Of a stretch of 64,000 nucleotides of DNA, positions 1 through 64,000 are shown one piece after another. A program made the translations under genes and the position numbers. The DNA comes from a virus (Duplodnaviria; Caudoviricetes). Numbering within the stretch: the stretch's first letter is position 1; each line of letters begins with the position of its first letter. The DNA lies in the IMG/VR virus record IMGVR_UViG_3300008740_000001, positions 1-64,000 of that record; one strand, given 5' to 3'. The notes under the pieces were generated by a model that had not been told where the DNA came from, searched no databases, and saw nothing but the letters and a program-made list of their open reading frames with translations.

Positions 1-86
1 CCAACCCTGAAGTTGAGGATATTGAGGAACTTGAGGTACCCGAAGAAGAGGACCGTCCGTGGATTACTCAAGAAAAAGAAAAATAA
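1..86 (+). CDS. 3' end of an upstream acidic protein (partial; ...NPEVEDIEELEVPEEEDRPWITQEKEK*)
   Basis: Open frame from position 3 to TAA at 84-86, followed directly by a promoter. Confidence 0.6.
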   Translation, partial: NPEVEDIEELEVPEEEDRPWITQEKEK

Positions 87-89
87 TGC

Positions 90-118
90 TTGACTATTGA
101 ACTAAAGTAGGTTAATAT
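90..118 (+). promoter_or_regulatory. sigma70-type promoter
   Basis: TTGACT(90-95)-N17-TAATAT(113-118), then SD AGGAGG(125-130) and GTG at 137. Confidence 0.8.
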
Positions 119-136
119 ACTAATAGGAGGTGAAGA

Positions 137-391
137 GTGAGTGCACTTTTCCGATTTTTAGGTTATACAACTGTAATTTTTACTTCATGCATGGGCCTTT
201 TGTACGCTGCACTGTTGACAGGCTGGGCGTGGCTATTTGTATGTACGTTCATTTTTGTTGTTCCTGTGTTTCTTTGTAATGTGTTCGTGCATGCTGCAAT
301 CGCACTCGGCGAACACACTAGTGATAAGCAACTAGTTGCTTTGAACAAGGCATATGCTGTACATGAAAAAAACTTGCAAGAGTATATGTAA
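137..391 (+). CDS. hypothetical membrane protein
   Basis: Two hydrophobic segments; strong SD and promoter upstream. Confidence 0.7.
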   Translation: MSALFRFLGYTTVIFTSCMGLLYAALLTGWAWLFVCTFIFVVPVFLCNVFVHAAIALGEHTSDKQLVALNKAYAVHEKNLQEYM

Positions 392-869
392 GCGTGTAAA
401 TTCGTTGAGTGTAATTAAGAAGCTAAAAAAAATGATCAAATCCTTACTCCAAAATCTAATTAAACGTGGAGATGGACACTCTACGAACAAAAATCCCGAG
501 CCCGAACCAGTTCAGGCAGAGGAAACACCAGTTTCGCAAGAAAATCCTTCTCCTAATTTAAAAGGAGTGGTGGTTTTGGCCGATGATCCAAGCAAATTAG
601 ACCTTGATGAACTACAGAAGATGCTTCAAGAGGCCTTAAGTGGTCGGAAAGGCTCTCAGCAGAAGAGTCCAACACCTTATATACTTAATACTGACTCAGA
701 TAGTTGGTATTGGAATCCGATTGATCGTAATATGATACGTTTGCCGGCCGGCGCACAGTTGGTTTTAGCCGAAGAGACTCCGAATGACGAAGGAAAAATC
801 ATTTGTTTGACCGATTTGGGCTTTGCGTTGATTCCATTTGAGCTAATCATACCATTAGGATACAATTAA
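354..869 (+). CDS. hypothetical protein (true start may be downstream, e.g. MIKSLL)
   Basis: 171-aa ORF with Pro/Glu linker and a C-terminal beta-rich segment; no family recognised. Confidence 0.6.
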   Translation: MLYMKKTCKSICKRVNSLSVIKKLKKMIKSLLQNLIKRGDGHSTNKNPEPEPVQAEETPVSQENPSPNLKGVVVLADDPSKLDLDELQKMLQEALSGRKGSQQKSPTPYILNTDSDSWYWNPIDRNMIRLPAGAQLVLAEETPNDEGKIICLTDLGFALIPFELIIPLGYN

Positions 870-870
870 T

Positions 871-1029
871 ATGTTTTTTACCTTTTTTCAAAGCCCTTTT
901 TGGCGCTCTGTGTTGTGGATTGGAAGTTTTTTAACAATTAAAGCCTTTTTGGGCTTCGAAGTCGCTGTAATCACTGCTTTGGCTATCATCGCAATGCGCC
1001 AAAGAGAAAATAAGGCTTGGTTTATTTGA
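871..1029 (+). CDS. small hydrophobic protein (52 aa, MFFTFFQSPFWRSVLWIG...)
   Basis: Read by hand; ATG follows the previous stop; below the ORF-track cutoff. Confidence 0.5.
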   Translation: MFFTFFQSPFWRSVLWIGSFLTIKAFLGFEVAVITALAIIAMRQRENKAWFI

Positions 1030-1064
1030 AAAAGAGGTAATTATTCGTACAGAGGTGCCTCAAA

Positions 1065-1577
1065 ATGATATATTCACACAAATTAGTAGAATATCCGTTA
1101 ACCGAAGAGGTATTGTACAAAAAAAGCGCCAAAATTGATGAAATTACTGATGAAATTGTTCAATTGGCCCATAATTTAGCTCAAATTATGTATGATAGCG
1201 GCGGAATCGGCATTGCAGCGCCGCAAGTCGGTATTTATCTGAATTTAATCGTTATAGACTGCTCCGAAGAGAAGAATAACACTGTTTATTTGCTAAATCC
1301 CGAAATTGAGTGGCAAACACCAACAACTAGTCATGGAAAAGAGGGATGTTTAAGTTATCCGGGGCTTGTTATGCCCATTACACGGCCAAAAAAGATAAAA
1401 GTCGTTGCAATGAGTCTTGAGGGCGAAAAAATAGAGTTTGAAGCTAGTGGGATTTATGCGAGATGCATATGTCACGAAATTGACCATTTAAATGGGATCC
1501 CGTTCACTCGCAGAGTTTCTCGGCAAGTAAGAAGGCATTTAATGAGGAAATGGGAGCGTAAAAGAGATGATATATGA
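1065..1577 (+). CDS. def: peptide deformylase
   Basis: All three PDF motifs: GIGIAAPQVG, EGCLSYPG, HEIDHLNG. Confidence 0.95.
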   Translation: MIYSHKLVEYPLTEEVLYKKSAKIDEITDEIVQLAHNLAQIMYDSGGIGIAAPQVGIYLNLIVIDCSEEKNNTVYLLNPEIEWQTPTTSHGKEGCLSYPGLVMPITRPKKIKVVAMSLEGEKIEFEASGIYARCICHEIDHLNGIPFTRRVSRQVRRHLMRKWERKRDDI

Positions 1578-1758
1578 TATTTGGGAAGATTGGATGGGGT
1601 ATGCAGTATATTACGTACAAAACGACACTATTCAGGCCTATTCAAAGAATGTTCCATTGGATTTTGCGCAAGAAAGGCTAATTGAACTGCTTAAACGAAG
1701 AAAATGCGCTTGGATCGAGAAAACAGATCCTACTAGCATGGGAGATATCCCTTTTTAA
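1567..1758 (+). CDS. hypothetical protein, paralog of 1758-1991
   Basis: Shares RLIxxLxxxKCAW with the next ORF; overlaps def stop. Confidence 0.6.
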   Translation: MIYDIWEDWMGYAVYYVQNDTIQAYSKNVPLDFAQERLIELLKRRKCAWIEKTDPTSMGDIPF

Positions 1759-1991
1759 TGGCCGAACAAGTTGATATTTTCGAAGACGTGATCTTCGTTT
1801 GGGTACATATCGATTCTAAATTGAAGTGTCTAGGTCCTTATTATTGTTACAATAAAGCCAAAAATAGACTAATTACGTACTTAACTAAGGGCAAGTGCGC
1901 ATGGATGTCATCTAATGAAAGAAAAACCAAGCCTAGGCAATTCAAAGAAGATCAAAGTTGGCGATCTGGTTCAGTGGAGGCACTGGGCTGA
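1758..1991 (+). CDS. hypothetical protein, paralog of 1567-1758
   Basis: RLITYLTKGKCAW; TAATG coupling with upstream ORF. Confidence 0.6.
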   Translation: MAEQVDIFEDVIFVWVHIDSKLKCLGPYYCYNKAKNRLITYLTKGKCAWMSSNERKTKPRQFKEDQSWRSGSVEALG

Positions 1992-2175
1992 TGGCTGGCT
2001 AGCCATTACGGGGGTCGTAACAGAGACCTCTACCACTAAATTAGCCGGCCGGCGTATTATAATGGCCAAGGTGACGACAACAAGCTCAGAATCCCCACGG
2101 ATCCGCGTCGGCCAAGAAATAGAATTAAACCCTTTGAGTCTTAGAATTATTTCGACCCGAGCCATCAGTGATTAG
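1915..2175 (+). CDS. small SH3/KOW-like hypothetical protein
   Basis: IKVGDLVQW...GVVTE pattern typical of small phage beta-barrels. Confidence 0.5.
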   Translation: MKEKPSLGNSKKIKVGDLVQWRHWADGWLAITGVVTETSTTKLAGRRIIMAKVTTTSSESPRIRVGQEIELNPLSLRIISTRAISD

Positions 2176-2182
2176 TTTTGTG

Positions 2183-2191
2183 ACTATTTAC
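2183..2191 (+). promoter_or_regulatory. putative phage late-promoter motif ACTATTTAC
   Basis: Recurrent ACTA(A/T)TTA(T/C) motif in intergenic gaps; 14 nt before ATG 2206. Confidence 0.5.
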
Positions 2192-2205
2192 TTATAGTAA
2201 AAGTT

Positions 2206-2382
2206 ATGAAGGCTCTATTAAGAAACATATGTATTCTTGCTACTGGGATTAATCTGCCAATTATTGGATTGTCCGTATATCTAGGGGATCTTAATTTGTT
2301 TCTTCTTTCCGCAGCTTCGGCAACATTGACTTTAACGGGCGCCCTTTTCGTATATTCAGAGGATGATGAAGATGAACTTTAA
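2206..2382 (+). CDS. small membrane protein (58 aa, MKALLRNICILATG...EDDEDEL*)
   Basis: Read by hand; two hydrophobic stretches and an acidic tail. Confidence 0.55.
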   Translation: MKALLRNICILATGINLPIIGLSVYLGDLNLFLLSAASATLTLTGALFVYSEDDEDEL

Positions 2383-4678
2383 CAATTGGCGTGAATTTTT
2401 AGCTGAGGCGAAAGCTCAGCCTGATACCCTTTTAAGAGAAATCTCAGAAGATGAAATGGAGCATATCACAGCGGCGCTGGATGAAATGTCTCCCGAATCT
2501 TGGGCATTCAATGAGCTTTTTGAGGGCAAAAATAGAGTAATTATTGATTTTCCTACCCTCGATCCAAGCTCCGATCTGGGCGGATTCTTATTACTCTTTC
2601 AGAACATGGGTTACGATGTCGATTGGTCTAAGGGGATCTTATCTGGTGAGAAGATTTTCCGAGATACTAGCCCTGCGGGCTTTGTAGATGGTCTTCTGAC
2701 CGGGAGATGGGAAACAGGGAAAACAAAAAAGATAAAAATGAAAGTGGGCAAGTTTTTGGCCACAATATATCGTATGGCCAAGAAGAATTATGAAATTTGG
2801 TTAGAATTATCGCGGAAGGATCCCAATGGCCGCGTCACCGGCAACGATATCTTAAAACATCTGGGAGAAGAAGGTGCACAGAGGTATTATCTCACCAACG
2901 ATCAGCTAAATATGTATTTAGGCGATTTGCCCACTGTCTCTCCCAGATCTGCGCCGGAGTTTTGGAAAAAGAAGGCCCAGTATTGGCAACAAAACGCAGA
3001 TTACATTAAAAATAATTTAGATAATGCCGAAACAGACCAATATTCAATTATTATAACTAGGCACCCTATTGATGTGCTGCGCATGAGCGACTTTAACAAT
3101 ATTCAGTCATGTCATTCGCCGCCTAGTCGCGGTGGAGAAGGCAGCTATTATAAATGTGCCGTCGCAGAGGCCCATGGACACGGCGCTGTAGCTTATGTAG
3201 TTAACACAGCAGAACTGTTAGAACAGACCGATTCTAGTGATATTGGAGAGGCTGAAGGGGTAATTCAAGAAGGTGAAGTGTTCGACGATGAGATAAGAGG
3301 CAGCCATGTGGGAATGGGTATACTTCCCTTGAGCCGTGTAAGACTGCGGCAAATGAGGTATTATGAAGAAGAGAATCCCAAGCGCTGGGATGCCGGCGTT
3401 GAATTAGCAGTACCCGAAAATCGAATTTATGGAGATAATATACCCGGCCTAAAAGACCGAGTAACCAAATGGGCCCAGACAAATCAAGAGAAACAAATCA
3501 AGAATGCGCCAAAAACAGATTCAGGGAAATATAATTTAAGTCTTTTCTATAAATTTGGCGGCTCATATGAAGACAGCGGAAGAGCGGACATTGTGGCAGC
3601 GTTGTTCAACGTTAAGCGCGAAGAGTTGACTGGACATCTTAAGCAGCACACAGAAACAGAAGATAACCTTGATGTTAACCTCGTTGGCGGGGTTATGGAA
3701 CAATACTCTCAACAATGTGAAGAAATAGCTGACGGATGGAATTACAGATACCAAGGTGCTGAAGTTGAATATGAAGTTGAAGATGATGGTGCTGGTTCTG
3801 TTTATATTACCATTGGTGCTTCAATGACAATCAAGTGGTCACTAGATGAGTGGAGTCGTTTTCCAAACCAGAATGAGGTTGAGTGGGCCCTAGGCGAATT
3901 GCGAGATATCGGATGGGGGTTCATAAAGGATTCGTATCCCACATTTCTTAAGAAGCCGGGTATCGGAGATGTCGAGGTACATCTTACGTTCGGGATTGAG
4001 CCGGAACACCTGCCAGATTTCGGCGGCCAAGCATATGCATATGATCCGGATATGTTTGAAGATTTCTGTGTTGAAATCAACAAAGTGGATGATGCATACG
4101 AAGCTATTAAAGGCGAGCTTGAAAGGTTTTTTAAGCGCAATGGAGATATGCAAGGCGGTGCATTTATACAAATGAACTATGATATCGAACAGAAGGATAT
4201 TAGCGCCTACGAGTGGGAAATAGAAAATGATAATAAATGGGATCCCGAAGATGCAACAGAGATCATCGCTTCGACAACTCACTATTTCGACCCAGAAGAA
4301 TATGGAATGGATCCAAGAGTAATGTTCCAAGTTTTGGACTCTCGTGAATATCGCTTAGCTGTAAGAACGGCAATTCTTGCTGGGCCTCGTGAAGAGGTAG
4401 GTACTGAGTATTATCTAGATGTGGACTCGTCTGTCGTGGAGCATGCTGGAGAATTAAAATATACTTTACAGTTTAAAGTATACGAACATCACCCAGATAT
4501 ATTGATAGATCTTCTCAAGGCAGTTATAGAGGATATGGATGACGAGGATGTATTAAATTCGATTTTTACAACAACATTCAAACAGGCACAAAATAGTCGC
4601 TTGCCATCGGGCATGCAAAAGGAATTAAATGAAACAGGGCACGTTGTTAAAAGATGGAAGCAGTTTTTAAGGGGATAA
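2363..4678 (+). CDS. large acidic putative virion/internal protein
   Basis: 771 aa; N-terminal MNFNNWREFLAE leader and C-terminal KRWKQFLRG; likely start 2372. Confidence 0.75.
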   Translation: MMKMNFNNWREFLAEAKAQPDTLLREISEDEMEHITAALDEMSPESWAFNELFEGKNRVIIDFPTLDPSSDLGGFLLLFQNMGYDVDWSKGILSGEKIFRDTSPAGFVDGLLTGRWETGKTKKIKMKVGKFLATIYRMAKKNYEIWLELSRKDPNGRVTGNDILKHLGEEGAQRYYLTNDQLNMYLGDLPTVSPRSAPEFWKKKAQYWQQNADYIKNNLDNAETDQYSIIITRHPIDVLRMSDFNNIQSCHSPPSRGGEGSYYKCAVAEAHGHGAVAYVVNTAELLEQTDSSDIGEAEGVIQEGEVFDDEIRGSHVGMGILPLSRVRLRQMRYYEEENPKRWDAGVELAVPENRIYGDNIPGLKDRVTKWAQTNQEKQIKNAPKTDSGKYNLSLFYKFGGSYEDSGRADIVAALFNVKREELTGHLKQHTETEDNLDVNLVGGVMEQYSQQCEEIADGWNYRYQGAEVEYEVEDDGAGSVYITIGASMTIKWSLDEWSRFPNQNEVEWALGELRDIGWGFIKDSYPTFLKKPGIGDVEVHLTFGIEPEHLPDFGGQAYAYDPDMFEDFCVEINKVDDAYEAIKGELERFFKRNGDMQGGAFIQMNYDIEQKDISAYEWEIENDNKWDPEDATEIIASTTHYFDPEEYGMDPRVMFQVLDSREYRLAVRTAILAGPREEVGTEYYLDVDSSVVEHAGELKYTLQFKVYEHHPDILIDLLKAVIEDMDDEDVLNSIFTTTFKQAQNSRLPSGMQKELNETGHVVKRWKQFLRG

Positions 4679-4702
4679 ACCAATTCCGAGGTCATAATTA
4701 TT

Positions 4703-5125
4703 ATGAAAGGTTATGTTAAAGCGTGGAAGGAATTCTTGGAAGAAGCAAAAAACAATAAAGACTCCAAAGAGATAGCGAAAGCTGTTTTATATAAAGAGGA
4801 TAAAGTACTTTTGCTTAAAAGATCTGACTACATGAAAAAGCATGCCGGCGAATGGGATCTACCCGGGGGCCACCTTATCGAAGGAGAAGACATCACAGAT
4901 GGCCTTATAAGGGAGGTATGGGAGGAAACCGGCCTACGTATTAGAAACCCTGTTAGACTCCACTCAAACGGCAATGACACGTATTATAAGGCATCTATGC
5001 CAGACTCTGAAGTTGAATTAAGCGATGAGCATACCGAGCACAAAATGTACACATTGGATGAAATTGAAAGCTTGGACTTTCCAAGCAAGTATAGGAAAGC
5101 AGTCGAGGAAACCATAAATGAATAA
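4703..5125 (+). CDS. Nudix hydrolase with WKEFLEE leader
   Basis: Nudix box GGHLIEGEDITDGLIREVWEETGL. Confidence 0.9.
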   Translation: MKGYVKAWKEFLEEAKNNKDSKEIAKAVLYKEDKVLLLKRSDYMKKHAGEWDLPGGHLIEGEDITDGLIREVWEETGLRIRNPVRLHSNGNDTYYKASMPDSEVELSDEHTEHKMYTLDEIESLDFPSKYRKAVEETINE

Positions 5126-6230
5126 CAAAAAGTGGAAACAATTTTTAACAGAAGCAAACCAGCCTCAGTGGCACGGCCTTGCGTTCGATGGCCGGAACCC
5201 CACCGAAGAAGAGATCAAATTGATGGATATCTTTCCGGGCAGCGGTGCACAAGCTCTGGAATTGGCTGAGTTGACCGGCAATGAGGAAATGGCGGTTGAA
5301 TTCCGCAAGATGCTTAAGCCAATCAGAGAAATAATTGCAAAGATTGAAGTGACCATAAAGCAAATCCGTAACGGGACCATGACGAGCGAGAGGCTGGATG
5401 TTATAGCTACAGAATTGGAGCTGGATGCAGAGAAGGCATGGATGAGCAGCCGCAACCACGAGTGGTTCGTAGCCGAGGACTGGTTTGAGGACAGCCTGTA
5501 CGAAATGAAGGATTATATTTGGCACCACGGCATGACTTATAGCGGTGTGGTTGGTCTAGGAAATGTTGCATCAGAAGAAAAGTCGAAGGAAGATTTGGAT
5601 AAGATAAAAACATGGGCAGGAATGGCCGGTCAGGTTGAATTACCCTTAAGTGAAAAGAAATTTTCAGACTTCGAGGATGGGCCCGGGCAATGGACAGATC
5701 TTGCAGTGGCAGATCTGAGAAATCCAGAAAATATAGATTTGTCTATTGAGTTATACAATTTGATTGCCAATGCATATTCACATATGAAGCCCCCGGGGCA
5801 TTTTGATTTTAAAACACCAGAAGATATTCCTTCTGATCATGATGTGTGGGCGGCTGTTAATATAGATGATGATCCTGAGCCTGACGCGCTAAGGGTTGGT
5901 AAAAACAAACCAAGTGGATTGAAATTGACAGCTAGTGGTCACGATGGCAGCAGAGAAGGAAAGGACGCATACATTAACAAAACAGCAGAAATGCTATTGC
6001 AAAATGGATATTATGCAGAAATGTCTAAAGGTATTGCACATTTAATGATAAAATATCACAGTGTACCACATGTTGGAGAAGAAGAGACGGTTAGAAAAGT
6101 ACTAGGAAAGGAAATAGAATGGATCGGGCCCCACCCCGAGGGCAAGTATCCCGGCTATGATGGTTGGTATATTCGCGATATTAGTGGACATAGAGAATTA
6201 AAAATCATGTTAGGAACACCTAACGCTTAA
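5118..6230 (+). CDS. hypothetical protein with WKQFLTE leader, probably two domains
   Basis: MNNKKWKQFLTEA N-terminus; internal LSE motif separates a helical half from an alpha/beta half. Confidence 0.7.
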   Translation: MNNKKWKQFLTEANQPQWHGLAFDGRNPTEEEIKLMDIFPGSGAQALELAELTGNEEMAVEFRKMLKPIREIIAKIEVTIKQIRNGTMTSERLDVIATELELDAEKAWMSSRNHEWFVAEDWFEDSLYEMKDYIWHHGMTYSGVVGLGNVASEEKSKEDLDKIKTWAGMAGQVELPLSEKKFSDFEDGPGQWTDLAVADLRNPENIDLSIELYNLIANAYSHMKPPGHFDFKTPEDIPSDHDVWAAVNIDDDPEPDALRVGKNKPSGLKLTASGHDGSREGKDAYINKTAEMLLQNGYYAEMSKGIAHLMIKYHSVPHVGEEETVRKVLGKEIEWIGPHPEGKYPGYDGWYIRDISGHRELKIMLGTPNA

Positions 6231-6242
6231 ATTGGAGATAAA

Positions 6243-6440
6243 ATGGCTAGAGGCAAAGTGACGACATCAGAGGCTCTCAAGAATGAAAGAGACTCCTTAC
6301 AGGCTAAGAATAGTAAATTGGAGCAGCGTAATGATATGCTGCTGCAGCGGATTGGCGGTCTGAGGGCTCACATCATTCAGAATAATGTAGAGGCCGAAGA
6401 AATTGCTAGATTGCTTGAGCGAATTCTGCTTGATTCGTAA
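6243..6440 (+). CDS. small coiled-coil protein
   Basis: Heptad pattern; GGAG SD upstream. Confidence 0.65.
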   Translation: MARGKVTTSEALKNERDSLQAKNSKLEQRNDMLLQRIGGLRAHIIQNNVEAEEIARLLERILLDS

Positions 6441-6462
6441 AAGTAAACTAAAATACAATTTT

Positions 6463-6494
6463 AAGCGGGGATTCTTCCCCGCTTTTTTGTTTTG
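6463..6494 (+). terminator. intrinsic terminator
   Basis: AAGCGGGG-attctt-CCCCGCTT 8-bp hairpin followed by TTTTGTTTTG. Confidence 0.85.
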
Positions 6495-6505
6495 CTGTAA
6501 TGTGA

Positions 6506-6514
6506 ACTATTTAT
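6506..6514 (+). promoter_or_regulatory. putative late-promoter motif ACTATTTAT
   Basis: Directly after the terminator and 7 nt before ATG 6522. Confidence 0.55.
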
Positions 6515-6521
6515 TGGTGTT

Positions 6522-6836
6522 ATGAAAAATCCTTTTACTCAACACCCTCAAGAAGTGGGTGAGACCTATTTTCAACATATGTGTGCCGCGCTTGGAATTA
6601 CCGGGAGGCTAGCGCTAGCAACTCACTGTCATTTAATACATGCAGTCTTCCCCTTTATCCACCCTCCCCTTGGAACTGATTTGGAAAATTTAATAAAAGA
6701 ACTCAAAGAGTGTTTACCGAAAGAACGCGCCAAGAAGGAATGCCACCTTGATGAAGCACTAAACAACCTTGTTGGTGATGAACTCGAAGAATATGAAGAG
6801 GCTATTGATCTTTACACGACCTACGGAGGAGATTAG
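6522..6836 (+). CDS. DUF6356-like protein
   Basis: N-terminal FTQHPQEVGETYFQHM...HLIHAVFPF pattern recalled for this family. Confidence 0.6.
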   Translation: MKNPFTQHPQEVGETYFQHMCAALGITGRLALATHCHLIHAVFPFIHPPLGTDLENLIKELKECLPKERAKKECHLDEALNNLVGDELEEYEEAIDLYTTYGGD

Positions 6837-6847
6837 TTGGATAAATT

Positions 6848-7453
6848 ATGAAACTACTATTTGAAAATTGGCGCAAGTATTTGAACGAGGGCCAGTGGGA
6901 CTTTGAGAATATCCCACCTTCACAACGAGCGAGAAATATTATAGTAGACGAATTTCTCACCGAAGATGATCGTCATATAGTTATTGTGAAAACTCTCGGC
7001 GGGCCCGTGGCTTTTTACAGAAGCACTGGTGGTGGAAGTGGATCGTGGACAAAAGGAATGTACTTACCCTTCGATGGTGTGAGTCCAGACGGGCCCGGGA
7101 CAGGATCAAAATTTTGGTTTGCTAAAATGGATCCAAGCCATCCACAATCTGGGGAGAAAAGCTCGAAAGTTCCCGAAGAGGGAAGTGAATTTGATAAAAT
7201 TGGAAAACACTTATCTTCTATATACAAACAAAGTGGAGGTGGTCAAAATGCCGGTGAATTTATGAATTCGATTGGATATAAATCTTCCGAAGAACTTGGA
7301 ATTAAGGCATCTCCGGTGTATGGAAACCCGCTTTACGATGCTATGGCCACTAATCTCTTTCTTCAAAAATGGAGAGCGCTGGGTGCATTAGGAAACGATT
7401 ATCGTTGGTGGGGAATAGACGAGATAGACGGCTTTAAGGCGGAGAAAAAATGA
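6848..7453 (+). CDS. MKLLFENWRKYLNE-leader protein, unknown cargo domain
   Basis: Leader motif; AFYRSTG...YLPFDG core. Confidence 0.75.
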   Translation: MKLLFENWRKYLNEGQWDFENIPPSQRARNIIVDEFLTEDDRHIVIVKTLGGPVAFYRSTGGGSGSWTKGMYLPFDGVSPDGPGTGSKFWFAKMDPSHPQSGEKSSKVPEEGSEFDKIGKHLSSIYKQSGGGQNAGEFMNSIGYKSSEELGIKASPVYGNPLYDAMATNLFLQKWRALGALGNDYRWWGIDEIDGFKAEKK

Positions 7454-8085
7454 AACTCCTGTTTGAAAATTGGCGAAAGTATTTAAATGAGTCTTTAGAA
7501 GGATTCAAGTATCTTTCTGCGTCACCATGGTCTACCGCAGATGCAAAACAAGAGTGGGGAGAAGAAGTAAATACATCACTTGAAAACGGCGACGATTATA
7601 TTGCGCAGCGCTGGCCCGGTTTAAGCAGAGAGGTAATAGAAGAAAAGTATCCTTTTTTGCTCTCTGCGGAAGATTTTGCAAAAACCCTAAATTCTGCACC
7701 TATACAAAATTTGCCACTATCACAAATGAAAAATATACACAATCATGCGCAAGTTTATGACATTATCGAAATGTATGAGAACGGTAGCTCATCGGAAGAA
7801 GTGCAAAAAGCTATGTATAGTTTCTTTAAAGGTACTGGTGTTAAATCAGATCCAGATGCATCTGGAAAAAGTTATACCAAAGAATCTAGCTATCAAAGAT
7901 GGGTGGATATGTTTAAAGAGTCTGATTCAATAGACAAGCCATCTGTGGTGTTGGAGTTGCCAGATGGCGGATTAGCTCACGTTAGTGGACAAACTAGACA
8001 AACTGGAGCTTTAACAAGCAGAAAAATTGTTCCATATGCTGTTCTAAGGCCAATTCAAGGAGAACAGAATGAAACTCCTGTTTGA
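7450..8085 (+). CDS. MKLLFENWRKYLNE-leader protein, weak ParB/Srx-like C-terminus
   Basis: Leader motif; PSVVLE...HVSGQTR resembles the ParB GxxR motif (weak). Confidence 0.65.
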   Translation: MKLLFENWRKYLNESLEGFKYLSASPWSTADAKQEWGEEVNTSLENGDDYIAQRWPGLSREVIEEKYPFLLSAEDFAKTLNSAPIQNLPLSQMKNIHNHAQVYDIIEMYENGSSSEEVQKAMYSFFKGTGVKSDPDASGKSYTKESSYQRWVDMFKESDSIDKPSVVLELPDGGLAHVSGQTRQTGALTSRKIVPYAVLRPIQGEQNETPV

Positions 8086-9106
8086 AAATTGGCGAAGATT
8101 CTTAGCTGAAGATGAAACAACCATTGAAATTCCCAACTCTGCAAAGAATTTAGCAAAGCAATGGCTTAAGGACGCACAGGAGCTACTTGGTAACCAAGGG
8201 CTCTATGTTAACAAAGAACTTGGCCGAGGCAAGATGGGTATTGTCTATGAAGTGGAAGACGAGAATAGCGGCAGGCGTCTAGCTGCCAAATTCGTCAAGA
8301 AGGATAACCCCAATGCACGTCGAGAGCGGGAAAATTATGAATGGATGATGAATAATCGTGAGCGTCTTCCAGAAGATGTTTCAAAACACTTGGTAGAAGT
8401 ATACGACATCATAGAAAGGGATACAGTATACATTTTTCTAATCGAGCTTTTGGAGGCGCCCGATAAAAAAACTGTGCGACAACTATTAGCGCTGGGCGAT
8501 TATGATGATATGGCTCGGCCCGATAAAGAAGCGCGTATTTTCAAAGATGAGGGCGCTATTTTTGATTTGGTTAAAGACGTGGTTATGTCAGCAGACTCAC
8601 TAATGGCTCAGGCTAATGCTAGTCAAGCTGAAACAAAGTCTACCGTAAGAGAGATCCATCGAAAGTTTTTATCTGGCGAAGGCGCCTCTAGGGAGTTAAT
8701 AGGCAAAGTTTACTTTGGTGATTTGGACTATTACATGGGTGCAACCGAGGATCGCCGGCGACTCATTAATCTTATACTATCGGAATTATTATCCTTGATC
8801 GAGCCTGAAATGGTCGAACACATTGCTAACTCTCTTGCAAGGATAGTTGATTCTAAAACAAATTACTTTTTACAAAAGCAGGTAATTCCCATCCACGATT
8901 TCTCCCCGCGTAGTGGTCTTACGGGCGGCGCTGAGGGATATACGAAAGAAGCTTTCCCAGAAGCGGACAGTCTCATGAGAGCGATGCAGCATTTGACTAA
9001 GAAGGAACAGTTTAGCCCGGGCGATATTCATGTGAAGAACGTGATGGCGCGCCCGGGGTCGAGAGAACTAGTTATTATGGATTTAGGATTATTTAAAACC
9101 TTGTAA
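8069..9106 (+). CDS. Ser/Thr protein kinase-like protein with MKLLFENWRRFLAE leader
   Basis: Gly loop LGRGKMGIVY, AAK, helix-C Glu, catalytic DIHVKN, DLG. Confidence 0.85.
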   Translation: MKLLFENWRRFLAEDETTIEIPNSAKNLAKQWLKDAQELLGNQGLYVNKELGRGKMGIVYEVEDENSGRRLAAKFVKKDNPNARRERENYEWMMNNRERLPEDVSKHLVEVYDIIERDTVYIFLIELLEAPDKKTVRQLLALGDYDDMARPDKEARIFKDEGAIFDLVKDVVMSADSLMAQANASQAETKSTVREIHRKFLSGEGASRELIGKVYFGDLDYYMGATEDRRRLINLILSELLSLIEPEMVEHIANSLARIVDSKTNYFLQKQVIPIHDFSPRSGLTGGAEGYTKEAFPEADSLMRAMQHLTKKEQFSPGDIHVKNVMARPGSRELVIMDLGLFKTL

Positions 9107-9117
9107 TAATTATTAAT

Positions 9118-9645
9118 ATGAAATTTTTAATTCCCATTCTATTGCTGGCCGGTCATACTACGACACCAGTGTCTCACGTCGAAGCGGGATTTGTCTTTGG
9201 CCCGCCAGTACGACAAGCCTCGTGGGCTCTGCCTCCAGATGTTATTGTTTGTCACGATGCTCCGGTTAAGGAAGGAAGGGTTCAGCAAGCTGTCGCCTTT
9301 TGGAGAAACCTAGGCTATGATATCGGCACTGTGACCATGGCCGAGAAAGATGATTTTGCTTGTGCTCGTGATTTGGTCCTGTATGGCGAAATTATGGTTA
9401 AACTCATTGGACAAGATTTTCAAATTGGTAAACATTTGGCAACAACGCAAACTTGGTTCAACGCAGAATCAAAAACCATATTTAAAGCCAAGATCCAAAT
9501 AATGAATGGTTGGGGTAGCACAGAACGAATCTTAGAACACGAACTTGGGCATGCCCTCGGCTGGCGTGATTATAACCAAACAGGGCACATCATGAATACT
9601 AACTGGAGTATGGGCGGATATCGTACTAAAGGATTACACTTATGA
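9118..9645 (+). CDS. secreted metzincin metalloprotease (matrixin/snapalysin-like)
   Basis: Signal peptide MKFLIPILLLAG; HELGHALGWRD (HExxHxxGxxD) and Met-turn GHIM. Confidence 0.8.
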   Translation: MKFLIPILLLAGHTTTPVSHVEAGFVFGPPVRQASWALPPDVIVCHDAPVKEGRVQQAVAFWRNLGYDIGTVTMAEKDDFACARDLVLYGEIMVKLIGQDFQIGKHLATTQTWFNAESKTIFKAKIQIMNGWGSTERILEHELGHALGWRDYNQTGHIMNTNWSMGGYRTKGLHL

Positions 9646-10151
9646 AACTTTTATTTGAAAACTGGCGGAAGTATTTGGCTGAAGACCAGCCGGCCTGTAT
9701 AACTATTCAGGATTATCGACAAGGTATAATAGCTGCCGAAGATGAAGAGCATCGAGAGGAGATGATCCAAAAGGGTAAAGAGACGGCAGTAAAGGTAGGC
9801 ATGTTCGTTCTGGGCTTCATTCCGGGGGCGGGGCCTATCGCGGACGTAGTTGGTGGAGGAGAGTTCATAAAAGACCTGTATGATACTATTAAGGATAAAG
9901 ATGTCGAACTAGATGACCTAGATGACTTCCCAGTACTGAAGAAGCTTAGAATGGACAAAGAATTGGTCAAAGCTCTAGAGGATGACATTCTCAGTGATAT
10001 CGACGAAAAATATCTGGCCTATTTAGACAACTTAGAGCCTAGCACTTGCATTGATCAGGTACCAGATATTAACGAATTTATTCGCAACTATGTTGCCCAA
10101 CTGACTAGTAATCATGTGGTGATCAGCGATCAATCGGGAGGAAGTGTATAA
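9642..10151 (+). CDS. MKLLFENWRKYLAE-leader protein
   Basis: Leader motif; Gly-rich hydrophobic segment VGMFVLGFIPGAG. Confidence 0.75.
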   Translation: MKLLFENWRKYLAEDQPACITIQDYRQGIIAAEDEEHREEMIQKGKETAVKVGMFVLGFIPGAGPIADVVGGGEFIKDLYDTIKDKDVELDDLDDFPVLKKLRMDKELVKALEDDILSDIDEKYLAYLDNLEPSTCIDQVPDINEFIRNYVAQLTSNHVVISDQSGGSV

Positions 10152-10784
10152 ATGAAACTCCTATTTGAAAATTGGCGAAAACACATTCTTATCAAAGAAG
10201 AAAAAGGTAAGCACCAGATCTACTGTGATATGGATGGTGTTCTTGTCGATTTTGTGAAAGGAGCAGTCGACCAAATTAATGCCGATATCAGAAATAAAGC
10301 CTTAACGGGTAAAAAATTAGATGCCCTGCGCGCTAAATTAGAAGAGATTGGCAAAAAGAAAATCGAAGAGGATGACTTACACATCAATTCCTCACTGGCC
10401 ATAGAAGAGGCTAGGAAGTACATGTACAGCCGCTTGGCTGGTGATAAGGGGTGGTGGGCCGAACTGCCATGGATGTCCGATGGAAAGCGATTATGGGACT
10501 TTATAAAGAAGTACGATCCATATATTCTAACGACACCGATGAACAGTCCAGCCTCTCAAGAAGGTAAACTTATTTGGGTCGAGTACAATCTTAGTATTCC
10601 CCGCGCAAGAGTAATCTTTTCACATAAAAAACATGAGCATGCCAAAGATGGGGAAAACCCAAATATTTTGATTGATGATTTCCTAGGAAGAAATATTAAG
10701 CCTTTCAACGAAGCGGGCGGAATTGGAATACATCATACTAGTTCGGATCTATCTATTGCTGAACTTAAGAAATTAGGCTTTTAA
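10152..10784 (+). CDS. HAD 5'(3')-deoxyribonucleotidase-like protein with MKLLFENWRKH leader
   Basis: YCDMDGVLVDF (HAD motif I), ILTTP, ILIDD (NT5C-like). Confidence 0.85.
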   Translation: MKLLFENWRKHILIKEEKGKHQIYCDMDGVLVDFVKGAVDQINADIRNKALTGKKLDALRAKLEEIGKKKIEEDDLHINSSLAIEEARKYMYSRLAGDKGWWAELPWMSDGKRLWDFIKKYDPYILTTPMNSPASQEGKLIWVEYNLSIPRARVIFSHKKHEHAKDGENPNILIDDFLGRNIKPFNEAGGIGIHHTSSDLSIAELKKLGF

Positions 10785-10810
10785 TAAAAAGCGGTTTTAC
10801 TAAGTCTTTA

Positions 10811-10819
10811 ACTATTTAT
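10811..10819 (+). promoter_or_regulatory. putative late-promoter motif ACTATTTAT
   Basis: In the intergenic gap before the 969-aa ORF. Confidence 0.55.
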
Positions 10820-10846
10820 TGACGTACCTTATGGGAGTTTTTATAA

Positions 10847-13756
10847 ATGAATCTACAAGATTATAACTTATTGACAAAAGAAGAGATTAGTGAAGTGGTC
10901 CAAGAAGTGTTGGCCGGCGCTGGAATTGTGCAAGAGGCAGACTACCTAGAAAAAGATGGACCCATGTCCAAGAGGCGGAAGCCGACCCCTGTTGACGCAG
11001 AAGAAGAAGGCAATGCCCCGGACAATCCGATGGGGGGCGCGCCAAGGCGGGGAAGTGGAACAAGATATCAGTCGGGGGCGGGATACACGGATAGCAAAGG
11101 GAAGCCGATAGACGCCACTGGCATGCCCAGACCGGATGATGGACAGGCGAAGAAGCCGGCAGCGCAGAGCCAAACTGGCGGTGTCGACACGAAGGCAATG
11201 CCCGGTACGCCGACAAAGCATCCAGAAAGGCCTGCGCCCGACAAAAAGAGGAAAGGCGTGGTAAATCGGGTGCTCGGAGTGGGAGATGACCCTCAATACC
11301 CCCGCCAGCAGGCCCATGCCGCGATGGGTCAAGACGCACAAAATAAAGGTATCTCTTCCGCTACGGCCGACACTCCCTCCGTCGCGGACACCGTGAACCC
11401 CGATAAGTTGAAGAGAGGCGCCCCCGATGCAGTGGCCAAGGCGGGCAGTCAAGAAGATGGCATGCCCGATTCCGGTGCGGAAGGCGACTTTGGCGATATG
11501 AACGACGCATGGTTTGCGCCGGGATCGTCGACTTTGCCTGACAAGGCCGTTAGAACGATTGCCCAGAAGTTTGGCGACAATAGAATGGCTCCTCTGCAGG
11601 TTATCGACTTTTATATCCGCGCTGGACATGGTGATACGGGTGGACGAACCCATATGATGGCTCAGCAAGAACGTGGGATGCAAATCACTCGAATAAAAGG
11701 ATTAATTCAGAAGGCTGCTGCATCTGGCGATTCAGGTCACAAGATGAATGTTAAGAGAGCCCTCGATTCCCTTTTATATGACGCCGCCATGAAAGGCGGT
11801 GGCAGAAGCGACGGGGGTGAAGGTGGCAAAGATGGTAAAGACGGCAAAGATGGTCGCGACGGCAAAGATGGTCGCGACGGCAGAGACGGTACAGACGGCG
11901 GAAACGGCGGCGGTGACGGTGGCGGTGACGGTGGTGGTGAAGTAACGCCTGAGCCACCGCCAGAAGATCCTGATGACCCGGGTGCTGGGCTGCCGATTCC
12001 TGTTAACAAGAAGTGGTCCGGTGAAGAAAGAAAAATGGCCGGCCTTGATAAGAGCGCGGCAGGAAGTCTTGCTAGCCAGCTAGCTAAGCTGTTTCCCGAT
12101 GTTGATAAGAGCATTATTACACAGATTCTTAAAGATGTCGCAGGTCAACTTAAAGCACAGGGTCTTCCCATTCAAGAATCCCTCAGAAAGTTTATTGTAC
12201 AAAGAGTTTTGGAAGAGTACATTGTAAAGAAGACAAAAATTCTTATGGAATTTCAAGACACGACGGGTAAGTATACCGGTGCTGCTGCCGGCGAAGAGTC
12301 GCCGGGAGGTGGCGGTGATGAGAAAGAAGAAGCCGCTGTTAAAAAGCTCAGTGTGTACCTGAAGAAAAATAAAGAGTTTTACGAAAATGTGGAATTGGTT
12401 CTCAGCGCTAGTGACGATATTGATGATTTAGTCTCCAATGCAAAGGACAATCTAGAACTTCCGGAGGTTACTCTTGAAGAAGGTCTCAAGAAGGATCTGA
12501 AGAAATGGATCGAAAGAGGACGTTTTGGACAGGCTAGCCGAGAGTTGCTTACTAGATTGCAAAAGGCTAAGAAATATATTGCGCACGAATTGGCCAAGGT
12601 TGAAAAGTATATTGCTGCTGATAAAGATGCATCTCGACAAAAAGAAGATGTAAAGACGGCTATGGAGAAATTTCTCAACTTGTTCAAGGGTGGTCAGGAA
12701 GTACTTGACGCGTATAGTGATAGGGATCAGGAGCCCGAGGAAACAACCGAAGAGCCACCCGAGGAACCACGAGAACCACAAGAATTAAGTGGCGACGTTG
12801 TTCTCGACGCACTCATGGCACGGCTGAAAGAGTTGGACCTTGATTCTGATGATGGTATGTACCAAGCTACACAACCGGGCAACGAACAGGCGTATCTTGG
12901 CGGCTATATGTTTTATAAGGCAATGCTTAAACTTCAAAAGGCACTTACAAAGAATCCAAATGCGTCTACACAAGAATTGATTGGTCTCGTTCAGAAAGAA
13001 CTTGGCGGAAATGAACATGGTTCTGGAAGTCCTTACTCTCCGAAGAGAAAGGGGGCTGTTGGTGTAAGTGCCGATCAGCGGCGCGCCACTAAATATGGCC
13101 CGGGCCCGGTTAACGAAGCCATGCTTCTTGAAAGGGTTGAGGCCATTATCGAACGTGCGGCCGGATTATTCCTTATTAATCTTTTAAAGGAAGCAGTATT
13201 ACTGACCGAGCAAGAAGGTGAGGGTGGCGATATCATGAAGTGGCTTGAAGACACTATTGCCAAGTTCAAGAGCTATCAGTTAGATGATTCCAGTCGCGCT
13301 GTGAAAGCATCAAGGGCGGCTAGGGGCGCCAAGGATCCCAAGGATCTTTCAGAGCCCCAAGGAGACGAAAGCGCAGAAGATGTGGTTAAGAGAGTGGCTG
13401 CTGATGTAAAAGCCGGCAAGGCAACAAAAGCAGATCTTGCAGCCGCCAGACAAAAGGCTAAGGCCGGCGGAGATGAAACGGCGCGCCGAAGCGGGCAAGC
13501 TGGTACAATTAATATGAAGTCTGTTGTCGGGCCTCGACTCAAGCAGGGTGGACTGGCTCTAAAGAACCCAGACGGAAGCCCGGGCCCCGGGGCCAAATTG
13601 CAAAAGAAGATGGGTAAAGTTATTCGTCGATTCATTAACAAGCAATTGAAAAGAATGGGCAAAACTGATATTAAGGTCATTGCAGAAAGTAAAGTACTTC
13701 AGACAGAACTGAGGAAAGTTGTTGTGAAACACCTTAAAGAATATGAACTTCTATAA
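10847..13756 (+). CDS. large low-complexity putative head/internal protein with collagen-like repeat
   Basis: 969 aa; Gly/Pro/Asp-rich; (GxD)8 repeat; many (L/I/V)-x-E motifs. Confidence 0.75.
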   Translation: MNLQDYNLLTKEEISEVVQEVLAGAGIVQEADYLEKDGPMSKRRKPTPVDAEEEGNAPDNPMGGAPRRGSGTRYQSGAGYTDSKGKPIDATGMPRPDDGQAKKPAAQSQTGGVDTKAMPGTPTKHPERPAPDKKRKGVVNRVLGVGDDPQYPRQQAHAAMGQDAQNKGISSATADTPSVADTVNPDKLKRGAPDAVAKAGSQEDGMPDSGAEGDFGDMNDAWFAPGSSTLPDKAVRTIAQKFGDNRMAPLQVIDFYIRAGHGDTGGRTHMMAQQERGMQITRIKGLIQKAAASGDSGHKMNVKRALDSLLYDAAMKGGGRSDGGEGGKDGKDGKDGRDGKDGRDGRDGTDGGNGGGDGGGDGGGEVTPEPPPEDPDDPGAGLPIPVNKKWSGEERKMAGLDKSAAGSLASQLAKLFPDVDKSIITQILKDVAGQLKAQGLPIQESLRKFIVQRVLEEYIVKKTKILMEFQDTTGKYTGAAAGEESPGGGGDEKEEAAVKKLSVYLKKNKEFYENVELVLSASDDIDDLVSNAKDNLELPEVTLEEGLKKDLKKWIERGRFGQASRELLTRLQKAKKYIAHELAKVEKYIAADKDASRQKEDVKTAMEKFLNLFKGGQEVLDAYSDRDQEPEETTEEPPEEPREPQELSGDVVLDALMARLKELDLDSDDGMYQATQPGNEQAYLGGYMFYKAMLKLQKALTKNPNASTQELIGLVQKELGGNEHGSGSPYSPKRKGAVGVSADQRRATKYGPGPVNEAMLLERVEAIIERAAGLFLINLLKEAVLLTEQEGEGGDIMKWLEDTIAKFKSYQLDDSSRAVKASRAARGAKDPKDLSEPQGDESAEDVVKRVAADVKAGKATKADLAAARQKAKAGGDETARRSGQAGTINMKSVVGPRLKQGGLALKNPDGSPGPGAKLQKKMGKVIRRFINKQLKRMGKTDIKVIAESKVLQTELRKVVVKHLKEYELL
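11825..11896 (+). repeat. collagen-like 9-bp tandem repeat, GKDGKDGKDGRDGKDGRDGRDGTD
   Basis: Eight G-X-D triplets followed by a Gly-rich run. Confidence 0.9.
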
Positions 13757-14255
13757 TATAGAAAATAAATCTGGCCTCGATCTTCAAGAAATGGGTGAGC
13801 TTCTTGGAAGCTTTATGCCCTTTTCTAAAAAGCGCATGGGATATGATCAGCCGGTCACAATAACCTTTGAATCAGATGAGGAAAACGGAAACAATATATT
13901 AGGTAAAACAGCTTACTATAATCCTGAGTCGAAGAGTGTTACAATATATACTGATTCTCGCCATCCTAAAGATATGATGCGCTCATTGTCGCACGAGTTA
14001 GTCCACCATACACAAAATTGTCGTGGAGAATTTGACAAGGCGATGGAAATGGGTGAAGGATATGCTCAGAAAGATGAACATCTGCGAGAAATGGAAAGAG
14101 AAGCCTATGAAACAGGCAATATGTGCTTTCGTGATTGGGAAGACACATATAAACACGATTTAGCAACTAATTATACTGATATGAGTGCTTTGGTTACCGA
14201 AAAAAGGGAGCACTTATTTAATCTTTTAACCAAACAAATTATTAAGGAGAATTAA
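13743..14255 (+). CDS. zincin-like HExxH protein
   Basis: RSLSHELVHHTQ plus downstream EREAY Glu. Confidence 0.7.
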   Translation: MNFYNIENKSGLDLQEMGELLGSFMPFSKKRMGYDQPVTITFESDEENGNNILGKTAYYNPESKSVTIYTDSRHPKDMMRSLSHELVHHTQNCRGEFDKAMEMGEGYAQKDEHLREMEREAYETGNMCFRDWEDTYKHDLATNYTDMSALVTEKREHLFNLLTKQIIKEN

Positions 14256-14256
14256 A

Positions 14257-14694
14257 ATGATTCACGGTAAGAAAAGAAACGAGCAGCTTATGAAGCGCCT
14301 AATGGAAAGTTGGGGTTATAGTAAGTCTGACGAAGAGGTAGTACCTCTTGATGAGGAAATGGCGGCCGACTCGGAAGACGAGGTTGTCGAAGAGGCCGAA
14401 GAAGACGAGGAACTTGAGGAAGGCGGACGAGCAAACCGTAAGGAGAATGAGTCCGAAGGTGACGAGCGCAGGATGGGTCAGGCTGACCGCATGCGTGAGG
14501 ATCTTGATGCAGTTCCGGTTGAGGACGAAGACGAAGAAGGTGGCAGCGATGCGGCCGTCGAGGAAGGGGTCTACAATCGCGATGAGGACGAGGAAGAGGT
14601 TGTTGAGGAAGAGACTGAGACTGAAATCTCAGAGCTTGAAGAGACTATCCGTAAGGTAGTGCAGAAAGTATTGAGCGAATTTACGACTAAGTAA
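14257..14694 (+). CDS. highly acidic scaffold-like head protein
   Basis: Very Glu/Asp-rich; LMESW and repeated LEE motifs; C-terminal amphipathic helix. Confidence 0.65.
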   Translation: MIHGKKRNEQLMKRLMESWGYSKSDEEVVPLDEEMAADSEDEVVEEAEEDEELEEGGRANRKENESEGDERRMGQADRMREDLDAVPVEDEDEEGGSDAAVEEGVYNRDEDEEEVVEEETETEISELEETIRKVVQKVLSEFTTK

Positions 14695-14705
14695 GGAGGT
14701 TAACG

Positions 14706-14966
14706 GTGAAGAATGTCGATTTTGACAAGATGACCCGCGATTTCCTTAGAGGAGTAATGGGCGAGAGCAAATCCACCGACGTTTGGAGTTATATCCAAAG
14801 CGTCATGGAATCGTTGCATTCTATTAAGCCTCGCACGAAAGCTGGTAGCAGGAAAGTTGCTATAGCTCTGGAGCACATGAAAGAGATCCGCCGACATACT
14901 CGGAGGCTCGAAGAACGCGTAAAAGTATTAGAGGAACAGGTTCAGGTTCTAGAAGAGGGTGGATAA
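14706..14966 (+). CDS. small coiled-coil protein
   Basis: GGAGG SD; C-terminal heptads RRLEERVKVLEEQVQVLEE. Confidence 0.7.
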   Translation: MKNVDFDKMTRDFLRGVMGESKSTDVWSYIQSVMESLHSIKPRTKAGSRKVAIALEHMKEIRRHTRRLEERVKVLEEQVQVLEEGG

Positions 14967-17297
14967 ATGCGTCGATTATTACTTGAAGGCGGTGTTGCAG
15001 GCCACCTGTCACATTTGTATGACAACCGCGAATTAACTGCTAACCAAATGTTTAAGATTCTGTCTCTCGCGTCTCAAGGCGAACTAGAGGGTACAGAGAA
15101 AACTGATGGATACAATATTTATCTAGGTTTCAGAGACGGCCAAGCTCGTTGGGCGCGCAACAAAGGTGATATGCGCAGCGGTGGTCGGACTATGGAAGAA
15201 CTGATTAACCGTATATTTCAAGGTGGCGAACAAGTAAAAGACGTGTATGTACGCGCATTTAAAGGATTTGAGGACTTTGCCAACAAGTTAGGGCAACGTG
15301 TCCAAGCAAATATCTTTGGCGAAGATGGATCCATTTTCTACAACACAGAAATTCAAGGTCCGGGCGCGAACAACGTTGTTAATTACGATGCAAATGTTGT
15401 GTCGATTCATCACGGGAACCATAAGAGATATGATGCTGAAACCGATACTGTAGAAATTATCGATGCGGAAGAAAATTCTAGATATCTCGATCATGCTTTA
15501 AACCGAATTGAGCAAGAAGCTCACGAGCAGAACTTTACTGTTAAACGCACCGCCGTATTAAAGTTGCGTCGTCTTGACGATGACACCGATTTGCGTATTG
15601 CTATAGCCAAGATCGAAAAAACTGGCTTTATAGGGGATATGACCATCAACGAATACCTTGAATCTAAAATTCTCCCAAAAATTCAACAGAAGGTGCCGTA
15701 CATGGATAGTAACGTGCATCAAATGATGGTCGACTATATTCTAGATAAGCGAAATGAGGCTGGTCAAAAGACGGTCAGTATGAGATCTATTTACAAAGGC
15801 TTCCCAGTCGAGCAACGTGATGTGGTGCGGAATCTGTTAAGTACCGGCGGGACTTTAATCAAGGCTGCAATCTGGCCTATTGAAGATGCAATTCACGATT
15901 TTGCAGTAGAGCTTTTAAGGGGCCTAGAGAGCGTTTACATCCTCGATAATCACGCAGAGGTAACCAGACTCAAAGCTGAGGTGGACGCCGCTGTGAGGGC
16001 TATACAGGCCTACTCTGGGCCGGGTGCGGATGAAGCTCGTAATGTGTTGCAGCACCAGCTGAGAAAAGTCAAGCACTTGGATAATATTAACTCTGCTGTC
16101 GAGGGATTTGTGTTCCACCATGGCGGTCAGATGTATAAATTCACAGGTAACTTTGCACCAGTTAATCAAATCTTGGGGTTGTTCCGATATGGACGTGGAA
16201 ATGTTCCTGCAATCTCACGGGACAATCTTGACGCCGACGACGGTGGAGAGCTTGAAGAAGCAGAAGTTGTTTCTCACGCCACCCCAGAGCGTGTAATTGC
16301 TATCTTGCCGGGCGCTTTTAAGCCTCCGCACAAAGGCCACTTTCAGATGGCCCTACATTATGCCGAGATTGCCGATGCAGTTGCGGTGTATATTAGTAGA
16401 ATTCCCAGAGAGGGCGTGGACTTTGGAACATCGAAGGCGCTGTGGGACATTTATATACAAGCCTCTCAAAATCCAGCAGCTAGCAAAATCGCAGTACTGC
16501 CAGAGCCCTCCGAAAATGCATCCCCTGTAGGAGCAGCCTTAGAGTTCGTTGGAAACGAAAGCCAAAGCCCAAACTTGGCTCAGCCGGGTGATTATGTAAT
16601 TTTGGGCGCCAGTTCAAAACCAGATTCAAAGGGTAACCCAGATTATATGCGATTTAAAGATGCACAAAAGTATTATGCGCACGGAGTACTGGGTGGAGAT
16701 CTGGAAGATACCAAGAAATATGCCTTTAAGGTCTCCGAAGAGCCATTAAGTGCACGAGATCTTAGAGCAGCCATCAGCAGAGGGGACATTGAAATCATTA
16801 AACGCTATATTCCAGACGGAGTGCTGCGACATGAAGGTGGTTTTGAGTCGGTTCTTGATCTGTTAGATGTTACGGTCGCACCGGTGGAAACTTTAGAAGA
16901 AATGCTTATTCGGATGGTTGAAGAGCGTTTAAACGAGATCAGCGAAGCTGTCGGTGATGATAGCGCTGGATGGCCAACAGTGCCTCCTACTCGATCCAAG
17001 GGGACGCCATGTATCAAATATAGTCGACAAGGCACCCAGATGCTTTATAAAGGCGATGAGGGCTACGAGGAATGTGTGAGCGAGAAAGAATTAGAAGAAA
17101 TAAGCGCGATGGGCGGCGGTGCAGTCCAAGGCGCGATGATAAGTACCGGTACCGGCAACGGTGCATGGGATGGGGCCGCAACTAAGAAGTTTAATAAGAA
17201 GCAAAAGAAAGATCAAAAGCTCAAAGGAACAAAACTTACCAAAGAGGCGCTAATTGAAAAAGTAATGGACTATTTACTAACACAGGCGGTAAACTAA
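14967..17297 (+). CDS. fusion of a ligase-like (KxDG) domain and an HxGH cytidylyltransferase-like domain
   Basis: GHLSHLYD...TEKTDGYN in the N-half; PGAFKPPHKGH in the C-half. Confidence 0.75.
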   Translation: MRRLLLEGGVAGHLSHLYDNRELTANQMFKILSLASQGELEGTEKTDGYNIYLGFRDGQARWARNKGDMRSGGRTMEELINRIFQGGEQVKDVYVRAFKGFEDFANKLGQRVQANIFGEDGSIFYNTEIQGPGANNVVNYDANVVSIHHGNHKRYDAETDTVEIIDAEENSRYLDHALNRIEQEAHEQNFTVKRTAVLKLRRLDDDTDLRIAIAKIEKTGFIGDMTINEYLESKILPKIQQKVPYMDSNVHQMMVDYILDKRNEAGQKTVSMRSIYKGFPVEQRDVVRNLLSTGGTLIKAAIWPIEDAIHDFAVELLRGLESVYILDNHAEVTRLKAEVDAAVRAIQAYSGPGADEARNVLQHQLRKVKHLDNINSAVEGFVFHHGGQMYKFTGNFAPVNQILGLFRYGRGNVPAISRDNLDADDGGELEEAEVVSHATPERVIAILPGAFKPPHKGHFQMALHYAEIADAVAVYISRIPREGVDFGTSKALWDIYIQASQNPAASKIAVLPEPSENASPVGAALEFVGNESQSPNLAQPGDYVILGASSKPDSKGNPDYMRFKDAQKYYAHGVLGGDLEDTKKYAFKVSEEPLSARDLRAAISRGDIEIIKRYIPDGVLRHEGGFESVLDLLDVTVAPVETLEEMLIRMVEERLNEISEAVGDDSAGWPTVPPTRSKGTPCIKYSRQGTQMLYKGDEGYEECVSEKELEEISAMGGGAVQGAMISTGTGNGAWDGAATKKFNKKQKKDQKLKGTKLTKEALIEKVMDYLLTQAVN

Positions 17298-18203
17298 ATG
17301 GATGATTTAAAAAGAATAGAGTTTCTTAAAGAACTCAAAGCTCGCAAGCTTATGCGTGAAGCAGTAAGAAAAGCAATTCATACTGTTTTAGAGAAGCGGA
17401 ATGAAGAAGACTTTGAAAGATTGCAGATAGAACAAGAAGAGACAGCACTCAGGTCTTATATCAGGTCTTACTTGTCCGAAACGTCGACGCAAGACACGGA
17501 TCCCGCACCTCACAGATCGACGGGAATTAACGTGCTCTCGGACCTGTTGAAGAAGATCATTCCCGTATTAGAAGACGACTATAAGATTCTTACTACAGAC
17601 GCTGATCAACGCGCATCTTTCCGTGCACACGTAATTCATGGTGTCCAGAACTCATTGGCTCCGCTGCAGTCAATTGATGACGTTGGGCCAGATGCCGGAG
17701 CTGAAACTCTCCAAGAAATTGATGTACAAGTTGGAGGTGCAGACGAGGATGCCTTTATAGACATCGAAGACACTGGCGGTGAGGACGAAGAAATTTCTCC
17801 TGAAGAAGAGTTTGGTACTGGTCTAGACGGACAAGATTTGACCGGCCGGAACATGGCTTATTCTTCCTTCAAAAAGATCGAGCGGAATATTCTAGATTCT
17901 TACGAACTGCTGAGCAACAATGAAGACAGGGAACTTTTTTACGACTACCTTATCACTAACCTTAAACTATATTTTGATAAGTTTGAAGATGAATTGGCCG
18001 GTAATCTAGATGAACCCACTACACCAGAGTACGAAGATGCCGCAGATGAAATGGCTGCAGATGAAGCTGGAGAAGACTTTGCACCCGCTGGAGAAGAACC
18101 GATGGCTGGAGAAGATGACGAGGAGTTAGTCGAGTGGCCCTTTTCTATAACAAACGGCTGGGGACAGAAGCAGAAAGGTAAGGGCAAGGGCAGAAAAGGC
18201 TAA
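17298..18203 (+). CDS. acidic putative head-associated protein
   Basis: LMREAVRKAI and YLSE motifs; acidic C-half. Confidence 0.7.
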   Translation: MDDLKRIEFLKELKARKLMREAVRKAIHTVLEKRNEEDFERLQIEQEETALRSYIRSYLSETSTQDTDPAPHRSTGINVLSDLLKKIIPVLEDDYKILTTDADQRASFRAHVIHGVQNSLAPLQSIDDVGPDAGAETLQEIDVQVGGADEDAFIDIEDTGGEDEEISPEEEFGTGLDGQDLTGRNMAYSSFKKIERNILDSYELLSNNEDRELFYDYLITNLKLYFDKFEDELAGNLDEPTTPEYEDAADEMAADEAGEDFAPAGEEPMAGEDDEELVEWPFSITNGWGQKQKGKGKGRKG

Positions 18204-18212
18204 TGAGGTAAC

Positions 18213-18548
18213 ATGCTGGCAAGATACTATGATCTATTATCGCTCACTAAACAGCTTAGGATCATTGTTATTTTGACTTTGTTTGATCTTCTCATGACTC
18301 TAGTTTGGGTACTCTCGGGTACCGCATCCGAAGCAAATCCGATCATGGCTTACATGCTTAATAAAAGTGCGTTGGCATTTGGTTTGTCCAAATTGGTTTT
18401 AAGTTTAGGATCGATCTGGATATTATTTAAATATCAGACATCTAGGTTGGTACAATATGCAGTACCTATTATATTTTTGCTATATTTTTCTGTATCAGTC
18501 CATCATTGTGTAGGTTTTCTAGGTAGTTTAAACTTAAAACTAGGCTAG
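18213..18548 (+). CDS. DUF5658-like membrane protein
   Basis: DLLMT...EANPIM motif and 3-4 TM segments. Confidence 0.7.
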   Translation: MLARYYDLLSLTKQLRIIVILTLFDLLMTLVWVLSGTASEANPIMAYMLNKSALAFGLSKLVLSLGSIWILFKYQTSRLVQYAVPIIFLLYFSVSVHHCVGFLGSLNLKLG

Positions 18549-18619
18549 CCAGTCAGCCTAATTAACTATAAAGTTATTAGTATATAATATATAATTACTA
18601 CTCCAAGTTTGAGGTTAAA

Positions 18620-18985
18620 GTGGGTACAAGTAAACAAGGTAAGTATAGAATCTATTCTACCGCAAAAAAGTTGAAAATTGCAGGAAAAATTACAGAAGAA
18701 TTCGAAGTAATGCTGGCAAATTTGACCCTTGAGGAATTAATTGCCCTTAAGCTGGAAAACGCAGCAAAAATGATCAATAATAAACCATACGGTCTTGATT
18801 TGTGGCATGCCATACCCAGAATCGCGAGAGATGCAGTTCTTAAATTTGCCATCTCAGCGGCGCAAACGCAGCAGGATGCATGCCGGATCTTAGGTATTAA
18901 GCCCACGCAGCTACGAAAATTAAAAAACATCTACGGCATCGAGGAATATTTTGAAAAAAAGATCGACAAATCGCCAAAGGTGTGA
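18620..18985 (+). CDS. Fis-like helix-turn-helix protein
   Basis: C-terminal QQDACRILGIKPTQLRK resembles the Fis/NtrC HTH. Confidence 0.6.
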   Translation: MGTSKQGKYRIYSTAKKLKIAGKITEEFEVMLANLTLEELIALKLENAAKMINNKPYGLDLWHAIPRIARDAVLKFAISAAQTQQDACRILGIKPTQLRKLKNIYGIEEYFEKKIDKSPKV

Positions 18986-18991
18986 TATATT
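18963..18991 (+). promoter_or_regulatory. sigma70-type promoter driving the ncRNA/tmRNA region
   Basis: TCGACA(18963-68)-N17-TATATT(18986-91) with extended -10 TG. Confidence 0.7.
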
Positions 18992-18999
18992 GTTAATAC

Positions 19000-19305
19000 A
19001 AGTAAAGGTAAGACACTTAATGATTATGCACACTGAATTTTGGTGACGGATCAAGAGGTCTGATCGGCTGCTTTAAGCGTAAATTAATTTAGGTTCTATA
19101 TCCGTACAGAACCTAGCTGATGTGCACTAAAGGATAAAAAACCCATTAGAAGGGCAGCAAATTAAAATCGGACTGGCAGGGTGACGAGCGAGGAGAGTCA
19201 CTCAGTCGATCAGTACCTCCGCTCACATGCTTGAAATGATTATGGGATGAGCACGTAATTTGAGGATATTTTAAATTTAGGCTAGGCACAACCCCTTACT
19301 AGCGA
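19000..19305 (+). ncRNA. candidate structured ncRNA (unassigned)
   Basis: No ORF; 11-bp helix 19060-70/19203-13, 8-bp hairpin 19090-97/19108-15, 7-bp hairpin 19179-85/19197-203; promoter upstream. Confidence 0.55.
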
Positions 19306-19314
19306 GAAGATGAG

Positions 19315-19557
19315 ATGTGGCAGTTTTGGAAATGGAATGGAAGATATATTCAGGGCGATTTGGTAAGTAAACACAAAACCAAAACTGCTGCAATTTCAAA
19401 AGCAAAAAAGGAATTGGGAAACGACGTAATATTTACAGAGAGTACATGGAAAAAAGAAGAAGTTATTTGGATAGATAGCAAAACCCATACTCCCATGGGG
19501 ATTATTTGTAAATCAACGGGGGCGAAACGGTCTCGACAGGGTAAGAAAGGAGTATAA
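19315..19557 (+). CDS. small basic hypothetical protein; 3' end overlaps tmRNA
   Basis: 80-aa ORF; last 40 nt lie inside the tmRNA 5' end. Confidence 0.55.
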   Translation: MWQFWKWNGRYIQGDLVSKHKTKTAAISKAKKELGNDVIFTESTWKKEEVIWIDSKTHTPMGIICKSTGAKRSRQGKKGV

Positions 19558-19938
19558 GAGTGCAAGTGGTCTAACGAAACAGAAGACCCTAAATTCAGTT
19601 TCAAAAAACATAATTGCCAATAACAATTATTATTTCGAAGAAAGCCGCTTAGCGGCCTAATCGGCGGGGTTGTCAATGACCTTGTTTCCCAACATTGAAT
19701 AACAGGCGGAGTCCTGCGAAAACAAAAAACCACAATGGAGACCTCGGCTTTATGAAAACATCTTCGGATGGACTACCTCACTAAATGTGAGAAAGGTGAG
19801 TGGGGCGCAACAGGTCAGTAAGCGCCGGAGGACGACTGACTATCTTTGTTAATTTGTGATAGTAAATTGACTAAACTTGTGAACGACTTGATACTGGACT
19901 TATTTTGGACGCGGGTTCGACTCCCGCCGCCTCCACCA
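19518..19938 (+). ncRNA. ssrA: tmRNA, tag (A)ANNNYYFEESRLAA*
   Basis: 5' GGGGGCGAAACGGUCUCGAC; 3' GCGGGUUCGACUCCCGCCGCCUCCACCA; G3-U70 pair; tag frame 19616-19660 ending LAA-stop. Confidence 0.95.
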
Positions 19939-19942
19939 ACTT

Positions 19943-20017
19943 GCGGGTGTAACTCAGTGGTAGAGTATTACGTTGCCAACGTGACTGTCGCTGGTTCGAA
20001 TCCAGTCACCCGCTCCA
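19943..20017 (+). tRNA. tRNA-Gly(GCC)
   Basis: Cloverleaf; anticodon loop UU-GCC-AA; U73; encoded CCA. Confidence 0.95.
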
Positions 20018-20042
20018 CTGATGAAAAGGATAAAAACAAACA

Positions 20043-20408
20043 ATGAAAAAGAGATTAATCGAAGCATGCCTCTTTATGACGCTACTAGCCTTGTGCACCT
20101 CGCTTGTCTTTGCGATCACTGGGTGTTCAAAGCACAATATCGATTTTAATCCGTCGAATAGCATGTGTTTGGATGCAGTGGTGGCCAACATTCATGCCGC
20201 CGGCTGTGAAGCAGTTTCAGTAGAAAAGGCTACATATGGCATTACTAAGGTGCGCTGCTATGATATTGATATTGTTGAGAATGAGACAGACTCAGAATGG
20301 CTGAGAAATGAATTTTATGGAATCGCATTTGGCACAAGAATCCCGCCAGAGGTAAAGCCAATCTGTACAGATCCATATATGATTATGACGACTGCAGAGC
20401 GCGACTAA
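20043..20408 (+). CDS. putative lipoprotein
   Basis: Basic-hydrophobic signal peptide ending in lipobox-like ITGC. Confidence 0.7.
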   Translation: MKKRLIEACLFMTLLALCTSLVFAITGCSKHNIDFNPSNSMCLDAVVANIHAAGCEAVSVEKATYGITKVRCYDIDIVENETDSEWLRNEFYGIAFGTRIPPEVKPICTDPYMIMTTAERD

Positions 20409-20641
20409 TGAAAAAGAAAATTCACGTTAATCAACACAAGATTCGCTCAAACCACAAGACTGGCGAAAGGGTACCGGTAATTACGGTTAAAACGTATAAG
20501 ACGAATACCTATTGCCACGAAGTTCAGGTTAATGGTCCTTGCAAAGTAATTTATTCGCCAGATAAACCATTGCCCTGCGGCGCCAAGGTATGGATTGAAA
20601 CGGATTCCGACGTTGTTTGTGTAACAGACAAGGAATCGTGA
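20408..20641 (+). CDS. conserved small phage protein (KKKIHVNQHKIR family)
   Basis: Pattern IHVNQH...PLxCGAKVWIET recalled from many phage genomes. Confidence 0.7.
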   Translation: MKKKIHVNQHKIRSNHKTGERVPVITVKTYKTNTYCHEVQVNGPCKVIYSPDKPLPCGAKVWIETDSDVVCVTDKES

Positions 20642-20701
20642 GAAAGTGGTTATAAGTAGACGACGTACTAGTTATAGGCGTCTATATAGGAGGTACATAT
20701 C

Positions 20702-20836
20702 ATGTTAGACAAACTTAAAAGCGGAGCGCTCCACATGTGGGACGATCTCGTGCACGGCGAACATCGTTGGTGTATGCGACTGGTCCTTGTTGGTTCGGCT
20801 CTAGCTGGTGCTTGCGTGGGCCATTGCCTGCTTTAA
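20702..20836 (+). CDS. small protein (44 aa, MLDKLKSGALHMWDDLVHG...)
   Basis: Read by hand; strong SD AGGAGG; C-terminal hydrophobic segment. Confidence 0.6.
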   Translation: MLDKLKSGALHMWDDLVHGEHRWCMRLVLVGSALAGACVGHCLL

Positions 20837-20874
20837 GCTGAAATAAATGGCGTTTCCCTACTTGTAGGTGGATC

Positions 20875-20904
20875 GGACAGTGGTGGTGGCTGTCCCATTT
20901 TTTT
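20875..20904 (+). terminator. probable intrinsic terminator
   Basis: GGACAG-N9-CTGTCC hairpin followed by a T run. Confidence 0.6.
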
Positions 20905-20939
20905 ATGAAAAAATATTCCATATGTGTTAATATTTTATT

Positions 20940-21221
20940 ATGGTATGGAAATATGCAATGATTAAGGTTGCCGAGGAACATGACTTAGCAACCGATGAGA
21001 AGATTGAAGATATTTGTGAACTGGTAGAAATATATCAGAACCCACTAGGCGATTGGACATACTATTGTCGACCTTCAATTACTTCTTTTGAGATGCTCAA
21101 AAAGGCAGTATCAGATATCACACGCGACGGTACAAACACATGGTTTTGGGACAACGGTAATTTTGTTTGGTCTATGGAAGAAAAGTTCTGGGACTGGATC
21201 CCATATAACAAAATTTCGTGA
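20940..21221 (+). CDS. hypothetical protein
   Basis: 93-aa Trp-rich ORF; TGTGTTAATAT extended -10-like element upstream. Confidence 0.65.
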   Translation: MVWKYAMIKVAEEHDLATDEKIEDICELVEIYQNPLGDWTYYCRPSITSFEMLKKAVSDITRDGTNTWFWDNGNFVWSMEEKFWDWIPYNKIS

Positions 21222-21401
21222 GAAGACGGAATATACGGTAGCCACAGTACATCTGTACGGTTTACTATTCTGCGTAGCCTGTATCTATTCTCTATTAGAA
21301 TGGTATGGCGGTGTTCGAAGAAAATGGGAAAATCGCTTGAACAATAAAAAAAATACTGATATAATTAATGTAGACTTTGAAGAAGTCACAAAGGAATAAA
21401 A

Positions 21402-21671
21402 ATGGAAGAAACTACAAATAACGACTCTCCACAATTTTATATTACGGCAGTTAGAAAAGGTGAAGCAGAAAACGAGATCTTGGTAGACTATCAATTGACT
21501 GATGAGTTCAAGCAGTGGTACAAAACCAAAAATAATCTCAAGCGCTGGTCCCGAAAGCGTTTTGAAAACGAGCTAACTGAAATGGTAAAATTGAAAATGG
21601 CCCAAGACATTGGCTCAATTGAGACCGTTCCAGAACCCCCTACTCCGGATTCTGAAAATGAATCCGAATAG
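21402..21671 (+). CDS. hypothetical protein
   Basis: 89-aa ORF with AAGGA SD. Confidence 0.7.
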   Translation: MEETTNNDSPQFYITAVRKGEAENEILVDYQLTDEFKQWYKTKNNLKRWSRKRFENELTEMVKLKMAQDIGSIETVPEPPTPDSENESE

Positions 21672-21933
21672 TACAGTAGAACAGAAGCGTTGGAAACAAG
21701 TGGGCAGACTTGTTAATAGTTATGAAGAAGCCCGGGCCATCGCAGAAGATACGATTAAGCGCTTGACCACTGAAGACGATATCCCCGGAGTCGAAATTAA
21801 AATCAAGCGCTGCGGCCCAGCAGGTACCCGCTTCAAGATTAAAGTATGGTACCCTGCTTTGGCGCCAAAGAAGAAAAAGAAAAATGAAAAAGCAAAAAAG
21901 AGAAATAAGACATCAGCCAGTTCCGGTAGATAG
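21658..21933 (+). CDS. basic hypothetical protein
   Basis: Start moved to MNPNS (21658); Lys-rich tail. Confidence 0.6.
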   Translation: MNPNSTVEQKRWKQVGRLVNSYEEARAIAEDTIKRLTTEDDIPGVEIKIKRCGPAGTRFKIKVWYPALAPKKKKKNEKAKKRNKTSASSGR

Positions 21934-22063
21934 CCCCAAGTGTATTGATATTTGGTCATTGCCCGAAACTGAGGATATTACTGAAGAGTTTAATGTAACT
22001 TTGGAAGAAATTAAAACAACTTATGATATCCCAACTGACGAGATCAAGAAAGTCCGAAATTAA
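21884..22063 (+). CDS. small hypothetical protein (59 aa, MKKQKREIRHQP...)
   Basis: Read by hand; fills the gap up to the tRNA promoter. Confidence 0.5.
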   Translation: MKKQKREIRHQPVPVDSPKCIDIWSLPETEDITEEFNVTLEEIKTTYDIPTDEIKKVRN

Positions 22064-22075
22064 TAAAAAAAGAGC

Positions 22076-22104
22076 TTGACTCACAGCGTTAAATACGTTA
22101 TATT
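22076..22104 (+). promoter_or_regulatory. sigma70-type promoter of the tRNA-Lys/large RNA unit
   Basis: TTGACT(22076-81)-N17-TATATT(22099-104). Confidence 0.85.
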
Positions 22105-22123
22105 AATAATGTAAGGAAGCTTT

Positions 22124-22200
22124 GGGTCTATAGCTCAACAGCGTAGAGCAACGGACTTTTAATCCGTAGGTTCTGGGTTCAAGTCCCAGTAGACCCACCA
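22124..22200 (+). tRNA. tRNA-Lys(UUU)
   Basis: Cloverleaf; loop CU-UUU-AA; encoded CCA. Confidence 0.95.
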
Positions 22201-22219
22201 TCATCGATTCTTTGAAATT

Positions 22220-22862
22220 TTAGATAGACCCTAGTTCTCGGGTCTCAAAACCTGAATGGAAATACCGACCTTCAGGCACCGGCGAAAGCTAGTGATAGAG
22301 AAAACTTCGCTTAGGAACGGGATGTTCTTACATCCTATGGGTGCCGCCTAACTAAGAGAGGGAATGAGTTAAGGAGGGTGGTACTTCCGAAAATCATTTA
22401 GTAGTTCAACGCGTGAGCTTTCATACCACTGAAAGAATACTGCTGAGAATATCCACGGATTTGTAGGTTCATCGTGGAAACGGGATTAAGGCACATCCAA
22501 GAAAGGCTTGGGAAGGAGGAATAAACGCCTCTAGAATCTAACTGTCGGTGACAGAAGACTCTCTGATGGAATTGGAAACAAGACCATCGTCCCGAAAGGG
22601 GTCATGTGGACATCCTCCCAAGGTTTGGAAATATGACGCGCAACGGCGAGGTGAAGTGTACAGCTTACTCAAAGGAACGCAGAATGTCATGGCGATAGTA
22701 GGGCGTGCTGTTCCGTGGTCTTTGCAGATCAAGAACAGGGAGAAAGTTTGTGAACGGCGTTACTTGCCGGTGTGCTTACCTCTCACGCGAAATGCGGACA
22801 GGCTCAAAAGGCTTGAGGGTCACAAATGAGGAACAAAGAAGTGCTAAGTGTTCCACCTTTTT
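22220..22862 (+). ncRNA. large ornate structured ncRNA candidate (GOLLD/ROOL-like size and context)
   Basis: More than 12 hairpins, several GAAA tetraloops, loop GUGGUA(22378-83) complementary to UACCAC(22424-29); directly downstream of tRNA-Lys; no credible CDS. Confidence 0.75.
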
Positions 22863-22874
22863 AAGAGAAACAAC

Positions 22875-23114
22875 ATGCAAGAAAACTATGACAAACATTT
22901 GGTTACTACAATCGCAAGTGGACTGGTTAAAACAACTTTATGCCTTTGTAGTACCGCATTAGGATGCATGTGGTTATCAAATTGTGCTTTAGACGAAGAT
23001 TTAATTATCAGTTGCGAAGAATCTTGTAGTGGCATAGGGAGTCACATGGAATCAGTTACTAGCAGAAAATGTATATGTACAGCCCCAACCAATGACATAT
23101 GGGTTTTACCTTAA
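22875..23114 (+). CDS. Cys-rich small membrane-anchored protein
   Basis: Start set at MQENY; hydrophobic segment then CEESC...CIC. Confidence 0.55.
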   Translation: MQENYDKHLVTTIASGLVKTTLCLCSTALGCMWLSNCALDEDLIISCEESCSGIGSHMESVTSRKCICTAPTNDIWVLP

Positions 23115-23123
23115 TGAACTTAT

Positions 23124-23218
23124 GGGGCTGTAGCCAAGTGGTTAAGGCAGCCGGCTTATATCCGGTTTAGCGTCTGATAAACGCGAGATCGTGGGTTCGA
23201 ACCCCACCAGCCCTACCA
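23124..23218 (+). tRNA. tRNA with UAU anticodon (Ile/AUA) and long variable arm
   Basis: GGGGCUG/CAGCCCU acceptor, A73, CCA; anticodon loop CU-UAU-AU (23155-61); 24-nt variable region; canonical T arm. Confidence 0.9.
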
Positions 23219-23237
23219 TTTTAAAACAAAGGAAACA

Positions 23238-24056
23238 ATGACAGTTAAAAACATTATATTATTTGATATGGACGGTACTCTTACCGAGCCTAGACAGATT
23301 ATTGATCAGAATATGATTGATACTCTTGCTCAAGTCACTCGCAGTGGCCACGACGTGGGCATTGTTACTGGCAGTCCGATGAATTATATGGAAGAACAAA
23401 TAGGCCCACTCTTAAGTGCGCAGTATAGTGAGATCGATAGATACCACCTTCTTCCATGTAACGGTATAGAATATACCTTTTGGGAAAATGGGATTTCAAA
23501 CGCCACAGTTGGTAATACTATGGCAGAAGAATTGGGCACTTCAAACTTCCAGAATTTAATGGCGGCTCTTGTCCACCTTCAAGCAGAAGTATCTAAAACT
23601 ATGTTGGATCGCGGCCTCTCCTTAACAGGAAATTTCATTCAGTATAGGGGTGGCCTGATTAATTGGTGCCCCATCGGCCGAAACGCAACCCAACCCCAGC
23701 GCGCCGCGTTTGTAAACTTTGACCAAACGACAAACTTTCGAAATGAATATTGTCGCTTGATCAAGAAGTGGCTTAGCTGGGCCGGCTTGGAAGATAAAAT
23801 GACAGTTGTTAAGGGTGGATCCACCTCTTTTGACATATATCCAGCCGGCTGGGACAAAACTTACGCTCTGACATGGTTCGGAGATTACGAATGTTGGTTC
23901 GTTGGTGATAAATGCCACCCCGGCGGCAACGATCAACAAATTTATGAGCTTTTACAGAAGAACGGAAAAGCTTTTGAGACCACGGGACCTAATCAAACTA
24001 TTGAAATTATTGACAATATCTTGAACACCCTAGGCCCCGATAGCTCAGCAGGATAG
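23238..24056 (+). CDS. phosphomannomutase, eukaryote-type HAD-IIB (PF03332-like)
   Basis: FDMDGTLT, INWCPIGRN, SFDIYPAGWDKTYAL, FVGDK...GGND. Confidence 0.9.
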   Translation: MTVKNIILFDMDGTLTEPRQIIDQNMIDTLAQVTRSGHDVGIVTGSPMNYMEEQIGPLLSAQYSEIDRYHLLPCNGIEYTFWENGISNATVGNTMAEELGTSNFQNLMAALVHLQAEVSKTMLDRGLSLTGNFIQYRGGLINWCPIGRNATQPQRAAFVNFDQTTNFRNEYCRLIKKWLSWAGLEDKMTVVKGGSTSFDIYPAGWDKTYALTWFGDYECWFVGDKCHPGGNDQQIYELLQKNGKAFETTGPNQTIEIIDNILNTLGPDSSAG

Positions 24057-24110
24057 AGCAACGGCCTTCTAAGCCGTAGGTCGTAGGTTCGAATCCTACT
24101 CGGGGTGCCA
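24034..24110 (+). tRNA. tRNA-Arg(UCU)
   Basis: Cloverleaf; loop CU-UCU-AA; encoded CCA; 5' 23 nt overlap the PMM CDS. Confidence 0.95.
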
Positions 24111-24123
24111 TTTGGAGATTGAA

Positions 24124-24558
24124 ATGACGTACAGAGACACATCAAATCAAAGCGGAGACATTAGCGAAAGGGCGGTGTCGTTAGAATTAGTAAGGCGAGG
24201 TTGGCACGTACTAGAACCCATTAGTCGTGATGCAGTATATGATTTGGTTGTCGACATCGATGGTGCGTTTCAGACAATCCAAGTAAAGACAATGACAGGT
24301 AATAGTATTGCCAGAATTGTCGACCGGTCGGGGGAGGTGGTGAGTGAAAATGGTAAAACAAGAAACTCAATTGATTATGCTGAACATGGTATTGATTGGT
24401 TAGTTGGGTATGATAAACGAAATGGCAAATGTCATTTCTATAGTCATGAAAAGTATTCACAAATACCGACAAAATCATTCAGCATAAACAAACACCCCCC
24501 CGATGACTTTCCCACAAGAGAGGTACCAAATAGACATTCAAAAAAGAAAGGAAACTAA
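24124..24558 (+). CDS. PD-(D/E)XK endonuclease, free-standing homing-endonuclease-like
   Basis: GDISE...YDLVVD...IQVKT motif; start set at ATG after GGAG. Confidence 0.75.
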   Translation: MTYRDTSNQSGDISERAVSLELVRRGWHVLEPISRDAVYDLVVDIDGAFQTIQVKTMTGNSIARIVDRSGEVVSENGKTRNSIDYAEHGIDWLVGYDKRNGKCHFYSHEKYSQIPTKSFSINKHPPDDFPTREVPNRHSKKKGN

Positions 24559-24564
24559 CAAGAA

Positions 24565-25074
24565 ATGGGTTACCATTATGGAGATTTTTTAGGATATGGA
24601 AGGAACAACAAAGGTATGAGAAGAACACCGTATGATACAGTCGTGGTTAGTGGAGGATTTGATCCGATTCACGTAGGCCACGTTCGAATGATTTTAGAAG
24701 CAGCGCGAGAATATGGAGACGTTATTATCGTGGCTAATTCAGATGATTGGCTTTTGCGCAAGAAGGGATATGTATTCATGCCCTTTGAGCAGCGAGAAGA
24801 GATTCTGATGGGCATTAAGGGCGTCACCCGGGTCGAGGCCGTCGATGACACTGATGGCACGGTCTGTGAGGCTCTGAGGCGAATTAAACCTACGTATTTT
24901 GCTAACGGCGGAGATCGTCACTTGCAAAACACGCCAGAAATGCAAGTTTGTAAAGATATGAAAATTCAGATGGTTTGGAATGTTGGTGGCGGTAAGATCC
25001 AAAGCAGTAGCGACTTAGTAAAGAGTTCTAGTGACCATTTGATTAACAAGGCTAATTGGCCGGGAGCAGTGTAA
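24565..25074 (+). CDS. cytidylyltransferase-family protein (RfaE/TagD-like)
   Basis: SGGFDPIHVGH (HxGH), FANGGDR, KIQSSS. Confidence 0.9.
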   Translation: MGYHYGDFLGYGRNNKGMRRTPYDTVVVSGGFDPIHVGHVRMILEAAREYGDVIIVANSDDWLLRKKGYVFMPFEQREEILMGIKGVTRVEAVDDTDGTVCEALRRIKPTYFANGGDRHLQNTPEMQVCKDMKIQMVWNVGGGKIQSSSDLVKSSSDHLINKANWPGAV

Positions 25075-25175
25075 GATGTATAAGTATTTTGATAGCAGCG
25101 ACATGATGTTTCTTAAGATCCTAGGGGGTCTTTCATTTATTTCGTTTATGCTAGTGATGATTGCATAGTGTATGA

Positions 25176-25457
25176 ATGAGACTATATCAGTACATACTCG
25201 AAAATGAGTTTGTAACTTACTACCATTATCTTTCATATTCAGCAGAAGTAAAGGACATTCTAGGGATCCTCACACGTAACATAGATCAAGCAATAGACAT
25301 TGTAGATATCTTCCCAGAGCCCAAAGTTCAAAAAGGTACCACAACAGAGCCGCTGCTGGTCCACACCGCATCTGGCCAAGAAATGTATTTACCACCCGGG
25401 TTCGATATTACAATCGTTGGGCACTCACGAATATTGTTCCAATTTGTAGAGCCATAA
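25176..25457 (+). CDS. hypothetical protein
   Basis: 93-aa ORF; no family recognised. Confidence 0.55.
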   Translation: MRLYQYILENEFVTYYHYLSYSAEVKDILGILTRNIDQAIDIVDIFPEPKVQKGTTTEPLLVHTASGQEMYLPPGFDITIVGHSRILFQFVEP

Positions 25458-25519
25458 TCTTTTTATAAGCTTTTTGAAAAAATCGGCATGCCCCCTACCT
25501 ATTAGTATAGGAGGTATGT

Positions 25520-26209
25520 GTGATGAGAGCTTTATTGAGCATTATGGCTTTATGCTTGGCCGCCTGCACGGCGCCTTATGACAAAGCCGAACCTGACGAG
25601 AACAACGAAAGCGAGTCAGAAGTAGTAGAGGGAATTGGACCAGAGGTAGGGGAAGTCGACGTTAGTCAGCCGGATCTTCCAAAAGACACCTCGGCCCCAG
25701 AGGATACCGGAGATCCTGTTTTAGCAACCGGGTTTTTAGAAAATACTGATTGTGGATATGACATTGGCGAAAGTGCCTGCAATTTTAGATTAACTGATCA
25801 GAATGGAAACTATTGGGAATTAGATGAACACTTAGGTGATTTGGTATTAATTGATTTATCTGTAATGTGGTGTGGTCCCTGTAAATTGGCTGCAGAAACC
25901 GCACAGCGAACTCAGGACGATTACGCAGATCAAGGTTTTCACTACGTCACCGTGTTGATAACGGATTCGCAGAATGATACTCTTGAGCAAGCTGAGGTAG
26001 CTGACTGGGCAAATTCATTTCATATTTTATCAGCCCCTGTCCTTCTCGGCAGCAGAGATTTGTTGACCACTGGAGGCGCTCCGGGGTATGGATTCCCAGC
26101 TACAAGTTGGCCAACGTTCATTTTGGTAAGCCGTTCAGGCGATGTCGCATGGGGCTTATATGGTTTTAACGAGTCAATGATTCGGACAGCTATTGAAGAT
26201 AATCTATAA
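25520..26209 (+). CDS. TlpA-like thioredoxin-fold lipoprotein
   Basis: Lipobox LAAC; NFRLTDQNG; WCGPC; WPTFILV. Confidence 0.85.
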   Translation: MMRALLSIMALCLAACTAPYDKAEPDENNESESEVVEGIGPEVGEVDVSQPDLPKDTSAPEDTGDPVLATGFLENTDCGYDIGESACNFRLTDQNGNYWELDEHLGDLVLIDLSVMWCGPCKLAAETAQRTQDDYADQGFHYVTVLITDSQNDTLEQAEVADWANSFHILSAPVLLGSRDLLTTGGAPGYGFPATSWPTFILVSRSGDVAWGLYGFNESMIRTAIEDNL

Positions 26210-26214
26210 TTTAA

Positions 26215-26243
26215 TTGACAACTGTAATATAATCAGTTATTAT
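26215..26243 (+). promoter_or_regulatory. sigma70 promoter, probably producing a leaderless mRNA
   Basis: TTGACA(26215-20)-N17-TATTAT(26238-43); ATG only 6 nt later. Confidence 0.8.
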
Positions 26244-26249
26244 TAGAGT

Positions 26250-26825
26250 ATGACTATCCGAGAAAAAACCCGAAGAGAGCGATATGACAATAAAAAATCT
26301 GGAGCAAAAATGTACCCAATTAGTTTGTGCTGCGTTAATTTCCAATGCGACGGTAATTTGGGGTATTTACTTCGAGCCGCTGCTTGTTTTGGCGCTACTT
26401 CTGTACATGTTATAGGTTCGGTACCTGATAGGAAAACATTAAACCCGTCTTCAGGAACATTATATGATTATGTGGAGATTATCCAACATGCTAACCCGAG
26501 GGACTTCTTGGATTTTGCAGAGCGCGAAGGCTACAATATTGTATCTGCGGAAATTACTGACGGTGCGATCCCCATCTCGACTTATAGTTTCGATTATTCT
26601 AGCCATAATATTATGGTGGTGGGTAACGAAGAATCAGGCGTACCACCTGAAATTTTAAAGAATAGCGATAAAGTATACATACCAATGCCCGGTGTGGGAT
26701 ATTGCCTCAATACTTCTCAAACTGCGAATATATTATTGTACGAAGCAGTAAAAAAATACGAAAGACAACAGGAGTTTACAGAACAACTTTGGCATGATGA
26801 CTGGGAATGTTATCACTTGCCATAA
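26250..26825 (+). CDS. SpoU/TrmH-family SPOUT RNA 2'-O-methyltransferase
   Basis: GNLGYLLRAA, VVGNEESG, CLNTSQTANILLYE. Confidence 0.9.
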   Translation: MTIREKTRRERYDNKKSGAKMYPISLCCVNFQCDGNLGYLLRAAACFGATSVHVIGSVPDRKTLNPSSGTLYDYVEIIQHANPRDFLDFAEREGYNIVSAEITDGAIPISTYSFDYSSHNIMVVGNEESGVPPEILKNSDKVYIPMPGVGYCLNTSQTANILLYEAVKKYERQQEFTEQLWHDDWECYHLP

Positions 26826-26826
26826 G

Positions 26827-26902
26827 TGGGGTGTAGCACAATTGGCCGTGCATCCGGTTGTTACCCGGAAGGATGGTGGTTCGAATCCACCCGCCCCAGC
26901 CA
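26827..26902 (+). tRNA. tRNA-Asn(GUU)
   Basis: U1-A72, G73, CCA; loop UU-GUU-AC. Confidence 0.93.
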
Positions 26903-26965
26903 TTAAATAATGAAACAACTGCCTATATACAACAGACGGGTTTATTTCCTGTCCCATAAAGTTGA

Positions 26966-28312
26966 ATGAAAAAGAAAAATTATATTATAGACACTAGTGT
27001 CTTTTTAACAAATGCCGAAGCAATTTTTGACTTTGGACGTAACGACATCGTTATACCACTTAAAGTTTTAGAAGAAGTGGATAAACACAAAAAACGTCAA
27101 GATGGCGTAGGTGCCCAAGCAAGGAAATTTATCAGAATTCTAGATGGCCTCCGCGAAAAGGGGTCGCTCCATTCTGGTGTACGCATCCAGAAAGGGCTGG
27201 GCTTGGCGTGCACAAGAAGTATTAAGGATACAGATCTCAGTTTATTGCCAAGAGACCTCAATTCTAAAATACCGGATCATATTATAATTGCTACCGCACT
27301 GATGGTCGCGAAAGAGGATCCAACAAGAAAGACAATAATGGTTTCCCGCGACATTAATCTTCGGGTTATCTGTGACGCCGTTGGTCTGGATGCACAAGAC
27401 TATATTGCTACCAAAGCGGTCGAAAGCTTGGAAAAGCTGTATACCGGCTTTGATACTTACTTGGTTGATGATCAAACAATTGATCAGTTTTATGCTGGTG
27501 ATAATGTGTTTGTTGACGATGAGGATCTTAATGGCGGCAAATTTTATCCAAACCAGTATTTGATGTTAGTTTCAAATGCAAATGAGAAAAAGACAGCTTT
27601 AGCCAAATACCAAAGTCCCCAAGGGCCATTAAAAAAGCTAGTTCATGATCATTTGCCCACATTTGGCATCCGATCCAGAAACAAAGAACAGGCCTTTGCA
27701 ATTGATCTGTTATTAAATCCAGAGGTAGAGGTTGTTACGCTGATTGGTAAAGCCGGCTCAGGGAAGACGCTTTGTGCCCTTGCTGCAGGCTTAGAACAGG
27801 TTATGGGGCACAAGAATTCAAAAGAAGACTCATTGTATACGAGAATGGTTGTCTCTCGTCCAATTATGCCTATGGGCCGCGACATCGGCTTCCTGCCGGG
27901 CTCAATGGAGGAGAAGATGCATCCATGGCTCATGCCTATCCAAGATAACCTACAACTTTTGATGGGTAACGACAAAGTAATGTTAGAACAATACATGGAA
28001 AAGGGAAAAATAGAGATTGAGGCATTAACTTATATTAGGGGACGTTCAATTTCAAAAGCCTTCATAATTATTGATGAGGCGCAGAACTTGACTGCGCACG
28101 AAATTAAAACCATCATTACGCGTGCTGGTGAGGGCACGAAGATCGTCTTGACTGGGGATATAGAACAGATCGACAACGCTTATACCGATGAGACCTCAAA
28201 CGGTCTAGCTTATGCTATCGAGAAATTTAAGCACTATGATTTATCGGGACATATCACCTTGCGAAAAGGAGAGCGCTCTAAAGTTGCCACACTTGCTGCT
28301 AAAATACTATAA
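26966..28312 (+). CDS. phoH: PhoH-family ATPase with N-terminal PIN domain (PhoH2/YlaK-like)
   Basis: YIIDTSV PIN start; GKAGSGKT Walker A; IIDEAQN; YIRGRS. Confidence 0.92.
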   Translation: MKKKNYIIDTSVFLTNAEAIFDFGRNDIVIPLKVLEEVDKHKKRQDGVGAQARKFIRILDGLREKGSLHSGVRIQKGLGLACTRSIKDTDLSLLPRDLNSKIPDHIIIATALMVAKEDPTRKTIMVSRDINLRVICDAVGLDAQDYIATKAVESLEKLYTGFDTYLVDDQTIDQFYAGDNVFVDDEDLNGGKFYPNQYLMLVSNANEKKTALAKYQSPQGPLKKLVHDHLPTFGIRSRNKEQAFAIDLLLNPEVEVVTLIGKAGSGKTLCALAAGLEQVMGHKNSKEDSLYTRMVVSRPIMPMGRDIGFLPGSMEEKMHPWLMPIQDNLQLLMGNDKVMLEQYMEKGKIEIEALTYIRGRSISKAFIIIDEAQNLTAHEIKTIITRAGEGTKIVLTGDIEQIDNAYTDETSNGLAYAIEKFKHYDLSGHITLRKGERSKVATLAAKIL

Positions 28313-28321
28313 GGGATAGCA

Positions 28322-28849
28322 GTGAAAATCAAAGTTGCATTTTATAAAGGCCATGGCGGATGGAAAAACAAATTAATTCGCTGGTGGACAAAGAATCCAT
28401 ATAGTCACGCAGAGCTAGTATTGCCAGATGAGATTACATGGGTGAGCATAAGTCCACTATTAACATCTAAAGTGCAAACGAGGACGAAAAAAGAGTATAA
28501 TAAAGAAAGTTGGGACTTTGTTGAATTACAAATAACTGAAGAACAGTTCGTAACAATAATGGAATTTTATGAGTTTACGAAAGGTTCCTCTTATGATTGG
28601 GTTGGCATGATATTTTCTCAATTCTTACCATACACTATAAAAAGACAAGGAAAGTGGTACTGCAGCGAATGGATTGCTTACGCACTAAGAATTTCAAATA
28701 TAATCGATTGGAAGATTATAAAAATATACGATAGGCACGATTTATCACCGGGAGTATTACACCAAATACTTCTTCAGCAGATGTGTTTATTGGCCACGCA
28801 GAAAGAAAAAGAAAAAAAGGATGAATTTTTAATTGACATTTCTGTATAA
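28322..28849 (+). CDS. permuted papain-like amidase (YiiX/NlpC-P60-like)
   Basis: YSHAEL, YDW, WYCSEW (His precedes Cys). Confidence 0.75.
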   Translation: MKIKVAFYKGHGGWKNKLIRWWTKNPYSHAELVLPDEITWVSISPLLTSKVQTRTKKEYNKESWDFVELQITEEQFVTIMEFYEFTKGSSYDWVGMIFSQFLPYTIKRQGKWYCSEWIAYALRISNIIDWKIIKIYDRHDLSPGVLHQILLQQMCLLATQKEKEKKDEFLIDISV

Positions 28850-28862
28850 TGTGTTATATTAT
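28833..28862 (+). promoter_or_regulatory. sigma70-type promoter
   Basis: TTGACA(28833-38), then TG-n-TATATT / TATTAT at 16-18 nt spacing; AGGAG SD before 28877. Confidence 0.75.
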
Positions 28863-28876
28863 TAATAGGAGAAGCT

Positions 28877-29179
28877 ATGAACGAAACACTTGATCAACAA
28901 ATTGAGGCTGCATTTGATAATAAGAATCAGCCCGATTGGCCCGAGGGCCCGCTTAAGCAACTAGTCGTTGACTATGTTGGAGAAAAATCTGAAACGGAAC
29001 AGGACGTGACCATGGAGATGATGGTTGAGGTGATGGCTAAAGAATTCCCTGAATTTTTATTGGCCGTTGCAGAGGAAAACTGGATTCGTGGATATCATCA
29101 AGCCATGCACGATGTTGACGAAGGACGTAAACTTTTAGAGGCTCATCAGACTGAGAACAATGAAACCGGAACAAACTGA
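28877..29179 (+). CDS. hypothetical protein
   Basis: 100 aa; FLLAVAEENWIRGYHQA motif. Confidence 0.75.
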   Translation: MNETLDQQIEAAFDNKNQPDWPEGPLKQLVVDYVGEKSETEQDVTMEMMVEVMAKEFPEFLLAVAEENWIRGYHQAMHDVDEGRKLLEAHQTENNETGTN

Positions 29180-29885
29180 AAGCCTCAATCAAAATCTGAA
29201 AAACTATGTCAGTAAATCTATGAAAGAGTCAAAGGATTCTAGAAGAGAGTACTCTCTATTTGGCCATGTATATGTTTATGTACAAGACTTCTTACCGGAT
29301 TCTGTTGACATTGTAGAGGTTTTGGAAGAGATTGAAAATAGGATCCCGGCTCATCTATCTAACGAGATTGATACGATTTTTATCGGAGATTATGATTATT
29401 TCGATCAATTGTCGGTAACTGCCATGTATGATTCGGGAGCTATTTACGTTTCGAACAAACAGACTGATTCGTCCGATATGATCGATGACATCGTGCATGA
29501 AATTGCACACTCTCTTGAGCAGCCATACGGATATCATCTTTATTCTGACGAAGTATTAGAAACGGAATTTATACAAAAGCGCTCAGCCGGCTTTCAGGCC
29601 CTGCATGCCCACGGGTATGCAACGAAGAAACAAAAGGAAATGTTTCAGTACATTGATTACTCTAGCACTTTTGATGCCTATTTATATAAAGAAGTGGGTT
29701 ATGATCGCTTGGTGCATTTGTTCATGGGCATCTTTACGACCCCATATGCGGCCACCTCTTTAAGAGAGTATTTTGCTACCGGCTTCGAAGACTACTTTTT
29801 AAATGATAGAGAATATTTGAAAAAGGTAAGTCCAAAATTGTTTAATAAAATTCATAGACTTACAAAAGGAGATTATGATGAATGA
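29160..29885 (+). CDS. zincin-like HExxH protein
   Basis: IVHEIAHSLE and downstream EYFA. Confidence 0.7.
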   Translation: MKPEQTESLNQNLKNYVSKSMKESKDSRREYSLFGHVYVYVQDFLPDSVDIVEVLEEIENRIPAHLSNEIDTIFIGDYDYFDQLSVTAMYDSGAIYVSNKQTDSSDMIDDIVHEIAHSLEQPYGYHLYSDEVLETEFIQKRSAGFQALHAHGYATKKQKEMFQYIDYSSTFDAYLYKEVGYDRLVHLFMGIFTTPYAATSLREYFATGFEDYFLNDREYLKKVSPKLFNKIHRLTKGDYDE

Positions 29886-30219
29886 AAATATAAATATCCT
29901 GATACACGAAAATAAAAGTAACGATGCCGTGGTTTTACAAGTCGACATTGCACCTGAAAATCACAGGAAGCGGATTCCGCCAATTGTTTTCAACAGTGAA
30001 GACGCTCGCCAACATCTTACCGAAATATACGGCAATAGGCTCGGCCGGCTTATAAATGGCTGTACTTTAGAAAACAGGCCCCACATTGCTAACCTCAGTG
30101 GTCGTTTTGTTTTTGAACTTATGAGCACCCGCCCCTTCCTCCGAAAAAGCGCGCCAGCGACACGTAAGACTCCTACAAAGCGGCGCTCGACTAAGAAAGC
30201 ATCTAAAACCACAGAATAG
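29875..30219 (+). CDS. hypothetical protein with basic tail
   Basis: 114-aa ORF coupled to neighbours. Confidence 0.6.
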   Translation: MMNENINILIHENKSNDAVVLQVDIAPENHRKRIPPIVFNSEDARQHLTEIYGNRLGRLINGCTLENRPHIANLSGRFVFELMSTRPFLRKSAPATRKTPTKRRSTKKASKTTE

Positions 30220-30227
30220 AGAAAAAT

Positions 30228-31001
30228 ATGCAAAAGCCTCACATTTCTTTTAGTGAGTTAAAAGACTGGGTTACCTGCCCATTCTATCATAAGCTGGTTC
30301 ATATGGAGAGACTTAAGGGTTTCCTTGGTAATGAATATACAGCATTCGGTACCGCAATTCATGATGTCTGTGAAAAGACCCTGCTGCAAGAGGACATGAA
30401 AGCAGAAGAATATTTCCTAGATAGATTTGAATCACAACTTGAAGACTTGATAGGAAAGAATGTGCCGCTTCGAGATTCACTTGTTGAAGATCTTCGTGGC
30501 CAAGCAACAAACATTATCCCCCTCATCGAGCCCGCTCTGAAGGATTATTTTCCAGATGGATATGAGGTTGTTAGTACCGAAGAACAGCTAATGGTGCCTA
30601 TTGACGGCCATGACAAGAAATTTAAGGGCTACATCGATGCGGTATTTAAGACACCAGATGGCGTTATCCACATTGTTGATTGGAAATCCTGCTCATGGGG
30701 CTGGGATGCGCGCAAACGCGCCGATCCAATGGTGGTATACCAACTAATTTTATATAAACATTTTTATGCTTTACAGCACAATCTTGACCCAAAAAACATC
30801 GAAACACACTTTGCTTTGCTGAAAAGAACAGCAAAAGACAACAATGTTGAGTTCTTTCGTGTTACAAGTGGTCCAAAAAGAATTGATAATGCGCTAAAAC
30901 TTTTACAAAAAGCACTATATAATGTTTCTAGAAAGAGATTTATGAAAAACAGACTTTCATGTAAATCTTGTACATTTTATAAGACAGAACATTGTCCTTA
31001 A
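30228..31001 (+). CDS. PD-(D/E)XK exonuclease, Cas4/RecB-like
   Basis: SFSEL..W..CP; GYIDAV; IVDWKS; C-terminal CKSC...C (possible Fe-S ligands). Confidence 0.85.
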   Translation: MQKPHISFSELKDWVTCPFYHKLVHMERLKGFLGNEYTAFGTAIHDVCEKTLLQEDMKAEEYFLDRFESQLEDLIGKNVPLRDSLVEDLRGQATNIIPLIEPALKDYFPDGYEVVSTEEQLMVPIDGHDKKFKGYIDAVFKTPDGVIHIVDWKSCSWGWDARKRADPMVVYQLILYKHFYALQHNLDPKNIETHFALLKRTAKDNNVEFFRVTSGPKRIDNALKLLQKALYNVSRKRFMKNRLSCKSCTFYKTEHCP

Positions 31002-31014
31002 TAACGGAGTTAAA

Positions 31015-32280
31015 TTGACAAAAAAGACAATTGTAACCTTATCCGACCATCCATTGAGTCCGTCCGGTGTAGGTACACAAACTAAGTATGTGTTAGAGGC
31101 ACTACTAAAGACGGGCAAATATAAGATCATATCTTTCGGTGGCGCAATCAAACACAACGATTACCGCCCCATCAAGGTAGAGGAGTGGGGTGATGACTGG
31201 ACGGTCTTCCCTGTTAATGGATATGGCGACCATCAGATGATCCGGTCGATCATGAGAACAGAACGTCCAGATTTATTGTGGTTCATGACCGATCCACGTT
31301 TCTTTGGATGGCTCTGGGAAATCGAAGATGAAATTCGCTCCCTGTGCCCCATGTTGTATTATCATGTTTGGGACAATTATCCTCTGCCGGATTTTAATAA
31401 GCGGTGGTACGACTCAACGGATGTCATTGCGTGTATTTCAAAAGTGACGCACGACATTGTTAAGAATGTCTCCCCAGAGGTAGAATCGCATTATCTGCCA
31501 CATGCTGTTGATCCAAACATTTTTAAGACATACTCGCCCGCAGATGTTAAAGAGTTTTCAACTGCAGTGCTGAATGATGGCGACGTTTGGGAAGATAAAG
31601 TAACCTTTTTCTGGAACAATCGAAACGCCCGACGCAAACAAACCGGCTCCGTCATGTTTTGGTTTAAGGAGTTTTTAGACAAGGTGGGTCACGATAAGGC
31701 GCGCCTAATTTTACATACAGATCCTAGAGATATGAACGGCCAAGATTTGGTCGCGATTATCCACAACTTGGGCTTGAACGCCGGCGAAGTCTTGTTATCG
31801 ACTGCTAAGCTCCCTCCTGAGTCTATGGCTCTTATGTACAATATGGCAGATTGTACGATCAATATTGCAGACGCAGAAGGGTTCGGTTTAGCAACGCTAG
31901 AATCACTCTCTTGTGGAACTCCTATCATCGTTAACATGACTGGTGGTTTACAGGAACAGGTCACGGATGGGGAAAACTGGTTCGGTATTGGCATTGAACC
32001 CACATCAAAATGCATTATCGGATCCCAGCAGGTACCATATATTTACGAAGATCGTGTATCTAAAGAGGATTTCCTCAAAGCCTTAGAAGACATCTACAAC
32101 ATGACAGCCGAAGAAAGATTCGAATTAGGACTTCAAGGCAGAAACCATGTCATGACAAATTACAACTTTAGTGAATTTCAAGATTCTTGGAGAGAACTGG
32201 TTGAAAAGACAATGGAATCTCACGGCTCTTGGGAAACTCGAAAAAATTATCAACGTTGGCACTTTATGGAGGTTGCATAA
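31015..32280 (+). CDS. GT4 glycosyltransferase
   Basis: AEGFGLATLESLSCGTPII (ExE7 motif), RNARRK. Confidence 0.9.
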   Translation: MTKKTIVTLSDHPLSPSGVGTQTKYVLEALLKTGKYKIISFGGAIKHNDYRPIKVEEWGDDWTVFPVNGYGDHQMIRSIMRTERPDLLWFMTDPRFFGWLWEIEDEIRSLCPMLYYHVWDNYPLPDFNKRWYDSTDVIACISKVTHDIVKNVSPEVESHYLPHAVDPNIFKTYSPADVKEFSTAVLNDGDVWEDKVTFFWNNRNARRKQTGSVMFWFKEFLDKVGHDKARLILHTDPRDMNGQDLVAIIHNLGLNAGEVLLSTAKLPPESMALMYNMADCTINIADAEGFGLATLESLSCGTPIIVNMTGGLQEQVTDGENWFGIGIEPTSKCIIGSQQVPYIYEDRVSKEDFLKALEDIYNMTAEERFELGLQGRNHVMTNYNFSEFQDSWRELVEKTMESHGSWETRKNYQRWHFMEVA

Positions 32281-33555
32281 ATGAAAAAGAAAGTTATTAT
32301 TAGAGGACCAATTCTCACGCGGACTGGCTATGGAGAGCAAGCTAGATTTGCGTTTCGAGCCCTGAAGTCCCGTCCGGATTTGTTTGATGTATATGTGATG
32401 CCTACAAATTGGGGCCACACTGGTTGGACCGTTGAAGATGATGAAAATCGCAGAGAGCTTGATCAGATTATTCGGGAGACTCCGATATATATCAATGAGT
32501 GTAACGAGGCCCAAGTCCAGCCATTTGACATCTCTATTCAGGTTACTATCCCGCAAGAGTGGGAGCCATTGGCTGCCAACAATATTGGCTTCACAGCCGG
32601 CACAGAAACGACACACATTTCTGCGAACTGGATAGAGAAATCAAATGAGGTCGACAGAATCATTGTAGTTTCAGAACACACGCGCTCTGGATTTGTGAAT
32701 ACTGAATATAACGCAAAGGCGCGCAATGGTGCCGATGTCGTATTGAGATGTGCTACTCCTGTAGATGTTGTGAATTTTCCTGTTAAGCATGTAGAACCCG
32801 AAGAACTGGACTTTGAGCCAAGTACGGAGTTCAACTTTTTAACAGTCGCACAATGGTCGCCCCGTAAAAACTTGGAACATACAGTTAAGTGGTTTATCGA
32901 GGAGTTTATCGATAACGAAAATGTCGGCTTAATTCTCAAGGCCAACATTGCAAAGAATTGCCTTCTTGATAGGGTTGCGATAAATCAGCGCCTGTCTGAA
33001 CTAACGGCTAAATATCCAGATCGGAAATGCAAGATCTATCTTTTGCACGGTAACCTCACTGATGAGGAGATGGCCGGCCTGTATCAGCATCCCAAGGTCA
33101 AAGCTTTGGTTAATATTGCTCACGGAGAAGGGTTTGGTCTGCCGATGTTTGAGGCTGCAGCTAACGCGTTGCCGATTGTTGCTCCAAACTGGGGAGGCCA
33201 GAAGGACTACTTAAGTGCGGAAGTTACCACTAAGCGAAAGGGCAAGAAGACCACAAAGACGCGATGTTTGGCCACAAAGGTTGATTATACTCTAGGGCCA
33301 ATCCAAGCGGAAGCGGTTTGGGAAAATGTCTTAATTCCAGAATCATCATGGTGTTATCCAACAAAGACTGCTTATAAGAAAGCACTCCAGACGGTATATA
33401 AGAACCACAATAGGATGGTTAGTGATGCCAAGAAGCTGCAGGCTAGTATTGTAGAGAATTTTTCCGAAGAAAATCAGATTGAGAAATTTGTCGACTCTGT
33501 GCTTAAAACCACTGGGGCGAGTTCTTCTGAATTTAGTAAGGTTGTTACATTATGA
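32281..33555 (+). CDS. GT4 glycosyltransferase
   Basis: GEGFGLPMFEAAANALP; QWSPRKN. Confidence 0.9.
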   Translation: MKKKVIIRGPILTRTGYGEQARFAFRALKSRPDLFDVYVMPTNWGHTGWTVEDDENRRELDQIIRETPIYINECNEAQVQPFDISIQVTIPQEWEPLAANNIGFTAGTETTHISANWIEKSNEVDRIIVVSEHTRSGFVNTEYNAKARNGADVVLRCATPVDVVNFPVKHVEPEELDFEPSTEFNFLTVAQWSPRKNLEHTVKWFIEEFIDNENVGLILKANIAKNCLLDRVAINQRLSELTAKYPDRKCKIYLLHGNLTDEEMAGLYQHPKVKALVNIAHGEGFGLPMFEAAANALPIVAPNWGGQKDYLSAEVTTKRKGKKTTKTRCLATKVDYTLGPIQAEAVWENVLIPESSWCYPTKTAYKKALQTVYKNHNRMVSDAKKLQASIVENFSEENQIEKFVDSVLKTTGASSSEFSKVVTL

Positions 33556-34817
33556 CAACAAAGGTGCTATATCAAGGTCAGGTTTATGACCCAAGCGGAT
33601 ACGCCGTCGCCGGCCGAGGCTATATTCGTTCAATGTATGATTACATTAAGGCCAATAACTTAGATATGGAACTTAGAGTTGTGGCTGTTAGTGCTGACCA
33701 GCATAAGAGCTTGACAGAAGAAGAGACCAAGTTCCTCGATTCTCTAGGTTTTGATTCAGCAGAGGCTATGGACGAGTGGATTGAAGATGAAGATTATCAT
33801 TATATTTTTCATCACCCACCGGTATATGCTTGGAAACTGCCAATTACCAAGAAGCTTGCGGCACGCTCATTAACTACAACGTGTTTTACTGTGTGGGAAA
33901 CAGACGAGATCCCACCTGTTTGGAATGACATTTTTGAATCTTTTGATGTTGATAAGGTTGTGGTGCCCTGTAAGTGGAATCGTGACAGTTTTGTACAAAG
34001 CTTGCAGAAATTTGATCGCCCCCGCCCCGTCGAAATGGTGCCACACCTTATCAACGATAACTTTATCGAGTCGGACAACGCAGTTACTGAAATTGAAGGG
34101 TTCCCGATGAATAAGGATGCCTTTAAGGTATTGACAGTGGGCCAATGGACAGATCGTAAAGCACTCAAAGCAGTCGTAAAGGCCTTCTTGATGGAGTTTA
34201 AGGATAATACAGACTGTGAACTCATTGTAAAAACATATGGCAATATTCAAGATCCACGACCGGAGATGCAGACTGCGCAACAGCAATCGATTGCTCAGGA
34301 GATGGTTATACTGAAACAGTCTATCCTCGGGAACAGTTTGACCGATTTACCTAAGTGTTCTTTACACCTATTGTATGGTCTTTTTCCCAAAGATCAGATG
34401 AACTATTTGTTTAAAGAAGCAGACTTGTTTGCTTTACTTAGCAAGGCAGAAGGCTTCGGCTTGCCTATCGCAGAAGCAATTGCTAGCGAAACACCTGTTT
34501 TGGTCCATGACAAGGGTGGCCATGTTGGCTTTACCGATCCTGAGAATAATTTTTTAGTTGACTGTCACCTTACTCCCGCTAATTGTACTGTATTTCCTTT
34601 TGTTTACTCCTGCGATAGCAACTGGTTTGATACTGATTATCTTTCAGCCAGAAAACAATTTCGAGCGGCATACAATGCATGGAAGGAAGACAAGGCAGCA
34701 TATACCGCTCGCGCCACCGCCTCGAAGGCGTATATGTTAAACGTCACCGGCGATAGCTTAGTATTAGGCAAAAAGCTGGTTGATTTTGTTGTAGGCGAGA
34801 ATGCACAAGAGGACTAG
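33552..34817 (+). CDS. GT4 glycosyltransferase
   Basis: AEGFGLPIAEAIASETP; GQWTDRK. Confidence 0.9.
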   Translation: MTTKVLYQGQVYDPSGYAVAGRGYIRSMYDYIKANNLDMELRVVAVSADQHKSLTEEETKFLDSLGFDSAEAMDEWIEDEDYHYIFHHPPVYAWKLPITKKLAARSLTTTCFTVWETDEIPPVWNDIFESFDVDKVVVPCKWNRDSFVQSLQKFDRPRPVEMVPHLINDNFIESDNAVTEIEGFPMNKDAFKVLTVGQWTDRKALKAVVKAFLMEFKDNTDCELIVKTYGNIQDPRPEMQTAQQQSIAQEMVILKQSILGNSLTDLPKCSLHLLYGLFPKDQMNYLFKEADLFALLSKAEGFGLPIAEAIASETPVLVHDKGGHVGFTDPENNFLVDCHLTPANCTVFPFVYSCDSNWFDTDYLSARKQFRAAYNAWKEDKAAYTARATASKAYMLNVTGDSLVLGKKLVDFVVGENAQED

Positions 34818-35571
34818 AGAAACCAAAAGAGCTTTAAACCGGCTTAACACTTACCACGAAAAAGTCGCTCATTTGAAAGATTTATATGCAAATGAGCGAT
34901 TATTTTTGTTGGCACCGGGCCCTTCTCTGGGAGAGGTGGACGAGCAAGAACTAAGGGCGAAATTAAAAAATAGCCTTACTTTTTCTGTAAAACAAGCTTA
35001 TCTTAAGTATAAAAACGAAACAGACTTTCACTTCATCAACGATTGCAATTTGCCGATGATTAACGGGTACCCCGGATATGTATATGGAATAAAATCTGGG
35101 CCCATAACAATCGCTTCCAGCGGATACCCAGAGGAGCATGCTAGGCAGAGATACGCGCACCATCAGCATTGGGACATTTTTTGTCGAGTCCTAGATCCGC
35201 TGGTATATCAGGATCAGAACCTTCAGCGTTTGTGTGAGAGTAATGATTTTGATTCTGGCTTGTTCGATAATATGCTTGATCGCCCATGTGGCCCAAGCAT
35301 AACCCTAGAGACAGTTCTTTATATGGCAGTGCATGTTGGAGCCAAAGACATATACGCTATTGGTTGGGATAGTGGTGATAAGGCCGGAGAACATTTCTAC
35401 GATGACGAAACACACCTGACCAGCAATCGAGAATTTGAATATGCAATGGTGCAAAAAGCTTCCAGTCCATTGTATAATTGGCTAAAGGAGCAAGGAGTAA
35501 ACTTGCACTTAATTAGCAAAATCAGCGCTCTAAGCGATGAAATCCCCAGACTAAATTTAAAGGATATATAA
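34801..35571 (+). CDS. DUF115/MptE-like (Maf/sialyltransferase-fold) protein
   Basis: LLAPGPSL ... IYAIGWD ... HFY motif set. Confidence 0.7.
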   Translation: MHKRTRETKRALNRLNTYHEKVAHLKDLYANERLFLLAPGPSLGEVDEQELRAKLKNSLTFSVKQAYLKYKNETDFHFINDCNLPMINGYPGYVYGIKSGPITIASSGYPEEHARQRYAHHQHWDIFCRVLDPLVYQDQNLQRLCESNDFDSGLFDNMLDRPCGPSITLETVLYMAVHVGAKDIYAIGWDSGDKAGEHFYDDETHLTSNREFEYAMVQKASSPLYNWLKEQGVNLHLISKISALSDEIPRLNLKDI

Positions 35572-36398
35572 TGTCAACTTATATTATTGCCGAAATTGGC
35601 ATCAATCACAATGGCGATCTAAATATCGCTAAACGATTAATAGATATCGCTGCAGTGGCTGGTTGCGATGCGGTAAAGTTTCAAAAAAGAAATCCCGATG
35701 TGTGCGTACCCGAACACCAAAAGGGCGTCATGAGAGAGACGCCATGGGGAACGATGACATACTTGGATTACAAATACCGCATGGAATTTGGAAAAGCCGA
35801 GTATGATGAAATTGATCAATATTGTCGAGACAAAGGCATTGCATGGTCAGCCAGTCCGTGGGACATGGATAGTTTAGAATTCTTAAAACAGTATGATCTA
35901 CCGTTTATTAAAATACCATCTGCCATGATTACAAATGAGGAGTTGATGCGAGGCTGCGCCAATTCTGGCATGAAGGTGATCTTTTCTTCTGGTATGAGCA
36001 CTATTGAGGAAACCGATCAGGCTGTCAATTGGATGCGGGACGAAAACACTGAATTTGCACTTTTGCACTGTAATTCTACATATCCCGCGCCACTTGAAGA
36101 TTTGAATCTTAGATGCATACAGACTTTGAAGGAGCGCTATAATTGCGAGGTTGGCTATAGCGGTCATGAATTTAGACTAGGCACCTCGGTGGCTAGCATT
36201 TATTTGGGTGCTACGATTATCGAGCGTCATATCACGCTAGACAGGACGATGTGGGGTTCAGACCATTTAGCATCCGTAGAGCCCCAAGGGTTGATTAAGC
36301 TGGTAAAGGGCATTCGAGAATTGGAGATTGCCCTAGGCGACGGAGTTAAGAGAGTTACGGAAGGGGAACTTCCGGTAAGAAAGAAGTTGAGAGGCTAA
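35571..36398 (+). CDS. neuB: N-acetylneuraminate/nonulosonate synthase, short form without SAF domain
   Basis: IAEIGINHNGD, DAVKFQK, GYSGHE, IERHITLDR. Confidence 0.93.
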   Translation: MSTYIIAEIGINHNGDLNIAKRLIDIAAVAGCDAVKFQKRNPDVCVPEHQKGVMRETPWGTMTYLDYKYRMEFGKAEYDEIDQYCRDKGIAWSASPWDMDSLEFLKQYDLPFIKIPSAMITNEELMRGCANSGMKVIFSSGMSTIEETDQAVNWMRDENTEFALLHCNSTYPAPLEDLNLRCIQTLKERYNCEVGYSGHEFRLGTSVASIYLGATIIERHITLDRTMWGSDHLASVEPQGLIKLVKGIRELEIALGDGVKRVTEGELPVRKKLRG

Positions 36399-36399
36399 A

Positions 36400-37386
36400 A
36401 TGGAACTTGGTGCGCATTGGGGCCCATATCAGTTGGTTTTTAACAAAAACAACAAAGAAATGTTAAGCGAACACATAAGTGGCGTGCTACAATATATGAG
36501 ATATTATCCAAATTCAGTCTACGAAAACATATGGCTAGACGGGAATACTAATGAGTTGTTTAGTGCATCTCAAACTCTTTCTACTGGCAAATGTCCCATA
36601 AACCACATGTTCTGTTTGACACGCGAAGAATTCATCAATGATCAATATCCGACACACCAGCTTGGAATGAAACACAATTACGATGCGTTAAGGAATGTTT
36701 TTCTTAGTGAGAACACATTTGAGGCAATAAGTACAGAATTAAAATGTGGAGTCAACGAAGATCTGTTATCGCTAAGACACCAAGAAAAGGTTTTAATTGT
36801 GGGCGGAGGCCCTTCTACAAAACAAGTCGACTTTGCGAAACATAAAGATACTCCAGTTTGGACCATGAACGAGTTTTGGAAAAATCCGGTATTTGAATTT
36901 TTTAACAACATTCAGGCGGTGGCCTTGTGTGATGACGTTGATATCAATAGTTCGCAGCTGTGGGATTCGATTAATAATAATAATGCTGTGGTCCTGCAAG
37001 AGTTAAGTGATTTGGGCCCTGAGCGTGTCCAGTCAATTTATAACAAGGCCGGCCGGTCGACGTTTATTCATACACGATACAGATCAAAGCTGGGCATTGG
37101 CCCGAGAATGATTGTTTTAGCGATTATCCTAGGGGCCAAAGACATATATTTTTGTGGACTAGATGGCTATGATTCTGCTTCTGACGATACACACTCCTTT
37201 GAGTCTGGCAAAGACTATCCATATTGGTTCAAAGTGGGGGGTCACGCAATGCAAGCCCAGCAGCATGTGGTAACTTGGGATTATATTTTAAACTTTTTAA
37301 GACCCAGTTATGATTTCCGATTACACGATTTGTCTGCTGGAATGCCAAGTGTTAAGTATGGTTTTATGCAAGAGAATATTAAGTGA
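36400..37386 (+). CDS. DUF115/CstII-like putative ulosonate transferase
   Basis: LIVGGGPS, WTMNEF, IYFCGLDGY, HSFE. Confidence 0.65.
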   Translation: MELGAHWGPYQLVFNKNNKEMLSEHISGVLQYMRYYPNSVYENIWLDGNTNELFSASQTLSTGKCPINHMFCLTREEFINDQYPTHQLGMKHNYDALRNVFLSENTFEAISTELKCGVNEDLLSLRHQEKVLIVGGGPSTKQVDFAKHKDTPVWTMNEFWKNPVFEFFNNIQAVALCDDVDINSSQLWDSINNNNAVVLQELSDLGPERVQSIYNKAGRSTFIHTRYRSKLGIGPRMIVLAIILGAKDIYFCGLDGYDSASDDTHSFESGKDYPYWFKVGGHAMQAQQHVVTWDYILNFLRPSYDFRLHDLSAGMPSVKYGFMQENIK

Positions 37387-38072
37387 AAGATATTAACGAA
37401 ATAGCAGTAGTAATTCAGGCCCGCCTCGGCTCCCAGCGCGTTCCACGAAAAATGATTCGACCATTTGCAGACACAACTCTTCTTGATGTTGCATTAAAGA
37501 AGATTAGGCGATGCACTTCTTTTTCTCAAAATAATTTTTATTTGTCGGCGCATGAGCCAGAACTGGTGCTTCTTGGCGAAAAACACGGAGTCAACGTTTA
37601 CCGTCGATCAGCCAAGTCTGCGAATTCCGAAGGTACCCCCATGACTGAGATGTATGAATGGTGGGACCGCCTACCACATAAATATTGCGTATTGATAAAC
37701 GCATGCGCACCTTTTTTGCGTCCTGAGACAATAGACAACTTTGTAGAGGCCTACAAAATAAGCGATCAAGATGGGCTTTTTGGTGTAATTCATAAAAAAA
37801 ATTATTTTTGGAACGAACAACGAGAACTGTTAACTCCTCTTACCGAAGCGGTGATGAATACCAAGACGGTACCCGCAACATATGAGGCGGCTCATTGTCT
37901 CTACGCCGGCCGATTGGATAAAATAGGGGAAGATATATGGATGGGAAACTTTAATACACCGGGAGAAATAGGGCTATACATAATGGACGAGAAAGAAGCC
38001 TTGGACATTGATTATGAATGGCAATTTAATACATATGAAAAGCTATATAGAACATTATCAGAAGTGCGTTAA
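37383..38072 (+). CDS. neuA: CMP-sialic acid/ulosonate synthetase
   Basis: IQARLGSQRVPRK, CAPFL, LDIDYE. Confidence 0.85.
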   Translation: MKDINEIAVVIQARLGSQRVPRKMIRPFADTTLLDVALKKIRRCTSFSQNNFYLSAHEPELVLLGEKHGVNVYRRSAKSANSEGTPMTEMYEWWDRLPHKYCVLINACAPFLRPETIDNFVEAYKISDQDGLFGVIHKKNYFWNEQRELLTPLTEAVMNTKTVPATYEAAHCLYAGRLDKIGEDIWMGNFNTPGEIGLYIMDEKEALDIDYEWQFNTYEKLYRTLSEVR

Positions 38073-38868
38073 GCAAGCCCATGGGCCTGACCATATGTTC
38101 CTTGTCAAGCCAGTCTCCCCCGAGGATACTTTAGGCGAAGATATCGATTTAACACTAGAGGAGAATATTGAAACTTCAAAAGAATTCCGACAATTAGTAA
38201 AGTCGTTGAGTTTGAAAGTTTCGGATATTTTCCAAGACGGGACTCACATTCAAAGTACTTCGTTTTCGAACGAAATAATGGACACGCTGCAATTCCCCGA
38301 AGTTCATGAAATTTATGAACTTGCGTATGAACAGTTATTCAACTTGTATAAGTGTCACGTTACTACTAATCGTATACAAATATATCAAAACATATATTCC
38401 AAAGATACACCTTTGTCTTCATGGCAATGGCACTATGATGACAATCCTGTTCCGCAAAGAAAACTGTTTGTCTACTTGACGGATGTTGGTAGAGATGACG
38501 CTCCCTTTTGTTACTTGGGTGGCCCAACCGTTATTGGTACCACCCGAGATCAAGAGAGTACTGCATATCCATACAGAGTTGGGTCCTCGCGGATCTCACC
38601 TACCTATAGAAAAGAACAGGTGTTTAAAACTTCAAGAATTCCCGATCATTATATACGAAAGTTGCAAATGCGCCACGATGCCAGAGAATATTTTATCTTG
38701 GGCGAAGCAGGCACATCTTTTGTCTTTGATCCCAATATTATTCATAGAGCCACGATTCCCAAGCAGGGTCATCAACGCATAGCGCTTGTTTATCATCTTC
38801 ATCCGACATTGGAGAAGACTGAGCTACAAAATTTTTACAACAAGGATGTTAAAGTATATGCAATCTGA
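38008..38868 (+). CDS. PhyH-like Fe(II)/2-oxoglutarate dioxygenase (start uncertain)
   Basis: WHYD...KLFVYLTDV...APF...FDPNIIHRA. Confidence 0.75.
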   Translation: MIMNGNLIHMKSYIEHYQKCVKQAHGPDHMFLVKPVSPEDTLGEDIDLTLEENIETSKEFRQLVKSLSLKVSDIFQDGTHIQSTSFSNEIMDTLQFPEVHEIYELAYEQLFNLYKCHVTTNRIQIYQNIYSKDTPLSSWQWHYDDNPVPQRKLFVYLTDVGRDDAPFCYLGGPTVIGTTRDQESTAYPYRVGSSRISPTYRKEQVFKTSRIPDHYIRKLQMRHDAREYFILGEAGTSFVFDPNIIHRATIPKQGHQRIALVYHLHPTLEKTELQNFYNKDVKVYAI

Positions 38869-39721
38869 CAAAACATCATGCTTCGTGATCCCGTGCAAAT
38901 ATAGTAAAGAGATCCCGATTATTTTTAACTGCCTAAAGAGCATAAGAAAATTTCATCCGGATGATGAAATCTTTGTAGTAGACAGCAATTCAGAAGATAA
39001 AAGCTATTTTCAAGAGGCCTCCGAACAATATGGGGCTACGGTTTTAGATGTATCAAATAACAATTATTTAACCGGCGCCATTTGGTATGTGTTCAATCAT
39101 TACAAAAGGGACTTTTATTACTGTATTCACGATTCAATAGAACTGCTAGATAATCTCGCATCGCTGCAAGAACACAGAGTCTCACCTATTATGTACCATA
39201 AGCACTGGGAATGGCCCAAGGAACCCGAGACGGGAATGCGTATAGTTGACTGGTCAAAACAGCAAATAAAGAGCCACACTAATTTCACTTTTAGAGCCAG
39301 TGACTTTTATATTCTTCTGGGCGCAATGATGTGCTGCAAGAGGGAAGTCCTTGAAGGACTTAAAATGCAGGGGTTTGATAAGATCGTGCCATCCAACAAG
39401 TATCAAGAAGAATGCACGGAGAGATTGTGGGGATTCGCACTGGGAGAAATGGGATATAATCAAGACATAGAAGAAAACTCTATCCTCGGGCCCATGCGCC
39501 AAGGGCAAGGTCTCGGAACTGATTTTATTTCTAGCATTGCAGAAGATGATGATAGGGTTGTCTTTGAGGGAGTTAAATATTATAAGGATCCTGTCGGCAA
39601 ATATCATTTAGGAAATACGGACAGGGTGGTGTTGGATGACATACCCTTTGCTTTAAAACGAAACAAAATGTATGACGGTGACAAAGTGGTAAAATACTGG
39701 TGCAGCGTTAAGAGGAAGTAA
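38858..39721 (+). CDS. GT2-like (GT-A fold) glycosyltransferase
   Basis: FVIPCK, IFVVDSNS, CIHDS, ERLWG; start set at MQSDK. Confidence 0.7.
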   Translation: MQSDKTSCFVIPCKYSKEIPIIFNCLKSIRKFHPDDEIFVVDSNSEDKSYFQEASEQYGATVLDVSNNNYLTGAIWYVFNHYKRDFYYCIHDSIELLDNLASLQEHRVSPIMYHKHWEWPKEPETGMRIVDWSKQQIKSHTNFTFRASDFYILLGAMMCCKREVLEGLKMQGFDKIVPSNKYQEECTERLWGFALGEMGYNQDIEENSILGPMRQGQGLGTDFISSIAEDDDRVVFEGVKYYKDPVGKYHLGNTDRVVLDDIPFALKRNKMYDGDKVVKYWCSVKRK

Positions 39722-39722
39722 G

Positions 39723-40376
39723 ATGGCGGTAGCATGCTTTATCCCAATCAAAGAAAAGAGTACCAGAGTACCAAGAAAAAACTTCAGATATCTGCAGGAT
39801 CGGCGCCTTTTTGAACACATCATCGATACCGCAATCAAATCTGATAGTTTTGATAACATATATGTGGACACAGATAGTACAGAAATTAAGGAATATTGTA
39901 GAAAATCAGGAGTTTCGGTCATTCACAGGGAGCCCAAACTGGCAGAAGACACCGCTAACGGAAACGATTTGCTAAATCATTGGACTATGTTACACCCTGA
40001 ATACGACTATTATTTCCAGCTTCATGCCACCGCGCCATTTTTAAGCTCAACAACTGTTAAAAAATGTGTTAATATATTGACAGAAGCGAAGAATTATGAT
40101 TCTGTTTTTACAGCATATGAAAATTGCGGATGGTATTGGTATGAAAATACGCCGATTAATTATGATCCGGCCGAATTGCCTAGAAGTCAAGATGCCAAAA
40201 AGGTATACAGCGAAACTACTGGCCTATATGGAATAACTTCTTCGGCATTGAGGCATCTTGGGTGTCGTATCGGCTCTAAACCATATGTTTATTTTGTAGA
40301 TGAAGTTGAGGCGCATGATATCGACAATGAATTTGACTTTAAAATAGCGGAATTGATAGCGAGGGAATTAAAATAA
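39723..40376 (+). CDS. second CMP-ulosonate synthetase-like cytidylyltransferase
   Basis: IPIKEKSTRVPRKN, VDTDS, TAPFL, DIDNEFDF. Confidence 0.85.
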   Translation: MAVACFIPIKEKSTRVPRKNFRYLQDRRLFEHIIDTAIKSDSFDNIYVDTDSTEIKEYCRKSGVSVIHREPKLAEDTANGNDLLNHWTMLHPEYDYYFQLHATAPFLSSTTVKKCVNILTEAKNYDSVFTAYENCGWYWYENTPINYDPAELPRSQDAKKVYSETTGLYGITSSALRHLGCRIGSKPYVYFVDEVEAHDIDNEFDFKIAELIARELK

Positions 40377-41359
40377 TGTTAGACACTGAAAATATTGAAA
40401 GCAAATTTCATTCAATTATCAAATCTCAAGGATGGAATGATTATGTTAAGCAATTGAACTCTGTTGATGATGTGTATGTGATAGGGAACGGAGGCAATTG
40501 GGCGGTCGGCAGCCATGGGGCTATCGACAATCTCAAGATGTCAAAAGATAAAAGATTTTTTAGTCCGGACAGTACCGCTTATGTCACTGCGGCTTCGAAT
40601 GATTGGGGTTACGATAACTTATTTTTAAACTGGCTTAAGCATCAAAACAAAAACGGCGATCTATACAATGGCAAGGTGATGGTACTAGGACTTTCGTCTT
40701 CTGGAAATTCAGAAAACATCATTAGAGCGCTAAGGTGGGCTTCTGATGCCGGCATTCCGACATGTCTGATAACAGGGCAAAAAAGTAAAGAGCTTGAAAA
40801 GTATCCAACCATCAACACAGTAGAGGTTGACTTGGGGGTGCAGTATTACCACTCAGCAGAACTGTTAACGTTGTGGCTATTTTACGAAATGGTACACGTT
40901 ACGGGCGCCACCTGTCCGAAGTTCGTCGATAGAAAAGACGATTCTGTCGAAAGAAAACAATGGACGGGTATTAGAAAGCATAGCTATCCAGACGAGATGA
41001 TCAATATTGGTATTGACTTTGATGGTGTAATACACAGGTGTTCTAAGGGCTTCTATGATGGAACGATTTACGATGAACCTGTCGACGGCGCCGCAGAAGC
41101 TTTGAAGTCTTTAGCCGAAAAATACAATATTATAGTTTATACAGCAAAGGCCAAGCCAGATCGGCCATTGATAAGCGGAAAAACCGGCCAAGAGTTGGTG
41201 TGGGAATGGCTTGACAAGTGGAACTTTAGCCAGTATGTATGTGAAGTTACAGCAGAAAAGCCTAGGGCCAAGTTCTACATAGATGACAAAGCTATCCGGT
41301 TTGTTGATTGGGCAGATGCACTGGAGGCCATAGATACTCTTTATGATGAAAGTTATTAA
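40376..41359 (+). CDS. SIS-domain sugar isomerase (GmhA-like) fused to a HAD phosphatase
   Basis: IGNGGN, LSSSGNSENIIRAL; C-half IDFDGVIH...YIDDKA. Confidence 0.8.
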   Translation: MLDTENIESKFHSIIKSQGWNDYVKQLNSVDDVYVIGNGGNWAVGSHGAIDNLKMSKDKRFFSPDSTAYVTAASNDWGYDNLFLNWLKHQNKNGDLYNGKVMVLGLSSSGNSENIIRALRWASDAGIPTCLITGQKSKELEKYPTINTVEVDLGVQYYHSAELLTLWLFYEMVHVTGATCPKFVDRKDDSVERKQWTGIRKHSYPDEMINIGIDFDGVIHRCSKGFYDGTIYDEPVDGAAEALKSLAEKYNIIVYTAKAKPDRPLISGKTGQELVWEWLDKWNFSQYVCEVTAEKPRAKFYIDDKAIRFVDWADALEAIDTLYDESY

Positions 41360-42026
41360 AAATATATTTGCAGAAGAGAAACAGAAGAAATGTTTTATCA
41401 TGGGCACCGGCCCGTCTTTATCAGACACTCCTTTGCACTTGTTGAAAGAACATATCACAATAGGTGTCAACTTGGTGATGCATTCAGGATTTGTGCCAAA
41501 TTATTTATGTGTTAGTGATAGAGAGATGGCCGTCGATAACTTTGATGCTATTTTTAATGAGAAGATGGATAACGGTACATATGTTATAGCTAGAACCAAA
41601 AATCAACATGTTAATAATTTCCTAATGAGAAAGAGTAATGTGTATTTAATTGAAGGATTTAAAGAAAACAGACCAGTTAGGCCGCCCCATATAGATGAAC
41701 AGTTTTTGAAATTTGCAATGACTAAAAACGGGGTTGTCAACGACTTAGCTGTTCCGCTGGCAGTCTATCTGGGATTTAAGGAAATTTATTTATTAGGAGT
41801 CGATGGCGAACATGGCCCAGAGGCCCACTTCTATGATCACGTCAACGCTAAGGACAAGAAGGAATCAATCATAAGAGGGCCCCGCACGCCAACGAAATAT
41901 GACTTATTGCTCGAAATATTAAAACATAGAGACATAAGCCTGTATAATTGTAGTGTTAATGGAAATAAGACGCCCGAAATAGAAACTAAGAAACTAGGAG
42001 ACGTATTAAATGGTTCATGCCTCTGA
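41343..42026 (+). CDS. DUF115/MptE-like protein
   Basis: IMGTGPSL, IGVN, IYLLGVD, HFYD. Confidence 0.75.
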   Translation: MMKVIKNIFAEEKQKKCFIMGTGPSLSDTPLHLLKEHITIGVNLVMHSGFVPNYLCVSDREMAVDNFDAIFNEKMDNGTYVIARTKNQHVNNFLMRKSNVYLIEGFKENRPVRPPHIDEQFLKFAMTKNGVVNDLAVPLAVYLGFKEIYLLGVDGEHGPEAHFYDHVNAKDKKESIIRGPRTPTKYDLLLEILKHRDISLYNCSVNGNKTPEIETKKLGDVLNGSCL

Positions 42027-42732
42027 CATGCATTATCATCAAGAATTGATTGAGAAGCTGGTTCGCGCCACTTCTGCAAAAGTTGTATTAGAACTTGGCG
42101 TCCGTGCCATCGTTTCCCACCCGCGCAAAGGCACCTCGACATTCTTTTTCTGGAAATCATTGGCTCCAGAAGAGGGAAAACTTTATTCAGTTGATCTGAA
42201 AAACCCGGCAAGTCATAATCATTCAGAAGAATTCCTACTACGCGAATTACGAAGTTCAGGTAGATGGGAGTTTATCCAAGGAAATACCATGAATGTGTTC
42301 GAGGACATAGAGGCTCGCTTCCGGAAAGAGAATATAAGTGTGGACATTCTTTTCATCGACACGGACAAAGAAGGTGACTTAACAAAATATGAATTGGAAA
42401 ACTATTCTAAGCTGCTGGGGCCCAAAGGCATTATCATGATGCACGATACAGGGTGGGTACCCAGCAAGAGGGTGCATGAACTAGCCAGAGCAAACTCAGG
42501 CTGGCCGGCCCATGATTCGGCGGTTCAAGATTTCTTGCAGCAGACAGATTTTAAGATGAAAGCACAACTCGGAAGTTACAATATGGTCGTACTTTATAGA
42601 GATGTTGCCGATCTATGCGGAGTGAAGATTGATAATGATCTCCCGGTCGACGAAAATAGGGCGCCCTATGAAGACTCAAAAGTTGCACTACGGCGCCGCA
42701 AGTTTAACGAAATTTGGAGTAAATACGAATGA
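42010..42732 (+). CDS. class I SAM methyltransferase (Methyltransf_24-like)
   Basis: VLELGV, ILFIDT, IMMHDT. Confidence 0.8.
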   Translation: MVHASDMHYHQELIEKLVRATSAKVVLELGVRAIVSHPRKGTSTFFFWKSLAPEEGKLYSVDLKNPASHNHSEEFLLRELRSSGRWEFIQGNTMNVFEDIEARFRKENISVDILFIDTDKEGDLTKYELENYSKLLGPKGIIMMHDTGWVPSKRVHELARANSGWPAHDSAVQDFLQQTDFKMKAQLGSYNMVVLYRDVADLCGVKIDNDLPVDENRAPYEDSKVALRRRKFNEIWSKYE

Positions 42733-43913
42733 AAATTTTTAGAGAAAGTCTCGATAGCGAGAAGTATATTATGGTCGAATACTATTTAGAGTCCAAGACG
42801 ACACTAAGAGATGCCGCATGGAGCTTGGCCATTGGACAAAGTGTAGGTAATCCCAATGTAAGAAACCAGTGGGAGACCGATGAACTTTTTGAAAACCACG
42901 CATGTATGGTGCTCGGTGATGAAGAGTGGCTAGCATCTTCAAATTCTGGACATGTCGCCATTGGTTTTCCAGTCGACAATATCGATTTGTCAACTGATGG
43001 GATTTCTCACCTGTTATGTCAGATTATGGGAGGCCAGTTAGATATTGATATTGTTTTAAAATGTCATGTGCTGAATATTGAATTTCCCCAAGCGGCTTTA
43101 CAACATTTTCGTGGGCCAAAATATGGAATCTCTGGTATTCGAAAGTTTACAAAGGTGTATGATAAACCGCTTTTGGGCGGAATCGTTAAGCCCAAGATTG
43201 GCATTAGTCCAGAAGTGCTGTTGGAAATGGTCAAGGAAATGGTTGAAGGCGGTGTAAACTTTATTAAAGAAGACGAGATTATGTCTAACCCGCATTTCTG
43301 CACAATCGAAGATCGTGTCCCGAGAATAATGGAATATCTGAAAAACAAGAATGTAATTTATTCGGTTTGCATTAATTCTGATGCTCCGTACTTGTTAGAC
43401 AGAGTTCGACAAGTTCACTCTTTGGGCGGAAACTCTGTACATGTTAACTTCTGGAGCGGCTTAGGATCTTATAAGGCGATTAGAGATCTGGACTTACCAT
43501 TGTTTATTCATTTTCAGAAAAGCGGCGACAAGATCTTGACGAACAAAAGTCACGACTATCACATTGACTGGAGAGTCGTATGTGATCTGGCCGGCCTTAT
43601 GGGTGTTGATTTCATCCATGCTGGCATGTGGGGCGGCTATATGAGTGACAATGAGAAAGAACTCAAAGCAGTTGTGTCCACGCTACATAACCACGGAGTG
43701 GTGCCTGCATTAAGCTGCGGCATGCATCCGGGCTTGGTACAAGCCATCAACAGCCGCTTTGGGGTAGACTACATGGCGAACGTAGGAGGAGCCATCCACG
43801 GCCATCCTAGTGGCTCTCTTGGTGGCGCCCGAGCCATGCGCCAGTCAATTGATCACGACCACGGTTTAGAATATGAGCTAGCTATAGACAAGTGGGGTCT
43901 GGTTGATGGCTAG
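42729..43913 (+). CDS. RuBisCO-like protein (form IV RLP)
   Basis: GIVKPKIG, FIKEDE, FIHAG, SCGMHPG, GGAIHGHP; lacks E60, H294 and K334 equivalents. Confidence 0.92.
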   Translation: MKIFRESLDSEKYIMVEYYLESKTTLRDAAWSLAIGQSVGNPNVRNQWETDELFENHACMVLGDEEWLASSNSGHVAIGFPVDNIDLSTDGISHLLCQIMGGQLDIDIVLKCHVLNIEFPQAALQHFRGPKYGISGIRKFTKVYDKPLLGGIVKPKIGISPEVLLEMVKEMVEGGVNFIKEDEIMSNPHFCTIEDRVPRIMEYLKNKNVIYSVCINSDAPYLLDRVRQVHSLGGNSVHVNFWSGLGSYKAIRDLDLPLFIHFQKSGDKILTNKSHDYHIDWRVVCDLAGLMGVDFIHAGMWGGYMSDNEKELKAVVSTLHNHGVVPALSCGMHPGLVQAINSRFGVDYMANVGGAIHGHPSGSLGGARAMRQSIDHDHGLEYELAIDKWGLVDG

Positions 43914-44823
43914 GGACATCATAACAACTATGCCGGATTATAATGTTAGAATCTTAGTCTGTGGTATGTCGCGCAGTGGCAGTACGCTGTTAGTAAAAAT
44001 GATACGAAAGTATTTCGCTGAATACCACGGTTTAGTTTTACCAGTGTTGAGTAATAAACAGTTCTTGAACGCCCCACCTCGTTCGGGCAATTACATTGTC
44101 AAGACACACGTTCCAGATGTTAGTATTAAAAGAAAATACAAGCACGACCAACCCCGGGACCCTGATGATAAAGAACTTAAACAATATTTCTCGCTTACTG
44201 ATATTTTCCGTACAAAAAGAGATATAAGAGATGCAGCTGCTTCAGAAATTATAAGTTTGAACCTGCGTGAGCATTTCTTTCCGAGCGATGCCAAGGCGCT
44301 CCTAACTAAAAACGAAGATTACGAGTCTCCTTACTTAAGGGAAATTGTTAAAAAATTACACAGAGAACATATGATTTGGGCACATACCTTATCCCGCGTC
44401 CACACTCATCCAGATTTTACAGCATCCAGCACTAACACCAAGTGGTATGAGTGGAAATATGAAGATAGTATATCTGATCAGCACGCGGCATTTCGAAACG
44501 TTTTAGCGTTTTTAAAAGAAAGGCACGACTTTATCGAAGATTTGGACGACGCCTCTATCGCAAATTTGCTGGCCTCGCTGCCCGATCCAGTAGAATTACC
44601 TCGCAGCGAGGACGACTTCCGAGGCCTGCCTAGAGAATTCTGGAGAGACCCCGAAAAATTCGCAAGCGAGAACGTACCCTACAAAAAGAGGCTTGGTTGG
44701 GATGTGGGGGTGTCTAGTACCGGCGGCAAAATTGGATATTATAAAGAATTTTTTACAAAAGAACAATTAAAAGTCATTGATGGACAATGTGTTCAGTGGC
44801 TAAAAAGGAATGGTTATAAATGA
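43903..44823 (+). CDS. sulfotransferase-fold protein
   Basis: GMSRSGSTLL (5'-PSB-like), VKTH, RDIRDAAAS, WKYED. Confidence 0.7.
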   Translation: MMARDIITTMPDYNVRILVCGMSRSGSTLLVKMIRKYFAEYHGLVLPVLSNKQFLNAPPRSGNYIVKTHVPDVSIKRKYKHDQPRDPDDKELKQYFSLTDIFRTKRDIRDAAASEIISLNLREHFFPSDAKALLTKNEDYESPYLREIVKKLHREHMIWAHTLSRVHTHPDFTASSTNTKWYEWKYEDSISDQHAAFRNVLAFLKERHDFIEDLDDASIANLLASLPDPVELPRSEDDFRGLPREFWRDPEKFASENVPYKKRLGWDVGVSSTGGKIGYYKEFFTKEQLKVIDGQCVQWLKRNGYK

Positions 44824-45752
44824 AAAGATTGATTGTAACGACAGCAGATGATAAATTTGCACCCGGCACTGCTTTATTGTTATATTCCCTTAAAAGAAAT
44901 ATGGTGAGATTCGCAGAAACTGACGTAAAGGTGCTGTATACAAATTTGTCCGATGAGAATAAGAAAATGATTAAAAGTGTACTCTCTAGAGTACAGTTTG
45001 AAAAACCAGATATGGATTTTTGCGCAGGTATTAAGACGCTTTACGGCGCCGACAACCAAGACACTTATTTGTGTCTTGAGGCATTTAGACAACACGAATA
45101 CGATCAAGTAATATGCTTAGATAGTGATATGCTTTGTATAGGGGACATCTCCCCGTTGCTCGGCTATGATAAGGTAATCATGGCATGTATTGGAAAAAGA
45201 AACCTTAACACAAAAGAACAGACCTATCATCATGGAATTGACAAGTTTAATGCCGGCTTTATGGTGATTGGTAAGCAAATTCTACAGAACAATAGGGTGT
45301 ATCAAGACTTGACATCAATAGTACGACATATTAGAGACAACAAGCGTGATGGCCTATACAACGTCTTTGGTGATAATCGAAAAGTGTTTAACGATCAGGA
45401 TGTAATAAGAGTATACTTTAGCAGTGCTCCAACACATATTCTGCCGGATTGGTATAATTTTAAGAATTTTTGTTTGGGCCCAAACTTTGAAGAAACAAAC
45501 AAGATTTTCGATACTCACCAAAACGACGTAAAGATTCTGCATTTTTCGGGGAAAAGAAAACCATGGGCGAATAAGACGGACCGCTCTGGTGGACCCGTTG
45601 ACGGGAAGATAGCAGGGATTTATGATGTCTGCTCAGTGGCAGATCCGGAGGAAATGAACAACAGCGCCGCCTGTCACATATGGCACGATTATTATGAAGA
45701 ATGTTTCGGAGAGAAGTGCATTAATGATTGGTACAGGCACGACAGGAGTTAA
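44820..45752 (+). CDS. GT8 glycosyltransferase
   Basis: CLDSDML (DxD), FNAG, DQD, HFSGKRKPW. Confidence 0.9.
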   Translation: MKRLIVTTADDKFAPGTALLLYSLKRNMVRFAETDVKVLYTNLSDENKKMIKSVLSRVQFEKPDMDFCAGIKTLYGADNQDTYLCLEAFRQHEYDQVICLDSDMLCIGDISPLLGYDKVIMACIGKRNLNTKEQTYHHGIDKFNAGFMVIGKQILQNNRVYQDLTSIVRHIRDNKRDGLYNVFGDNRKVFNDQDVIRVYFSSAPTHILPDWYNFKNFCLGPNFEETNKIFDTHQNDVKILHFSGKRKPWANKTDRSGGPVDGKIAGIYDVCSVADPEEMNNSAACHIWHDYYEECFGEKCINDWYRHDRS

Positions 45753-45758
45753 GGCATC

Positions 45759-46493
45759 GTGAATATTTTAATTCCAATGGCCGGCGCCGGCTCTCGTTTT
45801 ACGCAAGAAGGCTACGAACTGCCTAAACCACTGATCGACATAGCCGGCCTCCCGATGATTCAGAGATGCATCAACAGCTTAGATATAACAGGACAGTATA
45901 TTTTTATCATTAGAAAATATGAGACTCTAGCTGAGACCATTTTACTTCGAGATATTTTGAAACAAATAACGGAAGAACCAATTATCATTGAAATAGATCA
46001 CGTTACAGAAGGCGCCGCATGTACATGCTTGTTGGCAAAGGAACATATAAACAATTCCGAACAACTGATTTCAGTCAATTGTGATCAGATAATGAATTGG
46101 GACTCTAAGGAGTTTCTAAATCTTGTAGAAGGTGCAAACGTTGATGGTTGTGTGGTAACATATAATTCTGATTCGATCAAAAATAGCTACATTGAACTAG
46201 ACGAGCAGGGGTTTGGCGTTCGGCTAGCCGAGAAGGATCCAATTAGTAACCTCTCTTTAACAGGAATCCACTATTGGAAACAGGGTCGCTACTTTGTAAA
46301 ATCGGCGGAAGCTATGATAAACGACAACATCAGAGTAAATAACGAGTTTTATGTGGCACCAACCTATAATCATATGATTTCGGATGGACTAAAGGTCAAC
46401 AATTATCATATTGAGAACTCCAACTTTCACCCTGTTGGTACTCCAGAAGATTTAAAGAAGTATCTTCATAGCCATTATGGTATAGAGAAATGA
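45759..46493 (+). CDS. sugar-phosphate nucleotidyltransferase
   Basis: IPMAGAGSRF...PKPLI, NCDQ, EFYVAP, GTPEDL. Confidence 0.9.
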   Translation: MNILIPMAGAGSRFTQEGYELPKPLIDIAGLPMIQRCINSLDITGQYIFIIRKYETLAETILLRDILKQITEEPIIIEIDHVTEGAACTCLLAKEHINNSEQLISVNCDQIMNWDSKEFLNLVEGANVDGCVVTYNSDSIKNSYIELDEQGFGVRLAEKDPISNLSLTGIHYWKQGRYFVKSAEAMINDNIRVNNEFYVAPTYNHMISDGLKVNNYHIENSNFHPVGTPEDLKKYLHSHYGIEK

Positions 46494-46816
46494 AAATTTT
46501 AAAGCTAAAAGACATGAAGGCCGGCTGGTTTATTGGTAATTTTGAACCAACTGCCTATAAAACTTCTGATTTTGAGGTATGTTATAAAGAACACCCCGCC
46601 GGCGAATCATGGGATGTGCATTTTCATAAGAAAGCTCTGGAAATTAACTATCTGATTCGTGGAAAGATGTGTATACAGGGCAAAATTTTGGAGCAAGGCG
46701 ATATTTTTATGTTATATCCGTGGGAAGTGGCAGACCCAGTTTTCATAGAAGACTGTGAGGTTGTTGTGGTCAAAGTACCTTCCGTTCCAAACGATAAATT
46801 TACAATTAAGGAATAA
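46490..46816 (+). CDS. cupin-domain protein
   Basis: MKAGWFIGNFEP, HFHKKALEIN, KVPSVPNDK. Confidence 0.8.
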   Translation: MKILKLKDMKAGWFIGNFEPTAYKTSDFEVCYKEHPAGESWDVHFHKKALEINYLIRGKMCIQGKILEQGDIFMLYPWEVADPVFIEDCEVVVVKVPSVPNDKFTIKE

Positions 46817-46818
46817 AA

Positions 46819-47517
46819 ATGGGAATTAATCATATAGGCAAGCTAGAGCGTCTTGAAACGGCGCTCCTACAAGCTGGAAAAGAATATCAAGGAGCAAAAG
46901 TGTGTGACTTGGGAAATCAAAGAATGTGGGAATCTGCTGCAGAAGGTTTGGGTATACCGATGGATTATTATGCAGGAGCTTATCTGCTTAAAGATTATTT
47001 TAAAAAGAAAAGGGTCTCTTTTCACACTTCAATCGATTTAAATGGAAAGGATGGTTCTTTGAGTCTAGATCTGACAAAACCAATTGATGTAGAAAAGATT
47101 GGGGGCCCCTTTACTGTGGTTACAAACTATGGTACTAGTGAACATGTGCCCGGTCAATATTGGTGTTTTAGAAATATTCATCATTTAGTAGAGCTTGGTG
47201 GCCTAATGTGTCATGTGGTGCCTCGTGTTGGAAATTGGGATGGCAAAAATTGTGGTTGCAAGAAACCTCATTGCCCATATTATTACGATACAGACTTTTT
47301 TGGTCTTTTGGCCGAGGCTAATGGTTATAAAATCATAGAGAACGATATATGCAATTATGATCACGAAACTCCCAAAAGAGCCCGGGAAGAATGTTTTGTA
47401 ATATATCAAAAGACCACAGAACAAGAGTTTGTTTCGCTCGATAAATTTGAAAAATTTCCAATAAAGTGTATTTCAAATCCGTCAAAAACAGGGAATTATT
47501 CCCCGGGAGGAAGATAA
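46819..47517 (+). CDS. class I SAM methyltransferase-like protein
   Basis: VCDLG, IDLNG, VVTNYGTSEHV, GGLMCH. Confidence 0.7.
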   Translation: MGINHIGKLERLETALLQAGKEYQGAKVCDLGNQRMWESAAEGLGIPMDYYAGAYLLKDYFKKKRVSFHTSIDLNGKDGSLSLDLTKPIDVEKIGGPFTVVTNYGTSEHVPGQYWCFRNIHHLVELGGLMCHVVPRVGNWDGKNCGCKKPHCPYYYDTDFFGLLAEANGYKIIENDICNYDHETPKRAREECFVIYQKTTEQEFVSLDKFEKFPIKCISNPSKTGNYSPGGR

Positions 47518-48510
47518 ATGTCAGAAACGGTTTTAGTAACCGGCGGAGCCGGCTTCATTGGCCATGCGGTAATTGAATATTTATTGGCCAACACAGATCA
47601 CAATGTGGTCTCACTAGATAGGTTGGATGTCTCAGGCAACTTGAATCGCTTGGGCGCCCTGATAGGGGAACATCCAGAATGGCGAACCCGACTAAGGATA
47701 GTGTGGCACGATCTTAAGGCCCCAGTGCACGATTACGTAATTAACAAAATTGGTCAGGTTGACTATATTTTACATTTGGCAGCCGGCTCACATGTTGATA
47801 GAAGCATTTTATATCCGCTGGAATATGTAATGGACAATGTTGTGGGCACATGTAACATCCTTGACTATGCACGTAAAGAGTGTGAAGATCTAAAGCTGTT
47901 TTTATATTTCAGCACGGATGAGGTCTTCGGCGCCGCCCCTCGTGGTATAACCTTTAAAGAAAATGATCGCTATAATGCCGGCAATCCTTATGCTGCATCT
48001 AAAGCTGCTGGGGAGGAGTTGTGTGTCGCATACGAAAATACATATAGCATGCCAATTATCATAACCCACACAATGAACGTATACGGACCTAGGCAGCATC
48101 CTGAAAAGTATTTGCCTCTTATTATCAACAAGGTGCTCAATGGAGATACACTGGAGGTGCATTCAAATCCGCAGCTTACAGAAGCTAGCAAGAGGCATTA
48201 TTTGCACTCTAGGGATGTAGCTGCAGCAGTTCATTTTTTGATGCAAAATCACAAAGTTGGCGAAAAATACAATATTGTGGCAAACGAAGAGACAGATAAT
48301 TTAGATTTAGCAATTAAGATTGCCGAAATCATTGGCAAGCCTTTAAAGTATAAATTGGTCGACCCACAGATTACCAGACCCCGCCATGACTTTCGTTACG
48401 CACTGTGCGGAGAAAAGCTGAGAGAAATGGGATGGACTCAGGAAATTGAACTTGTGTCGGGATTAGAAGAAGTTGTTCAATGGTTTATTGAAAACGAGCA
48501 CTGGAGGTAA
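47518..48510 (+). CDS. rfbB: dTDP-glucose 4,6-dehydratase-like extended SDR
   Basis: TGGAGFIG, AAGSHVDRS, STDEV, YAASK. Confidence 0.88.
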   Translation: MSETVLVTGGAGFIGHAVIEYLLANTDHNVVSLDRLDVSGNLNRLGALIGEHPEWRTRLRIVWHDLKAPVHDYVINKIGQVDYILHLAAGSHVDRSILYPLEYVMDNVVGTCNILDYARKECEDLKLFLYFSTDEVFGAAPRGITFKENDRYNAGNPYAASKAAGEELCVAYENTYSMPIIITHTMNVYGPRQHPEKYLPLIINKVLNGDTLEVHSNPQLTEASKRHYLHSRDVAAAVHFLMQNHKVGEKYNIVANEETDNLDLAIKIAEIIGKPLKYKLVDPQITRPRHDFRYALCGEKLREMGWTQEIELVSGLEEVVQWFIENEHWR

Positions 48511-48514
48511 TTAA

Positions 48515-48958
48515 ATGATTTGGATAGCACATAGGGGGAATATTGATGGCCCAAAACCCGAAATGGAAAACCGGCCGGAATATTTATTAGCCGCCACTGA
48601 AAAAGGTTATGATGTAGAAGTAGATGTTTGGCTAGCCGGAGATAAATTATTTCTTGGTCATGACGAGCCTCAATATGAAACAAATATCGAGTTTTTAAAT
48701 AATGAGCATTTTTGGTGTCATTGTAAAAATGCCGAAGCGCTCAAGCTTTTGCTTGAGCATGGAATTCACTGTTTCTTCCATATCGGAGATGATGTTACAT
48801 TGACCTCAAAGAACTACATCTGGACCTTTCCGAAGAAAAGATTGATCTCCGGAGCCATTTGTGTCATGCCAGAATATGGCTACAGGGGCGATATTGATGG
48901 ATGTATCGGCGTGTGCAGCGATAATATTCTTGAATGGGAGAAGCGATATAATGGCTGA
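48515..48958 (+). CDS. glycerophosphodiester phosphodiesterase-like (GDPD/PLC) protein
   Basis: IAHRGN, DVEVDVW, LGHD, HCKN. Confidence 0.75.
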   Translation: MIWIAHRGNIDGPKPEMENRPEYLLAATEKGYDVEVDVWLAGDKLFLGHDEPQYETNIEFLNNEHFWCHCKNAEALKLLLEHGIHCFFHIGDDVTLTSKNYIWTFPKKRLISGAICVMPEYGYRGDIDGCIGVCSDNILEWEKRYNG

Positions 48959-49301
48959 AGTATATACAGAAGAGCGTCCATGGGGCAAGTTTGAGAACCT
49001 ATTAGAATCAGATTACTGTAAAGTAAAGAGGATTACGGTTAACCCGGGTCAAAGGTTGAGTTATCAATATCACCATAAGCGTAATGAAGTTTGGACAATC
49101 GTGCAGGGTACTGGGCTGATAACTATAGACGACAACGCAACTTGGATCCAAAAAGGAACAACGGTTGAAATCCCCGCCGGCTCAAAACATAGGATTCAAA
49201 ACGCGACCGAGGGACCCCTTGTATTTATCGAGGTCCAGCACGGCTCCTATTTCGGTGAAGATGACATTGTAAGGATTAGTGATGATTACGAAAGAAACTG
49301 A
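48951..49301 (+). CDS. mannose-6-phosphate isomerase type II-like cupin
   Basis: EERPWG, SYQYHHKRNEVW, EVQHGSYFGEDDIVR; start set at MAEVY. Confidence 0.88.
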   Translation: MAEVYTEERPWGKFENLLESDYCKVKRITVNPGQRLSYQYHHKRNEVWTIVQGTGLITIDDNATWIQKGTTVEIPAGSKHRIQNATEGPLVFIEVQHGSYFGEDDIVRISDDYERN

Positions 49302-49926
49302 GGATAAAGTTTCAAAGGTGATTTGCAAAGACAAGGAATTGTTCTTTGTGCATATACCGAAAAACTATGGCACTTCAATAATGCACATCGTATTCCAAGA
49401 TATTCGCGGTGCCGCCACTCACATGACGGCGGATCAGATCAACTCGATAGAACAATATTCAGAGTATAAAAACTTTTGTTTTGTCAGAGATCCTATTGAA
49501 AGGTTCATAAGTGTATATTTGTGGCGTAAGCGAAAAGACGAGCTTATTGCCCCTTTGGGCCTTGCTGGTACGCTGGATCTTCTGTGTGAGTCGGGCATGA
49601 ATCAAGTAATTGGGAAAGATTTCCAAACTGAGCCAGACAAGCTTAATAGAATGTTTTTGAAACAATCAACGTGGGTTAATCAAAATACTGTATTTGTGGG
49701 CAGGTGTGAAAACTTTGTTTACGATTTGAACAGTTTGAAGAATAAGTATGATTTGGATTTCCCCATCCGCGAGCTTAAAACCAATCGTCAACTTAAGTCT
49801 ACAAAAAAAGAAACAAAAAGTAAACTTCTCAATATTTTTGATAATTCTCCCGACTTGAAGAATAAATTTTATGAATATTACGACGAAGATTACGAGCGCT
49901 TCCAATACAGTAGGGAGACCTCATGA
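49279..49926 (+). CDS. sulfotransferase family 2 protein
   Basis: FVHIPKNYGTS, FVRDPIERFIS, YDEDYERFQY. Confidence 0.85.
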   Translation: MMITKETEDKVSKVICKDKELFFVHIPKNYGTSIMHIVFQDIRGAATHMTADQINSIEQYSEYKNFCFVRDPIERFISVYLWRKRKDELIAPLGLAGTLDLLCESGMNQVIGKDFQTEPDKLNRMFLKQSTWVNQNTVFVGRCENFVYDLNSLKNKYDLDFPIRELKTNRQLKSTKKETKSKLLNIFDNSPDLKNKFYEYYDEDYERFQYSRETS

Positions 49927-50825
49927 CAGCAGAACAGAAATGGTTAACCCCAGATCATGCCGGTTTTTATAGGGGCGGCCACCCATCGGTGTATTGGTAT
50001 AATGATAGAGTCATGGAACGCAGAAAGTTGTATCCAAACTGGGAATCTCTGCGGGATGAAAATAAGGCTCTCACTGCAGTCGCCCACCGTGTAGCTCACG
50101 ACGGGTATTATAAAATTGAGGATTTTTGGAACACAGATTTGTTAGATCAGCTTAGAGATCAAACATTGCAACTTATGGAGCAAAACCACCCGGACAAAAT
50201 TAAACACCCCCAAGAAGGTCGCCATACACAGGTTTATATGCCTTTGTTGAATGCTCCTGTTGCAAATCAGCTGGCAACCGATCCACGCATCCTTGCTATA
50301 GCGACTGCTTTTCTAAATTGTTTCCCGGCATTAGGCACATCAAATTTACGATTGAGTACGGCGGAAAAGTCCGAATCAAAGGGCACCTGTATGTTCCATA
50401 GAGATTTTAACAGCCCAGTAAAGTTTATTAAGTTTTTTACATATCTCAACGACGTTACAATGGAAAATGGTCCGTTTACTTACGTGGAGGCCTCGAACAG
50501 AGAAATGCCAGTACAGCCACATTGGAGCACTCATCACCGATGGCCAGATGAAACAATAGAGTCGATTTATGGAAAAGATAGAATAAAGAACATAACGGCG
50601 AATTACGGCGATCTCTTGATAGCCACAACGGTTGGTTTTCACAAGGGCCTACAGTTACAAAAAGGCAGTCGATTAATGCTTACGTTGAATTATCTTGTAC
50701 ATCCCGAGCTTGGCGGACAGGGCATTTATGGTCCGCCCGAACAACCGCATCAAGTTTCAATGGAAACATTTAAGTCTACAAAGCACCCTGAATCTGGCTT
50801 GTACGATTTTATGACCAAGGTATGA
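49923..50825 (+). CDS. PhyH-like Fe(II)/2-oxoglutarate dioxygenase
   Basis: FHRD, KFFTYLNDV...GPF, FHKG. Confidence 0.8.
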   Translation: MTAEQKWLTPDHAGFYRGGHPSVYWYNDRVMERRKLYPNWESLRDENKALTAVAHRVAHDGYYKIEDFWNTDLLDQLRDQTLQLMEQNHPDKIKHPQEGRHTQVYMPLLNAPVANQLATDPRILAIATAFLNCFPALGTSNLRLSTAEKSESKGTCMFHRDFNSPVKFIKFFTYLNDVTMENGPFTYVEASNREMPVQPHWSTHHRWPDETIESIYGKDRIKNITANYGDLLIATTVGFHKGLQLQKGSRLMLTLNYLVHPELGGQGIYGPPEQPHQVSMETFKSTKHPESGLYDFMTKV

Positions 50826-50826
50826 A

Positions 50827-51660
50827 ATGAAAACTGCACTAATTATCCCGGGCCACATAAGAAATATAGACCAGACAATAGATAATCAAAAGTCAAAACT
50901 GATTAAGCCCAACGATTGTGATATTTTCGTGTATACATCAACCATGAATACTCAACGCTGGACCATCCACACTCAGGATCGCAGATACTATCATGCTCCG
51001 AAGGGCGAAATTCACCATAGCAACAGGTATTTGAAACAAAGCGCCGGCACTGTGGGTTCTATTTATCTTCTAGATAAAGAATATGTTGCAGATGTGTTAA
51101 GAAGGAATTATGGTGAAAGATTGAAAGGCTATGTCATAGAAGAAGAAATTCCAAATGACGCCAGCAGAGAACTGGATCACTTGAAATGGGAATTTCACAG
51201 AGTTAGACAATTTAAAAAAGCATACGAATGCAACAAATTAATGCATGAGCACGAAGAAGAGCATGGGTTTAAATATGATTTTGTCATCCGCGCCCGCACG
51301 GATATCACATTAGACCAAACAATCACTCCGGTTGATTACGCCAGTGCTTATATCAGTGAATATTCACGGGAAGAATACGAAAAGTCTGTATTTCTCTTTG
51401 GAGGCTGGCCCGATCCCACCGGAAGAAGCAAATCTGGTAGGGGGTTGTTTGATGGATTTGCTTTCGGCCACCCCACAGCGATGGATGTTTATTTTGATGT
51501 TTATAATACCAAAAAGATATACGAAAACAGTGGCCACCCAACGGATCTTGAACATCCCGCTAACCAGCTAGAACAACATATAGAAGAAAATAATGTGGAA
51601 CTGGTTTATCTTAAAGGCTGGACAGGGAAGCATAATCGGGGATATAAACTTACTAGGTGA
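50827..51660 (+). CDS. glycan-locus protein, putative glycosyltransferase-like
   Basis: KTALIIPGHIR ... YDFVIRARTD ... DGFAFG pattern typical of viral glycan loci. Confidence 0.6.
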   Translation: MKTALIIPGHIRNIDQTIDNQKSKLIKPNDCDIFVYTSTMNTQRWTIHTQDRRYYHAPKGEIHHSNRYLKQSAGTVGSIYLLDKEYVADVLRRNYGERLKGYVIEEEIPNDASRELDHLKWEFHRVRQFKKAYECNKLMHEHEEEHGFKYDFVIRARTDITLDQTITPVDYASAYISEYSREEYEKSVFLFGGWPDPTGRSKSGRGLFDGFAFGHPTAMDVYFDVYNTKKIYENSGHPTDLEHPANQLEQHIEENNVELVYLKGWTGKHNRGYKLTR

Positions 51661-51669
51661 AAATAACAA

Positions 51670-51990
51670 ATGATTGTATACATTGACATAGACGAAACAA
51701 TAGCAGACACACCAGCAGATAGGAATTACAGCCTATCGACACCAATTAGAGAAAATATTGAAAAAGCCAACAGATACTACGAAGATGGCCACACTGTTGT
51801 TTATTGGACAGCACGAGGCAGCGGCAGTGGAATTGATTGGTATGAGATAACCAGAGATCAACTTCAGTCATGGGGCGTCAAATACCATGAACTCAAGTTG
51901 GGAAAACCAATTTATGATTTATTCATTGATGATAAAGCAATGAACCCAGCAGAATGGGAAAACAAAGGAGAAAAAAATGAATCAGAATGA
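51670..51990 (+). CDS. small HAD phosphatase (capsule-biosynthesis type)
   Basis: IDIDETI, WTARG, GKP, FIDDKA. Confidence 0.85.
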   Translation: MIVYIDIDETIADTPADRNYSLSTPIRENIEKANRYYEDGHTVVYWTARGSGSGIDWYEITRDQLQSWGVKYHELKLGKPIYDLFIDDKAMNPAEWENKGEKNESE

Positions 51991-52207
51991 AACAGAGAAA
52001 AATATGCACTTATCCGAACAGGCAATGGGTGCAGTTATGATGGCTTTACAAAAGAGTCTTTTGGAACAATCGGACATAGTGCCGGTTCTCAAGCAAATGA
52101 AGTTCAGGCTTTCTGAGCAGGGGCTGATTGTGATGAACCCACCGATTGTACATGCGAACTCTCCTGCTGTCGAAACGACCGAAGTCGATACAGCGACATT
52201 TGAATAA
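51977..52207 (+). CDS. hypothetical protein
   Basis: 76 aa; LSEQAMGAVMMALQK...LIVMNPP. Confidence 0.7.
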   Translation: MNQNETEKNMHLSEQAMGAVMMALQKSLLEQSDIVPVLKQMKFRLSEQGLIVMNPPIVHANSPAVETTEVDTATFE

Positions 52208-52470
52208 TGCCGAGGTATTCGTATTATTGTGAAATTTGCAGAGAGGCCTCAGATGTATTTCATTTAATTGGCGAATCTGTCGAACACTGCCCAATATGTG
52301 ACGTGACAGGCAGCTTATCCAAAATGGTTTCAACGCCGACTATAAATTCGAAAGCTGCTGTCCAAAACACTTCGGTTAAAGAGAGGGTAGTTAAACATAT
52401 TGATGATGCTAAGAGAGATTTAAAACTACAATTAGAAGAATTAAAAAACGAGGATTTAATTAACGAATGA
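52207..52470 (+). CDS. FmdB-like zinc-ribbon protein
   Basis: MPRYSYYCEIC ... CPIC. Confidence 0.85.
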   Translation: MPRYSYYCEICREASDVFHLIGESVEHCPICDVTGSLSKMVSTPTINSKAAVQNTSVKERVVKHIDDAKRDLKLQLEELKNEDLINE

Positions 52471-52841
52471 CAATTGCAACAAATTTAATAATTGTATTGA
52501 CAATTATTTTTACAATATCCGCACTTTTAAACGCAGTGCTGATTTGGTACACGAGGGTATCAATACAAAAGTTTTCATTTATTTCAGAGAACATACAAGA
52601 CTTAAAAGATTCCATAGCACATTATGAGAATCACTTAAAATCAGTATACGAAATGGAGATGTTTTATGGAGACGAAACCTTAAAGAGCCTAATCGAACAC
52701 ACCCGAGCTTTGAGCGGGTCGATGTCTCTCTATGATGACTTTTATGATCTTTTTGGAATCGAAGTATTGGAGGAAGAAATCGAGGAAGAAGAAATCGAGG
52801 AGGAACTAGCAGATGACGAAGCGCAGACGCAGGCGATCTAG
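52467..52841 (+). CDS. membrane-anchored coiled-coil protein
   Basis: N-terminal TM; YEMEMFYGDETLKSL; acidic tail. Confidence 0.7.
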   Translation: MTIATNLIIVLTIIFTISALLNAVLIWYTRVSIQKFSFISENIQDLKDSIAHYENHLKSVYEMEMFYGDETLKSLIEHTRALSGSMSLYDDFYDLFGIEVLEEEIEEEEIEEELADDEAQTQAI

Positions 52842-53517
52842 GGGTGGCTCTGGAAAGCAATATTTCACAAAAGATCACGAAGATGCGATAATCAAATACG
52901 TTGCTACGACGGATATCCGCGAGCGCACATATTTATATGAAAAATGGATCGGTCCTGCTTTTAACGAGATGGTCGATAAAATTTGCTACACATATAACTT
53001 TACTAATCTGTCAAATGTAGCTGAGTTGAGAGAAGAGTGTAAGGTGTGGTTAACTACAATTCTTGACAAGTACGATCCCAGCAAGGGCTCTAAGGCCTTT
53101 TCTTATTTTTCGGTGATCACAAAAAACTGGTTTATTCACAAAGTAAAGAGGCAACAAAAACAGCTTTGCCGTGAACAAGATATCGAGTCGATTTCTAATC
53201 AAACTCATCTCGATCACATGTCGACAGAAAACAAGTATTTGCCGGAGAGGATGGAGAGGGAATTCTGGATGCTTTTATGGAAAGAGATGGAGTCGTGGGA
53301 TACAGAAACCATGAAAGAGAATGAAAGAAAGGTTTATGAAGCGATAAAGATTTTGTTATCAAATCCAGATGATATAGAAATTTTTAACAAAAAAGCTATT
53401 TATTTATACTTGAGGGAAATTACTGGTCTGAATACAAAACAGGTCGTCAACAATCTCAATAAAATGCGCAAGCGATATCGGACCTTTAAAGATAAGTGGA
53501 ATGGTGGAGAGTTATGA
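52813..53517 (+). CDS. sigma-factor-like protein (candidate late sigma, gp55-like)
   Basis: YFT..HE.AII.Y and YDPSKGSKAFSYFSVI resemble sigma region 2; C-terminal HTH-like LREITGLNTKQV. Confidence 0.6.
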   Translation: MTKRRRRRSRGGSGKQYFTKDHEDAIIKYVATTDIRERTYLYEKWIGPAFNEMVDKICYTYNFTNLSNVAELREECKVWLTTILDKYDPSKGSKAFSYFSVITKNWFIHKVKRQQKQLCREQDIESISNQTHLDHMSTENKYLPERMEREFWMLLWKEMESWDTETMKENERKVYEAIKILLSNPDDIEIFNKKAIYLYLREITGLNTKQVVNNLNKMRKRYRTFKDKWNGGEL

Positions 53518-53798
53518 AACTAGATGACTACATTACTGAAGTAATTGATAACATCCGCGAAGATCGAGAAGTTACTAAAGAACTTCTAAACGACGCGATC
53601 AATTATATGAGCAATAAGACCGACGCTCACGAGTCAGTTGGTCAAATTGCGGCAAAGTATGTAGAAACGCTCCAGCGTTCAAACGAGCAACTGGTGAAGA
53701 TCACTGGATTGCTGCACAAACGAGAGCAGGGCACCGAAGGGCTGACCGAAGAAGATAAGAAAGCCGTGTTCGATATGATCAGCGCGGGAGAGGTATAA
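53514..53798 (+). CDS. helical hypothetical protein
   Basis: Start set at MKLDDY (ATGA overlap). Confidence 0.7.
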   Translation: MKLDDYITEVIDNIREDREVTKELLNDAINYMSNKTDAHESVGQIAAKYVETLQRSNEQLVKITGLLHKREQGTEGLTEEDKKAVFDMISAGEV

Positions 53799-55201
53799 TG
53801 ACAACAGAAGATCGATATTTACCCGGCACTCTAAACCCCGAGGCTATGAAGATCTCGGCGGATCATTATGAATTTCCAGCTTCTACAGATAATACAGACT
53901 TCTTTCCAAGGTTTCACGAATCGATCCTCAAGGGGGCAGCCCCTGACAGTTTTAAAGGCGTTAGTAGATATAAGGGCATGGTGATTTCCCAGCCAACCAA
54001 GGAAGTGGTAGGCGGAGGCTGGTTTAAAAAAGGAAAGCCCAGATATAGTTTCAGAGTGAGAATTCCAGAACTACACAGTGCTATACAGGATCCTTGCTCT
54101 ATTGCTCCCGATGGAGGTACTGGTGCAAACCTTGAAGACTCGCAGAGAAAGCTTGTGTGTATGCACCCGATGGCCATTACCGCAAACGATAATGAGAATG
54201 GTGATACTTTGCCGGAACCTAGCTTGGGCGATATAGTCTGGATTGAGTTCGAAAAAGGGCCCTCTGGGGGCCGCATGGGCTCACCAATTTATGTTGGCCG
54301 TTTTAGTAAAGGTGCCGGCACAAACGGCCTAAGTGATGCGTGTTCTTCTTTAGCAAACCTTAATTGGGACGGCTCTACGCTTGGTGGAAACGGCTATGCG
54401 CCTGCCGGCGGCTACCCCGGGGATCCATCTTCGTGGCCAGTTAGTGAAGGCGCACAGCATATAACAGACGAAGCGGCGGAAGATCTGCACGAAGTGGCCA
54501 GAACTTATTACGAAGAACACGGGTTTGATTGGCGTACTAATCCGTCAGAGCTTAACATTATGGGAATGAGAAACACAAACACACAAACAAACAACTCTTT
54601 CGATGATAAGATGATATGCATGTATACTGATGACGCCGGCGCTCAATATGTAGACGTGTGGCCCTGCACCACCCGCCCGGGCCGGTCTTCTATGACTGGT
54701 GCCGGAGGCTATGGGATTGCGATTTTGATTCCGTCTGCGGCCCAGTATCATTCGGATGATCCGTCATTACATCCCGACAGCAGAAAGATCCCAAGCGCCG
54801 GCCAAAAGTCATATGATCTTGGCCGAGGCGGGTCGAACAAAGAAGAAAGAGGCCGGCCAGATCGATCCGATCCGGGTCAGGCATATCGTGATAGCAACAA
54901 TGATGATGTGTTCAACTATGATCCCAACACAATTGGAGGGTGCATTCAATGTCAGCTTCATGATACATCTCCGGGCAGATCGATGAGCAAAGGGGTTGAC
55001 GGCTACTCAGAGGGATGCCAAGTTTGGGGCCAATACGAGGATTTTCAGTTTTTCTTGTCTCTATGGAAGAAGCAGATAGCTGTAGGGGTGTCTGATCTTG
55101 ATTACGTTCTTATCAACGCAGAAGACTTGAGCGAGTTGTGGAGCACAACGACATCTTCAACGGCCACTGACGAGCCACAAGCAGGAGATCCGGTAGAGTA
55201 A
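53798..55201 (+). CDS. baseplate hub protein: gp5/Vgr OB-fold-like N-half plus L,D-transpeptidase-like C-half
   Basis: RVRIPEL...PSLGDIVWIEFE...PIYVG; C-half QLH...YSEGCQV (His/Cys). Confidence 0.7.
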   Translation: MTTEDRYLPGTLNPEAMKISADHYEFPASTDNTDFFPRFHESILKGAAPDSFKGVSRYKGMVISQPTKEVVGGGWFKKGKPRYSFRVRIPELHSAIQDPCSIAPDGGTGANLEDSQRKLVCMHPMAITANDNENGDTLPEPSLGDIVWIEFEKGPSGGRMGSPIYVGRFSKGAGTNGLSDACSSLANLNWDGSTLGGNGYAPAGGYPGDPSSWPVSEGAQHITDEAAEDLHEVARTYYEEHGFDWRTNPSELNIMGMRNTNTQTNNSFDDKMICMYTDDAGAQYVDVWPCTTRPGRSSMTGAGGYGIAILIPSAAQYHSDDPSLHPDSRKIPSAGQKSYDLGRGGSNKEERGRPDRSDPGQAYRDSNNDDVFNYDPNTIGGCIQCQLHDTSPGRSMSKGVDGYSEGCQVWGQYEDFQFFLSLWKKQIAVGVSDLDYVLINAEDLSELWSTTTSSTATDEPQAGDPVE

Positions 55202-55212
55202 TGAGGAATTAA

Positions 55213-56265
55213 ATGGGACTTTGGAGCAAAGGCCGCGATAAAGGTCGTGAACAAAAAAACATAGACCCCGAAAAGGCAAAAAAGCTAGAAGAGATTAAGT
55301 CGGGCGAAGGCTCCTTTACAGAGGAGGGCGCCCAAGCACGTAAGCGAGTTGTAGGCGGCATTGGTTGTGACACAATCATCGAGCCCGTGCCAGAATTCGA
55401 CCGTGCACCCTGTGAGACGGTGATGCACGGAGAGAACAATCAATGGATTGTTTTAGGCAGAGATCGTCCTGCGAACCGCGCTAGCGGTTATGGTGGAGCC
55501 GGCCATACTCACTGCGGAATGGTTGATATTGTTGTTGGTAGGGCATCTAGTAAGAATAACGGTCTTAAGGCCGCCGGCCCAAGTGACGAAGATGTTGTAG
55601 GAAACAACTGGTTCAACGACGCAGCTAGAATTTATATTAGTGCTAAGACTGATATTGATAAGAACTTGGGCCTCTCTCGTGGCACCTTGGGGAATAAGAA
55701 GGCGCAGTCTGGCATCGCGCTTAAAGCGGATCAGGTCCGCATCGTTGGTCGCGGCGGAATCAAGATTGTAACAGGAAAGGCTCAAAATGTTAAGGTTGGT
55801 GCCGGCGGAGAAAAGCTTTCTAATGGGGCCAAGGAAATTACACCATCCCCTATCATTGAGCTTATTGCGGGAAATCAAGACGGCTCTTCAAGACACTTCT
55901 CTATCGACAAAGGCTTTTTTACAGTTAACAATGTCCAACCGGCCGTTTTAGGAGAAAATTTGATAGAAGCCATGACCGAACTGATTGATTTAGTAAATCA
56001 GCTTCAGGGCGCCGTTACAAATTTTGCAACTCAGCAGACTATTTTTAACGGCGTGGCGGCTGTACATACTCATCCAGTTGTTCTGGCGTATACAACACCT
56101 TCTCCCGAGATGGCATCGACGGGTATCAACAATCTAATCAAAATGGCGACAGATGTCCATATACCTCTCTTTTCACAAAAGGTTAACACTATGTTATATG
56201 AAATGAACTATTTACAGCCATTCGGAATGAACTATATTAATAGCCGGAGCGTTAGGATCACCTAG
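55213..56265 (+). CDS. baseplate spike-like protein
   Basis: Beta-repeat-like ALKADQVRIVGR...IKIVTG; C-terminal HTHP metal-binding tip; position in tail module. Confidence 0.6.
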   Translation: MGLWSKGRDKGREQKNIDPEKAKKLEEIKSGEGSFTEEGAQARKRVVGGIGCDTIIEPVPEFDRAPCETVMHGENNQWIVLGRDRPANRASGYGGAGHTHCGMVDIVVGRASSKNNGLKAAGPSDEDVVGNNWFNDAARIYISAKTDIDKNLGLSRGTLGNKKAQSGIALKADQVRIVGRGGIKIVTGKAQNVKVGAGGEKLSNGAKEITPSPIIELIAGNQDGSSRHFSIDKGFFTVNNVQPAVLGENLIEAMTELIDLVNQLQGAVTNFATQQTIFNGVAAVHTHPVVLAYTTPSPEMASTGINNLIKMATDVHIPLFSQKVNTMLYEMNYLQPFGMNYINSRSVRIT

Positions 56266-56273
56266 GAAAAACC

Positions 56274-59200
56274 ATGGCCGAAACAGATACTGAAACTACA
56301 GAAACAGAAGAAACACCTTCTGACGAGACCAGCTATATTGATTATCAGTCAGTGCCCTCGTCCGCCAGCGATTGTGATCTTGTAGAAGAAGAGGTAGTTG
56401 AAGAAGAACAGGATTGCCCAACGTGCACTCCAAACCCGAAAGCTCCTCTGATTGACTGGACCAAGACAACGGACACTACTCCATTCTTGAATGAGAGAAA
56501 GTGCATGTATTCTATTTGCATCCGCACTGATTATGAGGGCACCGGGGGCAACCAGCTTCAGACACGCTTAGACGAATATGTAGAAGAAGGTGTCATCAAA
56601 TTATTGGCGTATTATGACAAGGCGTTAGATGAGAATACTGTTGCGGCCATGGTGAGCATCGCCGGCGCCACTGATCACTTCATCCCGCCAAGACCTAAGC
56701 TTAAAATGAAGGCTCTCATTGAGATCGACGCCAATGAGTTTGATAAGATGCCTTCCTCGACAGATGTTCCGGAAGACAGTACAGTAGATGAAGAGCAGCA
56801 AGACGAAGTAACAATACCAGACATGTCCGCCACGATTAACATCGAAGGTGGCGATGAAAAGTTTAAGAAAATCGTGCATGGCTTCGAGGCGTATGCAAGA
56901 TATCAGGCAATATATTATAAAATCCAGCGAGGAAAAGTAACCTTTCCCGGCGGCCAAATGGTCAATTTGTTACATGAGGCCAAACATCTTAGAAAAGTTT
57001 ATCCGGCTATAAAGAGATTCCTTAGAACAAAAGGTTGGGTCCTCCGCGAACGCCGGGGAATGTCCAAGATAGGTCAAAAGCCCGGGCTGAAGTTGGCAAA
57101 CAAAGTAGAGTTCGGTTTCGATTCAGAATATAAAATTATATCTGTTAAGGTGTATCAACACGGCACTTGCGAGGAATCTCCTGTCGAATATAAGGATATG
57201 AAATTATATGCCTTACAGGGCACATATCCTTTCGACCGACCCACCACCATGGCATTGCTTCCAAATTTAGATGCCATGGAGGACGATTTGACTCGTCGGG
57301 AAGGTATGATGCCATGGACAGAGTTTGTTCAGACATATATTTATCCGACTCCTACGGTTAACGAAGGTGTCGATCTAACAGCAACGACTACCGCTCTTGT
57401 CGCCGCCTCCACTGGTACTGCTACCGATACTGATTTAGAAACATTAACAAAAGCGGCGGTTCAATATAGCGATGAAAACGCCATGGCCGCGAAAACTCCC
57501 GGCTCTTGGGAAGATGCCTCGTCAGATGAACACTATCACGGCGGCGGAGCCATGGCGGATCGCGATTGGAACCCATGGGCCGAAGGCGCCACCGATGGTA
57601 TGACTGCCGAAGAGTACACAACAGCCATGACTGAGTACTACGAGAATACAGTCGATAGCAAAACATTAGATTATGATGAACAAGTAGCAGCATTATGCAA
57701 TGATGACTTCGCCGGCTGGGGAGATGAATTCGTCGACGGGTTTATGGATGAACTGTTCAGCATCTGGGATGCTATTCAGTACCAGTTCCAGAACTATTTG
57801 TGCATGTCTCCTGACGAGCGGGAGCAGTTACTCACGAATCTGCAAGAGATGAACAATCAGGTTGCGGCAGAGGCTTTTGCGGAATACGTCGCTGTTCTAA
57901 TTGGCTTTAGCGAGATGATTGAATCTATGTTTGAGGGCTTGGACGAACTTAAGGATCTTAAAGACCTCTATCCCGGGGCAATGGACAAGATTAAACTTTG
58001 TGGCCTTTTTAATCTGCTTTTGGCATTTGCAGAATGTCTAGTTGCTGGCTTGGACTTCTCAGAGATGTTGGAGCCCATTATTGCTGCTGCCTTATCGAAT
58101 ATGGATCCAAAGAGTTTTGAGAAGCTGTTTGTTGGTCTCCCTCCCGACCGTCAAGCTGCCGTTATGGCCGCAGTCGAGGCAGAGCTTGGTTCCCACGTTA
58201 TGCCATGGGAGGCTTATGAGATGCAAGGCCAGCCTGACCCGGCCGCACATACGGCATACGGCTCAGAACCTCATTCTGGAACGGTAGTGACATGGGGATC
58301 CGGCGGCTTAAATACCGAGAAGGCTGCAGCCAGACAGGATCCTTCTTACATATCACCAAAAGAAATCTCTTTAGCTAGGAAGATGGAAAACATTCTGGGC
58401 GATGACCCCGAATCTGGAGACTACTTCAGACTGATTATGGATCTAGACGGGGACTCTACTTGGAGCACTCTCGCGGAGTCTTTCGGCCTGCAAAATGATC
58501 TGGAAGACGTATATTATGCAGAATCTGGATTTAGTAAATTATCGGCCGATGGGTGGGACTCCCCCGGCTCGGATTATAATCTCATGGTTGGTCATATTAA
58601 TGATTTAATTGAACAAGCCAACAGCACCGGCGTCCAGTATGCAACGACTGTCGACCGCAGCAAAACAATCACTTATACTGCGACTTATCAAGATGCCTTA
58701 ACTGAATACTGTGATGATGCTTTTGCTGATGCTTTTATGGCGACTGATGATGGTGAGATGGGTATGTCTGCCGATGAGTGGAAGGCTGATTGTGCCACGT
58801 CATCCGCCGCAATTGCTTATGCAGAAGCCGCAGCAGAAGCCGCAGACGCAGCACAGGCAGGAGAGGCTACATACGGGTCTGAGGGTCCATACGGCACAAG
58901 AGGCTCCCTCGGCGCCGCAGCAGGTGCAACGGTAACGACCTTGTTGTCTGTATATGCGCAGCAGTTATTAGAATACTATGTTGAACATGGGCTCTTAGAA
59001 GAACTCATGGACGGATTAAACAAGCTCCCCGGCGCCGAAATTGTTGCTAAAATTATTGCGATGTTTGACTGCGTAGTGCCGCCCTTGTTCGACCCCCCAT
59101 TATTCGACTTTTTGAAAACTCTAGAAATCGACTTTTGTAATAACCAATATGGTATTGTACTTCCGAGATTACAGTCTTTGCCGATTCCGAACTTTAAAGA

Positions 59201-62200
59201 TTTCTTCAAATATCTTTTAGAATATGCAAAACAGATCTTACTTTATATATTGTTCCGATTATTGCTTTATATACTTACTAAGATATTATTTATGCTTTTC
59301 GACTCACTATGTAAAGCATTATCAACACTAGGAGAAGCAGCCTCAAATGCTTTGGCCGACGCCGCATGCAATGCTATGTCGAATGCTGGAGGTTTCTTGG
59401 GCGATGTTGCAGAGGAGGCTTCCAAGGATGACATGGAATACAATCCTGAAACTGGATTAGAACAGCCAGTTGAGGGTTCTAGTTTCTGTGAGGATCCGCC
59501 TAGAGACTTTCTCTCGTGTATCAAGGAGGCCTTCTGTGGGCCACAAGCAACAGATGAGCAAGCAACCGACACAATGAACCAGATGATGAGCACATATGGT
59601 GGTATCACTGAAGAGGACGCTGCGCAAATGGCTAATACTGAAGCCGTCAATCAGTTGGTTGCAGACATGTCTTCATGCTTGACTGGCGCCGAGATGACCG
59701 ACTTATTGCTTGGGCGCCCCAACCCTGTTGCGCAGCAAATGATTCAAGAAGTCGTCGCGACAGAAAATCCCGCCTTCGCGTCTGTATTGGGCAGCACTGG
59801 CCAAGTTGGTGATTTGTTTAAGAACATCGGTGATATGATGCCAATGGAGTTCCGGGCCAAACTAAGAGATGAGGTCAGTCCTCAGTCTGGAGAGGAGATG
59901 CCCGCCAATCCATCGTTATGTGTAACTAAGTCAGATGTGGATAGGTTTAGGCAACTAAGACAAACAATTTTGACGAACAAGGAACCTGACGACGGTACCG
60001 GAACCACTGGTACTACACCGGCACAGGCAGACCAACAGTTCGACGCTATGCGCGGTAGGGCTTTGAATGATTTGGCCGAGGTTGCAGATCTGCTGCAGGG
60101 CGGTCCAGAGAGCTTCATTGCCAACAACCTGCCTCCGATCTTAGGAGAGCCAGATGAGAATGGGTGCGTTCCTCCAAACGCTATTCTTCCCCGCGAACCG
60201 GAAGAACTAATGGATCTGCTCAGTTCTTCAAACGAAAAGCTATATGATATTGTCGGCCGGGCATTCAATAGAGATATTATGGGCCGTTATGGCTTTCTCA
60301 ACATGGTCTTGTCAGACACAAACGGAGTTCCGTATACTCGCCACCACCGCAAAGCTCGTCGAAATATCATGTACAGTGACAGCTATGGCGATGCCTTTGA
60401 AATTTTTGGAATTGAGCCAACTGCCGGTGATTCCATCGAAGATTCAGACATTCCTTTCTTCTTAAAACCCCTGTTAGCCAGAGAGCGCGGCTATTATCCA
60501 GAAATAGTTGGACAATATTTAATCGATCATCTTAATAACGAAGAGCATTTGGGCGATGGTTATGAATCAACCACCACCTACGTGGCTGGTTCGACATCCA
60601 CCTATGAATCCCCCGTGGGAACAGTTATAAAATCAGGAGATTATCCGAGAGATGACAAAGGTGCCCTAATGGGTACAGAAGAGAATCCGTTTGTTGAAGA
60701 AGGATCTAAAGATCCAGATTTGACATTGACATTCAAGGATGCAAACAAGGGGCTAAATTTGCCGATGTTGTCAGACGATATGCAGTTTTCAGAAGGATTC
60801 AAACTTGAATATCTCTCTTATATTATTGAAGAAGATGAAGATGGGGTTGCTTCTGCAAATACTGACAATGTGTATCAATTAAATGTAGTAGAGGTTACTA
60901 ATGAGGCGGCCCTTGCTCCAGCAAACATAGCAGAAGCCCAAGCACTAGCGGATCAAAGCGACCACGCACTGGGAGACCTTGGCACCTATGAGGGTACTGA
61001 GGATGAGATCTACTCGTTAACCATATATGGTTCTTTGTCCGAGGAAGCAGAAGAACTGAGATCAGCCTATGATCTTACTCAATTAGATGCATCTCCACAG
61101 GTTAATCTATGGAATCAGTACCTTATTGCACAATACCAAAAGCTTGGTTTAGACGACGAGTCGGCCGCTTTGTTCAATACTTACGCAGCCTTCTATGGCT
61201 CTGGCGCCGGAAATGTTACGCATGATAACATCATGAATACGCTTTTGGGATATATGGGCAAAAACATTGCCGCAAACACGCCAGCCTTTAAATTCGGCTA
61301 CGATGCCTCAACAGATGACGACCTCGACATCACAGACAAAGCATACATGTCCCCAGAAGACTATGAGGGTACCCCGAAGTTGTTCGCACAGTGGGTGGTA
61401 GAAGATCTTGTGCCATCACTCGGCCCGGATTATGTGCGCGAATCCAACGGCAAGCCTCGCTGGCGAAAAGTTAAGAAATATATCAAAGAAAACCAAATTA
61501 TGGGTACATCAAACCACTCACGCTTGGAATTTTTGAACCCATCAGAGTTTGGTGGGAGTTGGATGGCACCGCCATTCTATATCGAGCCTCCGGTGTATGA
61601 AGGTTGGTTGGGCATTCGAGATGCATTGATCCCCGAAGTAGATGGAAAGGATCCGAAGCGAGTTCCTGTGTGTAATTTCGAAGATATTAAAGATCGCGTA
61701 GATGAATTGACAAAGAAAATGCCAGATGATCCTCGCTTATCAGAATGCCCCGATTGTGTTGTAGAGTTACCTTATTCTAGAATTCTCGACCGTGCTGCAG
61801 CTTCTGGTATGGAAGGTCCGATTTTAGCCATGATTCGAGTTTACGTCTTGGAAGAAATGCTGAAAGCCATGCCTGTATTTTCTAATTTTAAAGCAGTAAT
61901 TCCTGAAGTAATGGACTATACGTATGTTGAATACATCATTGCTAAGATGAAAGAAGACTTTGTTGAAAATCTAGGTCGAAAACGTGGGTTCCTGAAGGGT
62001 GACGCACTATGGTACACCTTCTTGGAGCAGTGCGTACAGTCATATGCCAGACAAATTCAGCTAGACGGAAGAGAGCCTTCCTATGATGTTCAAGAGGCCA
62101 TGGATAAGCTGAATGCACTCCAGAAAGACTTTCATTATCCAAGCGAAGAGGATCTCTATACTGCTAAGCGAAAGGCTGGTGAGAATCCATGGGAGAGCTA

Positions 62201-63842
62201 TGGAGTCGACGCAGAAGAACAAGACTCAGAAATTGTCTTTGGCCGAGAAGTTACCAAGACTACAAAATTAGCATGGTACCGACGTTGGGCCCTTCTTCAA
62301 GCCGTTAAGGATACTGAGGAATATGCAAACGTGATTCTTCGTTCGTTGATTGAGGAACAGCTGGAATATATGGCTGATAGGTTAGAGACCTCTTTGGACT
62401 CCATTGACATGAAGCCGGAGATTACTAATATCTACAAATACTTTATTGGCTCAAGTGGCATGTGTGCTGGTAACATCGAATTTACGCCAGATTTAGAGTC
62501 GAGCACCGGAGGAGATGTGTTTAACGTCGCCGCCGATTTAGATGACAACCCTCTTAACCAATATGCTGCATCCGAGTTGGATGTGAAATTTAAGGTTGTA
62601 GAAAGCTCTTCAGGTACTTCCACGGTTGATGATCCAATTTCCAGATTTAGCACAGGTGAGTTCATATTAGAAAAATATATAAGAGTTTACGACAAGGAAG
62701 ATCTGGGAGTTACCGAAATAGATTTACCAGAATCAGTTTCTACGAGAGATGACAAGTTACGCGGTGTTGTCAACATTGACGAGTGGAAAACGTGGTTGGA
62801 GTCAATCTCTGACGAATTGGGTGATAGTAAACTATCTGAGTATTTTGGTGATTTGGCGTACATATATGAAACAGATGAAAACGGAGATCCAACTGGGGAT
62901 CCGACCGGAATCGAAGGCTCTATGGGCGTGGCTTATGGATTAAGGCTCAGTTATGTTCCTCCACAAGATGCGGTTAATGCTCTCAGCGGCTCAGTCCTCC
63001 CCGGCCTGCAGGAAAATGCTTCGTGGGCTACGTGGCAATCTGAGGCATTAAAAGAGAAAGCGTTTTTCTTAGCCCCTCCACAATACGATTATACGGATTT
63101 AAATGTAACAGACGTTACTTTGTATAATTCCTCTGACGAAGAGATGGAGGCCACTACAGGCACTACGGAGACGCAGGACACTATTTTGGACATTGAAAGT
63201 GGAGTCTACCCCGGAACATATACCATTAGGGAGGCCGGTTTTATCATACCTTTGGCATATGCAGAATATGATGCATTAGATCATACGATTTCAGATCATA
63301 TTAATCAAATCGAAGAAGAAATGGACCTAACATGTCTCGCGAATGATCTTATTGAAACTCCAGAGTTTGAGATGCTGTTCCAGTATGTGTTCCCCCTAAA
63401 CAGAATTACATCGCTAATGAGCATTTATGTTGGGCGCGCCTTCTTAATGTCAATTGGAGAAAAGGTTTTAGAAATGGATCCAAAGGACATTCTCAACCTC
63501 ATGTCGGGAGGATTCCCTATACCTGATAACGCCGCCGGCGAATGGCAGGCGTATGCACTAAGAAGGGGGCAAGGCAGATGGGGAGCGACATACGACAAGT
63601 GGGATTTCGACTTCTTATTTAGAAGAACAAAGAAAAGGCTAGTAAGAATGTTTAGAACTTACTTTAAATCTAGGGAGTTTTTGTCTAACAAGGATGATGA
63701 TAATATCGGCGGAGGCAGTCACTCTGATGGCGAGTCTGATCGCAACAAGACTCGTAATCGGCCCAACAAAAATAAGGGCCTAGGTTCTCGCAAGATGCGC
63801 CGTAGGCGCCGGGATCGTCCATACGACAAAAATGGAGAGTAG
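56274..63842 (+). CDS. giant acidic virion/baseplate-associated protein (2522 aa)
   Basis: Single uninterrupted ORF between spike and gp25-like genes. Confidence 0.7.
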   Translation: MAETDTETTETEETPSDETSYIDYQSVPSSASDCDLVEEEVVEEEQDCPTCTPNPKAPLIDWTKTTDTTPFLNERKCMYSICIRTDYEGTGGNQLQTRLDEYVEEGVIKLLAYYDKALDENTVAAMVSIAGATDHFIPPRPKLKMKALIEIDANEFDKMPSSTDVPEDSTVDEEQQDEVTIPDMSATINIEGGDEKFKKIVHGFEAYARYQAIYYKIQRGKVTFPGGQMVNLLHEAKHLRKVYPAIKRFLRTKGWVLRERRGMSKIGQKPGLKLANKVEFGFDSEYKIISVKVYQHGTCEESPVEYKDMKLYALQGTYPFDRPTTMALLPNLDAMEDDLTRREGMMPWTEFVQTYIYPTPTVNEGVDLTATTTALVAASTGTATDTDLETLTKAAVQYSDENAMAAKTPGSWEDASSDEHYHGGGAMADRDWNPWAEGATDGMTAEEYTTAMTEYYENTVDSKTLDYDEQVAALCNDDFAGWGDEFVDGFMDELFSIWDAIQYQFQNYLCMSPDEREQLLTNLQEMNNQVAAEAFAEYVAVLIGFSEMIESMFEGLDELKDLKDLYPGAMDKIKLCGLFNLLLAFAECLVAGLDFSEMLEPIIAAALSNMDPKSFEKLFVGLPPDRQAAVMAAVEAELGSHVMPWEAYEMQGQPDPAAHTAYGSEPHSGTVVTWGSGGLNTEKAAARQDPSYISPKEISLARKMENILGDDPESGDYFRLIMDLDGDSTWSTLAESFGLQNDLEDVYYAESGFSKLSADGWDSPGSDYNLMVGHINDLIEQANSTGVQYATTVDRSKTITYTATYQDALTEYCDDAFADAFMATDDGEMGMSADEWKADCATSSAAIAYAEAAAEAADAAQAGEATYGSEGPYGTRGSLGAAAGATVTTLLSVYAQQLLEYYVEHGLLEELMDGLNKLPGAEIVAKIIAMFDCVVPPLFDPPLFDFLKTLEIDFCNNQYGIVLPRLQSLPIPNFKDFFKYLLEYAKQILLYILFRLLLYILTKILFMLFDSLCKALSTLGEAASNALADAACNAMSNAGGFLGDVAEEASKDDMEYNPETGLEQPVEGSSFCEDPPRDFLSCIKEAFCGPQATDEQATDTMNQMMSTYGGITEEDAAQMANTEAVNQLVADMSSCLTGAEMTDLLLGRPNPVAQQMIQEVVATENPAFASVLGSTGQVGDLFKNIGDMMPMEFRAKLRDEVSPQSGEEMPANPSLCVTKSDVDRFRQLRQTILTNKEPDDGTGTTGTTPAQADQQFDAMRGRALNDLAEVADLLQGGPESFIANNLPPILGEPDENGCVPPNAILPREPEELMDLLSSSNEKLYDIVGRAFNRDIMGRYGFLNMVLSDTNGVPYTRHHRKARRNIMYSDSYGDAFEIFGIEPTAGDSIEDSDIPFFLKPLLARERGYYPEIVGQYLIDHLNNEEHLGDGYESTTTYVAGSTSTYESPVGTVIKSGDYPRDDKGALMGTEENPFVEEGSKDPDLTLTFKDANKGLNLPMLSDDMQFSEGFKLEYLSYIIEEDEDGVASANTDNVYQLNVVEVTNEAALAPANIAEAQALADQSDHALGDLGTYEGTEDEIYSLTIYGSLSEEAEELRSAYDLTQLDASPQVNLWNQYLIAQYQKLGLDDESAALFNTYAAFYGSGAGNVTHDNIMNTLLGYMGKNIAANTPAFKFGYDASTDDDLDITDKAYMSPEDYEGTPKLFAQWVVEDLVPSLGPDYVRESNGKPRWRKVKKYIKENQIMGTSNHSRLEFLNPSEFGGSWMAPPFYIEPPVYEGWLGIRDALIPEVDGKDPKRVPVCNFEDIKDRVDELTKKMPDDPRLSECPDCVVELPYSRILDRAAASGMEGPILAMIRVYVLEEMLKAMPVFSNFKAVIPEVMDYTYVEYIIAKMKEDFVENLGRKRGFLKGDALWYTFLEQCVQSYARQIQLDGREPSYDVQEAMDKLNALQKDFHYPSEEDLYTAKRKAGENPWESYGVDAEEQDSEIVFGREVTKTTKLAWYRRWALLQAVKDTEEYANVILRSLIEEQLEYMADRLETSLDSIDMKPEITNIYKYFIGSSGMCAGNIEFTPDLESSTGGDVFNVAADLDDNPLNQYAASELDVKFKVVESSSGTSTVDDPISRFSTGEFILEKYIRVYDKEDLGVTEIDLPESVSTRDDKLRGVVNIDEWKTWLESISDELGDSKLSEYFGDLAYIYETDENGDPTGDPTGIEGSMGVAYGLRLSYVPPQDAVNALSGSVLPGLQENASWATWQSEALKEKAFFLAPPQYDYTDLNVTDVTLYNSSDEEMEATTGTTETQDTILDIESGVYPGTYTIREAGFIIPLAYAEYDALDHTISDHINQIEEEMDLTCLANDLIETPEFEMLFQYVFPLNRITSLMSIYVGRAFLMSIGEKVLEMDPKDILNLMSGGFPIPDNAAGEWQAYALRRGQGRWGATYDKWDFDFLFRRTKKRLVRMFRTYFKSREFLSNKDDDNIGGGSHSDGESDRNKTRNRPNKNKGLGSRKMRRRRRDRPYDKNGE

Positions 63843-63859
63843 GCGATATTAAATATAAA

Positions 63860-63868
63860 ACTAATTAC
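63860..63868 (+). promoter_or_regulatory. putative late-promoter motif ACTAATTAC
   Basis: Intergenic, before the gp25-like gene. Confidence 0.55.
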
Positions 63869-63896
63869 ATGATAGTTATTGTAAGGAGAGACGAAA

Positions 63897-64000
63897 ATGG
63901 CCTATGATGCATCGCTACCGCTGAGGCGGGATCCCACATCTGGTTTTGGCGAGTTGAGTACTTTAAAGGCAGCGGTACATCAAGACTTGCTGATTCTATT
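63897..64000 (+). CDS. gp25/GPW-like baseplate wedge protein (5' partial)
   Basis: MAYDASLPLRRDPTSGFGELSTLKAAVHQDLLIL matches the N-terminal pattern of large-phage gp25-like proteins; AAGGAG SD. Confidence 0.65.
   Translation, partial: MAYDASLPLRRDPTSGFGELSTLKAAVHQDLLIL

Follow-up and report, generated by a model that had tools for sequence, protein, structure and literature searches.

[quoted passage not shown] The N-terminus of IPII and IPIII reads MKTYQEFIAE|A, and residues 4 and 7 (Y4, F7) have been mapped as targeting determinants and residues 8 and 10 (I8, E10) as processing residues (PMC9026906). Capsid targeting is an established concept for the T-even phages (PMC3012670, PMC9026906, PMC9391042), where the ip loci have been proposed to counter first-response defences of the host, with IPI directed against GmrSD and IPIII needed on ECOR17 (PMC9391042). 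In phiKZ-like giants (SPN3US, phiKZ, 201phi2-1), many of the proteins inside the head lose an N-terminal propeptide to a protease related to gp21 and are ejected into the host, and the first 15 residues can be identical between paralogs (PMC5694885, PMC7411985, PMC10052503).

Here we describe a gene island in the 204-kb genome of an uncultured marine phage, a distant T4 relative by its head and tail genes. The window analysed is a 64-kb stretch of this genome (64,000 nt). The eight related N-termini that a sequence-only reading had claimed between 2372 and 10784 were all found: MKLLFENWRK/R starts lie at 6848, 7450, 8069, 9642 and 10152, and variants at 2372, 4703 and 5118. Their consensus, termed class A, is MKLLFENWR(K/R)(Y/F/H), with the fuller form MKLLFENWRKYLxE and variants of it. 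A census of the whole genome added a ninth member, MRRDLFYENWRNFLLKEE, at G000 94610, outside the window. The features of the island, all on the plus strand, are as follows.

2183-2191, plus strand: promoter-like motif ACTATTTAC, which opens the first leader-gene unit and is syntenic in relative G023.
2206-2382, plus strand: leaderless small hydrophobic open reading frame (58 aa; ORF list) at the head of the first unit, conserved in G023.
2372-4678, plus strand: cargo protein of 768-771 aa with the 12-aa leader MNFNNWREFLAE (2372-2407).
4703-5125, plus strand: Nudix hydrolase whose domain spans residues 27-132 (PF00293, E 3e-16), behind the 14-aa leader MKGYVKAWKEFLEE (4703-4744).
5118-6230, plus strand: 370-aa cargo protein with the 12-aa leader MNNKKWKQFLTE (5118-5153), from the ORF and the comparison of relatives.
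6463-6494, plus strand: intrinsic terminator closing the first unit, a 9-bp GC-rich stem followed by a T run.
6506-6514, plus strand: promoter-like motif ACTATTTAT, which opens the second leader-gene unit.
6522-6836, plus strand: DUF6356 protein without a leader (PF19883, E 3e-16), first gene of the second unit.
6848-7453, plus strand: 201-aa cargo protein with leader MKLLFENWRKYLNE (6848-6889), assigned no function by Pfam or PHROG search.
7450-8085, plus strand: 211-aa cargo protein with leader MKLLFENWRKYLNE (7450-7491), possibly ParB/Srx-like.
8069-9106, plus strand: atypical protein kinase (PF00069, E 5e-8; phrog_2361) with leader MKLLFENWRRFLAE (8069-8110).
9118-9645, plus strand: signal-peptide protein with a HELGH zinc-protease motif and without a leader (sequence inspection).
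9642-10151, plus strand: 169-aa acidic cargo protein with leader MKLLFENWRKYLAE (9642-9683); a homolog carries the leader MKLLFENWRGYILKEE.
10152-10784, plus strand: HAD 5'(3')-deoxyribonucleotidase (phrog_2643, E 1e-19) with the extended leader MKLLFENWRKHILIKEE (10152-10202).
10811-10819, plus strand: promoter-like motif ACTATTTAT, preceding the next unit (a 969-aa low-complexity protein) and syntenic in G023.
17298-18203, plus strand: candidate cargo protein of 301 aa that begins MDDLKRIEFLKE, with ACTATTTAC 29 nt upstream and an ortholog that keeps LEFLKE; since it misses the full motif, it is counted as a candidate only.

Across the nine class A genes the leader spans 12-17 residues, mostly 12-14. 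It had been described as mostly ending in L-x-E, and [LI]-x-E indeed stands at residue 12 or 14 in seven of the eight window genes; in the 10152 gene the Glu is displaced (ILIKEE), and in this gene and the one at 94610 it is shifted by 3-4 residues. A six-frame search of the 64 kb for W-[RK]-x-[FYHW]-[LI]-x-[ED] returned 7 matches, every one at these N-termini, and the rest of the 204 kb returned a single further match. With the DNA form of the motif, the 7 observed matches compare with 0.47 +/- 0.63 in 100 shuffles, none of which reached 7. When the N-termini of 238 genes were aligned all against all, pairs of leaders scored 39-74, against a 99.9th percentile of 28. Once the first 20 residues were removed, the best payload-payload match had E 0.09, which bears out the claim that the sequences behind the leader are unrelated.

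The catalytic identities proposed for three of the cargo proteins were confirmed. The 4703 protein has an intact Nudix box at residues 56-78. In the kinase, the PF00069 match covers the N-lobe, with a G-loop at 52 and K74, followed by DIHVKN at 319 and DLG at 338. The nucleotidase carries DMDGV at 26-30. The ParB-like assignment of the 7450 protein fared less well: it retains a weak lead (Atlas feature ParB_N, score 0.90), but neither Pfam nor PHROG gave a match. An ortholog of this protein is 69% identical and has the leader MKLLFENWRKYLME; its AF2 single-sequence model was poor. For the 2372 gene, a GAGG Shine-Dalgarno sequence lies 9 nt upstream and the G023 ortholog, 43% identical, begins with the leader MNINDWRSFLQE; the first leader gene thus likely starts at 2372. 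Its product gave no match in Pfam and PHROG searches and shares a domain with a 1416-aa protein at G000 171886.

We then turned to relatives, taking 119 unique IMG/VR proteins matched by the MKLLFENWR pattern and leaving the positions fixed by the pattern out of the conservation counts. Position 11 is Y/F/H in 113 of the 119, position 12 is L/I/V/M in 110 and position 14 is Glu in 98, so that about 18% of class A proteins are without Glu14. Beyond Glu14 no residue exceeds 32/119; conservation ends sharply there. The payloads behind these leaders form 67 clusters. Since the family profiles begin downstream of the leader, at residue 27 in the Nudix protein and residue 19 in the nucleotidase, the leader is an add-on. 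The same domains recur in other arrangements. Homologous Nudix domains follow MKLLFENWR leaders either alone or at the C-terminus of 378-aa and 509-aa proteins, the nucleotidase domain occurs alone or at the C-terminus of a 719-aa leader protein, and the kinase, too, has leader-bearing homologs. The 5118 protein contains a helical insert and then a conserved C-terminal domain, which in relatives sits directly behind the leader; a relic L-S-E remains at the old leader junction (5646-5654), and AF2 was confident for residues 281-370 only. Judged from these comparisons, the cargo is modular, with a constant tag in front of domains that are exchanged, fused or lost.

Payload shuffling between relatives, together with the fact that the five main copies in the genome share most of 26 nt, could also be explained at the DNA level, with the shared 5' ends serving as recombination junctions for cassette shuffling or as a translation-initiation cassette and the peptide having no role. 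Among 134 distinct leader copies, however, the amino acids are invariant while the codons vary, Leu3 and Arg9 each being written with six codons. Upstream of the copies nothing is conserved except a generic Shine-Dalgarno sequence, and the variant leaders keep the residue pattern, not the DNA. Because the codons vary freely, selection acts on the peptide, and we regard the DNA-level explanation as highly improbable. Recombination at the leaders is likely a side effect, an explanation already put forward for the T-even ip loci.

The genome carries a second tag, class B (MKITKxQLKQIIKEE; pattern MK[FI]TKxx[IL]xx[IL][IL]xEE), on at least four more genes. In all there are at least 12-17 candidate cargo proteins, compared with four in T4. 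Class B is widespread in large T4-related phages, and in the islands of relatives the two classes are intermixed. Counted back from Glu at position 0, its geometry is that of class A: aromatic or hydrophobic residues at -6 and -3 and L/I at -2. When the leaders are right-aligned at Glu with the T4 CTS, the four mapped T4 positions fall on the columns conserved here (W/phi, Y/F/I, L/I and E), that is, hydrophobic or aromatic residues at the two targeting positions and L/I and E at the two processing positions. One leader variant, NWREFLAE|A, comes close to the T4 YQEFIAE|A, and ten genes have phi-x-x-phi-phi-x-E starting exactly at residue 8, where 0.37 are expected.

The genome also encodes the corresponding protease. 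A gp21-type Peptidase_S77 lies at G000 107445-108044 (PF03420, E 1e-30; phrog_207, E 3e-53), and portal, large terminase, capsid protein, sheath and neck genes were recognised in the same genome. The major capsid protein is ~30% identical to that of T4 and 45% to that of Flavobacterium phage immuto. In the BLAST alignment, L63-T-E65|A66 of T4 gp23 falls on L57-R-E59|A60 of the marine protein, and the cleavage specificity of the protease is therefore likely conserved, with L-R-E|A at the site homologous to the T4 maturation cut. PF03420 was present in all ten class A records that are at least 80% complete and in 5/5 complete class B records; this co-occurrence is weak evidence because the entire clade is T4-related. 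The closest cultured phages, immuto, RM378 and Microcystis phage Mel-JY01, have neither leader.

As the tag mirrors the head-loading peptide of T4, we think it probable that the leader is a T4-type capsid targeting sequence and that the tagged proteins are packed in the head, cut and injected with the DNA. The sequence-only reading had proposed this, with possible roles in nucleotide-signal degradation, host take-over or anti-defence, and every computational test able to refute the proposal, each of them indirect, favoured it. The tagged proteins would be made late in infection, alongside the head proteins. The amphipathic N-terminal peptide of 12-14 residues would dock the cargo onto the scaffolding core during prohead assembly, cleavage by the gp21-type protease behind the Glu of [L/I]-x-E would release the mature protein inside the head, and the cargo would exit with the DNA at the next infection.

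Proteolytic removal could instead activate the enzymes in the manner of zymogens, without packaging, through gp21 or through HExxH proteins. Two such proteins lie in or beside the island (9118-9645 and 13743-14255), with a weak Peptidase_M91 match (E 0.002); the 13743 protein is 77% identical in G023, and the leader does precede catalytic domains. Yet a helix of 12-14 residues outside the domain is an unlikely inhibitor of the Nudix, HAD and kinase folds, which differ widely, and the 9118 protein has a signal peptide and is therefore probably exported. The [LI]-x-E end matches the specificity of gp21, which works inside proheads (PMC9026906). We consider such an activating propeptide quite improbable.

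The leader might also be a docking or regulatory peptide unrelated to the capsid, one that binds a common partner or chaperone, forms a membrane-binding amphipathic helix or acts as an N-terminal degradation signal limiting enzyme lifetime. It is short, N-terminal and predicted to be helical (residues 2-23 by DSSP in a model of low confidence, residues 4-12 in another), and the selection on the peptide would suit this role. Its MK-phi-phi-phi-x5-phi start also resembles the N-terminal signals of one class recognised by ClpX of E. coli. That start, however, is missing from MNNKKWKQFLTE, from MKGYVKAWKEFLEE and from class B, and the residues kept in all variants and in both classes are those at -6, -3, -2 and 0, ending [LI]-x-E, with conservation stopping exactly at the Glu. 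The leader has neither the hydrophobic core of a secretion signal nor a twin-arginine motif, and a search for radical-SAM enzymes (PF04055) found 0 matches in the complete 204-kb genome, the control being positive in 14/14 genomes. Together with the promoter-like motif that leader genes have in common with structural genes (see below), these observations make a docking or regulatory role unlikely.

This motif, ACTATTTA, occurs in 19 copies on the plus strand and 2 on the minus strand of the whole genome. Copies stand 15-100 nt ahead of gene starts, among them those of the scaffold, sheath and neck genes and of further structural genes, and ahead of every leader unit (2183, 6506, 94583, 157027 and 171847), at positions conserved in relatives. 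The T4 late promoter TATAAATA was absent from the genome, and sigma-70-like sites were not enriched in the leader island. Judged by the gene context, the motif may be a late promoter. A leader found mainly on early genes had been named as evidence against capsid targeting; because the leader genes follow the structural-gene motif and not host-type early promoters, this is not the case as far as the sequence tells.

Like T4, this phage places a short tag with an L/I-x-E end at the N-terminus of proteins that are otherwise unrelated, encodes a gp21-type protease and has cargo genes that vary between relatives. Alt of T4 is a large enzyme cargo with propeptides at both ends, and the 2372 protein has a leader-like motif at both ends, its C-terminus carrying VKRWKQFLRG (4646-4675), which the G023 ortholog shares. 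With the hypervariable ip loci of T-even phages the island shares a constant leader, interchangeable payloads and clustering in variable islands (PMC3012670, PMC9026906); it differs in belonging to a distant clade, in its larger size and in payloads with recognisable catalytic domains. The leaders, of 12-14 residues, are longer than the 10-residue T4 CTS and have a different N-terminal half (MKLLFEN or MKITKxQ), and one genome holds two classes. In sequence, the cargo resembles none of the T4 internal proteins. Many cargo proteins are either enzymes or built of several domains, reaching up to 160 kDa, and the mature proteins are mostly acidic (pI 4.1-5.7, one at 8.0), whereas T4 internal proteins are basic and bind DNA, a point against capsid targeting. 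The phiKZ-like propeptides are mostly >100 residues long and cut at A/S/G-x-E (PMC5694885), whereas the leaders here have 12-17 residues and L/I/V at -2; they do not fit the phiKZ/SPN3US type and end in L/I-x-E, as in T4.

Taken jointly, the two classes raise the wider and, in our estimation, doubtful idea that one address code of two classes, readable from sequence, is common to T4-related phages from ~145 kb to megaphage size and pre-loads a changeable kit of active enzymes into the head. Class A would be specific to the marine clade, whereas class B would also occur in phages as large as 484 kb; the kit would comprise kinase, Nudix, nucleotidase, HD, exonuclease, HNH and DnaJ proteins. The enzymes would be at work during the very first seconds of an infection, breaking down nucleotide immune signals or modifying proteins of the host, for instance, and the classes would sort cargo by place, copy number or ejection order. 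If this were true, sequence data would suffice to list the effectors that uncultured phages inject.

Cargo of relatives includes an HNH nuclease, an RNase_T nuclease and an HD domain. Nuclease cargo would sit beside packaged DNA, which is a point against head loading; T4 tolerates CTS-nuclease fusions (PMC9026906). Though embedded in the island, the 9118 protein, which gave no family match in Pfam or PHROG, probably stands outside the leader system. An N-terminus resembling that of the DUF6356 protein was seen in the G024 island (judged by eye, unscored).

The N-terminal leader MKLLFENWRKYLxE and its variants (class A) stand where the sequence-only reading had placed them, and all eight proposed N-termini are present in the window sequence (genes starting at 2372, 4703, 5118, 6848, 7450, 8069, 9642 and 10152). 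A six-frame search of the window with W-[RK]-x-[FYHW]-[LI]-x-[ED] returned 7 matches, every one at a claimed start, and the DNA version of the motif gave 7 matches against 0.47 +/- 0.63 in shuffles. The genome-wide census proposed as a check added one N-terminal member, at 94610 of the whole virus record G000 (MRRDLFYENWRNFLLKEE), together with one unrelated match. The first gene most likely begins at 2372, as claimed, rather than at 2363. The payloads behind the leader had been called unrelated, and once the first 20 residues were removed no two proteins were alike. A literature search for the leader peptide string found no relevant paper.

Profile matches and motifs bore out the Nudix, kinase and nucleotidase assignments, while 'ParB-like' for 7450 amounts to a weak lead. 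The Nudix protein (4703) matches PF00293 (E 3e-16) with an intact Nudix box, and the nucleotidase (10152) matches phrog_2643 (E 1e-19) and contains DMDGV. The kinase (8069-9106) matches the N-lobe of PF00069, with a G-loop and Lys at 52-74 and both DIHVKN and DLG present. Its layout is odd, with a spacer of ~190 residues after the Lys, the catalytic loop at 319 and DLG at 338; since it ends 5 residues past DLG, it is without an activation segment or C-lobe. Pfam and PHROGs gave no match for genes 10847, 14257, 14967, 17298, 94610, 157506, 158688 and 171886. AF2 models were poor for 7450 (no alignment, mean pLDDT 40) and for 5118 (five sequences, mean pLDDT 49), and a fold search with residues 40-146 of the 5118 model returned generic helical bundles only (Z <=8.9, within background for helical models).

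The window covers the opening 64 kb of a 203,859-bp record that carries direct terminal repeats and is rated complete; a crude gene call on G000 gave 238 genes, of which 221 lie on the + strand. On sequence grounds the phage is distantly related to T4. The following G000 genes were recognized, with identities to T4 proteins of 26-38%:

102114, large terminase
103700, portal
107445-108044, Peptidase_S77 (gp21) prohead protease (PF03420, E 1e-30; phrog_207)
120460, major capsid protein, 614 aa
122767, neck adaptor
125555, sheath

Genes for scaffold-like proteins lie at G000 108041 and 119384. The nearest cultured capsid proteins are those of Microcystis phage Mel-JY01 (49%), Flavobacterium phage immuto (45%) and Rhodothermus phage RM378 (43%), and the nearest capsid-protein record overall is an unannotated 484-kb uncultured phage. 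A blastn search of the tagged-gene island (~2372-10784) against 50,697 phage records gave no match.

Capsid targeting by a leader is a principle known for T4 and T-even phages (PMC3012670, PMC9026906, PMC9391042). The T4 capsid targeting sequence is a propeptide of 10-19 residues, and the prohead protease gp21 cleaves after L/I-x-E; in the internal protein IPIII, residues 4 and 7 act in targeting and residues 8 and 10 in processing (PMC9026906). In the T4 record, IPII and IPIII begin MKTYQEFIAE|A and the capsid protein gp23 is cut at FLTE|A. By BLAST, gp23 L63-T-E65|A66 aligns with L57-R-E59|A60 of the capsid protein of this phage, and the substrate motif of its gp21-type protease is therefore likely conserved. 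The leader variant NWREFLAE|A of gene 2372 is close to T4 YQEFIAE|A. Taken together, this indirect evidence suggests that the leader is probably a capsid targeting sequence of the T4 type. Against this reading, the cargo here is acidic, whereas the internal proteins of T4 are basic.

An all-against-all comparison of G000 N-termini brought out a second leader, class B (MK[FI]TKxx[IL]xx[IL][IL]xEE), whose genes lie outside the window, at 101232 and 157063-159644:

G000 101232, class B member, MKFTKKQIKKIIEE
G000 157063, probable class B member, MFLTEDLLKKLISE
G000 157506, class B member, MKITRTRLKEILAE
G000 158284, class B member, MKFTKSDIREIIAE
G000 158688, class B member, MRVSMSQLQKIIKE

Aligned right at the Glu, both classes share the geometry phi(-6)-x-x-phi(-3)-[LI](-2)-x-E. 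The functional positions of T4 IPIII are -6, -3, -2 and 0 from the Glu, and the same four columns are conserved in both leader classes. The geometry motif begins exactly at residue 8 in 10 genes, against 0.37 expected from its internal frequency, and lies inside the first 12 residues in 19 genes against 4.5 expected. Further candidate cargo includes a 147-aa protein (MKKEELKAALKPLIKE) encoded just after the protease gene, and a 1416-aa protein (G000 171886-176136, outside the window) that starts with MKSMKKILAE, a 10-mer of T4 length. The latter has ACTATTTAT 39 nt upstream and no family match, and it has a domain in common with the product of gene 2372 (768-771 aa, depending on the start). 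An Atlas search with this shared domain returned unnamed viral clusters and weak GNAT-like structural rows only. The C-terminus of the 768-771-aa protein, VKRWKQFLRG (window 4646-4675), is a copy of the leader core, which recalls T4 Alt with propeptides at both ends; its ortholog (43% identical) ends in VKSWKSFLRG.

The leaders also share an upstream signal with structural genes. The T4 late promoter TATAAATA occurs twice on the + strand of the genome, neither time informatively, and was counted absent. For the motif ACTATTTA(T), G000 has 19 copies on the + strand against 2 on the - strand, nearly all of them 15-100 nt ahead of a start, and the motif's positions are conserved in relatives (17 forward, 1 reverse). 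Sites include:

window 2183
window 6506
window 10811
window 17269
window 56207
G000 89469
G000 108759
G000 116770
G000 119336
G000 125474
G000 157027
G000 171847

It stands ahead of a scaffold-like gene and the capsid operon (119336), the sheath (125474), the neck adaptor (a variant, 122740) and other structural genes, and it heads every leader unit (2183, 6506, 94583, 157027 and 171847; 10811 as well). From this context we infer that ACTATTTAT is a candidate late promoter, unlike T4 TATAAATA. Between two units of the island lies a strong terminator (6463-6494), and sigma-70-like sites in the island are not above chance. Less probably, the leader is a docking or degradation signal with no capsid link; such a signal leaves unexplained both the regulation shared with structural genes and the placing of conservation at the [LI]-x-E end instead of the MK-phi-phi-phi start.

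We scanned IMG/VR for DNA encoding MKLLFENWR and obtained at least 119 stretches. The matches listed hold at least 175 ORF starts, at least 119 unique complete proteins and at least 67 payload clusters. At positions left free in the search pattern, residue 11 was Y/F/H in 113/119 of the listed proteins, residue 12 was L/I/V/M in 110/119 and residue 14 was E in 98/119; from residue 15 onward the commonest residue reached at most 32/119. Since conservation drops after residue 14, the conserved unit ends exactly at the predicted cut. Glu14 is nonetheless missing in about a fifth of the listed copies, which counts against the capsid reading, as do the nucleases among the relatives' cargo. Pfam matches among 67 payload representatives were NUDIX, Pkinase, HD, RNase_T, HNH, DnaJ, PGDYG and a few DUFs; most representatives had no match. 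Codon use varied freely among the matches listed (six codons each for Leu3 and Arg9, both for Glu14), so selection acts on the peptide, and a Shine-Dalgarno sequence was the only conserved feature of the upstream DNA. Codon variation of this kind ruled out a cassette or initiation element acting at the DNA level. The idea that the tag serves a radical-SAM enzyme was rejected as well, since the genome encodes none.

The class A genomes tested all belong to one clade, with capsid proteins 58-81% identical. They carry 1-8 copies each, usually clustered and, with one exception, on the coding strand; a reversed-pattern control gave 0. Among the matches listed, the protease family was present in 10/10 class A records of at least 80% completeness, and those that lacked it were fragments. 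The ENWR and class B patterns were not found in immuto and RM378; Mel-JY01 gave 0 and 1 match, respectively, and three cultured Synechococcus phages gave 0 or one chance-level match. A word-based protein search limited to residues 1-40 returned only 2 proteins and was unusable as a leader census.

Class B is wider than class A and very widespread in IMG/VR. A scan for M-K-I-[ST]-K-x-x-L-x-x-I-I-x-E gave at least 120 stretches; the matches listed comprise at least 163 unique proteins (median 105 residues, consensus MKITKxQLKQIIKEEL) in at least 144 payload clusters, and among them the protease family occurred in 16/20 large records and in 5/5 complete ones (187 to 367 kb). LR756508, a 484-kb GenBank record of an uncultured phage, carries at least 6 class B leaders (152404, 155070, 189254, 190291, 190857 and 219570).

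In the islands of four relatives, class A and class B genes are intermixed, and payload domains move behind a constant tag. There the Nudix domain is found by itself or C-terminally in tagged proteins of 378 aa and 509 aa, and the nucleotidase by itself or as the last domain of a tagged protein of 719 aa. In relatives the leader runs straight into the C-terminal domain of 5118; in this phage a helical module of ~165 residues is inserted between them. A relic L-S-E (window 5646-5654) occupies the position of the relatives' leader L-x-E and immediately precedes the conserved C-terminal domain; it may serve as an internal protease site, and a cut there would divide the protein into two parts.

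The principle would come as no surprise to a T4 specialist; the novelty lies in the scale, in cargo that includes enzymes and in a second class of tag. Two tag classes of one geometry coexist, with at least 12-17 candidate cargo proteins, intact enzymes among them, and the payload pool in marine viromes is very large. More than 200 unrelated payload clusters stand behind the two tags in the IMG/VR matches listed. Most have no assigned function, and the clusters rank as prime candidates for factors that act in host take-over or anti-defence. Should the tag work as it does in T4, the proteins that an abundant uncultured marine phage group injects could be read straight from its genomes. Being short and sharply delimited, the tags would also supply new parts with which to load foreign proteins into phage heads.

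The island contains or adjoins genes for two HExxH proteins (window 9118-9645 and 13743-14255). The one with HELGHALGW has a signal peptide; the other, of 170 aa, matches Peptidase_M91 weakly and shares 77% identity with its counterpart in G023, a relative with a syntenic island. Zymogen control of the tagged enzymes by these neighbours is possible but unlikely, the payload folds being so different. T4 holds ipII, ipIII, e, nudE (Nudix), a tRNA cluster and ipI together at 65.4-73.9 kb. To this the window offers a loose neighbourhood likeness at 2372-27000, where a tRNA region (~20-27 kb) follows the tagged genes, Nudix included, after a few kb. GKDGKDGRDG repeats mark a 969-aa protein of low complexity (window 10847-13756), which has its own ACTATTTAT motif and no family match and is conserved in G023. 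A peptide deformylase gene (window 1065-1577; phrog_2890, E 1e-38) closely precedes the island, in G023 as well.

Follow-up and report, generated by a model that had tools for sequence, protein, structure and literature searches.

The window analysed here is a stretch of 64,000 nucleotides at the start of a virus record that is complete at 203,859 bp and carries direct terminal repeats (IMG/VR record IMGVR_UViG_3300008740_000001; Duplodnaviria; Caudoviricetes). A 329-nt gap between a 121-aa gene and an 80-aa gene, referred to here as ORF80, holds a structured RNA, and is followed downstream of ORF80 by a one-piece tmRNA and a tRNA-Gly(GCC) gene (Table 1). The 3' end of ORF80 overlaps the 5' end of the tmRNA in every lineage checked. 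The ORF80 protein carries a disordered Lys/Arg tail; it matched no Pfam or PHROG family, and its predicted structure (pLDDT 86, confident) gave no PDB fold match at E <= 0.001. For the HTH-like protein encoded upstream of the RNA, sequence comparison gave no PDB relative.

An initial annotation of this gap had described a promoter, no ORF beyond it, and a structured RNA of ~300 nt. The promoter is borne out by a promoter-like TCGACA-17-TATATT site with a TG extension, and no conserved ORF is present in 19000-19305. The -10 region of this site coincides in part with the HTH gene's stop codon, and the aligned promoter in relative L002 reads TAGACA-17-TGcTATAAT. From these motifs we infer a transcription start near 18998. 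The site lies 68 nt upstream of P1, the closing helix of the RNA, with a similar placement in relatives L100, L093, and L111; because the predicted promoter precedes P1, the P1 of the window copy would be transcribed.

Table 1. Features in and around the RNA locus, in coordinates of the window
Feature	Position	Strand	Description
Upstream HTH-like gene	18620..18985	+	121 aa; sub-threshold Pfam HTH_8 and HTH_28 matches
Sigma-70-type promoter-like site	18963..18991	+	TCGACA-17-TG-a-TATATT; 10/12 matches
P1 extension, lineage-specific	19055-59 with 19215-19	+	GAGGT with ACCTC; compensated in L002 and L013
P1	19060-70 with 19203-13	+	CTGATCGGCTG with CAGTCGATCAG; 11/11 pairs changed on both sides
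J1/2	19071..19089	+	A/U-rich variable linker; many relatives hold a -10-like hexamer here
P2 hairpin	19090..19115	+	TAGGTTCT with AGAACCTA; family-wide stem 19091-96 with 19109-14; family loop ~12 nt
Pseudoknot	19101-04 with 19169-72	+	UCCG (P2 loop) with CGGA (J3/4); compensated pairs
P3 domain	19116..19158	+	Stem GCUG 19116-19 with CAGC 19155-58; lineage-specific insert
J3/4	19159..19179	+	A-rich 5' part, pseudoknot strand 19169-72, near-invariant U.GC at 19174 and 19176-77
P4 hairpin	19180-85 with 19197-19202	+	11-nt loop GAGCGAGGAGA at 19186-96
Variable linker	19220..19280	+	Conserved in closest relatives only; missing from 'mini' members
P5, separate hairpin	19281-85 with 19299-303	+	GCUAG with CUAGC; 11 nt before the ORF80 start codon
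ORF80	19315..19557	+	80 aa; conserved, small, basic
One-piece tmRNA	19518..19938	+	Tag ANNNYYFEESRLAA; ARAGORN; Rfam RF00023, 120 bits
tRNA-Gly(GCC)	19943..20017	+	4 nt past the tmRNA

Architecture of the RNA

The core of the RNA folds as a four-way junction, with P1 as the closing helix followed by P2, a variable P3, and P4. Every sequence element named in the initial annotation is found at the coordinates it had given. The long helix P1, the P2 hairpin, and the P4 hairpin, which had been drawn as GGGTGAC/GTCACTC at 19179-19203, are all part of the single-sequence MFE fold, and compensatory changes among relatives are abundant in all three. The GAGGT/ACCTC extension of P1 is likewise present, its compensation in two relatives being a reading of the alignment.

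Length within the family ranges from 115 to 195 nt. P3 is reduced to a short hairpin in 'mini' relatives; among long-type members its pairs change from U-A to C-G and from G-C to A-U, 4/4 pairs being compensated. The invariant nucleotides cluster in the purine-rich, near-invariant P4 loop, for which the family consensus is GAGC.A.AG, and in the U.GC immediately 5' of P4. The spacer between P4 and P1 is 0 nt in the window copy and 0-2 nt in relatives, and this abutment suggests coaxial stacking of the two helices.

The extent of ~300 nt originally proposed is not upheld. The conserved unit is ~155-165 nt (19055-19219), and the 3' remainder of the claimed interval consists of a variable linker and a separate hairpin, P5, before the ORF80 ribosome-binding site. 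The 165-nt core has a folding energy of -51.5 kcal/mol vs -37.1 +/- 4.1 for shuffles (z -3.54), and 0/200 shuffles folded as well; the whole 321-nt stretch is unexceptional in folding energy (z -1.17).

Relatives, covariation and database matches

Related viral contigs were located through neighbouring proteins and public assemblies through the ORF80 protein family, the profile of which brought in 74 viral loci. nhmmer and alignment revealed that these sequences share a conserved core in which the long helix plainly shows compensatory changes. One covariance model (R1) was built from 8 close sequences and a second (R2) was rebuilt from 12 diverse matches; R2 recovered lineages outside its training set with E-values of 1e-8 to 1e-13, e.g. 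the group containing L029, L030, and L034. Using a P4-hairpin motif with no protein anchor, 29 viral loci and 80 metagenome loci were collected, the motif matches in marine metagenomes numbering at least 120. With R2, 76 of the 80 listed metagenome loci were confirmed (E <= 1e-3), and the viral set gave 58 matches, including 28 of the 29 motif-fetched viral loci. A first motif, CTGGCANGGNGNNGAGCGAGGAG, was discarded; it added only two chance matches, both in G+C-rich coding region. With duplicates removed the collection holds at least 111 distinct copies, and all counts out of 111 given below refer to the copies listed.

Two alignments were analysed for covariation, A9 with 48 distinct viral-contig sequences and A11 with 70 distinct metagenome sequences. 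Cells were paired in 86.3% of cases in A9 and 85.8% in A11, vs 33-42% and 30-43%, respectively, in slid controls in which the pairing partners were shifted by 1-3 columns, and 31/33 pairs (A9) and 28/33 pairs (A11) changed on both sides, counts that are inflated somewhat by the fitting of the alignments to the nested helices of the model. The observed covariation score and percentage of paired cells were reached by 0/500 shuffles in either alignment. Among individual helices, P2 showed 90% of cells paired and 5-6/6 pairs compensated, and P4 showed 6/6 pairs compensated in A9. The initial annotation's proposal of a structured non-coding RNA upstream of the tmRNA is thereby supported by compensatory changes in relatives.

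The pseudoknot between the P2 loop and J3/4 was spotted by eye and then tested in fixed alignment register. Cells were paired in 83-85% of cases, and 5/6 pairs were compensated in both A9 and A11. Its two strands differ widely among copies, reading UCCG/CGGA in the window, GUUCGU/ACGAAC in L006, CCUCU/AGAGG in L108, GCCUA/UAGGC in L106, and AUCUAU/GUAGGU in L029. The pseudoknot is absent from the covariance model yet paired, and thus serves as an internal control. Approximately 80 G-U cells occur in A9 on the positive strand; because these would read as A-C mismatches on the opposite strand, the positive strand is the RNA strand. The existence of a genuine structured RNA family is close to certain.

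No RNA family had been recognised in the initial annotation, and covariance-model searches with Rfam 15 (4227 models) agree. An 11-kb slice gave no match in 19000-19305 at E <= 1, and a 331-nt slice searched at E up to 10 gave a single match, of 15 bits and on the opposite strand, attributable to chance. Likewise, no family reached the gathering threshold on the 'mini' relative L111. Nothing marks the RNA as a tmRNA or as a mimic of a tmRNA message domain: matches of the tmRNA models are confined to the true tmRNA (19518-19938) and the flanks of that gene, and ARAGORN found nothing in 19000-19305. GenBank phages queried with the DNA, a 'mini' copy, ORF80, and the HTH protein returned tRNA matches only, or none. 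Among bacteria and archaea, at one genome per species for 185,579 species, 8 motif-only matches were found and 0 were confirmed by the covariance model. A candidate second copy in the window at 31886-32031 on the negative strand (20.7 bits) was rejected as a chance match lying antisense inside a 421-aa glycosyltransferase ORF. A published viral RNA catalogue (PMC10690425) runs to 10,006 candidates and lists 8,495 unnamed candidate RNAs from IMG/VR. The family described here is uncatalogued in the sense that it is absent from Rfam 15, and it may be among those unnamed candidates.

Genomic context and transcription signals across the family

All 111 copies listed share the strand of their neighbours, with one copy per locus. 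A MITE-like repeat was considered and rejected, as the RNA occurs once in each genome and shows covariation in its internal helices. What follows the RNA varies among the 111 copies listed: ORF80 comes directly after it in 34, one gene and then ORF80 in 36, the tmRNA directly in 11, a tRNA directly in 5, other, unrelated small genes in 18, and the contig end in 7. In the loci read, the extra gene before ORF80 is of lipoprotein type and redoxin-like. In L111 the RNA ends ~10 nt before the tmRNA with no ORF80 between. Generally, the genes after the RNA are early-type small proteins and RNA genes, and a metabolic theme is absent. The ribosome-binding site lies 8-100 nt beyond P1 and is never inside P1 or sequestered.

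Five complete genomes chosen for having ORF80 without the RNA upstream were searched; one has the RNA directly before the tmRNA, two have it elsewhere, and two have none. In the two that have it elsewhere, the RNA occupies unrelated intergenic sites, and a strong promoter-like sequence separates it from the next gene. At most ORF80 loci the covariance model found no copy in ~1.2 kb upstream, and in two large lineages ORF80 lies directly behind the upstream gene and the RNA is absent. Because many related phages keep the ORF80-tmRNA unit without the RNA, the RNA is not essential to that unit. The varied downstream genes and the separate sites make the RNA a portable, self-contained module that most often heads an ORF80-tmRNA-tRNA unit without being tied to any single downstream gene.

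The same neighbourhood could suggest a protein-binding operator that controls ORF80 translation, or an RNA to which the HTH protein binds, in the manner of the leader autoregulation of T4 gene 32, regA, and gene 43. ORF80 follows directly or one gene later in 70/111 copies listed, its product is small and basic with the disordered Lys/Arg tail, and an HTH-gene homologue lies directly upstream, ending a few nt away, in 80/111 copies listed. The window's lineage further displays P5 as a second covarying hairpin 11 nt from the ORF80 start, the stem of which changes from CTAGG/CCTAG to TGCCG/CGGCA between two lineages, as read from the alignment. An operator of this kind is nevertheless distinctly unlikely: 34 of the copies listed have something other than ORF80 behind them (in 16 a tmRNA or tRNA comes directly, ORF80 being absent between, and in 18 there are other genes), two large ORF80 lineages do without the RNA, the ribosome-binding site is set apart from P1 and exposed, and the predicted fold of ORF80 matches no known RNA-binding fold.

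Transcription signals around the RNA fall into several patterns. Wherever it is recognisable, a sigma-70-like promoter lies within ~70 nt of the RNA. A sigma-70-like site embedded in the RNA itself, with the 5' strand of P1 as its spacer and its -10 in J1/2, is present in 27/111 copies listed, where shuffles would lead to an expectation of 7. These embedded sites include two perfect TTGACA-17-TATAAT sequences (12/12) and also 11/12 matches, with a -35 that frequently shares bases with the HTH gene's stop codon. An RNA started at an embedded promoter would lack half of P1, although P1 covaries throughout, a poor fit to a one-RNA-one-fold model; the conflict could reflect two isoforms. No promoter is recognisable at >=9/12 matches in 59/111 copies listed. 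At the other end, a U-rich tail directly follows P1 in 62/111 copies listed. The window copy has UACCUCCGC after P1 with no U-tract, and no terminator-like site occurs on the positive strand in 19000-19320.

Taken together, the U-rich tails and the excess of embedded promoters could be read as a directional terminator or insulator, in which P1 would close only in transcripts reading through from the HTH gene and would stop them with the help of the U-tract, and transcripts starting within P1/J1/2 would lack the 5' strand and continue into ORF80 and the tmRNA. This is the least probable of the readings considered, and very improbable in itself. It leaves the conservation of P2, P3, P4, the pseudoknot, and the invariant loop unexplained; the window promoter sits upstream of an intact P1 with no U-tract behind it, and more than half of the copies listed have no recognisable promoter.

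A further reading is a cis-acting, co-transcriptional leader, in which the nascent RNA, made close behind an early promoter, would work on the transcribing polymerase or Rho by put-, EAR- or boxA-like processive antitermination or insulation, through which the largely untranslated, highly structured tmRNA/tRNA unit would be transcribed to its end. Untranslated transcription units are exposed to Rho, and the unit headed by the RNA is mostly non-coding RNA (tmRNA, tRNAs). The RNA is always 5' in its unit, on the same strand and near such promoters as are recognisable, and the domain is uncoupled from the ribosome-binding site. HK022 put and EAR are promoter-proximal, cis-acting antitermination RNAs heading long transcription units, and the window RNA may be likened to them in position and possible logic only. 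Sequence or structure similarity to put, EAR, or any other Rfam RNA was not detected, downstream terminators requiring read-through were not identified, the U-rich tail behind P1 in more than half of the copies listed resembles termination, and a separate promoter-like site follows the RNA in two genomes. A leader of this type is unlikely, and a put- or EAR-like co-transcriptional role ranks as the main rival to the interpretation preferred below.

Possible functions and comparison with known RNAs

The initial annotation had further proposed two possible folds, which would amount to a riboswitch with two mutually exclusive states. Several properties of the RNA are reminiscent of aptamers, namely its size, its junction and pseudoknot, and its conserved junction and loop nucleotides, and its topology is SAM-I-like. 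In SAM-I, P1 closes a four-way junction, P4 lies beside P1, and the P2 loop forms a pseudoknot with J3/4. The window RNA matches SAM-I (RF00162) in topology only, as established by covariation; it gives no RF00162 match, its conserved nucleotides differ, and its family is without a terminator platform or a sulfur/methionine gene context. The only match to any SAM family, far below threshold and at chance level, was to SAM/SAH at 9.6 bits (cut-off 40), and it fell on the opposite strand in L111.

The pairings on which a second fold was to depend are real as complementarities and absent as conserved features. GCTGC (19067-71) can pair with GCAGC (19154-58), but GCAGC belongs to P3, where it pairs with GCTG at 19116-19. 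Similarly, GACT (19171-74) is complementary to AGTC (19204-07), and overlaps CGGA at 19169-72, the strand of the true pseudoknot. The pseudoknot originally suggested, between GAGCG (19186-90) and CGCTC (19220-24), is complementary in the window but has no counterpart in relatives, the tails of which past P1 are unrelated (CTCTTGCCCC, TTTTCTTAC, TTATAATTAT, and others). No evidence of alternative folds and no expression platform were found in the family, either as a family-wide terminator or as sequestration of the Shine-Dalgarno sequence. In addition, a switch would have nothing to act on in copies that directly adjoin a tmRNA or tRNA, the downstream genes share no metabolic theme, and no Rfam riboswitch model matched.

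A structured RNA has been linked to a phage tmRNA before: in the OM43 phage Melnitz, a predicted glutamine (glnA RNA) riboswitch was reported with a two-piece tmRNA (PMC9004378). That report, which favours a riboswitch here too, sets a precedent for RNA control at a phage tmRNA locus. The Melnitz RNA and the window RNA are alike as structured RNAs linked to a marine myophage tmRNA behind an early promoter. They belong to different families, the window RNA giving no glnA match, and differ in placement, the Melnitz RNA lying at the 3' domain of its tmRNA, which is permuted, and the window RNA upstream of a one-piece tmRNA. On balance a riboswitch is very unlikely, and the RNA is probably a stable RNA or recognition module instead.

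The interpretation that we prefer, and to which we give about an even chance, is that 19055-19219 is a copy of a new pseudoknotted RNA family of uncultured marine T4-like phages, acting as a self-contained module. Transcription would begin at the 18963-91 promoter, so that the RNA would form the first ~220 nt of an early transcript continuing into ORF80, the tmRNA, and tRNA-Gly. The domain would be a self-contained recognition module that is freed as a stable small RNA or else retained as a leader, and the P4 loop together with J3/4 may be the surface read by a protein, RNA polymerase, or the ribosome. Release in relatives could occur by termination at the U-tract behind P1, or by an RNase P cut at the adjoining tmRNA or tRNA; as a tmRNA or tRNA directly adjoins the RNA in 16/111 copies listed, release by RNase P is possible. 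The window copy has no U-tract or RNase P site after P1, and its RNA may therefore stay as the 5' leader of the ORF80 mRNA.

By position and mystery, the closest analogues of such a module would be the T4 stable RNAs C and D (rnaC/rnaD; species 1 and 2). These are non-coding RNAs of 119-139 nt lying among phage tRNA-type genes, with which they are co-transcribed and from which they are released by processing; they are annotated only as 'small, stable RNA', and to our knowledge they have no known function. Homology was rejected, as R2 run with filters off on the T4 tRNA region gave no match to either RNA and the folds differ: rnaC has a tRNA-like fold with a T arm, whereas the window RNA is a pseudoknotted four-way junction with no tRNA signature. 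GOLLD and ROOL are also phage-borne orphan structured RNAs clustering with tRNA-type genes, but are 600-800 nt in length, compared with the 115-195 nt and simple four-helix architecture of the window family.

A more specific proposal, which we regard as unlikely, is a new RNA class working with the translation or ribosome-rescue machinery, as a cofactor or decoy read via the P4 loop. Candidate readers would be the ribosome, SmpB, RNase P, or RNA polymerase. Two further possibilities were rejected. Pairing of the P4 loop or of the whole RNA with the cognate tmRNA gave energies equal to those of shuffles and inconsistent sites in a crude, unconstrained duplex fold. The P4 loop as a Shine-Dalgarno mimic would depend on an AGGAG that is present in the window copy and absent from the 'mini' loops (GAGCAAAAGAU).

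Phage-encoded tmRNAs are common in marine myophages. Until a partner is found, the family is one more orphan structured RNA; to RNA biologists it offers a compact new fold in which clear invariant nucleotides can be mutated, and to phage biologists a way into the early 'RNA-gene' operon of abundant uncultured ocean viruses. If the polymerase, the ribosome, or a rescue factor does bind it, the RNA would represent a new viral takeover of translation quality control. If it is a cofactor or decoy, a phage could use it to express or deploy its own tmRNA/tRNA set early in infection and, with the overlap of ORF80 and the tmRNA, would have a built-in sensor of trans-translation.

Upstream gene and embedded promoters

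The most constant neighbour of the pseudoknotted RNA is the 121-aa gene at its 5' side, present beside 80 of the 111 copies. Matches of its product to HTH_8 and HTH_28 are all sub-threshold, and no PHROG family, PDB relative or GenBank phage relative was found for it. Perfect or near-perfect TTGACA-17-TATAAT promoters are embedded in the RNA at loci L092, L137, L102-L104, L096 and L113, with the 5' strand of P1 serving as spacer and the -10 lying within joining segment J1/2. This arrangement occurs in 27/111 copies, versus 7 expected, and the -35 frequently shares bases with the preceding gene's stop codon.

The family model also gives a second, weak match in the window (31886-32031, negative strand; 20.7 bits), containing a P2-like hairpin, GGGUUC...GAACC. 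Lying antisense within a 421-aa glycosyltransferase ORF, it was judged a chance match rather than a second copy.

Features surrounding the RNA in the window
Feature	Position	Strand	Remarks
Upstream gene	18620-18985	+	weak HTH signature, 121 aa
Separate hairpin	19281-19303		GCUAG/CUAGC, loop GCACAACCCCUUA; 11 nt 5' of ORF80 start
ORF80	19315-19557	+	conserved basic protein, 80 aa
tmRNA	19518-19938	+	one-piece
tRNA-Gly(GCC)	19943-20017	+	

ORF80 and the hairpin before it

ORF80 has at least 50 distinct relatives and no family in Pfam or PHROG. Its structure is predicted confidently as beta-beta-alpha-beta-beta-beta, a model for which fold comparison against the PDB returned no match. The hairpin preceding the gene may be its translational operator. 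In the L006 lineage the stem is instead UGCCG/CGGCA, and the 'mini' members, with P3 reduced to a short hairpin, have no such element. One large lineage (L039, L043, L044, L049, L093) carries an extra gene between RNA and ORF80, located ~25-650 nt past the RNA and encoding a lipoprotein-type, thioredoxin/redoxin-like protein.

Overlap with tmRNA and a possible joint precursor

Since a gap of 4 nt separates the tmRNA from the tRNA that follows it, transcription from the promoter at 18963-91 may yield a single precursor of the RNA, ORF80, tmRNA and tRNA. In all lineages checked, ORF80 extends into the tmRNA gene and stops within its 5' portion; thus, RNase P maturation of tmRNA would sever the ORF80 message ahead of its stop codon. 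The resulting non-stop mRNA would be a substrate for trans-translation, a proposed logic similar to that of E. coli arfA.

Follow-up and report, generated by a model that had tools for sequence, protein, structure and literature searches.

A large structured RNA is encoded on the + strand at positions 22208-22862 of the 64,000-nucleotide stretch of phage DNA analyzed here (the window), directly behind a tRNA-Lys gene. It extends from a conserved 5' UUCUUUGAAA motif to the U-run past a 3' hairpin, and comprises about 30 helices together with at least seven pseudoknot or kissing helices. The carriers are uncultured marine jumbo phages, mostly T4-like. The preferred reading, to which a probability of roughly 0.7 is given, is that of an uncatalogued, large, pseudoknot-rich phage RNA, present in single copy, that would act in trans as a stable folded particle and may associate with itself. 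The initial annotation had proposed an ornate non-coding RNA at this site, and the RNA is real by the measure of 90 homologs, in which it is conserved with covariation and lacks any conserved ORF. It shows compensatory pairs on one strand, no conserved reading frame and transcription signals of its own, which are together the marks of a structured non-coding RNA gene.

The locus and its transcription

The viral record is complete (203,859 bp, with terminal repeats), and the window is its first 64 kb. A sigma-70-type promoter, TTGACT-17-TATATT, with 10 of 12 consensus matches (22076..22104, + strand), stands upstream of tRNA-Lys(UUU) (22124..22200, + strand; 74.2 bits, ARAGORN), with 7 nt between its end and the RNA's conserved 5' motif. 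The arrangement first described, a tRNA-Lys followed by a long untranslated stretch and then by a hairpin and T-run at 22830-22862, is correct: the approximately 655 nt between tRNA-Lys and the next ORF hold 10-12 stops per forward frame, and all frames are closed. The stretch is also richer in GC than its flanks, as had been claimed (0.44-0.50 vs 0.38-0.43), and the z-score of its single-sequence fold relative to shuffled sequences is -2.45 on the + strand and -1.96 on the - strand. An ORF of 79 amino acids, without a family match, begins 13 nt after the U-run (22875-23114), and is followed by an unusual tRNA-Ile(UAU) (23124-23218). The tmRNA of this phage (19518-19938), which reaches its Rfam threshold, is separate from the RNA. 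Seven proteins of the window, including those of both small ORFs that flank the RNA, found no match in PHROGs. In L002, the closest PhoH2 relative that has both tRNAs (78% identity), tRNA-Lys and tRNA-Ile are spaced by 9 nt; the RNA and the small ORF therefore behave as an insertion, and the nearest relatives have neither.

No other promoter-like site occurs on the + strand between 22076-22104 and the RNA; thus tRNA-Lys and the RNA are most likely co-transcribed, as had been suggested at the outset, in one transcript that would be split by tRNA processing. Relatives without an adjacent tRNA have a strong sigma-70-type promoter in the form of TTGACA, TTGAACA or TTGTACA, then N17, then a TATAAT-like hexamer, and its median distance upstream of the conserved 5' motif is 18 nt. 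The strict pattern TTGNMM-N16-18-TANNNT is present within 80 nt upstream at 37 of 76 loci, vs none in control windows taken 400 nt further upstream. Promoters of the sigma-70 type in a T4-like genome point to early expression. At the other end of the element, a run of at least four T near the 3' end follows the hairpin in 81 of 86 members; several members add a second canonical terminator, and two are directly followed by a tRNA. The tRNA-island setting noted for the window recurs in relatives, with 14 of 90 loci lying no more than 61 nt behind a same-strand tRNA and two (L126 and L179) having tRNAs on both sides with essentially no spacer. At about 45% of loci there are tRNAs no more than a few kb away, nearly always with the strand in common.

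Public sequencing runs give some view of expression. For a 1.2-kb stretch surrounding the element, 97-100% of the sampled words occur in two DNA runs, and parts of the stretch occur in nine RNA-library runs. When contigs from four metatranscriptomes, belonging to three studies, were placed on 21400-23800, they covered only 22210-22776, with zero coverage of the flanking genes. This is moderate evidence, which indicates that members of the family are present as RNA at levels above their neighbors, from runs selected for containing the sequence and from assembled contigs that carry no strand, ends or amounts and that may include DNA carry-over. Every one of these four metatranscriptomes includes a contig of 147-285 nt that is free of errors, and many further contigs are 90-95% alike, with typical family sequence. 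Separately, it was observed that the contigs often start near 22243-22246 and that none extends past 22776.

One copy per genome was found in six of six records checked. A T4-type capsid gene is present in four of these six and is absent from one 317-kb record that is 94% complete; the phage of the window has a T4-type major capsid protein and portal. Its PhoH2 falls short of 40% identity to the PhoH2 of every cultured phage, and the distribution of the RNA among phages is patchy.

The family and its consensus fold

Conserved blocks from a first pairwise alignment were used as exact-match search patterns, an invariant GNRA hairpin being the motif that retrieved relatives. These pattern searches returned 10, then 26 viral contigs, and at least 120 marine metagenome records; two MAG contigs also matched and are probably mis-binned phage DNA. 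Homolog mining, named in the initial annotation as a check, succeeded with an nhmmer profile, which recovered at least 148 homologous stretches, at least 118 of them full length, on marine viral and metagenome contigs. Among the matches listed, 105 full-length members are unique, and 90 remain after collapsing at ≥96% identity. Members among the matches listed are 634-708 nt long, with G+C of 0.42-0.60 and a median pairwise identity of 65%; the closest of them to the window copy is only about 84% identical to it. A looser motif, TGCTGTTY..GAACAGRGAG, gave 101 new loci among those listed, of which five are true members and the rest chance. Two of these five, L215 and L275, make up a divergent subgroup at 54% identity that was left out of the derivation of the fold. 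Thirty-four loci were gathered through the nearby PIN-PhoH (PhoH2) protein, and the RNA is found in only one of them (L007, directly upstream of PhoH); the RNA is therefore not syntenic. A search for relatives through the neighboring HAD/PMM-like protein found none, and blastn of four diverse members against 50,697 GenBank phage records gave no match.

The 90 members were aligned on sequence with MAFFT, and RNAalifold gave a consensus of 177 nested pairs in 38 helices. These pairs are 95.1% canonical, as compared with 42-45% in controls that slide the 3' partner by 1-3 columns, and compensatory (double) changes are found in 125 pairs vs 59-76 in these controls. The alignment on which the pairs were counted is also the one that yielded the fold, a dependence that the slid controls and the held-out L215 and L275 mitigate. 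In a mutual-information analysis (MI-APC), 74 of the top 140 pairs fall within the nested fold, and the remaining canonical, strongly covarying pairs form additional antiparallel runs, that is, helices that cross the nested fold. Judged by its pairing, the + strand is the RNA strand: pairs are 95.1% canonical when read on + vs 83.3% on -, with 2036 G-U cells vs 183 A-C cells. Conservation is high, with 102 of 659 positions invariant and 224 at ≥90%, many of them unpaired (about one third at ≥90%). Blocks of invariant positions occur all the way from position 23 to 637, and the invariant junction elements include GAAGNCUCUCUG, GCAGAA, CGUGCUGUUCCGUG and AGAACAGGGAG.

Most of the helices that had been read from the single sequence show compensatory changes among the 90 homologs. 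These are GACCC/GGGUC, CCUGAA/UUCAGG (8/8 pairs), UUAGG/CCUAA, GGAUG/CAUCC, GGAGG/CUUCC, CCACGG/UCGUGG, GAUGG..CCAUC with its GNRA loop, GUCAU/AUGAC (7/7 covary), CGGC/GCCG, CAGGC/GCUUG and the 3' hairpin. The proposed CCC-GAAA-GGG hairpin belongs to the GNRA hairpin CGUCCC-GAAA-GGGG (22589..22602, + strand), whose columns are invariant in the 90 sequences and hence carry no covariation signal. Three of the original helices fared differently. GGC-GAAA-GCU stands in a subgroup only (73% canonical, two covarying pairs). A local CUGUC/GACAG hairpin is 92% canonical, but competes with the better supported long-range helices P14 and P15, and is possibly an alternative conformer. The local CCAAG/CUUGG hairpin was not upheld (52% canonical, no covariation), and is replaced by a pseudoknot that pairs CUUGGGA elsewhere.

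Seven pseudoknots, PK1 to PK7, cross this fold on the + strand; between 96.5% and 99.8% of their pairs are canonical, and each has one to four that covary. The 5' portion (22227..22302) consists of hairpin P1, GACCC/GGGUC, which is supported by compensatory changes, and of PK1, in which the P1 loop UUCUC pairs with GAGAA of the near-invariant UAGAGAAAAC block (22235-39/22298-302; 97.3% canonical, three covarying pairs). Between the two strands of PK1 lies hairpin P2, CCUGAAUGG/CCUUCAGG (22251..22276, + strand), with compensatory changes in eight of eight pairs. PK2 joins the hairpin loop UUCUUA to the junction UAAGAG (22325-30/22353-58; 98% canonical, four covarying pairs). PK3 is a kiss of two neighboring hairpin loops, GUGGUA/UACCAC (22378-83/22424-29), and is the one pseudoknot that the initial annotation had predicted; it is 96.5% canonical and covaries, with the variants GUGACA/UGUCAC, GUGGAA/UUCCGC and GUGAUA/UAUCAC in the 90-member alignment.

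The central region is organized by longer-range contacts, again on the + strand. In PK4 the loop UAGGUUC of the hairpin at 22452-78 pairs with the junction GAAUCUA (22464-70/22534-40; 99.8% canonical, four covarying pairs), and in PK5 the junction CUUGGGA pairs with the hairpin loop UCCCAAG (22507-13/22616-22; 98.7% canonical, four covarying pairs). P14 (22541-47/22693-99; 99.2% canonical, four covarying pairs) and P15 (22549-53/22685-89; 98.4% canonical, five covarying pairs) close the central domain over long range. PK6, NCUCUC/GGGAGN (22558-63/22738-43), is 98.3% canonical and almost invariant, and its N:N pair, 22558:22743, covaries, with a double change in 31 sequences. PK7 pairs GUGCUU with AAGUGC in the 3' terminal hairpin loop (22772-77/22839-44; 98.7% canonical), with three covarying pairs that show 32-47 double changes. 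The hairpin that contains this loop, GGAAC/GUUCC with its U-run (22830..22862, + strand), is both a structural element and an intrinsic terminator. A weaker, three-pair contact, PK8, joins AAG to CUU in the loop of the hairpin at 22755-69 (22503-05/22763-65, + strand); its pairs are 82-100% canonical, with double changes in 22-35 sequences each.

The two held-out members, at 54% identity, keep PK1, 2, 4, 5, 6 and 7 perfectly, mostly by way of compensatory substitutions: CUGCC/GGCAG for PK1, UUCACA/UGUGAG for PK2, UGUAUUC/GAAUACA for PK4, CUCAGGG/UCCUGAG for PK5, CCUCUC/GGGAGG for PK6 and GUGUGU/ACAUAC for PK7.

Proposed mode of action and its main rivals

The proposed course of events begins with transcription from the tRNA-Lys promoter, after which normal tRNA end-processing would free the RNA; about half of the relatives have a promoter of their own instead. 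Transcription ends at the hairpin and U-run, and the RNA folds into its approximately 30 helices, which are connected over long range through seven or more Watson-Crick contacts. By analogy with the phage RNAs GOLLD and ROOL, it would then act in trans as a compact, stable particle, and not as an mRNA, leader or intron. During infection it probably helps to take over translation or tRNA metabolism, or serves counter-defense.

The feature that bears most directly on association between copies is the 7-nt hairpin loop containing the palindrome UGUACA (22657..22662, + strand), a candidate for a symmetric intermolecular contact. Palindromic loops are classic sites of symmetric dimerization. At this loop a 6-nt palindrome is found in 76 of 90 members (UGUACA, UAGCUA or GCUAGC) vs about 17% by chance, and no other loop shows such enrichment; the signal amounts to only two or three independent sequence states. 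In GOLLD and ROOL some "tertiary" pairs that had been predicted from covariation were found to link separate copies (Kretsch et al. 2025, PMC12286853), and by the same analogy some of the "pseudoknots" described above may join one copy to another, as the palindromic loop may. Self-association is the preferred, though unproven, mechanism because the palindromic loop is singular and because pairs in GOLLD and ROOL turned out to be inter-copy. A bolder proposition, held only tentatively, is that the RNA is a third, structurally unrelated, self-assembling symmetric multimer (a dimer or a cage), or else that its invariant pseudoknotted core serves as the catalytic center of a new class of ribozyme in marine T4-like phages.

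The main rivals to a free-standing, possibly self-associating particle are the RNA core or decoy of a host-factor complex and a new ribozyme. In the first, the RNA would work as part of a ribonucleoprotein, or would lure away a factor of the host, for example the ribosome, an RNase or a defense nuclease that targets tRNA. A common view of phage tRNA islands is that they counteract the attack of hosts on tRNA, which lends this idea a setting, and invariant hairpins such as CGUCCC-GAAA-GGGG could be protein sites. GOLLD, moreover, pulls down ribosomes (Kretsch et al. 2025, PMC12286853). Against it, no constant protein partner was found among the neighbors of the 90 loci, the commonest family, FKBP-like, being present at 17 of 90 and on either side of the RNA; a host partner, however, would be invisible from sequence. 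A complex or decoy of this kind is judged unlikely, yet it deserves to be kept in mind.

As a ribozyme, the RNA would process itself or act on tRNA, tmRNA or another RNA, with its conserved unpaired nucleotides forming the active site. The 102 invariant positions, many of them in junctions, and the dense pseudoknotted core would suit such an enzyme, as would the adjoining tRNAs and the tmRNA of the carrier phages. Models of known ribozyme and housekeeping RNAs (group I and II introns, RNase P, 6S, SRP and the small self-cleavers) nevertheless gave no match in the RNA, no conserved flanking substrate or continuity across a splice junction was seen, and GOLLD, ROOL and OLE are similarly conserved without known catalysis. 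Catalysis is accordingly rated an improbable explanation, and the stable particle acting in trans is still preferred.

Relation to known RNAs and significance

The initial annotation had left a choice between a divergent member of a GOLLD-type family and a new class, and had named covariance-model searches as the way to decide; the new class holds. Rfam 15, searched at gathering thresholds and at E≤10, returned only tRNAs and the tmRNA in the window, with just a chance-level U3 match in the region of the RNA. For eight further diverse members, cmscan with lax filters and E≤1 found no Rfam family besides tRNAs and tmRNA. Over the whole 203,859-bp genome there was no match at E≤10 for the GOLLD model RF02032 (416 positions, 25 scored candidates) or the ROOL model RF03087 (574 positions, seven scored candidates), and their gathering thresholds of 150 and 99.1 bits, respectively, were not reached. 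Searches of full-text literature turned up no description of the family, and the 8,495 candidates from IMG/VR that stand unnamed in Fremin et al. (2023, PMC10690425) could include pieces of it. The family is thus previously uncatalogued with respect to Rfam, INPHARED and the searchable literature, and an earlier description elsewhere is possible. It is best filed as a new class among the large ornate phage RNAs, the third of the GOLLD/ROOL-like kind.

GOLLD and ROOL are giant RNAs of phage tRNA islands that form RNA-only cages, GOLLD assembling into a D7 14-mer cage and ROOL into a homo-oligomeric nanocage (Kretsch et al. 2025, PMC12286853). Like GOLLD, the present RNA is encoded by phages or prophages, is ornate and often near tRNA genes, has marine members, and is rich in pseudoknots and GNRA loops. 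Unlike GOLLD, which is often longer than 800 nt and combines a conserved 3' domain with a variable 5' domain, its members measure 634-708 nt, are conserved over their whole length and have no embedded tRNA. ROOL is comparable in size (about 580 nt), in phage or prophage origin near tRNA islands, and in its multiple pseudoknots, a likeness of kind and not of homology; it is abundant and has no known protein partner. The habitat of ROOL is the rumen and the phages of Firmicutes, in contrast to the marine T4-like jumbo phages here.

That the RNA might nonetheless be a divergent GOLLD or ROOL is suggested by the shared niche, both kinds being encoded by phages beside tRNAs, measuring 600-800 nt and abounding in GNRA loops and pseudoknots. 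One GOLLD of marine origin is located behind a tRNA-Met (Kretsch et al. 2025, PMC12286853). The failure of both models in the window, the genome and eight further members, together with conservation that runs the full length and is not concentrated in a 3' domain, makes such membership very improbable. No support was obtained for the likeness to GOLLD that the initial annotation had suggested for the CUCAAAAG loop and for the GUGGUA pseudoknot.

Two other comparisons can be drawn. Phage T4 makes two stable non-tRNA RNAs, C and D (species 1 and 2), that are co-transcribed with, and processed from, its tRNA cluster; at about 120-140 nt and with simple structure, they are a remote analogy to the present RNA, to which they are not expected to be related in sequence. 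OLE and raiA are, like it, large bacterial non-coding RNAs with extensive covariation and many invariant unpaired nucleotides, and OLE both dimerizes and works with proteins; they are, however, chromosomal genes of Firmicutes and Actinobacteria that are not linked to tRNAs, and their models do not match the RNA of the window.

The remaining alternatives carry little weight. Patchy distribution and insertion between a tRNA-Lys and a tRNA-Ile that are 9 nt apart in the nearest relatives might suggest a mobile element or intron remnant, or the unit might be a protein gene in another genetic code. The element, however, has promoters and terminators of its own, interrupts no gene, is accompanied by neither flanking repeats nor an associated recombinase, and matches no intron model; no host gene or tRNA was seen that its precise removal would make whole. 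As for protein, the six frames are closed and indels are not multiples of three, and the coding or alternative-code reading was rejected on the ground that the longest ORFs have a median of 78 amino acids, on either strand, with conservation that shows no codon (3-base) periodicity. Both the mobile and the coding version are very improbable on this evidence. A cis-acting leader, UTR or attenuator for the tRNAs or for the 79-amino acid ORF, to which only the short distance past the U-run lends color, is very improbable, since downstream genes differ among loci, a terminator separates the RNA from them, tRNAs abut both RNA ends at some loci, and the nearest relatives lack RNA and ORF alike.

To our knowledge, only a handful of bacterial or phage RNAs of such size and complexity exist. 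The RNA-only cages of GOLLD and ROOL were shown in 2025, and the RNA described here adds a third, unrelated class in the same niche, abundant in ocean viral and metatranscriptome data and equipped with early-type promoters. Its alignment of more than 100 diverse sequences and a defined construct (window 22201-22865) are suited to cryo-EM, probing and activity tests, and it offers an independent case in which to consider the functions that have been put forward for GOLLD and ROOL, namely tRNA or ribosome handling, counter-defense and encapsulation. The occurrence of a third unrelated class beside phage tRNAs suggests that large phages have repeatedly invented giant folded RNAs.

A possible alternative hairpin and the flanking tRNA-Ile

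Within the large structured RNA that lies directly behind tRNA-Lys(UUU), the local hairpin CUGUC/GACAG (window 22542-22554), which was drawn in the initial annotation, is 92% canonical over the 90 aligned, non-redundant full-length members of the family. Each of its two arms is shared with a better supported long-range helix, and the hairpin may represent an alternative conformer. An ORF of 79 amino acids (window 22875-23114) that has no match in Pfam or PHROG separates the RNA from tRNA-Ile(UAU) (window 23124-23218). The tRNA-Ile is 95 nt in length with a long variable arm, whereas its counterpart is 76 nt in L002, the closest relative by PhoH2 that has both tRNAs; in L002 both the RNA and the 79-residue ORF are missing, and only 9 nt separate tRNA-Lys from tRNA-Ile.

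Other carriers of the RNA

The RNA is also carried by a complete jumbo phage of 293 kb (G001, IMGVR_UViG_3300007513_000001), in which two full-length T4-type genes for the capsid protein Gp23 lie in tandem (G001:C1:176509-180120; their open frames span 640 and 631 aa). It is present as well on two contigs filed as bacterial MAGs, L182 (PBIO01000025.1) and L183 (NHDW01000006.1), labeled Halobacteriovorax sp. and Methylococcaceae TMED69, respectively. Because one of the two equals an IMG/VR viral contig in length, both are probably phage DNA that was binned among bacteria.

tmRNA, large ORFs and a lineage marker

The phage encodes a tmRNA (window 19518-19938; 120 bits) that specifies the tag ANNNYYFEESRLAA and is followed immediately by tRNA-Gly; tmRNAs with similar ANNN...LAA tags occur in many of the relatives retrieved by PhoH2. 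For five of the phage's large ORFs (350-969 aa), including those at window 2363-4678, 10847-13756, 14967-17297 and 53798-56265, PHROG gives no family at an E-value of 1e-5 or below.

The PIN-PhoH (PhoH2) fusion protein (window 26966-28312) is conserved in marine viral contigs, being kept at 54-78% identity in 34 of them, and its identity to that of any cultured phage is <40%. PhoH2 is a handy marker of the uncultured lineage to which this phage belongs.

Follow-up and report, generated by a model that had tools for sequence, protein, structure and literature searches.

To date, tRNA-Ile(UAU) genes that decode AUA independently of the lysidine synthetase TilS have been reported from Mycoplasma mobile and, by gene content, from Bifidobacterium, Neorickettsia, and some lactobacilli (Taniguchi et al. 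2013, PMC3575796). They are ordinary 76-nt class I tRNAs that work with an adapted enzyme (Arg865 in M. mobile IleRS). The IleRS of E. coli charges UAU tRNA inefficiently, which the single change of Trp905 to Arg corrects, and Trp905 is conserved in tilS-bearing species (PMC3575796). The phage tRNA described here shares with the M. mobile type the reading of AUA by an unmodified-type UAU in place of lysidine-CAU, as well as A73 and an A37 that suits t6A. Both face the same problems, namely the recognition of U34 by IleRS and the misreading of AUG. The phage tRNA differs, however, in that it carries a second hairpin with a GAU loop and presumably relies on an unadapted host IleRS.

Two other groups of UAU tRNAs possess a long additional arm. 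The nematode nev-tRNA-Ile(UAU) (Hamashima et al. 2012, PMC3333845) resembles the phage tRNA in its anticodon, its long extra arm, and A73. Yet nev-tRNAs are class II molecules that derive from tRNA-Leu, bear the determinants for LeuRS in their D and V arms, and accept no amino acid other than leucine (PMC3333845), whereas the phage family lacks LeuRS determinants and has a tRNA-Ile-like 3′ part. The allo-tRNA(UAU) genes, as presented in the main texts of Mukai et al. (2017, PMC5389517) and of a review (PMC7609411), are abundant in metagenomes and have "possible five-stem-junction structures"; in the former main text, a link to transposons or toxin-antitoxin systems and a probably non-translational nature were suggested. 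The window gene has in common with them a long-armed tRNA-like form, a UAU anticodon, and the five-stem layout. As defined in these main texts, allo-tRNAs have a 12-bp acceptor branch (8/4 or 9/3), a tRNA-Sec-like D arm with a long stem and a tetraloop, and G73 or U73 for serine identity, whereas the window gene has a 7/5 split, a 3-bp D stem, a 10-nt D loop, and A73. Neither a GAU loop nor IleRS is mentioned in the main texts of PMC5389517 and PMC7609411; it is these main-text descriptions that set the window gene apart, and the two groups may overlap. A last parallel is provided by viral tRNA-like structures (TYMV TLS-Val and BMV TLS-Tyr; PMC9976931), where a viral RNA shows an anticodon-like loop to a host synthetase as an identity signal, as is proposed here, and the BMV structure rearranges to bind TyrRS (PMC9976931). 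These structures are the non-decoding 3′ ends of plant-virus genomes, whereas the proposed mimic would lie inside a decoding tRNA.

The window, i.e., the whole stretch of 64,000 nucleotides that was analysed, comprises the first 64 kb of a phage genome that measures 203,859 bp, has direct terminal repeats, and comes from a marine metagenome. The tRNA gene under study (Table 1) contains two consecutive hairpins, arm 1 with a UAU loop and arm 2 with a GAU loop. ARAGORN calls it as tRNA-Ile(tat), and its Rfam RF00005 score is 61.3 bits against a gathering score of 29. An earlier sequence-only reading had assigned it 95 nt, A73, CCA, acceptor and T arms, a UAU arm, and a GAU hairpin; this layout agrees with the sequence, and the GAU hairpin is found at exactly the coordinates proposed. 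The core features of a tRNA are present: 7/5 stems, U8, A14, G18G19, a T loop of the form UUCRA, and an encoded CCA. The D loop of 10 nt is closed by a 3-bp stem (GCC/GGC), and the Levitt pair is G15-C48.

Table 1. Positions of the two-arm tRNA, its structural elements, and neighbouring RNA genes in the window.
Feature	Position	Strand	Description	Called by
Phage tmRNA	19518..19938	+	Tag ANNNYYFEESRLAA; Rfam 120 bits; in the same RNA-gene cluster as the two-arm tRNA	ARAGORN, Rfam
tRNA-Lys(UUU)	22124..22200	+	Neighbouring phage tRNA	ARAGORN, Rfam
Whole tRNA gene	23124..23218	+	95 nt; encoded CCA 23216-23218; discriminator A73 at 23215	ARAGORN, Rfam
Acceptor stem, 5′ strand GGGGCUG	23124..23130	+	Pairs with CAGCCCU 23208-23214; 7 bp; gives G1.U72	
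D arm GCC-AAGUGGUUAA-GGC	23133..23148	+	3-bp stem, A13.A22, A14, G15, G18G19	
Arm 1 GCCGG-CUUAUAU-CCGGU	23150..23166	+	UAU anticodon 23157-23159; U33 and A37 present	
Linker UU + A	23167..23169	+	A apposed to G23185, the conserved A.R at the base of arm 2	
Arm 2 GCGU-CUGAUAA-ACGC	23170..23184	+	GAU at 23176-23178	
G + AGAUC	23185..23190	+	Class I-type 5-nt variable loop (44-48) after arm 2; C23190 is nucleotide 48	
T arm GUGGG-UUCGAAC-CCCAC	23191..23207	+	3 pairs with both-side changes across relatives	
tRNA-Arg(UCU)	24034..24110	+	Neighbouring phage tRNA	ARAGORN, Rfam

Although ARAGORN draws the gene as a long-variable-arm tRNA, arm 2 is no variable arm of the class II type. In 113 class II tRNAs for Leu, Ser, and Tyr from the same loci, the extra arm is preceded by a 5′ linker of 0–1 nt, followed by a 3′ linker of 1–3 nt, and closed by a loop that mostly has 4 nt. 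The 68 two-arm genes, in contrast, mostly have 3–4 nt before arm 2, 5–6 nt after it, and a 7-nt loop, and a CUGAU-type loop was seen in the extra arm of none of the ~113 class II tRNAs. Furthermore, positions 15 and 48 covary in 39 of 44 two-arm genes (G:C in 20 and A:U in 19), whereas no such covariation exists between 15 and 47. This covariation identifies the final base of the segment after arm 2 as nucleotide 48, within a core that folds normally, and shows that a complete class I variable loop is formed by the five bases following arm 2. The term "variable arm" in the sequence-only reading was thus imprecise, since arm 2 lies 5′ of a complete 5-nt variable loop. Rather, the two hairpins jointly replace the single anticodon arm, in the order nucleotide 26, hairpin 1, 2–4 nt, hairpin 2, and 44–48, and because they stand together in the place of one arm, either could stack on the D stem.

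The 3′ part of the gene bears a strong resemblance to tRNA-Ile(GAU). Nucleotides 48–93 of the window tRNA are 85% identical to the class I tRNA-Ile(GAU) of Streptomyces phage Byblos, and in another two-arm gene, L065, an identity of 89–92% to the tRNA-Ile(GAU) genes of Stenotrophomonas phage YB07 and of Streptomyces phage Annadreamy extends from arm 2 through the T arm. From arm 2 to the 3′ end, the likeness to these three tRNAs (85–92%) takes in the CUGAUAA loop, AGGUC or AGAUC, the T arm, and A73. The loop had been regarded as the canonical GAU loop before any search; CUGAUAA is indeed the commonest one in genuine phage tRNA-Ile(GAU) (12/26). When CGCCC-CUGAUAA-GGGCG-AGGUC of YB07 is compared with (A)GCGC-CUGAUAA-GCGC(G)-AGGUC of L065, arm 2 together with its conserved A.R flank corresponds to a five-position anticodon stem. 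Genuine tRNA-Ile(GAU) genes carry AGGUC after the anticodon stem, where the window gene has AGAUC. The differences are also clear: two-arm genes have a 17-nt UAU hairpin and 2–3 nt between position 26 and the GAU arm, an A.R mismatch stands in place of the first GAU-stem pair, and loop positions 37 and 38 have become free to vary.

The 5′ part resembles a different tRNA. Nucleotides 7–51 of the window tRNA are 84% identical to the class I tRNA(CAU) of Agrobacterium phage Atu_ph07, which has the same D arm. This D arm, previously described as of the Leu/Tyr type, is not diagnostic, as it also occurs in the class I tRNAs L014 (UAU), L121 (UAU), and Atu_ph07 (CAU). The gene thus resembles a composite in which the 5′ portion of an AUA decoder is followed by two-thirds of a tRNA-Ile(GAU), taken from its 3′ side, and the two-arm form may have originated by fusion or duplication.

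Relatives of the window gene were collected from viral, metagenome, and genome collections with pattern scans in which the D arm, the UAU loop, and the UUUAG linker were the only constraints, arm 2 being left free. Chance matches in coding DNA were discarded on inspection (L004-L007, L009, L011-L013, L015-L020, and L028, followed by L034, L043-L047, L049, and L050), and 21 distinct relatives were obtained. A 4-bp hairpin with a 7-nt loop is present in all of them. Its loop begins with CUGAU in 20 and with CUGAG in one, while the last two loop positions (AA, UA, AC, GA, or AU) and the unpaired positions neighbouring CUGAU vary. When the 21 sequences are aligned, pairing across the five helices amounts to 98.6% and 13 of 24 pairs show changes on both sides, values that were reached in 0 of 500 shuffles; slid registers drop to 35–50% paired. 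The double changes are distributed over the acceptor stem (6 of 7 pairs), the T arm, arm 1 (two pairs), and arm 2 (two pairs, with 100% pairing), the D stem being invariant. In the subfamily of the window gene, the linker UUA is invariant as well. These pairing data establish that the gene encodes a real, selected, and conserved tRNA. The refuting condition set in the sequence-only reading, namely that homologues would show random sequences in the second loop, was also examined, and the observation withstood it: CUGAU is kept to an extent well above chance and the stems covary. In the reciprocal scan, with the arm 1 loop left free, the sole true tRNA matches were the same five viral genes, each with UAU. 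A pseudoknot between the GAU of arm 2 and AUC at 46–48 was considered and rejected, since position 47 is U, A, G, or C without compensation and the relative with the GAG loop keeps AUC.

The two-arm design extends far beyond these close relatives. A scan independent of the D arm looked for a UAU loop followed by a CUGAU loop and a T loop; as the UAU and CUGAU loops were both required, it shows spread and not association. It gave 110 viral matches compared with ~36 estimated by chance. A matching acceptor stem was found in 84 of the 110, and 56 unique genes parse cleanly. The design occurs on many tRNA bodies, 24 of the 56 genes having a class I 4-bp D stem, as exemplified by the D arm of L065, GCUC-AGUGGUUA-GAGC. 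A73, which the scan pattern did not constrain, is present in 55 of the 56 genes, and in 65 of 66 genes of the two-arm family as against 53% of other phage tRNAs. The arm 2 stem has 4 bp in 47 of the 56, with an A.G or A.A flank in 44, and it is preceded by a linker of 2–4 nt and followed by a segment of 5–6 nt, typically R plus AGGUC, AGGUU, or AGAUC. G1.U72 is likewise enriched, being found in 58% of two-arm genes as against 14% of the remaining tRNAs encoded at these phage loci. Carriers among cultured phages include the Synechococcus phages SynMITS9220M01 and DSL-LC02; in the latter, the two-arm gene adjoins antitoxin-like genes. There are also class I siblings that carry UAU but lack arm 2 (L014 and L121), and the first 26 nt of L014 are identical to those of the window gene.

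Association was assessed in 812 unique phage tRNAs, from loci picked for UAU genes, so that only the non-UAU tRNAs form an unbiased background. An extra arm with a CUGAU loop was carried by 65 UAU genes and by zero genuine non-UAU tRNAs. Two apparent non-UAU exceptions were examined and rejected, one being a UAU gene whose register had been miscalled, the other a T-arm overlap. The sequence-only reading had recommended a search for UAU and a GAU arm conserved together; in this set of 812 phage tRNAs, the arm is exclusive to UAU. A full-text literature search yielded no description of a GAU-bearing second arm on a UAU tRNA. Collectively, these observations define a widespread and strongly selected tRNA architecture that is undescribed in the literature searched and that represents a new structural variant of tRNA-Ile. 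Annotation pipelines label such genes as plain long-armed tRNA-Ile or miss them entirely.

The two loops differ in the features that accompany decoding. U33 and A37 are found throughout arm 1, where the pattern demanded them in most scans. In arm 2, position "37" is U in 25 of 56 two-arm genes (45%), whereas A37 is present in 26 of 26 genuine phage tRNA-Ile(GAU) from the same loci and in 98% of U36 tRNAs. The arm 2 loop of two cultured Synechococcus phages is CAGAUUA, in which GAU is kept and U33 is lost. Moreover, an ordinary tRNA-Ile(GAU) lies within a few kb in 24 of 92 carrier loci. Arm 2 is selected for G-A-U and not for the features that every decoding loop needs. Decoding by arm 2 is unlikely, given that 45% of these loops have U at "37" and none of the 26 true GAU tRNAs does.

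The meaning of the codon was examined with 55 protein alignments to relatives of ~51% identity, from which the relatives' own ATA codons were left out. The phage uses 730 ATA codons, i.e., 20% of its Ile codons and 11.7 per thousand, which confirms with a count what had been noticed by eye. In the alignments, ATA positions face Ile in 40% and Leu in 15% of cases; for comparison, ATT/ATC positions face Ile in 47–49%, and true Leu codons face Leu in 66%. From these frequencies, it is concluded that ATA means isoleucine in this phage.

Identity determinants were then compared with those known for bacterial synthetases. The strong Ile determinants in E. coli are A73 and the anticodon G34/L34-A35-U36 (PMC9976931). 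The window gene has A73, and its GAU is located in arm 2 and not in the decoding arm. For bacterial-type IleRS, t6A37 is a further strong determinant (PMC9976931). It is impossible in the 45% of arm 2 loops with U at "37", so that any recognition by IleRS through arm 2 must do without it. As for the minor E. coli determinants, namely C4-G69, U12-A23, C29-G41, and the D-loop residues G16, D20, and D21 (PMC9976931), the window gene has G4-C69, C12-G23, and U16 instead, and its Ile-like features are U20, U20a, C29-G41 in both arms, and A37 in arm 1. Its anticodon is UAU and not the CAU of lysidine-dependent tRNA-Ile2(CAU).

The determinants of the other candidate enzymes are not found. E. coli LeuRS requires A73, A15-U48, G18G19, and A20a (PMC9976931); the window gene has A73 and G18G19 but G15-C48 and U20a. 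Bacterial tRNA-Tyr is identified by A73, U35 (critical for TyrRS), and G1-C72 (PMC9976931), whereas the window gene has A35 in both arms and G1.U72. Bacterial tRNA-Ser is identified by a long variable arm, G73, G1-C72, and G2-C71 (PMC9976931); here, A73 and U72 are present and G2-C71 alone is shared. Charging by LeuRS, the alternative offered in the sequence-only reading, is accordingly weakened by G15-C48 and the lack of A20a, and by the occurrence of the same D arm in class I tRNAs.

The explanation that best fits these data, with a probability of roughly one half, is that arm 1 decodes AUA while arm 2 presents GAU to the host IleRS. The phage tRNA would read AUA by the UAU of arm 1 and would be charged with isoleucine by the host enzyme. 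Arm 2 would be a tRNA-Ile(GAU)-type anticodon arm placed beside the decoding arm, showing G34-A35-U36 to an ordinary bacterial IleRS, since such an enzyme is proposed to accept U34 poorly. The identity anticodon and the decoding anticodon would thereby be split within one tRNA, and no TilS would be required. A UAU tRNA that enters a host with a Trp-type IleRS meets an identity problem, to which a GAU hairpin on an A73-bearing, tRNA-Ile-like body may be the simplest answer. To our knowledge, no protein other than IleRS recognizes G34-A35-U36 specifically. The phage encodes no TilS-type domain (PF01171), and no class I synthetase of the Ile/Leu/Val/Met type was found in it or in five huge carriers. 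Arm 2 is not always needed, as the class I siblings without it (L014 and L121) indicate.

One counterpoint is structural. IleRS belongs to the class I enzymes and recognizes the anticodon at the distal tip of the L-shaped tRNA, so that access to arm 2 would probably need a rearrangement. Because the two hairpins are equivalent relative to the core, they might change places, hairpin 2 taking the anticodon-arm position on IleRS and hairpin 1 taking it on the ribosome. A tentative form of this idea is a switch tRNA, in which a pseudo-symmetric three-way junction under the D stem would have GAU stacked for IleRS and UAU stacked for the ribosome. With hairpin 2 stacked, the molecule would resemble an ordinary tRNA-Ile(GAU) to IleRS. 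Were such switching to occur, it would give the phage a TilS-independent means of decoding AUA, compatible with any ordinary IleRS that a host may have.

If IleRS does read arm 2, this would be the first natural decoding tRNA with physically separate identity and decoding anticodons. It would constitute a third solution to the AUA problem, beside lysidine/agmatidine and adapted synthetases, and would explain how a phage can supply an AUA decoder that is independent of the host's TilS or of a special IleRS. It would also offer a natural scaffold for codon reassignment without altering synthetase recognition. With SynMITS9220M01 and DSL-LC02 as cultured carriers, the role of arm 2 is directly testable in phage-host pairs.

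The most serious competing explanation, which we regard as doubtful, also takes the tRNA as an Ile-charged AUA decoder but supposes that arm 2 is kept for another partner or purpose. The candidates are a site bound by a modification enzyme or a phage protein, a decoy that diverts a nuclease or toxin directed at tRNA-Ile(GAU), a device that tunes decoding against AUG, and an element for stability or processing. The conservation of the loop proves selection and not the identity of its reader, and arm 2 positions 37 and 38, which are important to E. coli IleRS, vary freely. As UAU tRNAs misread AUG on E. coli ribosomes (PMC3575796), a fidelity device would be useful. The antitoxin-like genes beside the DSL-LC02 tRNA are in keeping with this explanation, as is the tie between five-stem UAU tRNAs and toxin-antitoxin loci drawn in the main text of Mukai et al. 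(PMC5389517). A SpoU-family methyltransferase gene in the tRNA cluster would also fit, although it co-occurs in one other lineage only and is not used as evidence. On the other hand, the strict link to UAU fits an identity aid and not a general decoy, and the literature search gave no nuclease specific for tRNA-Ile; the anticodon-nuclease decoy suggested in the sequence-only reading, although conceivable, finds no support. Nor is a loop-to-linker GAU/AUC pseudoknot supported, given the uncompensated variation at position 47.

It is improbable that the molecule is a tRNA-shaped RNA without a role in translation, i.e., regulatory or linked to mobile elements or toxin-antitoxin systems, as Mukai et al. 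proposed for most allo-tRNA(UAU). According to the main text of that work, none of six allo-tRNA(UAU) variants brought about suppression in E. coli, with toxicity noted for two (PMC5389517), and the phage sequence is contained in no RNA runs. However, the assay (UAU converted to CUA) depended on serine being inserted at the reporter position, and a tRNA charged with Ile would have given a negative result in it too. Moreover, the window gene lacks none of the core features of a tRNA, its Levitt pair covaries, its CCA is encoded, and it lies in a cluster of tRNAs for AAA, AGA, and AAC in a phage with hundreds of ATA codons to read.

A dual decoder, in which UAU would read AUA and GAU would read AUU/AUC so that one tRNA served all three Ile codons, is quite improbable. 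Both loops have 7 nt, the hairpins are topologically equivalent relative to the core, both anticodons specify isoleucine, and the tRNAs that ARAGORN called in the phage include no separate tRNA-Ile(GAU). Yet position "37" of arm 2 is a pyrimidine in 45% of genes, whereas it is a purine in 98% of all phage tRNAs and A in every true GAU tRNA. In addition, the cyanophage arm 2 is devoid of U33, ordinary tRNA-Ile(GAU) genes lie near a quarter of the carrier loci (24/92), and the arm 2 stem consists of 4 bp and an A.R mismatch instead of 5 bp.

Finally, it is very improbable that the molecule is a class II-like tRNA which LeuRS, SerRS, or TyrRS charges whatever its anticodon, so that an amino acid other than isoleucine is inserted at some AUA codons. 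In favour of this, the extra arm is drawn by ARAGORN as a long one, A73 suits LeuRS and TyrRS, and the nev-tRNA precedent is real (PMC3333845), with serine-charged allo-tRNAs as a similar case. However, the Leu, Tyr, and Ser determinants are absent, the linkers and loop of arm 2 are unlike those of the 113 true class II tRNAs, and plain class I bodies of the tRNA-Ile kind are common in the family. Furthermore, ATA codons align with Ile and not with Leu, Ser, or Tyr, and the invariant CUGAU would be left without a reason.

Pfam and PHROGs searches with 20 window proteins returned no hallmark that places the phage. A BLAST search with the tRNA gave no match in E. coli genomes or plasmids, and Megablast of the region against phages gave only unrelated tRNA-Arg and tRNA-Lys matches. 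In the search of sequencing runs, the phage sequence was present only in marine DNA metagenomes. No dedicated promoter or terminator was detected close to the two-arm gene. The other tRNAs of the phage read GGC, AAA, AGA, AAC, and UUA, together with an initiator-like CAU tRNA. The SpoU-family methyltransferase gene, for which the searches did not discriminate among TrmL, TrmH, and TrmJ, is situated within the tRNA cluster, and its homologue adjoins the two-arm tRNA in the one other lineage mentioned above. A tmRNA, as in the window, also adjoins the two-arm tRNA in L001, L003, and L008.

The G1·U72 wobble pair, formed in the window gene by 23124 and 23214, is present in 58% of the two-arm genes, which combine a UAU anticodon arm with a GAU-loop hairpin, versus 14% of the other phage tRNAs at the same loci (odds ratio 8). 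Such a weak first pair might aid the handling of the tRNA 3′ end by IleRS, the proposed charging enzyme. The phage also encodes a tRNA with a CAU anticodon beyond the window. It shows initiator hallmarks, namely A11-U24 and an anticodon stem whose bottom consists of three G-C pairs, in an odd combination with G1·U72, a U2·C71 mismatch and U73; a role as a lysidine-type AUA decoder is unlikely.

Features of the phage and of related two-arm loci
Feature	Position	Strand	Details
tmRNA, phage-encoded	window 19518-19938	+	tag ANNNYYFEESRLAA; Rfam 120 bits
Phosphomannomutase-like gene	window 23238-24056		upstream of glycosyltransferases
Cytidylyltransferase-like gene	window 24565-25074		upstream of glycosyltransferases
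SpoU-family RNA 2′-O-methyltransferase gene	window 26250-26825	+	within tRNA cluster
PIN-domain/PhoH-like ATPase fusion gene	window 26966-28312	+	448 aa
Glycosyltransferase genes, three tandem paralogues	window 31015-34817	+	421, 424, 421 aa; phrog_2170
Single open reading frame	window 56274-63842	+	2,522 aa
tRNA(CAU)	G000:C1:142929-143004 (genome of the same phage)	+	beyond window
Long-armed tRNA	L001:2906-3003	-	98 nt; adjoins two-arm gene
Two-arm tRNA, Synechococcus phage DSL-LC02 (L157)	OR032571.1, ~103865-103959

The tmRNA is followed after 4 nt by tRNA-Gly. Three loci from other genomes or contigs (L001, L003 and L008) also have a tmRNA, there within ~300 nt of the two-arm tRNA, and the two genes therefore travel together in this phage group. 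The SpoU-family gene ends 1 nt upstream of tRNA-Asn, and its product scores equally, and weakly, against TrmH, RlmB and TrmL. L058, L079, L114 and L151 have a homologue (26% identity) at a distance of ~600 nt from their two-arm tRNA. The putative target of the enzyme could be a phage tRNA, e.g., at wobble U34. The PIN/PhoH-like fusion gene lies directly 3′ of tRNA-Asn.

In the long-armed tRNA of L001, the D arm is Leu-like, the extra arm is long and the discriminator is G73. Its anticodon loop, CUGUCUC, contains the anticodon GUC (Asp) and U at position 37. GUC is also among the commonest anticodons of allo-tRNAs (Mukai et al., PMC5389517), but the acceptor and T stems are 7/5, in contrast to the 8/4 or 9/3 of allo-tRNAs.

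The GenBank record of DSL-LC02 carries no annotation for its two-arm tRNA, which directly follows annotated antitoxin and AbrB/MazE/SpoVT-family genes and immediately precedes a tRNA(CAU). In L083 and L101, ARAGORN reads the arm 1 loop UUUUAUACC with a register shift of one base and therefore labels the two-arm genes 'tRNA-Stop(tta)'. Such genes could be mislabelled as ochre suppressors by automatic annotation.

Elsewhere in the window, the glycosyltransferase, phosphomannomutase-like and cytidylyltransferase-like genes together suggest a phage sugar-modification module.
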